This document shows, piece by piece, positions 1 to 31,273 of a stretch of 31,273 nucleotides of DNA. The notes under the pieces were generated by a model. That model searched no databases. It was not told the origin of the DNA and saw only the letters and a program-made list of their open reading frames with translations. Origin of the DNA: a virus (taxonomy: Duplodnaviria; Caudoviricetes); IMG/VR virus record IMGVR_UViG_3300030333_007961, positions 1 through 31,273 of that record, one strand, 5' to 3'. The translations under genes were made by a program, and so were the position numbers. The first letter of the stretch is position 1, and every line of letters begins with the position of its first letter.

Positions 1-630
1 TTTCCAGCTTTCAGAGATGTCCGGTCTTGGTTCGCCTACCATCTCATCCCATTTTGAGTACTGTTCTTCTGGGACAACCCTACAAACTTCGTCCTTTATA
101 AGCTTCCATTTTTTTACAAAGTGCGGTTCAGATGCATCACATCCATCCATCACTTGCAATGGAGACTTCCAACTAAAATCATAATCACTTTCTTGGCTTT
201 CGTAAAATGCTAAATCTTCTAACACCATTCGAAAAACCCAATCTCTGTCTTCCCATCCGCCGTTTGTGTATCTTTGATCCCACCATCCTATTTTTCTGAC
301 TAATTCTTTTGAAAGGCCCATGAAGCCAACATTCCACTGCATGGCGCAAGCGAAACCATTTTCAAGGAGAGTAATAATTTTTTGAGCTTGATGTACGGTT
401 GGCAATACCCTGTCGTTCACCATAATAACAAATTCTGTTGGAGAAGTTGCGATTGCTTCATTCAACATTTCGGAATAGCTAGGGTATGCATGGGGGAATC
501 TATCTATCCTGTTATTCCAATAAACTTTATATTTGTCTTCTAACTGAGACAAAATTTTCATTTGGTTATCGACCACTTTTTGATCACAACCGCAATGTAG
601 TGAAATCGTTATTTCGGTTATTTTTTCCAT
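1..630 (-). CDS. Glycosyltransferase, GT2-like (partial, runs off the left edge)
   Basis: Read by hand from ATG at 630: MEKITEITISLHCG...VNDRVLP...KIGWWDQRYTNGGWEDRDW. The GxEDxD motif is typical of GT2. Not in the ORF track. Confidence 0.75.
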   Translation of the reverse strand, partial: MEKITEITISLHCGCDQKVVDNQMKILSQLEDKYKVYWNNRIDRFPHAYPSYSEMLNEAIATSPTEFVIMVNDRVLPTVHQAQKIITLLENGFACAMQWNVGFMGLSKELVRKIGWWDQRYTNGGWEDRDWVFRMVLEDLAFYESQESDYDFSWKSPLQVMDGCDASEPHFVKKWKLIKDEVCRVVPEEQYSKWDEMVGEPRPDISESWK

Positions 631-1574
631 TCTCTTTGCAATATGTTTAATATGTTATTGGCGCGAGACTTGGTAGTAGCATTATTGAGCAACCACTTCC
701 TTTGCTGGTCTATGAGAGATAAATAAAGCGAGGAGGGCTGGTTATCTACTACTAGCTGTTTAGTTATAATATCTAGCTCTTCTTTCGTTGAGTAAGACAA
801 ACACGGCATAAATGTAGGGGAGCAGAATTGAGGCTTTAGGTCGTAATCTTTAAATAGGAGTAAAGTTCCAGCGGCAATTATTTCATAATGCCTCAGACAG
901 TCCCATCCTCCTTTTTTGCATGTTAATCCTATCCATGACTTAGAAAGATCTTCGTAATAGTCGTCTTCATCAGTAAAAATGTGATGAGCTCTTCCTCCTC
1001 CAAGATCTTGCACTTCTTTAAACAAGGCGCTATCAGGTGCAGTTTTTTGATAGAGTTGAGTCTTTTTTGAGAAGTCAATTTTTCTTATTTGATATTCAGG
1101 AATACCAAATCCAGTGGGGTGTACATTTTTTACGTTTTCTACAAGCTCTCTTTTAAAAGAGTTATTTTTTTGGACCCCTATTATATTTTCGCCTTGAAAA
1201 TTTATCATGCGTGGCGCGTGACCGTATAAGTCATGCCCGTCTAAGTGCCAGATATTTTCTTCGGAGACTAAATCGTTAACCTCTTTAATTTCTTGTTGAT
1301 TGTAAGCGTTTGAAACCCCGTAAATAACATAGTCAAAGTCTTTAAGCTCTCTTTGTTTTTTTGAAAGATCCTTTATGGGTTTTTTATACAAAGTAAACCC
1401 TCTACCGTGAAGATCCTCTTTTTTAGTGGAAGACCAATCATGGTACATTACTTTTTTTCTGGGGAAATCAACGCAATTTTCACCAAGCACTTCTCTTAGG
1501 CCGTGCAATATGGAAACCTCCAAAAGGTCTCCTTGGCTTTTCGGATCTATTGTTGAAACAAATAAAACTCTCAT
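618..1574 (-). CDS. Glycosyltransferase-like protein (GT-B type C-terminal domain)
   Basis: GGWDCLRHYEIIAAGTLLL resembles the R-x-Y/F-E motif of GT-B enzymes; lies within the GT operon. Confidence 0.6.
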   Translation of the reverse strand: MRVLFVSTIDPKSQGDLLEVSILHGLREVLGENCVDFPRKKVMYHDWSSTKKEDLHGRGFTLYKKPIKDLSKKQRELKDFDYVIYGVSNAYNQQEIKEVNDLVSEENIWHLDGHDLYGHAPRMINFQGENIIGVQKNNSFKRELVENVKNVHPTGFGIPEYQIRKIDFSKKTQLYQKTAPDSALFKEVQDLGGGRAHHIFTDEDDYYEDLSKSWIGLTCKKGGWDCLRHYEIIAAGTLLLFKDYDLKPQFCSPTFMPCLSYSTKEELDIITKQLVVDNQPSSLYLSLIDQQRKWLLNNATTKSRANNILNILQREWKK

Positions 1575-2332
1575 CCTTCGTACAGGTCAGACATTTTCAC
1601 GTATTCTTCGTTCCAAGGCTGATTGCCAGCAAAGTGTCTAATGATTGTGTCTTTTTTTAAGCTTCGGTTAATGTTGTATTTTTGAAGCATACTACTGACT
1701 GCATCATTAGCTTCTTCAGCGAGTAGTGTGCAATCCCATTCTGGGCCTCTGACTTCTACATGCTCGTTTAGTTCGTCTATTGAGTATTCTAAATTTTTAG
1801 TGACTTTAGAATGAAAGCCGTAGTTAGGCATATCCTTAAACGGTTTCCAGCTATGAGGCAGTATTCCTGCAAGTGTGTACCAAGCAGCTTGCTCCCTGAA
1901 GTTTTCCCAGTGGTCATCATTACGCATTTTTTGCCAAAGATCTTCACTGAGAATATTCTCCACTAAGTTTTTAGACCAATCATTTATTGTGATTGTATAG
2001 TTACCCATGCAGTGAGTGTTGCCGTTATCGACAGAGTAAGAAAAAGACTTTTGAGTTTCGTAAGATTGGTCACTTTTAACTATAACCATATCTGCATCTA
2101 AGTGAGTAAATACATCCCCATCTTTTAATTCGCCGTTTTTTATCATTTCTTGAAGGATAGTAAACTTCCACCAAGTTGGGTTCTCCCTAAAAAGAGGAGG
2201 GGTATCTTTGATGAACATGTATTCAAAGCCATGCTTCTCGCAATATTTTTCGTTTAGCGGAGATATTTTATTTTCAAAGAACTCTTGCTTGTGGTCTTTA
2301 TAATTAGCGATTACTAGAAATATTTTTTTCAT
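1571..2332 (-). CDS. GT-A glycosyltransferase, GT34 (galactosyl/xylosyltransferase)-like
   Basis: KYCEKHGFEY, PTWWKF, HLDADM (DxD), REQAA, IRHFAG. Start placed at MKK (2332), just after the upstream stop. Confidence 0.7.
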   Translation of the reverse strand: MKKIFLVIANYKDHKQEFFENKISPLNEKYCEKHGFEYMFIKDTPPLFRENPTWWKFTILQEMIKNGELKDGDVFTHLDADMVIVKSDQSYETQKSFSYSVDNGNTHCMGNYTITINDWSKNLVENILSEDLWQKMRNDDHWENFREQAAWYTLAGILPHSWKPFKDMPNYGFHSKVTKNLEYSIDELNEHVEVRGPEWDCTLLAEEANDAVSSMLQKYNINRSLKKDTIIRHFAGNQPWNEEYVKMSDLYEG

Positions 2333-2333
2333 T

Positions 2334-3266
2334 TTACCAATAGCATCCACCTTCGTGGAAAAATTGTTTATGGTCTTCGAACTTAGGATCTGGGGTCTCT
2401 TCAGGCAAAGGCCTTACCCAGTGCTCATTCATATACTCATCCATCTCACCGTTCTCATCCCATCTTCTCCCTCTTATGCCGGGAAATAGCTGGGTTGCTC
2501 CTGCTGCATGTATTCCTGCTTTTCCAATTTTTTTAGCGTGAGCAGAAAGTGGCACTCCCCAGAAACCAGCGCCAACGAGAAGTACATCAAAATCAATTGA
2601 CTCCATTCTTTTCTTCATATCTTCAAGAGAGGAGAACCAATCAGGAAACTCTGGCTCTATGAGGTAGTCATACAGAGGAACTTTAAGGGTTTTTATTTTT
2701 ACATTATCGGGGAAAAGTTTTTTATTGGACCAAACTAAATTGAGTTTATCTTTTTGATTCTCAATTGATTGTTGGAATGGGTGAGCAATTAGTAAAGTTT
2801 TACCTTCCAAGCCTAAAGTCCAAGGATTATCAAAATGATAAGCTGCATACGGAGACATTTCGGTAATGATCGCATCTTTATTAACGTAATCTATGCAAAG
2901 CTTATCCTCTGCTAGGTTAGCTCCCGTGGGTGTAGATTTTGTCCAAGTGCCGAACATGTCTACTTCACTTAGCGTTGAGAGGTAGTAATTACAAAAATCT
3001 TTTAATATATTGTACTCTGTTGGGTAAAGGCCTCCCATGTATCGAGACTGAGTACTTACAGGTATGTTAGGGTGAAGTCTACATTGATTAAAGTCTGGGT
3101 TTTCGGTATTCTGGAGGAATACGTCTAAAAGCATCATCTCAGACATTCCTATACGGCCAAAGGAAAAGCTTTTGCCCTCTTTGACCCAAGAAGAAACTAA
3201 TTCATGACCATAAGGGTCGCTGTATACTGGCCTTTCCCCAAAGTAAGATTTTATATTTTCACTCAT
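2334..3266 (-). CDS. Conserved polysaccharide-locus protein, possible GT-D-fold glycosyltransferase
   Basis: SFGRIGMSE and DFDVLLVGAGFWGVPL...GIHAAGATQLFPGIRGRRWD motifs; operon context. Confidence 0.55.
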   Translation of the reverse strand: MSENIKSYFGERPVYSDPYGHELVSSWVKEGKSFSFGRIGMSEMMLLDVFLQNTENPDFNQCRLHPNIPVSTQSRYMGGLYPTEYNILKDFCNYYLSTLSEVDMFGTWTKSTPTGANLAEDKLCIDYVNKDAIITEMSPYAAYHFDNPWTLGLEGKTLLIAHPFQQSIENQKDKLNLVWSNKKLFPDNVKIKTLKVPLYDYLIEPEFPDWFSSLEDMKKRMESIDFDVLLVGAGFWGVPLSAHAKKIGKAGIHAAGATQLFPGIRGRRWDENGEMDEYMNEHWVRPLPEETPDPKFEDHKQFFHEGGCYW

Positions 3267-4054
3267 TCGTTTGGGTGATTTTTAAAATGATTAATTATGT
3301 ATTGAGTAGATTCAAATGAGCCCTCTCTTGAACAATTTCTAAAATACCAGTCTACACAATTAGCGGACATTTCTCTCCATTGATCTTTAGAGCAGCTATT
3401 TACTATGTCTTCTACTTGTTCTGGATATTCAGCATAAAAGTAATGGTAATTTTCTCGTAGCGGTTCAAAGTAAGTATTGTCTACTCCTTCTGTGAAAATA
3501 GGTACTGTGCCTAGCCCCATTAACTCTATCTCTCTTTGGCATTTGGGGCCGTGACCAGAAAGGCAAAGCCCGAACTTGGCTCTTCTAATTTCTCTCAAAT
3601 ATTCCTCATTAGATAATCTGTGATTTCCAGAAATACCGAGCTCTATTGGCATTGAGAAAACCTCTATGGAATCAGACCAGTCTTTTTTGGTTCTTTTTTG
3701 GTGTTGAATTGGATTTTCTACTTTGCCCAAGAAAATGGAGGATATGTCTCTTTGGTCGTAATTCCATATACCTTCATTGATACACACCTCTAATTTTCTG
3801 GGATGCCTTGGCCAATATATCCAAGGTGTTGATTTTGGTCCTGAGTAAACCTCATTAGCAAAAAGACCTAGCTCCCAATCAACTGGTAAATTTGTTAGCC
3901 TGTCGTGCTCGTAAAGAAGGACATCTCCTAATTCATTCGCCCAAGTACATCTTTCGTTAGACTGTACTGATTCGCAAAGCCCACTTTCTTCCCACATTGT
4001 AATTAACTCTTGCAGGGAATCCTGCCATGAAGTCTTTGCTCTATGTATTTTCAT
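3263..4054 (-). CDS. Exostosin/GT47-like glycosyltransferase domain
   Basis: EYLREIRRAKFGLCLSGHGPKCQREIELMGLGTVPI matches the exostosin C-terminal pattern. Confidence 0.65.
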   Translation of the reverse strand: MKIHRAKTSWQDSLQELITMWEESGLCESVQSNERCTWANELGDVLLYEHDRLTNLPVDWELGLFANEVYSGPKSTPWIYWPRHPRKLEVCINEGIWNYDQRDISSIFLGKVENPIQHQKRTKKDWSDSIEVFSMPIELGISGNHRLSNEEYLREIRRAKFGLCLSGHGPKCQREIELMGLGTVPIFTEGVDNTYFEPLRENYHYFYAEYPEQVEDIVNSCSKDQWREMSANCVDWYFRNCSREGSFESTQYIINHFKNHPNE

Positions 4055-4874
4055 TTTTTAATTCTTCCATTTTTTCTAAAATGGATCTGTATTCCATGTT
4101 AAAGGATTGTTCCATGTGCTCAAAAACTATTTGCTGCAAGCCTTCCCCAAAGTTTGGGTACTTTAACTCTTTAAGTGTGTGGAAATGAAAATTTACTGCT
4201 GGTAACGCGCCAAAAAACAATTTTTGGTCTTGTACATTCAGCAGTTCAATTCTCTTCTTCGTCTTATCAGTAAGGAATCTCCACCAACCAATGTTGTAAT
4301 TCATTGGCAGATTTAATGTCAAGAAAGATTTTAGAACTAACTCTAAAGGTTTTTGTTCATAATACAAACCCAAGGACTTGTGGTTTGATGTTAGGGTCAT
4401 CCAGTGTCTTATGAACTCTTGATTGCTTATGAAAGCCATGCCGCAGTTGAAGTATCCCGTTACTTTCTCGTCCCCAAAACCGTCCGTCATATGTGGGCAT
4501 ACGCAAGCGTCAACCTTCTTGTTTGCTAATAGCTCTAATATGTTTTCATCTATTGGGTTGGTAAAGATCATGTCATTGTCTATCAATAAGACAAATGGGT
4601 GATGCTTCATTCCCTCGGAGCATATAGAAAACTTGGTTAATATTAATTTCGTAAAGTTCTCATTTTGTTTTTCATCATTAACAACATGATCACAATCATC
4701 GTTTTCTATAAGTAAGTGCGCGTGTACTTTTTCAGATTCCTCTATCGAGTTTTTTACGAATTCATCGCAAGAAATATACCACTCGCAATCATGAAATAGC
4801 TCTATGGAGTGCTTGAACAGAAGAAATTCTTTATAGCAATTTTCCGTTACTACTGTGCATACTGGAAGTATCAT
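4041..4874 (-). CDS. GT-A glycosyltransferase (GT8/GT77-like)
   Basis: LIDNDMIF (DxD), YFNCGMAF, YEQKPL, YNIGWW, FHFH. Confidence 0.7.
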   Translation of the reverse strand: MILPVCTVVTENCYKEFLLFKHSIELFHDCEWYISCDEFVKNSIEESEKVHAHLLIENDDCDHVVNDEKQNENFTKLILTKFSICSEGMKHHPFVLLIDNDMIFTNPIDENILELLANKKVDACVCPHMTDGFGDEKVTGYFNCGMAFISNQEFIRHWMTLTSNHKSLGLYYEQKPLELVLKSFLTLNLPMNYNIGWWRFLTDKTKKRIELLNVQDQKLFFGALPAVNFHFHTLKELKYPNFGEGLQQIVFEHMEQSFNMEYRSILEKMEELKNENT

Positions 4875-5632
4875 TTAATTATAAAATTTCTATAATCTGC
4901 CATTTCGGAGTATTTGACTCTCAGGTCATTAACCTCTTGAACCGCCTCAGAAAGTGTTTCTTTTTTAGTGGAAACTCCCTCTGGGTTTTTATAGTATAAA
5001 CCTAGAGTTCGGTCAATCCCTTTAAACAAGCTTCCTTGGGAGGCTGCTCTTAGCCAAAGATCAAAGTCTGCTGCTGAAATCATATCGGTCTTGAAGTGGC
5101 CATAGTTGTCATGAAGCCTTCTTCTCCATACTGGGCAGTTATGCGGCATATTGAATTTTAGAAGGTTTTCGTATGAGAACTCAGGCATTCTGTATTCAGC
5201 TACTGCATTGTTAAATTCGAAAGTATCCTTTTCCGTGCAGGTCATCAGCACATGTGCGTAGGCTAAATCAATCTCTGGGTTGGATTTAAGGCATTTTACG
5301 TGTTCCTCTATGTGCTCTGGGTGTCTTTTGTCGTCAAGATTCCAATTAGATAAAAAATCTCCTTGGGACATCTCTATGCCTATGTTCCAAACAGCATAAA
5401 CCCCCGGATCTTTTTCGAGGGTCATATATTTGATGTTTTTATATTTTTTTTCGTAGTCTAATATTACCTCTTCCTCTTGTTCTTTTTCTGGGGAATTGGC
5501 GTTTATAATTACAAATTCTACATCGTCAAAAATCGACTGCTTTAAGATGTCTTCGAAAAATGCTTCAATCCATTTAGCCCCTTTAAATACAGAGGTGAAG
5601 CAAGATATTTGATAATTTTTTTCCCCTGTCAT
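4871..5632 (-). CDS. GT2 family glycosyltransferase
   Basis: EFVIINANS, GVYAVWNIGI, NLDD, AADFDLWLR. Confidence 0.9.
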   Translation of the reverse strand: MTGEKNYQISCFTSVFKGAKWIEAFFEDILKQSIFDDVEFVIINANSPEKEQEEEVILDYEKKYKNIKYMTLEKDPGVYAVWNIGIEMSQGDFLSNWNLDDKRHPEHIEEHVKCLKSNPEIDLAYAHVLMTCTEKDTFEFNNAVAEYRMPEFSYENLLKFNMPHNCPVWRRRLHDNYGHFKTDMISAADFDLWLRAASQGSLFKGIDRTLGLYYKNPEGVSTKKETLSEAVQEVNDLRVKYSEMADYRNFIIK

Positions 5633-5638
5633 TTTAAA

Positions 5639-5652
5639 GTGTAAAACTATAT
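5639..5652 (+). promoter_or_regulatory. GTGTAA promoter-like motif, 8 nt before ATG
   Basis: GTGTAA-AACTATAT-ATG. Confidence 0.65.
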
Positions 5653-5674
5653 ATGAACTTGATTGTCATATCAA
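5646..5674 (-). promoter_or_regulatory. Putative sigma70-type promoter of the GT operon
   Basis: TTGATA-N17-TATAGT on the minus strand, upstream of ATG 5632. Confidence 0.4.
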
Positions 5675-5973
5675 GCCTAACTTGCAATGACGGTCTTTTC
5701 TTTCGCTATATTTCTATGATGTCCAAGACAGAATTGGACATGGATATTCTTATTGAGTCCAAAAAAGAAGAGGTGGATCAATATTATTCTATTTTAAAAT
5801 CTCACGGATGGTTTGATTACGTGGACGATTTTGTGTATCCAGAGCATAGACTAGAAGGGATAAGGCTAGATCGAGAGCTAAATTACCCCATGACAATAAA
5901 AGTCGATAAAATAGCCTGTGAAAATACCCTTAATATATTAGGGCAGATAAAAAGTATGAACAGGTTTATTTAG
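5653..5973 (+). CDS. Hypothetical protein
   Basis: 106-aa ORF preceded by the GTGTAA motif. Confidence 0.7.
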   Translation: MNLIVISSLTCNDGLFFRYISMMSKTELDMDILIESKKEEVDQYYSILKSHGWFDYVDDFVYPEHRLEGIRLDRELNYPMTIKVDKIACENTLNILGQIKSMNRFI

Positions 5974-6259
5974 AGCCTAGATTGTCTATTTTTTGCTCTA
6001 ATCTATCAAATCTATGATTAATTGCTTGGGCAAACTCCCTGAAATCATCTTTACCCATATATTTATCAGGTAATGAAAGAGCTAGTTTGTTGTGTTCTGC
6101 CCATAGTTTGTCCTGCTCTTGGTCTGATAACTCTTTAAGGTGCTCTAACTCCGTTCGCATGTCTTTTATAGCTGCGTAAGTTACCTTAAACACCCAACCG
6201 CCGAAAAAGGTCAAAAGACCTACTACTGCGTTAAAGAAAAACTGAAAATCAATCTCCAT
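5966..6259 (-). CDS. Small membrane/coiled-coil protein, holin-like
   Basis: N-terminal TM helix, coiled coil ending RFDRLEQKID, SD-like GAGGGAG. Confidence 0.55.
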   Translation of the reverse strand: MEIDFQFFFNAVVGLLTFFGGWVFKVTYAAIKDMRTELEHLKELSDQEQDKLWAEHNKLALSLPDKYMGKDDFREFAQAINHRFDRLEQKIDNLGSK

Positions 6260-6281
6260 ATGTATCTCCCTCTAATATAAG

Positions 6282-6287
6282 TTACAC
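6282..6287 (-). promoter_or_regulatory. GTGTAA promoter-like motif
   Basis: GTGTAA-CTTATATT-AGAGGGAG leader, directly after a terminator. Confidence 0.6.
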
Positions 6288-6316
6288 AAAAAAACCCCCT
6301 CTGGGAAAAGAGGGGG
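6288..6316 (-). terminator. Rho-independent terminator
   Basis: CCCCCTCT/AGAGGGGG stem followed by T7 on the minus strand. Confidence 0.85.
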
Positions 6317-6328
6317 GAAAACTAAGTT

Positions 6329-6643
6329 TTATCTATGAGGTTTGATCATTAATGATGCAGCTTTCAACCAAGCTAACATCGCTACAGACATCCAAGGGTC
6401 GATCATTTTGGTGGCAACTAAGGCTCCAAACAAGATCAAGACTCCCCCTAGTCTACAATCTGGGCATTTTACGGCTTTCATGATCCAGTCTTTTCCCTTA
6501 ATGATCCAGTTTTTAACCTGTTTCATTTCAGGGGACTTGGACGCAATCCATTTTGAGATAGATCCCCATTTGGATTTAATCCAAACGTCGATCTTATTAG
6601 CCCATGACATCTCGGAGTTGCTTTTTTTGTTTTTATGTCTCAT
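6329..6643 (-). CDS. Basic membrane protein, hypothetical
   Basis: SD AAGGAGG; amphipathic N-terminus, CPDC, two hydrophobic C-terminal segments. Confidence 0.7.
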   Translation of the reverse strand: MRHKNKKSNSEMSWANKIDVWIKSKWGSISKWIASKSPEMKQVKNWIIKGKDWIMKAVKCPDCRLGGVLILFGALVATKMIDPWMSVAMLAWLKAASLMIKPHR

Positions 6644-6671
6644 AACAATTGCCTCCTTGAGGCATTTATAT

Positions 6672-6688
6672 TTACACGGAAAGTGTAA
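6672..6688. promoter_or_regulatory. Back-to-back GTGTAA motifs serving divergent genes
   Basis: TTACAC-GGAAA-GTGTAA; the plus copy is 8 nt before ATG 6697. Confidence 0.65.
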
Positions 6689-6696
6689 GTATATGT

Positions 6697-7182
6697 ATGC
6701 GTATTTTTACATTAAATAAAAAAGTAAGACTATTGGGGGTTTTGCTGCTTTTTTGGGCTGTTTTCTTCTCTGGTTTTGAGTTTTACGAAGTAGATGGGGA
6801 TAGCATGAATCCGACTTTAAAGGACGGAACTAAGGTTTTTGTTAATAGTATTTATTGCAAAATAGTTTCGCCTGATAGAGGGGATATAATCGTAACCGAT
6901 GACCCTAATGACAATTCAGATCACTTAATAAAAAGGGTGGTTGGTCTTCCAAATGAAAGAATAATGATAAAAAACGGATTTATTTATGTAGATGGAAGAA
7001 AATTAGAAGAAAAGAATAGAGAAAGAATAATGCTTACAAGAGATAGTATTTATTACTTAGATACAAATGAAATAAAGTTAAAGTATAACGAGTATTACAT
7101 TATTGGCGATAACAGGAATCATACTTGGTACGGGATTATCAAAGAGAAGCACATAATCGCAATGCTGGTTAATCAGCGATAG
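6697..7182 (+). CDS. lepB: Signal peptidase I (S26)
   Basis: TM anchor, GDSMNPTL (catalytic Ser), IKRVVGLP (catalytic Lys), GDNR. Confidence 0.92.
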   Translation: MRIFTLNKKVRLLGVLLLFWAVFFSGFEFYEVDGDSMNPTLKDGTKVFVNSIYCKIVSPDRGDIIVTDDPNDNSDHLIKRVVGLPNERIMIKNGFIYVDGRKLEEKNRERIMLTRDSIYYLDTNEIKLKYNEYYIIGDNRNHTWYGIIKEKHIIAMLVNQR

Positions 7183-7195
7183 TGTAAATAAATAC
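7182..7195 (+). promoter_or_regulatory. GTGTAA promoter-like motif, 8 nt before ATG
   Basis: GTGTAA-ATAAATAC-ATG. Confidence 0.65.
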
Positions 7196-7399
7196 ATGCA
7201 AATTCTTAGTTTAAATGGATACAAAATAAAAGTTTGCTTATGTGAAGACGGTTATTGGAAACACGATACGGTTTTTATATACAATAATTCTAAGTGCATA
7301 GCAGAAAAAGAAATACAACTTATAATGGATTACCTACTGAGTGAAGGGTTCATTAGAGATAGAAGAACTAAATTTTTCATACCAGAAAAAGAGGATTAG
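7196..7399 (+). CDS. Hypothetical protein
   Basis: 67-aa ORF with upstream motif. Confidence 0.65.
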   Translation: MQILSLNGYKIKVCLCEDGYWKHDTVFIYNNSKCIAEKEIQLIMDYLLSEGFIRDRRTKFFIPEKED

Positions 7400-7401
7400 A
7401 C

Positions 7402-7605
7402 ATGAAAAAATGGCTAATATGCAAGGATGGTGATTGCTGGGATGTTTCTGGGTCTGAGATGGCTGAAAGAAAAGTCATTTCAAAATCGGAATATTTTAAA
7501 ATAAAGAAAAAAATAGACGGTAAGTTTTTGCTTACCGCCTTTCTTTGGTTCTCTATTGTTTTAAATATTGTATTCTTAGGAATTCTCCTAAAAATCATCC
7601 TCTAA
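7402..7605 (+). CDS. Small protein with C-terminal TM helix
   Basis: SD GAGGA; hydrophobic C-terminus. Confidence 0.6.
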   Translation: MKKWLICKDGDCWDVSGSEMAERKVISKSEYFKIKKKIDGKFLLTAFLWFSIVLNIVFLGILLKIIL

Positions 7606-8598
7606 AACTCCAGAGTTCTGATAATCTTTAACCTTGCGCTCAAAGAAGTTTGTCATGGCTGCGGTATCGACTACTTCTGACAGCCAAGGGAAAGGGTTCT
7701 GAGCGTTCTCAAAAGAAAACTCAATTCCAATTCCTTCAAGCCGTCTGTTGCCGATATATCGCATATAATCAACAAACATCTCAGCGTTTAGGCCAAGAAT
7801 TCCTCGTGGAAGAACATCGTGGGCATATTGAATTTCAAGCTCTACGGCTTTTTTAATATGCTCAGTGGTTTCTTCCTCGAACTTTTTTGTCCACACCGAT
7901 GGATACTGTTCTTTAATCGTATTTATTAAATACGTACCAAATTGGATATGTAAGCTCTCGTCTCTAAGAGTATATCTAATTTGATCAGAAAGTCCGGGCA
8001 GTTTATTTTGTCTGCCAAGGGCTAGAAGCATAGCGAATCCACTAAAGAAAAAGGTTCCCTCACAAACGATATAGTAGGTAATCAAATTTCTCAGAAACTC
8101 TCTTTTTCCCTCTAAAGTCTTAGTACTGAAATCTTGCCTGTTGATGTTAGAGGTTATACTCATTAGGAAATCATCCTTCGCCTTAATTGAAGGTATGTTG
8201 ACATAGGCTTCGTAAACCTCAGATATTTTTAAAGAGTAGCTATCGCAGCAAGTTACGACTGTCCAGTTGTGTAGGGACTCTTCGTATGCTTGCCTCATTA
8301 TGTACTGACCACATTCAGCGTCTGTTATCCATTTTGCGACATTAAGTAATAAATTATTGCCAACCAAGGACTCACTTCCAGCAAAAAAACCAAGACATCT
8401 TTTAACGAGTAGCTTTTCATCTTTAGAGAGATCGTCTCCTTTCCATTGTTTTACATCATCCGACATATTAATTTCGGATGGCGACCAATTATTTGCTACG
8501 CCTTTTTGAAAAAGATCCCAAGCAAATTTGTGTTTATGTGGGAGAATCTGGTTAACTCCCGTCGTGTTTTCATCTAGTAATAATCCTGTTTTACTCAT
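7588..8598 (-). CDS. nrdB: Ribonucleotide reductase R2 (beta), class Ic-like
   Basis: LGFFAGSESLVGNN, EESLH, CEGTFFFSGF, RDESLH, NFFERKVKDY. Confidence 0.97.
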   Translation of the reverse strand: MSKTGLLLDENTTGVNQILPHKHKFAWDLFQKGVANNWSPSEINMSDDVKQWKGDDLSKDEKLLVKRCLGFFAGSESLVGNNLLLNVAKWITDAECGQYIMRQAYEESLHNWTVVTCCDSYSLKISEVYEAYVNIPSIKAKDDFLMSITSNINRQDFSTKTLEGKREFLRNLITYYIVCEGTFFFSGFAMLLALGRQNKLPGLSDQIRYTLRDESLHIQFGTYLINTIKEQYPSVWTKKFEEETTEHIKKAVELEIQYAHDVLPRGILGLNAEMFVDYMRYIGNRRLEGIGIEFSFENAQNPFPWLSEVVDTAAMTNFFERKVKDYQNSGVLEDDF

Positions 8599-8613
8599 TT
8601 TCCATCCTTTGTA

Positions 8614-11082
8614 TTACTGACAGCTTTCGCATGTTGGATCTAGTATACTACAAGCTTTAGTCATTTCTCCTATGGCCTCATGCTTGCTTTCTATTTCCTG
8701 CATTGGCGTATTCGTAGATTTTTCTATTTTACTGGCAGATAAATTTCTTAAATAATATGTGCTTTTTAGGCCTCTATTTCTCGCATGAATGTATAAATCA
8801 TTCAAGTATTTTAAAGAGGTTTCTTTGTTGAACAGGTTTAAAGATTGACCCATGTCTATCCACTTCTGTTTTGCCGCCGCTGAATCGATTAACTTAAACT
8901 GATCTCTTTCAAAGCAAGTTGAGTATCTTTCTTTTAAGTCCTCTGGGATGTCTCCATTTAATAAAGATAAATCTCCATCAACAGATTTTATGGCTTCTAT
9001 GAGCGCTTGATTCCAGATACCTCTTTCTTTGCACTCTTTGATAAACCATTCATTTACAATAGTTAAATTGCCACTTTTATTTTCATAAACAAATAAGACC
9101 GAGAAGTCTGGCTCAATACAGGGAGAGCATCCTTGTATGTATGAAATAGTAGCAGTTGGAGCAATTGCCATAGTGTTGCTATTACGCATTCCATGATCTT
9201 TTATGTGGCTCCTTAATTGCTTCCAGTCTACTTCTGGGCAAAACTTTTTACCTCTATGGAGTATCGGTTTTTGATCAAGGTAATCCATGAGGTTTTTATA
9301 TGTGTCAATTGGTAGAACATCTTGACTCCAAAGAGACCCGTCATATGTAGAGTAAGCTCCACGCTCTTTAGATAGCTTGGTAGAGTTAAGTATACAGTGA
9401 TAAGATATGAACTCATAAAGCTCGTCTGAAAACTTCACAGCATCGTCGCTTGAGAAATTCACCTTGTAAGAGTGAAACACATCAGCCCAACCCATGCTTC
9501 CAGCACCCACTGGTCTGTGTTTTAGGTTCGATTTTTTAGCTTCTTGAGTTGGGTAGAAGTTAAGGTCAATAACGTTGTCAAGCATACGCATTTGGACCTC
9601 AATTGTTTTAGCTAACCTATCAAAATCTAATTCTCCGTTGTCTTTAATGTGCTGTTTTAAATTTACAGAACTTAGGTTACATACTGCTGTTTCACCGACT
9701 TCGGTTTTTTCCCCTTCTAAAAATCTAGAAGGTTTAGTATGAAGAAAGATTTCAGTGCATAGGTTTGAGCTATGAACCACACCTTCATGCGAATTAGAGT
9801 AGCGAAAATTGGCGTTATCCTTAAAAGTCATCCAAGGGTGTCCGGTTTCAAAAAGGACTCTTAGCATTTTCTTCCAGAGGTCTTTGGCTTTTACGACTTT
9901 ATGGTTTTCAAGTTCTCCGCTGTCTGCAAGTTTGCAGTATTTTTTATATCTTTTATCGAACTTGTCTCCGTAAAGCTCGTGAAGATCACGGGTATCCGAT
10001 GGAGAGAATAAATACCAATCTTCATCCGATTGAACTTTTCTAATGAAAAGATCTGGAAGCCAGTTTGCGGTATTCATGTCGTGACACCTTCTGCGCTCGT
10101 CTCCAGTGTTCTTTTTTAAATCAAGAAAATCCTCTATGTCCAAATGCCAAGGCTCAAGATAAGCACAACCTGCTCCGGGCCTTTTGCCTCCTTGGTCTAC
10201 AGCAATAAGCGTATCGTTGTATATTTTAAGCCAAGGAATTAATCCAGATGATTTACCGTTAGTGCCTTTTACATAAGAGTTTGCTGCTCTGAAATTTGAG
10301 ACATCAAAACCTAGCCCTCCAGCAAACTTGGACTTTCTAGCTTCTTGCCACAGACCTTCAAAAATTCCATCAATTGAGTCGTCAAAAGTATTAAGATAAC
10401 AACTGGAAAGCTGACTGTGAGTACTACCGCTATTAAAAAGGGTAGGAGTAGAGCAACACAGGTAAAACTGAGACAACGTATCATAAAACTCAATAGCTTT
10501 TTCATTTTTGTTTTCTTCATTTATAGCTAACCCCATAGATACTCTCATCCAAAAGGCTTGAGGGGTCTCCATTATTCTTCCATCTATGTGGTGAAGATAT
10601 CGATCAGCTAGTATTTGTAGACCAAGATATTTAAAGTTTAAATCTCGATTAGAGTCGATATGTTCTGAAAGCATCTTAAGATCGAAATCAAGAAGCCTCT
10701 TGTCTAGGATGTCTTCCTTTATTAGTTTTTTTGTGTTTCTTATAAAAGAGAGCTTGTATTGGTTATCATATATATCTTTATCTACGCTTTCGCCAAAGAC
10801 TTCTTTATATATAGAGGAGAGTAAAAGTCTTGCTGCTACATACGAATAATTAGGCTCTTTTTCAATTTTTTGCCTAGCACTCATTATGAGAGCTTTATCT
10901 ATTTCATCGGTGGTTATTTTATCGTAAATTTGTACATGGGCATCTAGTACTACCTCGCTTGCGGAAACATTCTCTAGCTCATTACAAGCCCAAGAAGCGC
11001 AAATGTTTATTTTGTCTATGTTTAGTTCTTGGAGTCTTCCATTCCTCTTTTTAACGTGTATTACTTGAGAGTCTTTATTCAT
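8614..11082 (-). CDS. nrdA: Ribonucleotide reductase class I R1 (alpha) with ATP cone
   Basis: VKKRNG ATP cone, TPTLFN, SSCY, SSNLCTEI, APTATIS, STYYLR, C-terminal Cys tail. Confidence 0.98.
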   Translation of the reverse strand: MNKDSQVIHVKKRNGRLQELNIDKINICASWACNELENVSASEVVLDAHVQIYDKITTDEIDKALIMSARQKIEKEPNYSYVAARLLLSSIYKEVFGESVDKDIYDNQYKLSFIRNTKKLIKEDILDKRLLDFDLKMLSEHIDSNRDLNFKYLGLQILADRYLHHIDGRIMETPQAFWMRVSMGLAINEENKNEKAIEFYDTLSQFYLCCSTPTLFNSGSTHSQLSSCYLNTFDDSIDGIFEGLWQEARKSKFAGGLGFDVSNFRAANSYVKGTNGKSSGLIPWLKIYNDTLIAVDQGGKRPGAGCAYLEPWHLDIEDFLDLKKNTGDERRRCHDMNTANWLPDLFIRKVQSDEDWYLFSPSDTRDLHELYGDKFDKRYKKYCKLADSGELENHKVVKAKDLWKKMLRVLFETGHPWMTFKDNANFRYSNSHEGVVHSSNLCTEIFLHTKPSRFLEGEKTEVGETAVCNLSSVNLKQHIKDNGELDFDRLAKTIEVQMRMLDNVIDLNFYPTQEAKKSNLKHRPVGAGSMGWADVFHSYKVNFSSDDAVKFSDELYEFISYHCILNSTKLSKERGAYSTYDGSLWSQDVLPIDTYKNLMDYLDQKPILHRGKKFCPEVDWKQLRSHIKDHGMRNSNTMAIAPTATISYIQGCSPCIEPDFSVLFVYENKSGNLTIVNEWFIKECKERGIWNQALIEAIKSVDGDLSLLNGDIPEDLKERYSTCFERDQFKLIDSAAAKQKWIDMGQSLNLFNKETSLKYLNDLYIHARNRGLKSTYYLRNLSASKIEKSTNTPMQEIESKHEAIGEMTKACSILDPTCESCQ

Positions 11083-11103
11083 GATACAATAAAATTTACA
11101 GAT

Positions 11104-11141
11104 TTTTTGTGAAGTTTTTCACAAAAAGTTCCTTATAGGAA
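11104..11141. promoter_or_regulatory. Palindromic operator-like sites upstream of nrdA
   Basis: TTTTTGTGAA-GTTT-TTCACAAAAA (contains TGTGA-N6-TCACA) and TTCCT-TAT-AGGAA. Confidence 0.5.
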
Positions 11142-11184
11142 ATTTTCTTTTTAGAAGAATTAAAAAGGTGTATTAGACCTTCAT

Positions 11185-11535
11185 TTAAAGACCTAACCCC
11201 CCTTGGTTCGGATGCCTCTTGCCGTTTCGATCTTTGCTCCACTTTTCGTAATAGTCTTTTTTAACGGGGTCTTGGCCACCGTTTTGTTTTGCTCTTTTGT
11301 CGCTTGCCTCTCTAGCTTGATCAAAAAGATCCCCCATCGAACCTTTTTGATGTCTCGTCTTTTCCACAAACTGGTTTGCACTGAGAGGTGCGGTGTCTAC
11401 TGATGCGTTAGGGACTGTAAAAACCCTATTCCATTCAGTTCCATCTTCGTCAACGTAAACGTGTTCCTCTTTTACAGACTGAATAACCTCAATGGTTTGT
11501 CCAGTTTTGGGGTGCTCGAATACGTAACAGGGCAT
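11185..11535 (-). CDS. FmdB-like small phage protein (zinc ligands degenerate)
   Basis: MPCYVFEHPKTG...EVIQS resembles the MPxYxY start of FmdB-like proteins. Confidence 0.55.
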   Translation of the reverse strand: MPCYVFEHPKTGQTIEVIQSVKEEHVYVDEDGTEWNRVFTVPNASVDTAPLSANQFVEKTRHQKGSMGDLFDQAREASDKRAKQNGGQDPVKKDYYEKWSKDRNGKRHPNQGGLGL

Positions 11536-11539
11536 GAGA

Positions 11540-12616
11540 CTATATTAGGTTGAGAAGAGTGTCAACAGTTTTGTCTATCTTGAAGTCTTCTTGGATTTTT
11601 AAGCCAGCTTCATTAACTCTGTTTGCTTCAAGTCTTTTAATTGACTCTTCGCAAGCGGCTATGAATTGATCTTCATCGAAGTCAAAAATTTGTCCTTGAT
11701 TAAATGGCTGATTTGGTTGGAAGAACATTCCATCGTAACAGTCAATCTGTTCTTTAGGATCAACTAACACTGCGTTGTCCTTATTGGCCCATTCTTTATA
11801 GGAGTGAGCGTTCATAATAACTGCGTGTTTACCTAAACCAACTGAGTGAAACTCTGGTAATCCCCAGCCTTCACCGCCTGACATTCCTAAGATTATATCT
11901 CCAGAATTTAAAAAATCATTGTAGACAGAATTTTTCTGCATGTGACCTAAAAAGTTCACATTAAAGTAAGACTTGTTCTCTAAGACTCTATTGATAAGCG
12001 CGTTGTTGTCTTGCTCTTTTAAGAACGGGTTGTATACAGCGCACTGCAAGAAATATTTTTTATCATTGCCGAATTTTTTAACCCAAGCTCTGATTAATTT
12101 TTCGTGACGTTTTCTTTTTTCAATTTTACCCACCACATTGAAAGTTATTCTCCCATCGGTGAAATATTTTTTATCTGTTCTCTTAAAGTTGAAAGAGTCA
12201 AACGCTAAAGGGACGTAATCTGTTTTTATACCCCTCTTTGAAAATGCTTCTTGAGCGTACCTTGACGTTAAAACAGTGGTGTGATTCTTTGCGATATTTT
12301 GCTCTACCGGAGTTGGGTCATTTAACTCGTAGAAGGTTAGCAATATTTGCTTTTCACTTACTGACTCAAGAGATCCATTTAAGTGCCAAAGTTTTATTAC
12401 AGGCTGTTTCCTGTCGTGATCGGTCAGAGATTTGTTGATACATTTTTGTATCCAATCACCGAACTCTTGATCTATGTTTTGGCAAGAAAGATCAACCCCG
12501 TTCCCAATGGTAAATAAGCAGGGCTCAAGAGATCGCTTATGTATCTCCCTCAAAACATGAGTAGATACTTGACCAAAGGAAACGGAATTGAGTGGTAAAT
12601 GAAGTGCAAAGCTCAT
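11540..12616 (-). CDS. GT4-like (GT-B) glycosyltransferase
   Basis: VGKIEKRKR and GGEGWGLP motifs. Confidence 0.85.
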   Translation of the reverse strand: MSFALHLPLNSVSFGQVSTHVLREIHKRSLEPCLFTIGNGVDLSCQNIDQEFGDWIQKCINKSLTDHDRKQPVIKLWHLNGSLESVSEKQILLTFYELNDPTPVEQNIAKNHTTVLTSRYAQEAFSKRGIKTDYVPLAFDSFNFKRTDKKYFTDGRITFNVVGKIEKRKRHEKLIRAWVKKFGNDKKYFLQCAVYNPFLKEQDNNALINRVLENKSYFNVNFLGHMQKNSVYNDFLNSGDIILGMSGGEGWGLPEFHSVGLGKHAVIMNAHSYKEWANKDNAVLVDPKEQIDCYDGMFFQPNQPFNQGQIFDFDEDQFIAACEESIKRLEANRVNEAGLKIQEDFKIDKTVDTLLNLI

Positions 12617-12898
12617 TTAGAACAAATCTTCTTCAGAGTTGTCGGTTGCAACGGTTTGCTCTTCTTGTTTCTTGACAGTCGTAGAACTGGTCTGACGATT
12701 CTCGGATTTATAGATAATGAAATCGGGGTGGTTATCGCCATTTTTATTCTTATTTCTAAAAATAACGACTTCTTCTTGATTGTCTTTTTCGCCAATCTTA
12801 CCGTAGAAGTACTTCCCGCTCTTTCCTTCTCGTACCCAGAGAGCGCCGAGTTCACGCTTCTGCCATTCGTTTTGCTGTTTATTGTTGTCGTCTGACAT
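12617..12898 (-). CDS. DUF736-like small protein (possible ssDNA binding)
   Basis: LGALW...GKYFYGKI...N...HPDF with acidic tail ending DLF; ATG at 12898. Confidence 0.6.
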   Translation of the reverse strand: MSDDNNKQQNEWQKRELGALWVREGKSGKYFYGKIGEKDNQEEVVIFRNKNKNGDNHPDFIIYKSENRQTSSTTVKKQEEQTVATDNSEEDLF

Positions 12899-12944
12899 AA
12901 TCAGCACCTATTTACCACCTTGCTGACAGTGAAGTCAAGTTGAA

Positions 12945-13598
12945 TCATTTAAAAAAATGTCCGTGGTCTTTTTTAATTTTATTTAAAGCGCTTTTAACTT
13001 TCGGTTTTAAATTATTCAGAAATTGGTCGTCGTTTACGTTGAAGGTAGGGAATTGAAACTTATAATCTGCTCTAACCTTAACTAAAGGGTCATGCATACG
13101 CTCTTCTTCGTTAGCTGGCCCTATTACGTTTTTAATTTTCTCGCCCTCACTATTTATTTCATTGTCAAATCTGCTCAAATGAATAACTACTCCCTTTTTC
13201 TGTTCTTGAACCCAGTAAGTTTCATCTTTTTCATAATAACTAAATCTAAGGTCGGTTATTATAAATAAAGTCTTTTTTGAAGTAGATAAAGTTTTTATGT
13301 AATCTTCCACTTTTTCAATCCAATATCTTCCGTAGGAAGTTTCTCTTTTGACCTTTGCGTAAGCAACTAGCAGTGGCCTAATCTTATCTTTCTCCGATCT
13401 AGTGCATTCAGTCGGGTCAATGTCAAATTTTTCTATAATAAAATCTTTTAGATCGTCTTTTAGATGATCAGCCAAAGAAAGTCTTTGTACATTAAGTTCG
13501 GGGTATTCGTTTTCGAGGATTTCTTTAGAAATTTTATAAAAAGTGTCTTTTCCACACCCTGCGACCCCTCCTATACCTATGAAGAACTTTTTAGCCAT
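12945..13598 (-). CDS. Deoxynucleoside monophosphate kinase
   Basis: IGIGGVAGCGKDT P-loop, LADHLK, RPLL, ITDLRF. Confidence 0.85.
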   Translation of the reverse strand: MAKKFFIGIGGVAGCGKDTFYKISKEILENEYPELNVQRLSLADHLKDDLKDFIIEKFDIDPTECTRSEKDKIRPLLVAYAKVKRETSYGRYWIEKVEDYIKTLSTSKKTLFIITDLRFSYYEKDETYWVQEQKKGVVIHLSRFDNEINSEGEKIKNVIGPANEEERMHDPLVKVRADYKFQFPTFNVNDDQFLNNLKPKVKSALNKIKKDHGHFFK

Positions 13599-13605
13599 AG
13601 GAATA

Positions 13606-13634
13606 ATTATAGTTAATTTAATTTTTTATTTCAA
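13606..13634 (-). promoter_or_regulatory. Sigma70 promoter, probably leaderless transcript
   Basis: TTGAAA-N17-TATAAT followed 7 nt later by ATG 13598. Confidence 0.8.
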
Positions 13635-13651
13635 GTTTATTTGTGGAATGT
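13623..13651. repeat. 29-bp direct repeat, copy 1
   Basis: TTTTTATTTCAAGTTTATTTGTGGAATGT, identical at 14278-14306. Confidence 0.95.
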
Positions 13652-13664
13652 TAATGATTTCATT

Positions 13665-14255
13665 TTACTGCACCTCAAACTTTTCAAATAATGGAAGATT
13701 TTTATACCACTCCATAACTCTACCATATTTTTTTTCTAAAAGAAATTTAATCTCATCAGGCATCTGAGTCCAATCGCTCTTACGCCTCTTAAACTCATAG
13801 ACTGATGGATCAACATTAATACCCCAAAAATCCACCAAAGGTTTGATTCCATATTCGCTAAGAGCTTCATACCTCATAAACATCAAATTATATTGCCTAT
13901 CAGTATTATTAAGGTATCCATCAGCATGTTCTTTGTACTTATAGGCATCATATGGATCTACCAAATACTCTGCTAGAGTTTGATCCTCTCTATCCTCAAA
14001 ATACTTGTAGTCACCACCGCACTGTTTTGTGTGAACTTTATTAAAAGTTTCGCTTCTAGCAAAAGAACAGATTGTATAATCGTAAGGATTGCACATCAGA
14101 TAAACAACTTTAGAGCCTTTTTTAAAAACATTATAATTTGGATTTCTACAGTGATGATCAATTTGTGGATCATTAAAGTGGCCACCAAGAACTCCAATAA
14201 TAGAGTAAGTTCCTGTACATCCTTGTGTGATTAAAAAATTTTTCATGCAGATCAA
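13665..14255 (-). CDS. Sulfotransferase-like protein
   Basis: ITQGCTGT (PSB-loop-like), KVVYLMCNPYD, MFMRYEAL. Start may be ATG 14246. Confidence 0.6.
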   Translation of the reverse strand: MICMKNFLITQGCTGTYSIIGVLGGHFNDPQIDHHCRNPNYNVFKKGSKVVYLMCNPYDYTICSFARSETFNKVHTKQCGGDYKYFEDREDQTLAEYLVDPYDAYKYKEHADGYLNNTDRQYNLMFMRYEALSEYGIKPLVDFWGINVDPSVYEFKRRKSDWTQMPDEIKFLLEKKYGRVMEWYKNLPLFEKFEVQ

Positions 14256-14277
14256 TAATTGAGTTTATTGTTTCAGG

Positions 14278-14306
14278 TTTTTATTTCAAGTTTATTTGTG
14301 GAATGT
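14278..14306. repeat. 29-bp direct repeat, copy 2 (contains -35 TTGAAA on the minus strand)
   Basis: Identical to 13623-13651; followed on the minus strand by N16-TAAACT. Confidence 0.95.
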
Positions 14307-14327
14307 GAACTTTTCTTTAAGCAATAA

Positions 14328-14369
14328 GACAAAAAATACCCCCCCATAGAGGGGGATATTGATTTTGTC
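14328..14369 (-). terminator. Rho-independent terminator
   Basis: AATATCCCCCT-CTAT-GGGGGGGTATT-TTTT; two G-U pairs favour the minus strand. Confidence 0.8.
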
Positions 14370-14374
14370 GGAAT

Positions 14375-14685
14375 GCAAATCTTCTTTGAAGCCCCTTTAT
14401 ATTTTAATGCGTGGGGAGCGCGACAAAATGCGAGCGGAAAAAATCCGCGATAAACTACCACCTGTTTAGGGAGGCGAGAGGGACTGTGCTTAAAAACTCT
14501 ACTTACATTTATCTACCACAACACGCTGGGGCATTGCCATAGCAATTAACTATGAGTCCTTTACCTTGTCGCATAACAAGGCCGCTATACCTTTTGATAC
14601 GGGCTCAAGCCTACCCACCCTACTTTTCTTCGGTTATCTCAGGAAAACTCCACTGATTTCTCCCAGCGAGCTTAAAAGGATTTGC
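14375..14685 (-). ncRNA. Candidate large structured ncRNA, family unknown
   Basis: GC-richer stretch with no credible ORF; its ends pair with each other, with internal long-range helix and several hairpins, followed by a terminator. Confidence 0.6.
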
Positions 14686-14703
14686 GCCTTTTTGATATGA
14701 CTA

Positions 14704-15159
14704 TCATTCGTCGCCATCTTCGTCAATGTTTTTTTCTGAAGCCAGCGTTTGAGCTATAAAACATAGAGATTTTATATCTTGTTCTTTTATCTCAGCGGGG
14801 TCGCAAGTGTACTGACCCATTCCAACCACCTCACAGAAACTATTAACTATCAATGCAACCTCAGATGTAGTTGAGTAAGTTAAGTCTACATTTTGATTTA
14901 GCTGATCTAATTTTCTTTTTAAGATCCAAATTTTACCTTGCTCAGTCTCCGACTCGACAAGCATTTCGGCGCTAACCATATCATGTAGTGCAGCCTCGAT
15001 AGCAGCCTGATCTTTTTCTTTTTCTAGAGAAATAGGGCAAACAGAAACAAAGTTTTCTTTAATGCAAAAATATTCATTTTGCTTAAACCACTCAAATAAA
15101 CTTAAACTAGCATCGAAAACAGTCACCAAACACTTTATCTGTTTTAGACCAAAAATCAA
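14704..15159 (-). CDS. Hypothetical protein
   Basis: 151-aa ORF; start may be GTG at 15126. Confidence 0.7.
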   Translation of the reverse strand: MIFGLKQIKCLVTVFDASLSLFEWFKQNEYFCIKENFVSVCPISLEKEKDQAAIEAALHDMVSAEMLVESETEQGKIWILKRKLDQLNQNVDLTYSTTSEVALIVNSFCEVVGMGQYTCDPAEIKEQDIKSLCFIAQTLASEKNIDEDGDE

Positions 15160-15203
15160 AATAAACTTGCAATTGATTTTTTTTCCTTATACTCTCGGAG
15201 CCG

Positions 15204-15473
15204 ATGAAAGAAAACATCAAAAAGAAAACCAGAGGTCGCCCATCAGTCAATGTTAATTGGCCAGAAGGGAAAGAGTTTACCGCAAGAGACGTTTTAAAAG
15301 AAACTGAACAATCTACAGGAAGAGAGCTTACCCCAACTGCAATTAGGGTGAAAATAAGAAAGGCTCTTGAGGCTGGAGAAATTGAAAGAGTTGGAACTGT
15401 CTCGGAGCAAGCTGGTAGACCATTGTTCACCTACAAAAAAATTCAGAAGACCGAGACCAAACACTCTTGGTAG
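15204..15473 (+). CDS. Small winged-helix-like DNA-binding protein
   Basis: RGRP, FTARDVL, AIRVKIRKALEAGEIERVG, GRPLFTYK. Confidence 0.65.
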   Translation: MKENIKKKTRGRPSVNVNWPEGKEFTARDVLKETEQSTGRELTPTAIRVKIRKALEAGEIERVGTVSEQAGRPLFTYKKIQKTETKHSW

Positions 15474-15481
15474 TTCTGTAA

Positions 15482-15508
15482 CCAGCAGGGAGACCTGCTG
15501 GGTTTTTT
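15482..15508 (+). terminator. Rho-independent terminator
   Basis: CCAGCAGG-GAGA-CCTGCTGG-GTTTTTT. Confidence 0.9.
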
Positions 15509-15913
15509 ATGGTTTTCGATTATAAAAAACGGAACGATTCTTTTGTAGAGCCAGTAAGAGAAGGTAACGTCTTCAACTTACTGTCTAGTGGTTATTTTAG
15601 AATAGATCCATACGAAAGAAAGGTCGTGGATTTCGGTATTTCATTTGAAATGCCAGAAGACGTAATTGCGAACCTATGCCCTCATCCAGAATTATTTTTG
15701 GCTAAGGGTGTTTATGTGCTGAAAGATTTTTTCAAAAACGGAGAAAATATCAATGGGGTATTTATGAATGTTTGCTTACCTGATTTTTTATATATCAAAG
15801 AAAAATCTGTGTTGGCTAATTCTGTTTTTTTTGGATCTCATAATACCCTAGTATTCGATAAGGGAGATATCGTAGCTAAGTTATTTTTTAGTAAAATAGA
15901 AAAGGTGGTTTAA
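15509..15913 (+). CDS. Degenerate dUTPase-like protein
   Basis: IDPYERKVVDFGISFEMPE and KGDIVAKLFF resemble the dUTPase scaffold; RS, GxID and RGxxGFGS are absent. Confidence 0.5.
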   Translation: MVFDYKKRNDSFVEPVREGNVFNLLSSGYFRIDPYERKVVDFGISFEMPEDVIANLCPHPELFLAKGVYVLKDFFKNGENINGVFMNVCLPDFLYIKEKSVLANSVFFGSHNTLVFDKGDIVAKLFFSKIEKVV

Positions 15914-15914
15914 A

Positions 15915-16280
15915 ATGTTAAATGAAATTGTAATGGCCTCGTGCTGGGTTGTGTTTGTTATGTTGATTTGGTTTCAAAGCGATGCCTTTGAATATTATTT
16001 AAGATACTTTGGCGTAGGGCATTGGTTCAACATAGACACTTACGATAAAGAAGATCCAGATAAAGACTTGGAATACTTAGATTTTATAAGGGTTAAATAT
16101 AAAAGTAGGTCATTTATAGTGGCCCTAGTTACTTGCCCTACCTGTTTATGCGTTTGGTTATGCATTGCAGCGTGTTTGACATTTGAATGTATTTATTATT
16201 TTCCAATCGTGTTTTTATCTTCTCTTATAGTGTATTTATTAGTAGAGAGGATTTTTTATGCGAACACAGATAGACTATAG
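15915..16280 (+). CDS. Membrane protein with CPxC motif (DUF1360-like)
   Basis: Hydrophobic segments, LVTCPTCLCVW. Confidence 0.55.
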   Translation: MLNEIVMASCWVVFVMLIWFQSDAFEYYLRYFGVGHWFNIDTYDKEDPDKDLEYLDFIRVKYKSRSFIVALVTCPTCLCVWLCIAACLTFECIYYFPIVFLSSLIVYLLVERIFYANTDRL

Positions 16281-16527
16281 AGACTTTATATCTTCTTTAG
16301 AAAAAGATGACTCGATTAAAGAAATACCATTTACTAAAAGGGCGGTGCTATTGAGGGAATCCGCTAAAAATTGTTGTAAATGCAACAGGAAGCAAAACGT
16401 GCAAAAATTTAAAGATTTCGTATTCGGCGCTGACGCTATGCTTTCGGAAAAAGACAAGCAAGACATAAAAAAACTTCTTGGCGAAATAGATGTAATTCAA
16501 GAAGACCAAATAATTTTACAATTATGA
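16258..16527 (+). CDS. Hypothetical protein
   Basis: 89-aa ORF with CCKC, overlapping neighbours. Confidence 0.65.
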   Translation: MRTQIDYRDFISSLEKDDSIKEIPFTKRAVLLRESAKNCCKCNRKQNVQKFKDFVFGADAMLSEKDKQDIKKLLGEIDVIQEDQIILQL

Positions 16528-16901
16528 TAGCGGGGCTTGGAATAGACGTTCAAAGCATCTTCCAAGTATCTAGGATGCTCGACAAGCACGGAGAAAAGTT
16601 TCTAGATAAAGTGCTAACAGAGAGGGAAAAAGATTACTGCCTCAATAAGCTCGACCCTAAAGAAAGTATTGCTGGCAAGTGGGCCGCGAAAGAGGCGGCG
16701 ATTAAGTCGTTAACTGATACAAGTTTTAAGGTGTTTAATTTTTTGGATGTAGAAATAATAAACAGTCCCAGAGGAAAGCCTTACGTTTTATTCAAAGACC
16801 AAAAAATACATTATGAGCTTAAATTCTTTTTATCTGTATCTCATTCAGAAGATTACGCTGCGGCGACATGCATAGCTGAAGGAAATGATTTACAAGCATA
16901 A
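16524..16901 (+). CDS. acpS: Holo-ACP synthase (phosphopantetheinyl transferase)
   Basis: GLGIDV, AGKWAAKEAAIKSL, GKP, SVSHSEDYAAA. Confidence 0.95.
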   Translation: MIAGLGIDVQSIFQVSRMLDKHGEKFLDKVLTEREKDYCLNKLDPKESIAGKWAAKEAAIKSLTDTSFKVFNFLDVEIINSPRGKPYVLFKDQKIHYELKFFLSVSHSEDYAAATCIAEGNDLQA

Positions 16902-17112
16902 GATCAACTCGTTAAGCGAGGAAGAACTTAGCGTTATAGTTTTCTTAATGACTCACTTAACGAATAGCAAAATAAAGTTTGACATTAGTATTTTGCCATT
17001 TTATAAACTCGCCTTTGTTCAGCACTTGCTAAAAATTGGTTGGCCCAACGTAAAAGATGAGCATAAAGATTTTTACAAGGAGCTATGCGTAAAATTTGAA
17101 TTAGAGGTATAA
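16885..17112 (+). CDS. Hypothetical protein
   Basis: 75-aa ORF between acpS and ACP. Confidence 0.6.
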   Translation: MIYKHKINSLSEEELSVIVFLMTHLTNSKIKFDISILPFYKLAFVQHLLKIGWPNVKDEHKDFYKELCVKFELEV

Positions 17113-17114
17113 AA

Positions 17115-17399
17115 ATGGATTACGATTCTATATCTGTTCACAAAGGTAGAGAAGAAGTTTATAAGATAGTTATAGAATCAATAGAAGATGTAGTTGTCGT
17201 GGCTGACGCTAATATAAATCTTGATACGGAACTCTCGACACTTAGCCTAGACTCCTTGGATGCTATTGATTTAATGATGGACATGGAGGAGATTCACTCC
17301 ATAAGTATTAATAACGAAAAATTTGATTTCGAAAAAATAAAAACCGTCAGGCATTTTGCTGATGCAATTTATGAAAACTCTACTTTTATAAAAAAATAA
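17115..17399 (+). CDS. acpP: Acyl carrier protein
   Basis: Acidic, LSLDSLDAIDLMMDMEE (DSL attachment site), IKTV. Confidence 0.9.
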   Translation: MDYDSISVHKGREEVYKIVIESIEDVVVVADANINLDTELSTLSLDSLDAIDLMMDMEEIHSISINNEKFDFEKIKTVRHFADAIYENSTFIKK

Positions 17400-17438
17400 A
17401 TTTGACTTTTATAAAACTTGAATTTAAACCTAAAATCT

Positions 17439-17717
17439 ATGCCAACAGCAAAGAAAACAGCGAAAAAAGCCCCAAAAAAGGCCTCTAAAAAAACAGTATC
17501 CAAGAAAAAAGAATGTAGCGAAACTCAGGAGAGTTGCTCAACGTCTGGCTTCCTACGCCAGCGGATTGTAATAATGCTGCTCGCCGCCAACTTTCTTTTT
17601 ACTGGGTATTTGGTACATTCAGTTATCAAGTTGCAAGATGCTATTTTGACTGAGCAAGCTCCAGAACCAACAAAAACGGTTGATGAAGTTGTACCGCCGC
17701 TACCTAGCGGTGAATAA
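17439..17717 (+). CDS. Single-pass membrane protein with Lys/Ala-rich N-terminus
   Basis: MPTAKKTAKKAPKKASKK, central TM, Pro/Glu tail; ATG at 17439. Confidence 0.7.
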   Translation: MPTAKKTAKKAPKKASKKTVSKKKECSETQESCSTSGFLRQRIVIMLLAANFLFTGYLVHSVIKLQDAILTEQAPEPTKTVDEVVPPLPSGE

Positions 17718-17723
17718 AACACT

Positions 17724-17746
17724 CCCCCATGAAAATGGGGGTTTTT
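17724..17746 (+). terminator. Rho-independent terminator
   Basis: CCCCCAT-GAAA-ATGGGGG-TTTTT. Confidence 0.9.
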
Positions 17747-17753
17747 AAAATTT

Positions 17754-18623
17754 ATGCAGTACTTAAAGCCTATAGATAAAGTAAGGATAGGGATTGTAGG
17801 GGGAGGCTATGTTGGCAGTGCCACAGCCTTGCTCGAATCGTCACTAACTGAAGTAGTGGTTTACGATTTAGATCCAAGCAAATGCCGCCCACAAGGCTTT
17901 GAGTTTAGCCAGTTGAGACATTGCAATATTGTATTTGTATGTGTTCCAACTCCAATGAAACATAATGGTCAGTGTCACACCGATATTGTGGAGTCAGTGA
18001 TCAAAGACCTTCAAGATCTTGAAGACGCTCCATACATTGTAGTTAGGTCAACTGTCCCTGTCGGCTTCTGTAAAAAACATGGGGTAAACTTTATGCCTGA
18101 GTTTTTGACTGAGAAAAACTGGAGGCAAGATTTTTTTGAAAACAAAGACTGGATAGTTGGTTCTTCAGATTTAAAAGATAAGAATTTTCCCCAAGTAATG
18201 AAGCAGATACTAAAAGCTTCTCACAAGGAAGGGAAAATAAAAAATTCACCATCGATTCATTCTTCAGATACTAGCACTGCCGAGCTTTGTAAGCTGGCTA
18301 GGAATTGCTTCCTTGCGACCAAGGTTTCTTTCTTCAATGAAATGAGCAAGTTTTCTGAAGCTGTAGGTGTAAATTATGAATCTGCAAGAGAGCTTATAGT
18401 TTTAGATGAGAGAGTTGGAGAGAGTCACACTAAAGTTCCCGGCCCAGATGGAAAAGGTGGCTTCGGCGGCACTTGTTTTCCTAAAGACATGAACTCGGCT
18501 CAACATCAAATGAACTCAAACAGCAGTGCGTCTATTTTAATAGAGGCGGCAATAAGAAGAAACAACACAGTAGATAGAACTGACCTTGATTGGCTCCAAG
18601 ATAAAGGCCGCGCAGTCGTCTGA
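17754..18623 (+). CDS. ugd: UDP-glucose/GDP-mannose dehydrogenase family (short form without C-terminal domain)
   Basis: GGGYVG, VCVPTP, RSTVP, PEFL, GFGGTCFPKD. Confidence 0.9.
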   Translation: MQYLKPIDKVRIGIVGGGYVGSATALLESSLTEVVVYDLDPSKCRPQGFEFSQLRHCNIVFVCVPTPMKHNGQCHTDIVESVIKDLQDLEDAPYIVVRSTVPVGFCKKHGVNFMPEFLTEKNWRQDFFENKDWIVGSSDLKDKNFPQVMKQILKASHKEGKIKNSPSIHSSDTSTAELCKLARNCFLATKVSFFNEMSKFSEAVGVNYESARELIVLDERVGESHTKVPGPDGKGGFGGTCFPKDMNSAQHQMNSNSSASILIEAAIRRNNTVDRTDLDWLQDKGRAVV

Positions 18624-18628
18624 TTTTT

Positions 18629-18705
18629 GCGCCCATAGCTCAGTTGGATAGAGCACGAGTCTTCTAAACTTGGGGTCGGGGGTTCGAATCCCTCTGGGCG
18701 TACCA
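18629..18705 (+). tRNA. tRNA-Arg (UCU)
   Basis: Cloverleaf: GCGCCCA/TGGGCGT, anticodon loop CT-TCT-AA, GGTTCGAATCC, encoded CCA. Confidence 0.97.
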
Positions 18706-18707
18706 AT

Positions 18708-19319
18708 ATGAAACTAAAAGAGCAAATTTTAAAACTCAGAAAGAAAGGTTTTTCTTACAGTAAAATAGCTGAAAAATTAAATTGCTCAAAGTCCACAGTT
18801 GCATACTACTGCAATTCATCTACGAAACCTAAAATCATGAAGAGGAATAAGGTTTTGAGGAAAACCGTTGCAGGGATTTTGTACGGAAAGATAGGCAACT
18901 TTTTTCATTCTGTTGATCGTGCTTTACCTTACAAACTCAAAAAAGAAAAAAAGAAAAAGCAGACAAACAAACATTCTCCTCAACAGAGAAAGGTTCAAAT
19001 GTATAAATCAAGAGCTAATGATGGGATCAGAAGAAATAGATGTAAAAAAAATTTTGGGGTTAAAGATTTTTTAAATAAAGTTGGCGAAAACCCAACATGT
19101 TACCTAACGGGTAGAAATGTAGACCTTTCAAAAAAAGAAGAGTACCATTTAGATCACATTCACCCAGTCTCCAAAGGCGGATCTAATGAATTAAATAACC
19201 TTGGTCTTGCTTGCAGAGATGCAAATGTAGCAAAAGCTGATATGTCTACTGGAGAATTTGTAGATCTTTGCGCCGAAGTCTTACGGCATCATGGATTTAA
19301 AGTAACGCCACCTAAGTAA
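18708..19319 (+). CDS. HTH + HNH endonuclease (possible homing endonuclease)
   Basis: N-terminal SYSKIAEKLNCSKSTV; C-terminal CYLTG...LDHIHPVSKGGSNELNNLGLAC...N. Confidence 0.88.
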   Translation: MKLKEQILKLRKKGFSYSKIAEKLNCSKSTVAYYCNSSTKPKIMKRNKVLRKTVAGILYGKIGNFFHSVDRALPYKLKKEKKKKQTNKHSPQQRKVQMYKSRANDGIRRNRCKKNFGVKDFLNKVGENPTCYLTGRNVDLSKKEEYHLDHIHPVSKGGSNELNNLGLACRDANVAKADMSTGEFVDLCAEVLRHHGFKVTPPK

Positions 19320-19321
19320 AA

Positions 19322-19744
19322 ATGGATATTATAACAAAAACACTATCGGAAAAAGCCAAGCTCCCAACAACCGCTAACTATGCTGATGCAGGTTATGATT
19401 TATCTTCAATTGAAGACCATCACATAAAAGTAGGTGAAAGAAGAGTTGTTAAAACGGGGCTTGCTTTTGTTATTCCCGCTGGCTACTACGGCAGAATCGC
19501 CCCAAGGAGTGGCTTGGCGGTAAAAAAAGGCCTAGACGTTATGGCTGGAGTGATTGATAGTACCTACAGAGGAGAAATCGGAGTTGTTCTTATCAACTTA
19601 GGAGATAAGCCTATAGACATATCAGAAGGCGATAGAATTGCTCAGATAATATTTGAAACTTGTCACTATGCAGAGTTTATTGATGTAGAAGATATACCTG
19701 AAAGTGAGAGGGGCGACGGAGGGTTTGGAAGCTCAGGTGAATAA
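19322..19744 (+). CDS. dut: dUTPase (trimeric)
   Basis: All five motifs: AGYDL, PRSG, GVIDSTYRGE, GDRIAQ, RGDGGFGSSG. Confidence 0.98.
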   Translation: MDIITKTLSEKAKLPTTANYADAGYDLSSIEDHHIKVGERRVVKTGLAFVIPAGYYGRIAPRSGLAVKKGLDVMAGVIDSTYRGEIGVVLINLGDKPIDISEGDRIAQIIFETCHYAEFIDVEDIPESERGDGGFGSSGE

Positions 19745-19746
19745 AA

Positions 19747-20004
19747 GTGAAAAATGAAACATTAGAGTATCAAAGAGTTTTCTTGGAAAACGTTTCTGAC
19801 CCCCAAGTTCCTTGGGAGGTGGCGTTTGCTAACTTTAGTGACTACGTAAATCTTTTGCAAAAATCTAAAATAAAAAATAATGAAGATTGCTGCAATTTAG
19901 CCTATGAGCTAGAAAAGTGTTCTGACCTTTTAATAAAAAAAGCAATAGATCCAAAAAACATAGCTATGAGCCTTGTAGTTTGGAGAGATAATTTGGGCGG
20001 TTAA
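19747..20004 (+). CDS. Hypothetical protein (stop codon lies inside tRNA-Val)
   Basis: 85-aa ORF filling the gap between dut and the tRNA. Confidence 0.6.
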   Translation: MKNETLEYQRVFLENVSDPQVPWEVAFANFSDYVNLLQKSKIKNNEDCCNLAYELEKCSDLLIKKAIDPKNIAMSLVVWRDNLGG

Positions 20005-20069
20005 CTCAGTGGTAGAGTATCTCGTTTACACCGAGGCTGTCGGGGGTTCGAATCCCTCACCGCCTACCA
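19995..20069 (+). tRNA. tRNA-Val (UAC)
   Basis: GGGCGGT/ACCGCCT, anticodon loop TT-TAC-AC, GGTTCGAATCC, encoded CCA. Confidence 0.96.
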
Positions 20070-20075
20070 AATAAA

Positions 20076-20510
20076 ATGAAAAACGATCAAGACTTTAAGC
20101 CCCTTGGGATAAATACTGTTGTTGTGGCTAGTGGATATTTCGACCCTATTCATGTGGGTCATATAGAGTACCTTGAGAAAGCTAGGGCTCTTGGAGATAA
20201 ATTAATTGTCGTGGTCAACAATGATAAACAAGCCAAGCTGAAAAAGGGGAAATCGTTTATGCCCGTCGAGGACAGGATAAAAATAGTAAGCTCTCTAAAT
20301 ATGGTTGACGATGTTTTCAAGGCGCTTGATGTGGACGAAACAGTGACTCTGAGTTTAGCCTTTTTAAGGCCAGATATTTTCGCCAAGGGCGGCGACAGAT
20401 CCTCCGACGAGATCCCAGAAGGTCCAGTTTGCCACAATTTAGGCATTAAAATAGTGGACGGACTTGGGGAAAAAATAAGATCTTCTTCAGAATATACTGG
20501 ATTAAAGTAG
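20076..20510 (+). CDS. HxGH cytidylyl/adenylyltransferase family
   Basis: SGYFDPIHVGH, KGGDR, KIRSSS. Confidence 0.9.
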   Translation: MKNDQDFKPLGINTVVVASGYFDPIHVGHIEYLEKARALGDKLIVVVNNDKQAKLKKGKSFMPVEDRIKIVSSLNMVDDVFKALDVDETVTLSLAFLRPDIFAKGGDRSSDEIPEGPVCHNLGIKIVDGLGEKIRSSSEYTGLK

Positions 20511-20538
20511 TTTTCGGCCATTTTTCGCCCTAAAAGGG

Positions 20539-20544
20539 GTGTAA
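20539..20544 (+). promoter_or_regulatory. GTGTAA promoter-like motif
   Basis: GTGTAA-ATTTGATA-GAGGAAAAC short leader before ATG 20566. Confidence 0.6.
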
Positions 20545-20565
20545 ATTTGATAGAGGAAAACTATA

Positions 20566-21534
20566 ATGAAAACTATCCTACTATCTCTTCTTCTTTCTGC
20601 TTGTGTCTTGGTTGGAGCAGAAAAACTTTCTACCGCAGAACACTTACAAAATGTTTCTGTAACTATCAGATCAGAAGGCCAGTGGTCTAATGGCGAAGGC
20701 TCAGGGGTTATCTTCACCCGAAAAGATTCAAAAGGTAATAAAGTAAATTTTGTTTGGACTGCGGCACACGTTATAGACAACCTGAGAAAAGAAAGAAAAA
20801 CTGTAGTCGGTGGTGCGCCGAAAACTATTGTTGAATTTAAAGACCCTATGGTTGTTAAAGAGATTCGTCAGAATGGACGAACCGTAGGCAGACTTCAAAT
20901 GGATGCAGAAGTATTAAAGTACAGTGATGCAGATGATGGTCATGACTTAGCATTGCTAAGAATTAGAAAATTTAATTTTGTAGACGACACCGTTACCTTC
21001 CACTTAGATAAAGGTAAAATTCCAACTCTTGGCACAGACTTGCTGCATGTAGGTAGCTTACTTGGGCAAATGGGAGCAAATAGCATGACGGACGGCATCT
21101 ACTCTCAACATGGAAGATTAATTAAATCTTTAAATAAACATGTTTTCGATCAAACGACTTGCACAGCTTTTCCGGGAAGTTCCGGGGGTGGGGTGTATTT
21201 GAAGGATGACGCTAAATATATAGGAATGCTTGTCAGGGGTGCTGGGGAAGGATTTAATCTTATTGTCCCTGTTCGTAGAATTATTGATTATTGCGAACAA
21301 CATAAAATTATGTGGGCTTTAGATCCTAAAGTCGAAATGCCTAACGAGGAAGACTTAAAGAAAATGCCCATAGAAAATACTCCCAAAGAGAAAAAAGATG
21401 TAGAGGACGAAGAGAAAGAGGCCGCTAAAAAAGCTTTTCCATTTATGCTTAGAGTATACGAAAAGCACAATGATGGTCGCCCAGATTTCCTTAAAACTAA
21501 GCCTCAACTTCTAAAGACAATGGAGAGACACTAA
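20566..21534 (+). CDS. Secreted trypsin-like serine protease
   Basis: Signal peptide; TAAHV, DLALL, PGSSGG catalytic triad. Confidence 0.92.
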   Translation: MKTILLSLLLSACVLVGAEKLSTAEHLQNVSVTIRSEGQWSNGEGSGVIFTRKDSKGNKVNFVWTAAHVIDNLRKERKTVVGGAPKTIVEFKDPMVVKEIRQNGRTVGRLQMDAEVLKYSDADDGHDLALLRIRKFNFVDDTVTFHLDKGKIPTLGTDLLHVGSLLGQMGANSMTDGIYSQHGRLIKSLNKHVFDQTTCTAFPGSSGGGVYLKDDAKYIGMLVRGAGEGFNLIVPVRRIIDYCEQHKIMWALDPKVEMPNEEDLKKMPIENTPKEKKDVEDEEKEAAKKAFPFMLRVYEKHNDGRPDFLKTKPQLLKTMERH

Positions 21535-21535
21535 T

Positions 21536-21667
21536 ATGAAATACTTAATAATTGCAATCTTGGGGGCGACATTAGTCGGTTGTGCTTGTATGCCGTGTAC
21601 GGCCAGTGTTGCTTGTCCTTGCGATAAAGTTTGCGCTTGTAAAGGCGAATGTATATGCGATAAATAA
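21536..21667 (+). CDS. 43-aa Cys-rich lipoprotein, metallothionein-like
   Basis: MKYLIIAILGATLVG-CACMPCTASVACPCDKVCACKGECICDK; lipobox LVGC; SD GGAG. Not in the ORF track. Confidence 0.8.
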   Translation: MKYLIIAILGATLVGCACMPCTASVACPCDKVCACKGECICDK

Positions 21668-21672
21668 TCGCA

Positions 21673-22305
21673 GTGCTGCATAATTTTTCTCAAGTAGACG
21701 ACTTCATTTGGGTGTGCGATGGCATACTTTCAATTGAAGACTGCCTTCTTTTAAGGGCGGAGGCTATGTCTATGTTAAAAGACGTAACTGTGCTGGACTA
21801 TGAAAAAGGCCCAATAAAAGATACCAAGTCTAGATATGCCCAAGAAAGTCTTTTACTAAAATCAAATTACAATTCCCAACAAAAAATATATAACTCTATA
21901 GAAAAAATAGAGACTATAGTTTCTAACATTACCTGCTTACCAGTAGAAAACCAAGAATACTTAAACATAGTAAGATACTCCGAAGGAGGCCACTATGTTC
22001 CCCATTACGACTTCTTCTTAAAGGGCGGGGAAGGATACGATCTTGATATAGCAAAAGGCGGTCAAAGAGTTTCTAGCGTTTTATTTTACCTAAATGATTC
22101 CTATGAAGGTGGCGTAACCCAGTTTCCTAAATTGGACAATTTTGAAATAGCCCCAAGGAAAGGTAGGGCTGTTTATTGGAATAATTTTAGAGACAATAAG
22201 CCAATTGAAAAAAGTCTTCATTGCTCCCTACCAGTAGAAAAAGGATTTAAATGGATCGGCATAGTTTGGGTAAGAGAAGGCGAGTACTCTCCAAGAAAAG
22301 GCTAG
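21673..22305 (+). CDS. 2OG-Fe(II) oxygenase, prolyl 4-hydroxylase-like
   Basis: YVPHYD, GQRVSSVLFYLND, GGVTQFP, LHCSLPVEKGFKW. Confidence 0.92.
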   Translation: MLHNFSQVDDFIWVCDGILSIEDCLLLRAEAMSMLKDVTVLDYEKGPIKDTKSRYAQESLLLKSNYNSQQKIYNSIEKIETIVSNITCLPVENQEYLNIVRYSEGGHYVPHYDFFLKGGEGYDLDIAKGGQRVSSVLFYLNDSYEGGVTQFPKLDNFEIAPRKGRAVYWNNFRDNKPIEKSLHCSLPVEKGFKWIGIVWVREGEYSPRKG

Positions 22306-22337
22306 ACATTTCGATTGAGTTTTATTAACGTTTGCCT

Positions 22338-22517
22338 ATGAGCAAAGTTGATGAAGCTTTAGAATTATTAGATCAAATAATAGAAAAGTCTTCTATAGAC
22401 GACAAAATTGAGTCTAGTAAAAATTCAGACGTAGCCCTTAATGGTGATGGCTGGATAACTCACCATTTAAAATTAGTTAAAGAAATGCTAAAGGAAAATT
22501 CAGATGCCAAAAATTAA
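22338..22517 (+). CDS. Hypothetical protein
   Basis: ORF in track; ATG start at 22338 preferred. Confidence 0.6.
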   Translation: MSKVDEALELLDQIIEKSSIDDKIESSKNSDVALNGDGWITHHLKLVKEMLKENSDAKN

Positions 22518-22671
22518 AGGTAAAAAAAGTTGCTACATTATAACTAATGATAAGAACTTTACTTTCGGAGCTTTTGAAATGACTGACGAAGGTTTAAAAA
22601 AAGCTAAACGATATATGAGAGACTTAAAAAAGAAAAATAATGGAGACTTTTTCATTAAGGAGGTGAAATAA
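22504..22671 (+). CDS. Small basic hypothetical protein (55 aa)
   Basis: MPKIKGKKSCYIIT...FFIKEVK, SD AAGGA. Not in the ORF track. Confidence 0.65.
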   Translation: MPKIKGKKSCYIITNDKNFTFGAFEMTDEGLKKAKRYMRDLKKKNNGDFFIKEVK

Positions 22672-22695
22672 TATTTTTGTAGAACTCCTTTTAGA

Positions 22696-22709
22696 GTGTA
22701 AATTAAAGT
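22696..22709 (+). promoter_or_regulatory. GTGTAA promoter-like motif, 8 nt before ATG
   Basis: GTGTAA-ATTAAAGT-ATG. Confidence 0.65.
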
Positions 22710-23024
22710 ATGGTACAGGTCACAGTAAAAAGACCTTACAAATGCTCTAAGGAGATTTGTTGTAGTAGTTGTGGTTTAGAATATACTAAGCCTCACTACA
22801 AAATACTTTTTGATAGAAAGAAGCTTGTATACTTTGATATAAAACAGAAAAATAATATTAAGCCCAAGACAATTTGCCACACTTGCTTCTTTAAATATAT
22901 AAACAAAATCTCCAAGAGCAAAAAGAACCCATATCAAATACAATTCATAAATGGCAAAAAGAAAAGCCTTATGGAAATAAGCCCGTTTAAAGAAGTGAAA
23001 GATGATCCTTTTGGTGAGTTATGA
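22710..23024 (+). CDS. Zinc-finger-like hypothetical protein
   Basis: CSSC...CHTC. Confidence 0.65.
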   Translation: MVQVTVKRPYKCSKEICCSSCGLEYTKPHYKILFDRKKLVYFDIKQKNNIKPKTICHTCFFKYINKISKSKKNPYQIQFINGKKKSLMEISPFKEVKDDPFGEL

Positions 23025-23317
23025 GTGATACAGATATACAGAAAACTCAAAAGGATTTGCAAATATCCGATGCAACTCTTGAGTGGTTTGCTGCTGAAAG
23101 TAAAAAAGCTATTGAAGAATTATACTACTTTGACTCTTTATTAAAAGAAGATCCAGAAATAGACGAAGACGGCGTAATAACAGATGCCCTTGAATACAGT
23201 AAAACGAATTTGCTTTACCTAGCGAAAAAAGGGGAGTACGAAATAAAGAGAAGAAAAGAATACCAAAATAAACTAAACAAAGAACTTATACAGACTGTGT
23301 TTAATGAAAAAAATTAA
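23021..23317 (+). CDS. Hypothetical protein
   Basis: ATGA-coupled ORF. Confidence 0.65.
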   Translation: MSDTDIQKTQKDLQISDATLEWFAAESKKAIEELYYFDSLLKEDPEIDEDGVITDALEYSKTNLLYLAKKGEYEIKRRKEYQNKLNKELIQTVFNEKN

Positions 23318-23600
23318 AGTAGGCTTTGGAACCGATAAAGACCCAGATTACATACTAATTCCCACTCCTCCGAGGAACGCTAATTGCTTCAAACTTACAG
23401 TACAGGGCGAAAATAAGACCGGACACGCCTGTGTAGCTATCAAAGATATTGATACATTATTAGGGGTTTCTGGTGAATTGCGCTTTGTAGAGAAAAAAGG
23501 TGTAAAAATAGTAAGAGAGCACCAACCATCCTATACTTGGACTGGTTGCGATATTCTCGAACTAAAAGAGCACCATGAAGGGCAGAAAGGAAAAAAATAA
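23304..23600 (+). CDS. Hypothetical protein
   Basis: Overlapping operonic ORF. Confidence 0.65.
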   Translation: MKKIKVGFGTDKDPDYILIPTPPRNANCFKLTVQGENKTGHACVAIKDIDTLLGVSGELRFVEKKGVKIVREHQPSYTWTGCDILELKEHHEGQKGKK

Positions 23601-23883
23601 GACATTTAACTTCACTAATTATGATGGTGTAGAGTATACTCTTTTTTTTCGTAAGCCCCATAAAGCATATGGCGAAGCAGACGGGCTTTGCCTAAACCCT
23701 CAAGAGGATGAGCCTAAAATATATATAAATCCTCAACTTACCCAGCAAACAGAACTAAATACTTGCATCCACGAAGTCTGTCATGCATATTTTTGGGATG
23801 CGCCTGAAGCAAAAGTGACTAAATTTGCTAACAACTTAAGCAGATTACTTTTTAATAAATGCGGATGGCGTAAAGTAAAATGA
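23575..23883 (+). CDS. Small HExxH metallopeptidase-like protein
   Basis: GLC...IYIN...CIHEVCHA...E. Confidence 0.7.
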   Translation: MKGRKEKNKTFNFTNYDGVEYTLFFRKPHKAYGEADGLCLNPQEDEPKIYINPQLTQQTELNTCIHEVCHAYFWDAPEAKVTKFANNLSRLLFNKCGWRKVK

Positions 23884-24593
23884 CAGCATTCCTTTTCGAC
23901 GTAGACAATACGTTAACTCCGCCTCGCCAGAAAATGGATCAATCCTTTCTGGCATTTTTTTTAGATTGGATGAGAGACAGGTCTGTCTATCTTGTCTCTG
24001 GGAGCGATGAAAAGAAAATATTCCAACAAATGCCATCAAGTATAATTACTAGATGTTCAGGAGTTTTTTCCAGTATGGGAAACAAACTGTCTATTGATAA
24101 AGAATTAATTTACGAAAATAAATTCGACCCCCCAAAAACTTTGATCGAAATGCTATCTTCATTCCAAATTAACACAAAATCTCCCGTGCTTGGTGAGGCT
24201 CCCTTTTTTGAATACAGAACTGGAATGTTAAATTTTACAACAGTAGGTAGAAGTATAGGGCTAGAGCAAAGAAATGCTTACTATGAATGGGATGAAAAAT
24301 CTAAAGAAAGAACTAGGATAGCAAAAAAAGTAGAGGAAACATTTCCTGACTTGGAAGCTAAAGTTGGTGGGCAAATAAGCTTAGACATACAGCCCAAAGG
24401 CAATAACAAAACTTTATCAAGCAAGTGGATAAGAGAAAACAAAACTAAAGACATCGTGTTTTTTGGAGACAAGTGCTTTGAGGGCGGTAATGATCATGAC
24501 GTATCTGTTGACGTTTTAGAAAATAAAGGTAAAGTATTCGAAGTCGGAGATTGGAGAAATACTTTCGCTATTTTGCAAAATGGAGACCTATGA
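23880..24593 (+). CDS. Phosphomannomutase, HAD-IIB (eukaryotic PMM-like)
   Basis: FDVDNTLTPPRQ, VSGSD, RTGMLNF, GGQISLDI, FFGDKCFEGGNDH. Confidence 0.9.
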   Translation: MTAFLFDVDNTLTPPRQKMDQSFLAFFLDWMRDRSVYLVSGSDEKKIFQQMPSSIITRCSGVFSSMGNKLSIDKELIYENKFDPPKTLIEMLSSFQINTKSPVLGEAPFFEYRTGMLNFTTVGRSIGLEQRNAYYEWDEKSKERTRIAKKVEETFPDLEAKVGGQISLDIQPKGNNKTLSSKWIRENKTKDIVFFGDKCFEGGNDHDVSVDVLENKGKVFEVGDWRNTFAILQNGDL

Positions 24594-24852
24594 TTTAATC
24601 AACAGTTCTTTTATATTTGTTGCTGGCTTCTTTTATATTTTAAATCTTTTTAAATTGTGGAAAGACAAAGATGTAAAAGGAATTAGCAAGTTGAGTATTG
24701 TATTTTTCTCTTGCTGGAATTTTTGGACCTTTTATTTTTTTATTGTAACTACTAATTTCTTCTGGACTCAATTGTCCTACGCTTTTGTTTCTATAGTAAA
24801 TGTTTTATACTTGACTCTTCTAATTTACTATATTAGAAACCAGAGCAAATGA
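24580..24852 (+). CDS. Three-TM protein, SemiSWEET/PQ-loop-like
   Basis: Three hydrophobic helices with KDKDVKGIS loop; the PQ motif itself is absent. Confidence 0.55.
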   Translation: METYDLINSSFIFVAGFFYILNLFKLWKDKDVKGISKLSIVFFSCWNFWTFYFFIVTTNFFWTQLSYAFVSIVNVLYLTLLIYYIRNQSK

Positions 24853-25274
24853 GTCGCCTTTCTTGGGAAGAGTATGCGATAGAACTTGCTCGTACTGCGT
24901 CTTTGAGGAGTGAAGATCCTCATAAAAAAGTCGGTGCGTGTGCGCTTGACTATAGTAATAAGGTTCTCGGAGTAGGATATAATGGACTAGCTTCTGGTAA
25001 AGAAGTCTCAGATGTCTTTTGGGAAGATAGAGACCTACGCAGACCTTACATGATACACGCTGAAGCTAATTGCTTATCCCTCTTTAAAGCTGGAGAATGT
25101 AAGATATTAGCGGTTACGCTACTTCCATGTTCCGCTTGCGCTACGTTAATAGCCGCTTATAAAATACCTAAAGTTATATATTCAGAGGAATACAAAAGAG
25201 ATGAAAAGGCTAAATTGATTTTTGATTTTTATAACATAGAACTAATTAAAATTAACTCTAAGGAGGTGAAGTGA
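24849..25274 (+). CDS. dCMP deaminase
   Basis: RSEDP..KVGA, GYNG, HAEAN, PCSAC. Confidence 0.93.
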   Translation: MSRLSWEEYAIELARTASLRSEDPHKKVGACALDYSNKVLGVGYNGLASGKEVSDVFWEDRDLRRPYMIHAEANCLSLFKAGECKILAVTLLPCSACATLIAAYKIPKVIYSEEYKRDEKAKLIFDFYNIELIKINSKEVK

Positions 25275-26119
25275 CTACTGATAGACCTAAAACAAGCAAT
25301 AGATTCTACAACGAAGAAAAACTTCCTAAACTTCTTACAGTCGAAGAGGAAAAAGATCTGGCTGAGTTAATTAAAAATTCAAGTGGATCTAAAAAGCAAG
25401 AAGCAAAAAATCTTTTTATAGCATCGAACTTGAGGCTGGTAATAAAAATTGCTAGGTCATACGAGAACTTGGGTCTAGATTTAGAAGATTTAATAAGTGA
25501 AGGCAATATAGGATTAGTTAGTGCAGTCGATAGGTTTGACCCAGAGAAAGGCGCTAAATTCTCTACCTACGCTGGCTTCTGGATAAGACAAAGAATAATG
25601 AGAGCTTTAAGCAATCATAGCTCTATTATAAGAATGCCTTGTTATCTTAAACAGCTATACCTGAATTACCTTAAATATTTGGAAGCTTATCAAGAAAAAC
25701 ATGATAAAAAACCTTCAATAAAAGAAATATCCAAGTTCTTAAATATCACAGAGAGAAAAGTCAAAGAGATGCTAGAAGCAGCCTCGTCTATAATATCTCT
25801 TGATTGTAAAATAAGCGAAGACAATGATGGAGACACTTACGCTGAAGTTATAAAAGATGAAAGAAGCGATGATCCTCTAAAATGCCTATCGACAAAAAAC
25901 ACCACTGAAGTTATAGACAGAGCCTTACAAGAGCTTGACCCAAGAGAGAGAAAGATAATCAGAAAGCGTTTTGGGCTAGATGGAGACAAGCCAAATACCT
26001 TGGAGGAAATAGGCGTTATGTTTTCCGTAACTAGAGAGAGGATAAGGCAAATAGAGCGAGTGGCTTTATTGAAGTTCAAAAAAGAATATTCTAAAACTGC
26101 TAATTTTTATTTGGACTAA
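25271..26119 (+). CDS. RNA polymerase sigma70-family factor (RpoD/RpoS-like, lacks region 1.1)
   Basis: NLRLV, DLISEGNIGL, FDPEKGAKFSTYA, TLEEIG, TRERIRQIE. Confidence 0.96.
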   Translation: MTTDRPKTSNRFYNEEKLPKLLTVEEEKDLAELIKNSSGSKKQEAKNLFIASNLRLVIKIARSYENLGLDLEDLISEGNIGLVSAVDRFDPEKGAKFSTYAGFWIRQRIMRALSNHSSIIRMPCYLKQLYLNYLKYLEAYQEKHDKKPSIKEISKFLNITERKVKEMLEAASSIISLDCKISEDNDGDTYAEVIKDERSDDPLKCLSTKNTTEVIDRALQELDPRERKIIRKRFGLDGDKPNTLEEIGVMFSVTRERIRQIERVALLKFKKEYSKTANFYLD

Positions 26120-26123
26120 AAAA

Positions 26124-26200
26124 GGGGAAGTAGCCCAATTGGCAGAGGCAATCGACTTAAAATCGATCAAGTGCGGGTTCGAGTCCCGCTTTCCCTACCA
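26124..26200 (+). tRNA. tRNA-Leu (UAA), short variable region
   Basis: GGGGAAG/TTTCCCT, ATCGA-CTTAAAA-TCGAT, 5-nt variable region CAAGT, GCGGG-TTCGAGT-CCCGC, encoded CCA. Confidence 0.93.
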
Positions 26201-26212
26201 TAAAGTTTTTCC

Positions 26213-26241
26213 TTGACGATAATTTATTTAGAAAATAATAT
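26213..26241 (+). promoter_or_regulatory. Sigma70-type promoter overlapped by an inverted repeat
   Basis: TTGACG-N17-TAATAT; GACGAT (26215)/ATCGTC (26240). Confidence 0.6.
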
Positions 26242-26251
26242 CGTCGCCCAT

Positions 26252-26683
26252 ATGAAAAAAGCTCTTTTAGTTGCTCTCTCTGTTTGTTTTTTTGGATGCG
26301 CCTCAAACAAATCCTCAATTCTTTTTGAAAACGGAATAAAAGTTTCCAAAAGAAGCGCAAGGACAAGCTGGATGAATCATTTAGGGGCCAACAACCCCAA
26401 ACTATACGCTGCGATTATCAAAGCGGTGATGCTTAGTGAAAAGTTTGATAGAGAGGTTTTCATTACAAAAATACAAGTTGGGGAGCAGTTCATATATAAG
26501 CTAGACAAAGAAAGTCAAGGGGCATATAACGTCATGTCTATCATATGGAAGACTAGGGAGATGAAGTTCGACCATTACAATACCTCAGACGGCCCAGCTA
26601 TGTCTTCATTTGTAGATGATCTTTATATTGAGCAAAAAGCTCAAAAATTGTACGACTCCCTTAAAATCGGGGAATTTAATTAA
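26252..26683 (+). CDS. Putative lipoprotein
   Basis: MKKALLVALSVCFFG-C lipobox-like signal; ATG at 26252. Confidence 0.7.
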   Translation: MKKALLVALSVCFFGCASNKSSILFENGIKVSKRSARTSWMNHLGANNPKLYAAIIKAVMLSEKFDREVFITKIQVGEQFIYKLDKESQGAYNVMSIIWKTREMKFDHYNTSDGPAMSSFVDDLYIEQKAQKLYDSLKIGEFN

Positions 26684-26684
26684 C

Positions 26685-27617
26685 ATGACAGAATACACCG
26701 CATATTATAATAATAAGCAGGTTAAAAAAGTCGTCTGCGATAATAGAGAGCAAGCCGTTAAAAAGGTCAAGAGGTGGTATTACGATAGAATCAGAAAAGG
26801 AAAAGGCGAATTCAAGGGCAAAGCCAGATTAGTGTTATCTGTTTCTGATCCGCAAACCGAAATTCGTTACGCTCCGTCTTTTGATACTATGGTAGATAAA
26901 AATAACTACCTACTTAAAAAAGATCTCAAAAGAATAATTTCTGAATCTAATGGGCATCTAAAGCTCATCGACAAAAAAGAACTAGACAAAAGGGCGAAAA
27001 AGGTGGGCCAAATAAAACAACTCGAATGGATTAAAAGGGACAGGACAGACGACATAGCTCGTCAAGTGGGCATAGTCCCTCACATCTTTACAAACAATAA
27101 AGGAACTTTATTTTATAGAGTTACAACTTCAACCCAAAAGACTATTGGGACAAAATGGAATAAGGGCAGCAGAAAGGGGGGCAAACCTATGCCTAGATGG
27201 GATGGAGACGGAAGAAGAGTTTGGACGAGCGAATCCTTAAAAGAAAAGCCAGCCTGTTTGGAAAGAGGCAAAAAGGTAACTGAGCACAGATCAAAACTAA
27301 TAGCCCTTAAAGCTAAATCCTTGAAAGGTGCGGTAGAAGAAATAAAGGAAAGAAAGCTCCACAAACAAGATGTTATAAAAAAATCTAAGCATAGAGTTAC
27401 AGAAATAGAGACGGCGTTAAATGCGGTTTTTAAACTTAATAAAATTATTAAATGGTTCTCTTTCAGAGGCTCAAAATCCGTTAAGTACATCTTTTGCCCG
27501 AATTGCATTAGCATAAACTATTACCCAAATAAAAACACTTTAGAGTACAACCCATCTTGGGTTCATGCATCAGATGAAGAAGCGATAATCAAAAAGTTCA
27601 GGTCTTTTCTAAGGTGA
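26685..27617 (+). CDS. Highly basic hypothetical protein (possible nucleic-acid binding)
   Basis: Lys/Arg-rich long ORF; ATG 26685 follows the upstream stop. Confidence 0.7.
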   Translation: MTEYTAYYNNKQVKKVVCDNREQAVKKVKRWYYDRIRKGKGEFKGKARLVLSVSDPQTEIRYAPSFDTMVDKNNYLLKKDLKRIISESNGHLKLIDKKELDKRAKKVGQIKQLEWIKRDRTDDIARQVGIVPHIFTNNKGTLFYRVTTSTQKTIGTKWNKGSRKGGKPMPRWDGDGRRVWTSESLKEKPACLERGKKVTEHRSKLIALKAKSLKGAVEEIKERKLHKQDVIKKSKHRVTEIETALNAVFKLNKIIKWFSFRGSKSVKYIFCPNCISINYYPNKNTLEYNPSWVHASDEEAIIKKFRSFLR

Positions 27618-27970
27618 TAAAAGGAGTAGTGGTAAGGGGCAACTCCAAAAATAAAAAATGGAGACTACTCCCAACAGCAAATATAGTTCAAAGTTCGCCA
27701 AGGCTTTCTGTAGGGTCTTATGCAGGAAAGTGTCATCTAAGTCAAAAAGAGCTTGGAATTTGCTTAATAACGGTATACGCTACTGCTCCTAACATAATAG
27801 AAGTCTATATAAGCGATTTTGATAAGGATATATACGGAAAAGAAATACGGCTATCTCAAATAAAAGAAATAAAATATAAAGATTTTAAAACGCTTACAGA
27901 TAAAGGCTTGAAATTAATTTTTAAAAGTTATGAGTCAGAAAGCAATAGTCGAGATAATGAAGGAGATTGA
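27614..27970 (+). CDS. Riboflavin kinase-like domain (divergent)
   Basis: KGVVVRG, PTANI, IEVYISDFDKDIYGKEI. Confidence 0.75.
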   Translation: MIKGVVVRGNSKNKKWRLLPTANIVQSSPRLSVGSYAGKCHLSQKELGICLITVYATAPNIIEVYISDFDKDIYGKEIRLSQIKEIKYKDFKTLTDKGLKLIFKSYESESNSRDNEGD

Positions 27971-28175
27971 TTCAGAGATAGCCTATCACAAAAAACTTCA
28001 CGAAAGCGATTCTTACTCAGAAAGAAAAATTGGATTCACAGGGTTAAAACTTTTATTAAAACTAAGAAAAAAATGCACAAGCATAATTAAAAAACACTAT
28101 GATCGAAGTAAAAGTAAAATCAAACGCATCAGGGACAGAAAGCGCAATGAGGGAACTCAGGAAAAAAGTGAGTAG
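27930..28175 (+). CDS. Hypothetical basic protein
   Basis: Operonic ORF overlapping neighbours. Confidence 0.5.
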   Translation: MSQKAIVEIMKEIDSEIAYHKKLHESDSYSERKIGFTGLKLLLKLRKKCTSIIKKHYDRSKSKIKRIRDRKRNEGTQEKSE

Positions 28176-28305
28176 AAACAAAGTCCTTCTTGAACTAAGA
28201 GACCGCCGCTTTTTTAAAAAGAAAAGCAGAGTAAATTACGAGAAAAAGAAAGCCGCCAAATACGCAGCTAAAATGCAAGCTGAAGAAGATAGGCGGTGGA
28301 GATGA
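28099..28305 (+). CDS. rpsU: Ribosomal protein bS21-like
   Basis: 68 aa, basic; V-x-V...ESAMRELRKKV...LLELRDRRFFKKKS. Confidence 0.8.
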   Translation: MIEVKVKSNASGTESAMRELRKKVSRNKVLLELRDRRFFKKKSRVNYEKKKAAKYAAKMQAEEDRRWR

Positions 28306-28838
28306 ATCTTTTAGAAAAAACTAGGACTTACTTAGTCGGCCATATGCAATATGCAGATGGTCAGGATTGGCGTAAGAAAGTTGAAGAGGAGCTTGAAAAA
28401 CTCAACATCATCACATTCAATCCTTACCGCAAACCATTCGTTAAAGATGTAGAGGAGGATGAATCGGCTCGCGCCAGAATGGCCGAGGATATGGAGAACG
28501 GTCACTACAGTGACGTAGTTGAAAGGATGAGCGTTGTTCGCAGTTATGATCTTAATTTAGTTGATAGATCTGATTTCATTATTGCTCACCTACTCCCAGA
28601 TGTTGCCAGTTGGGGAAGCGCAGAAGAACTTGTTACTGCGGTAAGAATGAAAAAACCCATTTTCATATCTATGGAAGGAGGCAAGAAAAATACTCCTTTA
28701 TGGATTATGGGGATGAAAATAGATAAGTATATTTATAATAACATAGACGAGGTTTTGGATATGATTAAAAAAATTGACTCTGGAGATAAGAAAATTGATA
28801 GTGATCGCTGGAGGCTACTAAGGAAAGAGCTAAGATGA
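28296..28838 (+). CDS. Nucleoside 2-deoxyribosyltransferase-like protein
   Basis: TYLVGHM, DWR, FNP, DLNLVDRSDFIIA, GSAEE, KKPI. Confidence 0.8.
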   Translation: MEMNLLEKTRTYLVGHMQYADGQDWRKKVEEELEKLNIITFNPYRKPFVKDVEEDESARARMAEDMENGHYSDVVERMSVVRSYDLNLVDRSDFIIAHLLPDVASWGSAEELVTAVRMKKPIFISMEGGKKNTPLWIMGMKIDKYIYNNIDEVLDMIKKIDSGDKKIDSDRWRLLRKELR

Positions 28839-29356
28839 AAGAAGACGTTTACGGACATTTGGAAGGAACAAAGTTTTGCGTAGAAATTTTTGGAAAACTA
28901 TACACACGCCCGATTGGGTTTAGAACGTGCTGGTTGTTAAAGGAAGAGGAATTCGAAGAAGGTAATGTAATAGATGAACTCATCACTCTTGCATTATCTG
29001 AGTATAGTAAGGTTCACAAGGTCACTACTGAAGATATAAATGAGGCTAATTTTAGTGAAATGTTTAACTGCGATATATATAAATGGCAGAAAGTTAAAAA
29101 AGAAGGTTTCAGTAGTCAGTTTTTTTTAACTTGGGAATGGGAACAACTTAAACCTGAAAAACGTTATTTTTACATAGAGAGTAAACACTTAGCAGACATA
29201 GGCGATCATAAGGAAGCTACGAGATCAGTTCGTGACCATCTTGACTACTGGTATCAAATGGCGGACGGAAGCGAAGATGGGCATGAAGAGCAGCGTAAAG
29301 AAATAGATAAAGCTTGGAAAGAATCATTTCCTTGGGAGGAAGATAAAAATGAGTGA
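28835..29356 (+). CDS. Hypothetical protein
   Basis: ATGA-coupled 173-aa ORF. Confidence 0.7.
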   Translation: MKEDVYGHLEGTKFCVEIFGKLYTRPIGFRTCWLLKEEEFEEGNVIDELITLALSEYSKVHKVTTEDINEANFSEMFNCDIYKWQKVKKEGFSSQFFLTWEWEQLKPEKRYFYIESKHLADIGDHKEATRSVRDHLDYWYQMADGSEDGHEEQRKEIDKAWKESFPWEEDKNE

Positions 29357-29510
29357 AGAAACACCGGATTTAACTTACTATCTCGACCAAGCAGAAAATT
29401 ATGGCTTGACTAATGAGGTTATTATTTCTGCAATTAAAATAGCTCAAGCAAACCCAGATTACCCACCGGAAGTTATCATGGACATGGCTTGCGACGACTG
29501 GGATATTTAA
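29349..29510 (+). CDS. Small acidic hypothetical protein (53 aa)
   Basis: MSEETPDLTYYLDQAENYGL...ACDDWDI, SD GGAGG. Not in the ORF track. Confidence 0.65.
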   Translation: MSEETPDLTYYLDQAENYGLTNEVIISAIKIAQANPDYPPEVIMDMACDDWDI

Positions 29511-29527
29511 AATTTGATATTTTTAAA

Positions 29528-30076
29528 ATGATATATTTAATCTATGGACAACCTGCTTCAGGTAAAACCACGTTAGGACAAATGCTCGCGGAGCATCTTG
29601 GAACCCCATTCGTTATTGATGGTGATGAGTTTAGGGAGATGTTCACTAACAAAAATTACGGGAGAATCGGGCGTGAAGAGAACATCAAAAACGCTAACGC
29701 TGTCGCCACTTATCTGAACAAAAAAGGCGAAAGGGACGATTGGTCAGCTATTTATTATAAAGGGCAAGACGGCAACTCGATCCAAGGTAGGCCAGTTAAG
29801 AAAAGCACTGATGTTGTAATGTGCCTTGTTAATCCCTATAAGCATTTAAGAGAAGAACTTACGAAAAATAATGCTGGACAAGTAGTAACGATCTTGCTAA
29901 CCTCCCAAAGACAGATGAGGCAAGAATATCAAGTTAGCGATTTTGAGAATGGAACTCCAAATATAGAGTTAGCCACAGATCAAGACCCAAATTCGACATT
30001 TCAGAACCTGCTCATTGGCCTACTAGCCATCTCAGAAAAGAATAAGCATCTTGATGGTTGCGGGTACGATGATTAA
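29528..30076 (+). CDS. cysC: Adenylylsulfate (APS) kinase-like P-loop protein
   Basis: IYGQPASGKTTL, IDGDEFRE, GREENIK, LVNPY...RE, FE; ATG at 29528. Confidence 0.72.
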   Translation: MIYLIYGQPASGKTTLGQMLAEHLGTPFVIDGDEFREMFTNKNYGRIGREENIKNANAVATYLNKKGERDDWSAIYYKGQDGNSIQGRPVKKSTDVVMCLVNPYKHLREELTKNNAGQVVTILLTSQRQMRQEYQVSDFENGTPNIELATDQDPNSTFQNLLIGLLAISEKNKHLDGCGYDD

Positions 30077-30088
30077 GAAAAAAAAGTA

Positions 30089-30117
30089 TTGACACTACAA
30101 TATCTTTTTGATAGGCT
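30089..30117 (+). promoter_or_regulatory. Sigma70 promoter
   Basis: A-tract, TTGACA-N17-TAGGCT with TG extension. Confidence 0.75.
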
Positions 30118-30126
30118 ACAAAAACG

Positions 30127-30531
30127 ATGAGAGCAGTAGAAGTTTACTACAATTTACATAAAAAGTGTCTTAGCGTGAGAGATCGCAAAACGGGCCTTGT
30201 CGTGAAACATACCCACGCTATAAGGATAGTTAGTAAGAAGGGTCATTATGGGCGTATAGACTTTAGTGTTAGCGAAAAGGGTAGGAAGAAAGTTTTAGAA
30301 ACCAGACGGAAGAACGTCCACGCAACCGTGCGCGGTTATGTTCACGATCTAGGTAAGGTTAAATCTTTAGAGGAGCGTAAAGCTAGGAAGCCTAAGACGC
30401 TTAGGCAGGTAACTTATAATCCTTATAAGTATGAATCCTTTGTAGACGTTAAAACAAAGGAACCCGTGCATTACGCAAGGGATGTCTTTATCGATGGACA
30501 GAAAGTGTACATCGTAAAAGAAGACAAATAG
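30127..30531 (+). CDS. Phage-type hypothetical protein
   Basis: VYYNLHK..SVR, RKNVHA, VTYNPYK pattern recalled from phage proteins. Confidence 0.7.
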   Translation: MRAVEVYYNLHKKCLSVRDRKTGLVVKHTHAIRIVSKKGHYGRIDFSVSEKGRKKVLETRRKNVHATVRGYVHDLGKVKSLEERKARKPKTLRQVTYNPYKYESFVDVKTKEPVHYARDVFIDGQKVYIVKEDK

Positions 30532-30547
30532 ATCTTTAAAATAATTT

Positions 30548-30738
30548 AGGGACTCGACGGAGACCCTAAGAGAGTGACCGAATAAGCTGTTGTCATAGCA
30601 GCTAAGGTGCAATGTTACGGACTAGGAGACCACCAATCTCTTGGGGGTCTGTAGGGTTGGCGCGAAGTAGGGACAGACTTGAACTATCTTGGCTGTGACC
30701 CTGAAATCGTTGGAGGCAAACAAGAACTCCTCCCTCTC
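30548..30738 (+). ncRNA. Structured ncRNA, possibly manA-like
   Basis: Five helices with G-U pairs favouring the plus strand; GAGUGACCGAAUAA...UAAGGUG resembles my recollection of the manA RNA motif. Confidence 0.65.
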
Positions 30739-30757
30739 ATTAAATTTCATAGGGAAA

Positions 30758-31111
30758 ATGATTAAAGAATATTGTGATAAATGTGACTGTGAAGTCACCA
30801 CTAAAAACTGCTCAATCACCATGCACTGTATAGCATGGGATGAGCCTTACGCTGGGCTTTTCGCTCACCGTAGGTGCATTAGATGCTCTCCTTCAAGAGC
30901 GCAGCATATTGTTCATCCTGACTTTGAGCCAGTAGTGGACGATAGACCCCAGTTTGACAAACGTAACTCAGAGGTTTTTCCTACCGAGGAAAAAGTAAAA
31001 GAGTTCGAGAAGCGTTGGACTGCTGCGTGGCTTATTTGTCAGCATCCAGAGGTTGCAGACGCACAAATGGCAAAGCTCTCTGCTTTATGGAAGTCTCCTG
31101 ACGAGAGATGA
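30758..31111 (+). CDS. Cys-rich (zinc-binding) hypothetical protein
   Basis: CDKC, HC, CIRC; ATG 30758 downstream of the RNA element. Confidence 0.7.
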   Translation: MIKEYCDKCDCEVTTKNCSITMHCIAWDEPYAGLFAHRRCIRCSPSRAQHIVHPDFEPVVDDRPQFDKRNSEVFPTEEKVKEFEKRWTAAWLICQHPEVADAQMAKLSALWKSPDER

Positions 31112-31273
31112 AAGATTTAGCTCCTGACATTTGCCGCCAAAGAATAGTTATTGAAGGCACTCTTCATAACCCTTTCAAGCCTGAAGATATGGATAGGTAT
31201 TGTCGTGAAATGACTAAAGTCCTAAACATGACTGAAGCAACTGCTCCTTTCTGCAACTATGATCCCGATTATG
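31108..31273 (+). CDS. Possible S-adenosylmethionine decarboxylase-like protein (partial)
   Basis: MKDLAPDICRQRIVIEG...YCREMTKVLNMT resembles N-termini of SpeD-like proteins; the catalytic ES motif would lie outside the window. Confidence 0.5.
   Translation, partial: MKDLAPDICRQRIVIEGTLHNPFKPEDMDRYCREMTKVLNMTEATAPFCNYDPDY

Follow-up and report, generated by a model that had tools for sequence, protein, structure and literature searches.

The window analysed here, a stretch of 31,273 nt, is a 31-kb piece of a large phage genome and carries ribonucleotide reductase-like, sigma70 and glycosyltransferase genes and three tRNA genes. Genes are on the minus strand up to about 15.16 kb and on the plus strand beyond. 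Near this switch is a gap that is richer in GC than the window as a whole (0.449 vs. 0.373), in which an earlier note, made from the letters alone, had proposed a large minus-strand RNA; every string that it quoted was found in its place. As the note had supposed, the gap has no credible ORF: the lengths of 55 homologous members are distributed over the three classes modulo 3 as 18/23/14, with no conservation of frame, and a conserved ORF in the RNA region was ruled out by these length classes together with inspection of the alignment. The features of the locus are collected in Table 1. Among the genes around it, a sulfotransferase-like gene (13665-14255) lies between segment Y' and a kinase gene and is absent from two near-identical relatives (L001 and L002). 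At 16524-17399 the phage encodes an acyl carrier protein and a phosphopantetheinyl transferase (AcpS), both retained in relatives. An HTH-HNH endonuclease gene, possibly a homing element, was observed at 18708-19319, immediately after tRNA-Arg (18629-18702).

Table 1. Features of the RNA locus and its flanks in window coordinates; pairing is given as paired cells of the homolog alignment.
Feature	Position	Strand	Details
Divergent small DNA-binding-type protein	15204..15473	+	RGRP/GRP motifs; marks the strand switch
p151	14704..15126 (listed ORF to 15159)	-	about 140 aa; predicted N-terminal winged helix
Sigma70-type promoter	14698..14726	-	-35 TTGACG 14726-14721; -10 about 14703-14698; predicted start about 14692
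Optional 5' hairpin	14674..14692	-	AAAAGG/CCUUUU; 247/312 paired, 16 compensatory
P2 hairpin	14648..14670	-	conserved UGAGA-type loop; 93.5% paired; 4/7 pairs compensatory
Variable 5' multibranch domain	14564..14643	-	P3 stem, inner hairpins, hairpin 14581-14564
Multi-pseudoknot core	14449..14559	-	95.9% of 1634 paired; 19/31 pairs compensatory
Core helix Pa	14559-14555/14485-14481	-	
Core hairpin H	14554-14538	-	
Invariant CC/GG pair of core	14530-14529/14517-14516	-	
Core helix Pb	14524-14521/14489-14486	-	
Core helix Pc	14513-14507/14455-14449	-	
Core helix Pd	14500-14497/14480-14477	-	
Covarying hairpin after core	14434..14448	-	175/196 paired, 68 compensatory
3' domain	14362..14433	-	strand X 14429-14421 with 14370-14362, around the H-type pseudoknot
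3' H-type pseudoknot	stem 14421-14409	-	loop 14418-14412 with GGGG 14395-14392
Segment Y (putative guide)	14370..14392	-	23 nt; purine-rich; variable among phages; extra base 14388
Terminator-like hairpin and extension arm X'	14328..14369	-	CCCCC/GGGGG (14355-14339); X' 14334-14328; 230/240 paired
Segment Y' (downstream copy of Y, putative DNA target)	14300..14322	-	outside the coordinates of the earlier note

Homologs were collected by several routes. A first pattern scan gave 21 loci, five of them true. A search with the neighbouring protein gave four loci, in two of which the protein was 65% identical but the gap was better conserved, and a kinase search gave eight, all of which carried the RNA. 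With a pattern of the core, 27 of 41 loci in viral contigs, 59 of 117 in metagenome contigs and 1 of 53 in prokaryote genomes proved true. After removal of 11 partial sequences from a total of 126 hits, many of them on the same contigs, the remaining 115 were collapsed to 55 distinct members; a looser core pattern, scanned over 8 of 64 parts, gave seven matches in 120 loci and three new members. The family thus consists of 55 distinct members and three found later, from marine-type phage and metagenome contigs, with RNA lengths of 309-383 nt (roughly 350 nt). Pattern scans bias the invariant positions, which the members found through proteins and the later ones offset in part. In a scan independent of the RNA, made with the divergent small protein, the RNA was present within 5 kb at all 16 loci, three of which the pattern had missed. 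We regard it as practically certain that a real RNA is carried by a large group of uncultured ocean phages. The family of the linked protein p151 comprises 726 clusters at E<=0.001, and the RNA family is therefore likely to exceed the sample by far.

The RNA is near the minus-to-plus switch, as described for the window, at each of the loci found through proteins (16/16 and 8/8). It is single-copy in four long records and, by the covariance model, in two complete genomes; in one of the latter (G002), the record of which has direct terminal repeats, it is located mid-record, at 90 of 158 kb. Different genes follow the RNA, and in 6 of 37 loci the next one is convergent, so that the RNA is not a leader for one operon. 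The only true match in a prokaryote genome (L212) is a near-copy of a phage locus (L040) on a 44-kb contig of a MAG titled Pseudomonadales; this is probably a phage contig in the MAG bin, and it was not taken to indicate a host. A blastn search of cultured phages with the gap gave no match, and the terminase of a relative was at most 27% identical to the cultured phages listed.

The RNA appears to be transcribed from its own promoter. The -10 region is a poor match in this genome; 53 of 55 members have TTGAC in the 80 nt before the RNA, compared with 293 of 4041 background windows (7%), and in 39 of these 53 TAnnnT follows at a distance of 16-18 nt. The minus-strand terminator that had been noted after the RNA was upheld as a conserved hairpin, but in 10 of 55 members its U-tract is weak, with no more than 3-4 U, so the hairpin may be leaky. 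Its extension arm X' competes with strand X of the 3' domain. Expression of the RNA is weakly hinted at by seven pieces from RNA libraries (four runs, chosen with this stretch), available as contigs of depth 2-8 that give neither transcript ends nor strand. Four pieces, one per run, lie inside the RNA (14455-14686; 0-6 differences); the others are a short diverged piece inside the RNA, one from a relative over the hairpin and Y', and a 42-nt piece in p151. Nothing decisive was obtained from three runs of unrecorded kind and one further RNA run.

The lone sequence folds no better than many of its shuffled versions (MFE z = -0.89; 22 of 100 shuffles as good), but the homologs covary strongly, and the case for structure therefore rests on them. 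The many G-U pairs identify the minus strand as the RNA strand. Slid controls of the core were paired in 49.3% of cells at most, a comparison that favours the core, as its structure was derived from the same sequences on which it was scored. Ten pairs fell below E 0.05 under a tree-based null, nine of them within the core or the hairpin that follows it and the tenth in the 3' hairpin, and 28 positions of the core are invariant. At the 5' side, the first hairpin is missing in some members with a closer promoter; P2 carries a loop that we take to be a T-loop; and the closing stem of P3 (14643-14635 with 14599-14590) consists of helices paired in 66.5% and 81.8% of cells on a poorly registered alignment. 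A loop pseudoknot in the variable 5' domain, seen by eye, is probable. In six loci of a divergent subfamily (L258, L261, L265, L289, L296 and L330), Pb contains an additional hairpin, and a position pair that is C-A in the others is C-G.

The earlier fold was found to be largely wrong. Three of its elements held: the pairing GGACU/AGUCC, which is Pa (263 of 275 cells over 55 members, 24 compensatory), the hairpin at 14538-14554 (326/330, 120 compensatory) and that at 14434-14448. The hairpin at 14564-14581 was paired in 51 of 99 cells and varies by lineage, in poorly aligned columns. The long closing stem is not conserved (outer part 158/377, or 42%; inner parts 72%); its 5' strand more likely forms the local hairpin at 14674-14692, and its 3' strand falls within the 3' pseudoknot. 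The 7-bp helix CGCUGGG/CCCAGCG was paired in 329 of 385 cells but with a single compensatory cell and with one pair that is A-C in 43 of 55 members, and its 5' strand forms the hairpin at 14648-14670 (36 compensatory cells). The second proposed crossing, UAGGG..AGGC with GCCU-CCCUA, was paired in 173 of 261 cells, mostly in gapped columns, and is not conserved. Rows of this count for P3, X/B and the G-C pair of the pseudoknot were out of register and were left out, as was an alignment in which two proteins were mixed. Pb, Pc, Pd, P2 and the 3' H-type pseudoknot had been missed.

The suggestion of a standalone large phage ncRNA, possibly of a new class, is in agreement with the conserved promoter, the strong covariation and the lack of an Rfam match. 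Over the window there was none at gathering level, nor any up to E 10; with Rfam 15 (including GOLLD, ROOL, OLE and raiA) none was found to E 1 in five homolog loci and none over the RNA to E 5 in six more. The best Rfam E value, 0.054, was for an unrelated sRNA aligned to the terminator, with a score well short of the gathering cutoff. A tmRNA, which would have a tRNA-like domain and a tag frame, was rejected: neither ARAGORN nor Rfam gave a match at the locus, and two complete relatives have a separate tmRNA (L269:3676-4080, minus strand; L277:10910-11327, plus strand), for which ARAGORN reported unusual tag peptides. Inspection of the alignment also eliminated a Shine-Dalgarno/AUG reading of Y and HDV-like, IRES-like and circularly permuted RNase P folds. 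No reverse transcriptase (PF00078) was found in four records, two of them complete (the control gave a signal in 3 of 14), and RT-associated ncRNAs (retron, DRT, DGR) were rejected on this ground. A TnpB omega RNA was rejected likewise, as a TnpB-like gene occurs in only one of five records, 18 kb away; this gene (L271:8130-9635, plus strand; 502 aa, PHROG 506, labelled transposase) was observed in G002 only.

The 3' domain contains a key feature that the earlier note overlooked. The hairpin of this domain was paired in 132 of 149 cells (38 compensatory) and the loop pairing in 110 of 123 (4 compensatory); the pairing of strand X is taken from predicted folds (mean 8.6 pairs). Right after the pseudoknot comes segment Y, with a purine fraction of 0.93, and a copy of it, Y', is present downstream of the hairpin. 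Y' starts at a fixed 12-18 nt past the G-run of the hairpin, while the spacing from Y to Y' ranges from 53 to 73 nt. On a tree built without these columns, Y and Y' underwent 38 changes to the same letter on the same branch (of about 90 and 82 changes), compared with 3.9 +/- 1.9, and a maximum of 12, in a control with deranged columns; the columns that co-change most with Y are located in Y'. Y scored 15.0 against its own Y' and 8.1 against the Y' of other members. Its own Y' was the top match in 31 of 55 members, being displaced elsewhere mostly by close kin. The three later members also have Y and Y', scoring 12.5, 17 and 14.5 with their own copy, where the mean is about 8. Y is nearly always one base longer than Y', the extra base following its first 3-4. 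Loci with a convergent next gene have kept Y' as well.

Nothing in the RNA is complementary to the purine block of Y (duplex energy -7.02 with its own RNA vs. -7.10 with others), and no third copy or complement of Y was found in the two complete genomes, save one hit with four mismatches. The 50 nt after Y' are 75% AT, compared with 61% for the loci, and this stretch doubles as the promoter region of the next gene in most members. In pseudoknot-free folding, X drops on average from 8.6 to 5.1 pairs once the 3' arm of the hairpin is made, with a loss of at least two pairs in 37 of 55 members; in 53 of 55 members X' is predicted to pair with four or more bases of the upstream arm. In folds of the read-through transcript X pairs with the 3' block of the downstream copy in 23 of 55. 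Mismatches that an RNA-template hybrid tolerates arose 21 times vs. 14 (purines 18 vs. 8, pyrimidines 3 vs. 6), a weak result.

Two divergent genes for proteins of DNA-binding type are linked to the RNA. p151 was found at 39 of 55 loci, directly upstream of the RNA in 28 and 0.5-2.8 kb from it, on either side of the switch, in the other 11. Its model (pLDDT 76.9) gave winged-helix matches with Z 7-9 over residues 10-90; Foldseek returned no match at E<=0.001, and the best E value of a PDB sequence search was 0.095. The relatives of p151 form 593 clusters at E<=1e-10. The RGRP/GRP motifs of the small plus-strand protein are presumably AT-hooks, and its relatives are named 'predicted transcriptional regulator'. 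The complete relative G002 encodes DnaE, DnaB, DnaG, a clamp loader and a RecA-like protein; a bacterial-type replisome cluster with DnaG, DnaB and the RecA-like protein is located at L268-L269 (about 55-65 kb of G002), and its DNA polymerase III alpha is split into ORFs of 252 and 871 aa, which flank an exonuclease subunit. DnaA, Rep and RNase H were not recognised among the 146 of 165 G002 proteins scanned. Cumulative skew in the complete genomes G001 and G002 follows gene direction and gives no separate sign of an origin, and the two arms are very unequal. An AT-rich stretch of about 3 kb with many TTGAC words and no long ORFs (L271:18816-20000 and the start of L272; about 118.8-121.9 kb of G002) was also observed and is a candidate for an alternative origin or early-promoter region.

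From these comparisons the odds seem about even that Y acts as a guide that pairs with template DNA at Y'. The template strand at Y' would be the simplest common partner. An origin or primer RNA had been named earlier as an alternative; it becomes our leading reading because of the mirrored downstream repeat, which the earlier note lacked. It is possible, though somewhat doubtful, that this is an R-loop origin RNA at the strand switch. In the proposed sequence of events, the promoter-driven transcript would fold; transcription of the 3' arm of the hairpin is predicted to peel X partly off the 3' domain, and Y would be freed as the polymerase reaches Y'. Y would then hybridise with the template strand at Y', and the resulting R-loop would open the genome for replication initiation. 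The invariant core may bind an initiator protein or polymerase, and the DnaB/DnaG/DnaE replisome of the phage itself would presumably be loaded. The joint changes of Y and Y', the lack of an RNA complement and of a third copy, the fixed place of Y' after the hairpin and its retention before convergent genes, the predicted loosening of X, a single-copy RNA near the switch, the AT-rich stretch after Y', the bacterial-type replisome genes of G002 and the precedent of promoter-driven R-loop origins in T4 and ColE1 speak for this reading. Against it, skew tracks gene direction, the wobble test gave a weak result, the AT-rich stretch serves as the promoter region of the next gene in most members, own Y' is the best match in 31 of 55 members only, the pairing of X with the downstream block in read-through folds would suit an RNA-only switch, and no RNase H was recognised among the 146 of 165 proteins scanned in G002. 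It also leaves the core unexplained, as neither a specific sequence nor an elaborate fold is required for the R-loops of T4 according to the available part of the source (PMC3016281). A form in which the RNA targets its own genome would give the core a role as a ribozyme or RNA machine, with Y as a guide that invades and perhaps nicks the adjacent DNA copy, the extra base marking the site and the RNA serving as the replication initiator of the phage; we consider it quite unlikely.

Other explanations do without an origin. An RNA-only switch or self-processing element, in which the hairpin is read through and Y' swaps with Y in the 3' domain while the core, as ribozyme or sensor, matures the 3' end or gates read-through, is on the unlikely side. 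The predicted pairing of X' with the upstream arm and of X with the downstream 3' block, the weak U-tract, the 28 invariant core positions and the contig of a relative that spans hairpin and Y' are all consistent with such a switch, but it accounts for the 3' block of the repeat only, leaving the purine block without an RNA partner, and the genes downstream vary, with 6 of 37 convergent. An orphan structural RNA of the GOLLD/ROOL kind, serving as a scaffold, a multimer or a sponge for proteins, is likewise somewhat improbable; Y and Y' would then be two sites bound by one protein or trans-acting RNA, or repeats evened out by local gene conversion. Direct repeats 53-73 nt apart could be homogenised, and GOLLD and ROOL too are described as phage-encoded, standalone and rich in pseudoknots in the available part of the source (10.1101/2024.12.08.627333); yet fixed differences (the extra base and a mismatched middle) persist while the variable bases are mirrored, the two complete genomes contain no third copy or complement, and the RNA has about half the size of GOLLD and is not beside tRNA genes.

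The sequence layout itself suggests another possibility. In the guides of TnpB and Cas12 and in retron, DRT and DGR ncRNAs, a variable segment with a match in the DNA nearby comes after a pseudoknot, and the pseudoknot, variable 23-nt segment, fixed extra base and T-rich bases before Y' resemble such guide/target arrangements. RNA-guided binding or nicking of DNA by the core as ribozyme or by a protein such as p151, with its predicted winged helix, could then serve recombination, a packaging or genome-end site or transcription control. This is rather unlikely, as no conserved nuclease or reverse transcriptase partner was found (TnpB-like in one of five records, RVT_1 in none of four), the sole target is adjacent, and the RNA lies mid-record in G002. 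Descent from a group I intron or RNase P is very improbable. The P7 G-binding site of group I introns is an invariant G-C pair with a bulged A, a covarying P3 crosses P7, and the intron interrupts a gene, with exons and P1/P10; in RNase P RNA, CR-I and CR-V form the P4 pseudoknot. In favour of such a descent, the sequence AAGCACAGUCC is like the group I S element, and Pa truly crosses. The P3/P7 analogy of the earlier note failed on the helix taken as P3, which does not covary, and the P7-like helix is A-U in 38 and G-C in 15 of 53 members with no bulge. There are no exons, the RNA having its own promoter in 53 of 55 members and varying neighbours. RNase P RNA was rejected given the lack of an Rfam match and the AGUC strand, which pairs with the upstream strand of Pa and not with a CR-V-like strand.

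The RNA is real, and its class, with a putative self-matching guide, is apparently undescribed. The Fremin 2023 catalogue screened IMG/VR (PMC10690425), and its alignments may hold fragments of the RNA; four of its supplementary files gave no motif match, and no paper describing the RNA was found in the literature. A well-defined, strongly covarying class is added, and given the 593 clusters of the linked protein its gene seems to belong to the core set of a large group of uncultured phages. In contrast to most orphan RNAs, this one has a clue to function built in, a variable segment that coevolves with an adjacent DNA copy, so that matched mutants would offer a direct test of what it does. 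Should the pairing prove true, it would be a novel RNA-guided DNA transaction, for which neither a nuclease nor a reverse transcriptase partner was recognised, and possibly a programmable R-loop or origin module.

In comparison with known systems, GOLLD and ROOL (also OLE and raiA) are, like this RNA, phage-encoded, pseudoknotted, standalone and of unknown function; many GOLLD RNAs exceed 800 nt and lie in tRNA islands, whereas the present RNA has 309-383 nt and lies at a strand switch, and no mirrored downstream copy is described for GOLLD or ROOL in the available part of the source (10.1101/2024.12.08.627333). TnpB/Cas12 guides and RT-template ncRNAs share the order of a pseudoknot and then a variable segment with its match in nearby DNA, but here neither a conserved TnpB nor a reverse transcriptase accompanies it. 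In ColE1, an upstream stretch of the RNA reportedly pairs with a downstream stretch of the template (Masukata and Tomizawa, in 1990). ColE1 RNA II is a promoter-driven R-loop origin RNA that needs a G-rich stretch, as far as the available part of the source goes (PMC6317783). The likeness consists in a promoter-driven, folded RNA that hybridises with its own template by the origin, the hybrid being a proposal in our case. Sequence and fold are unlike, and the phage RNA has a coevolving 23-nt repeat in place of a G-run, four interlocked core helices and a terminator-like hairpin; no antisense RNA I was seen, the phage has its own replisome, and the origin role is putative. In T4 oriF and oriG, a promoter is followed by an AT-rich region, and a persistent R-loop of the transcript starts replication; such R-loops are sequence-independent, and about 100 bp are enough, according to the part of the source available (PMC3016281). 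A phage promoter upstream of an AT-rich region is shared by the locus studied here, where the R-loop is putative and the AT-rich stretch may be just the next promoter; in contrast to the T4 origins, there is a specific repeat and an RNA with a fold of 350 nt that is conserved.
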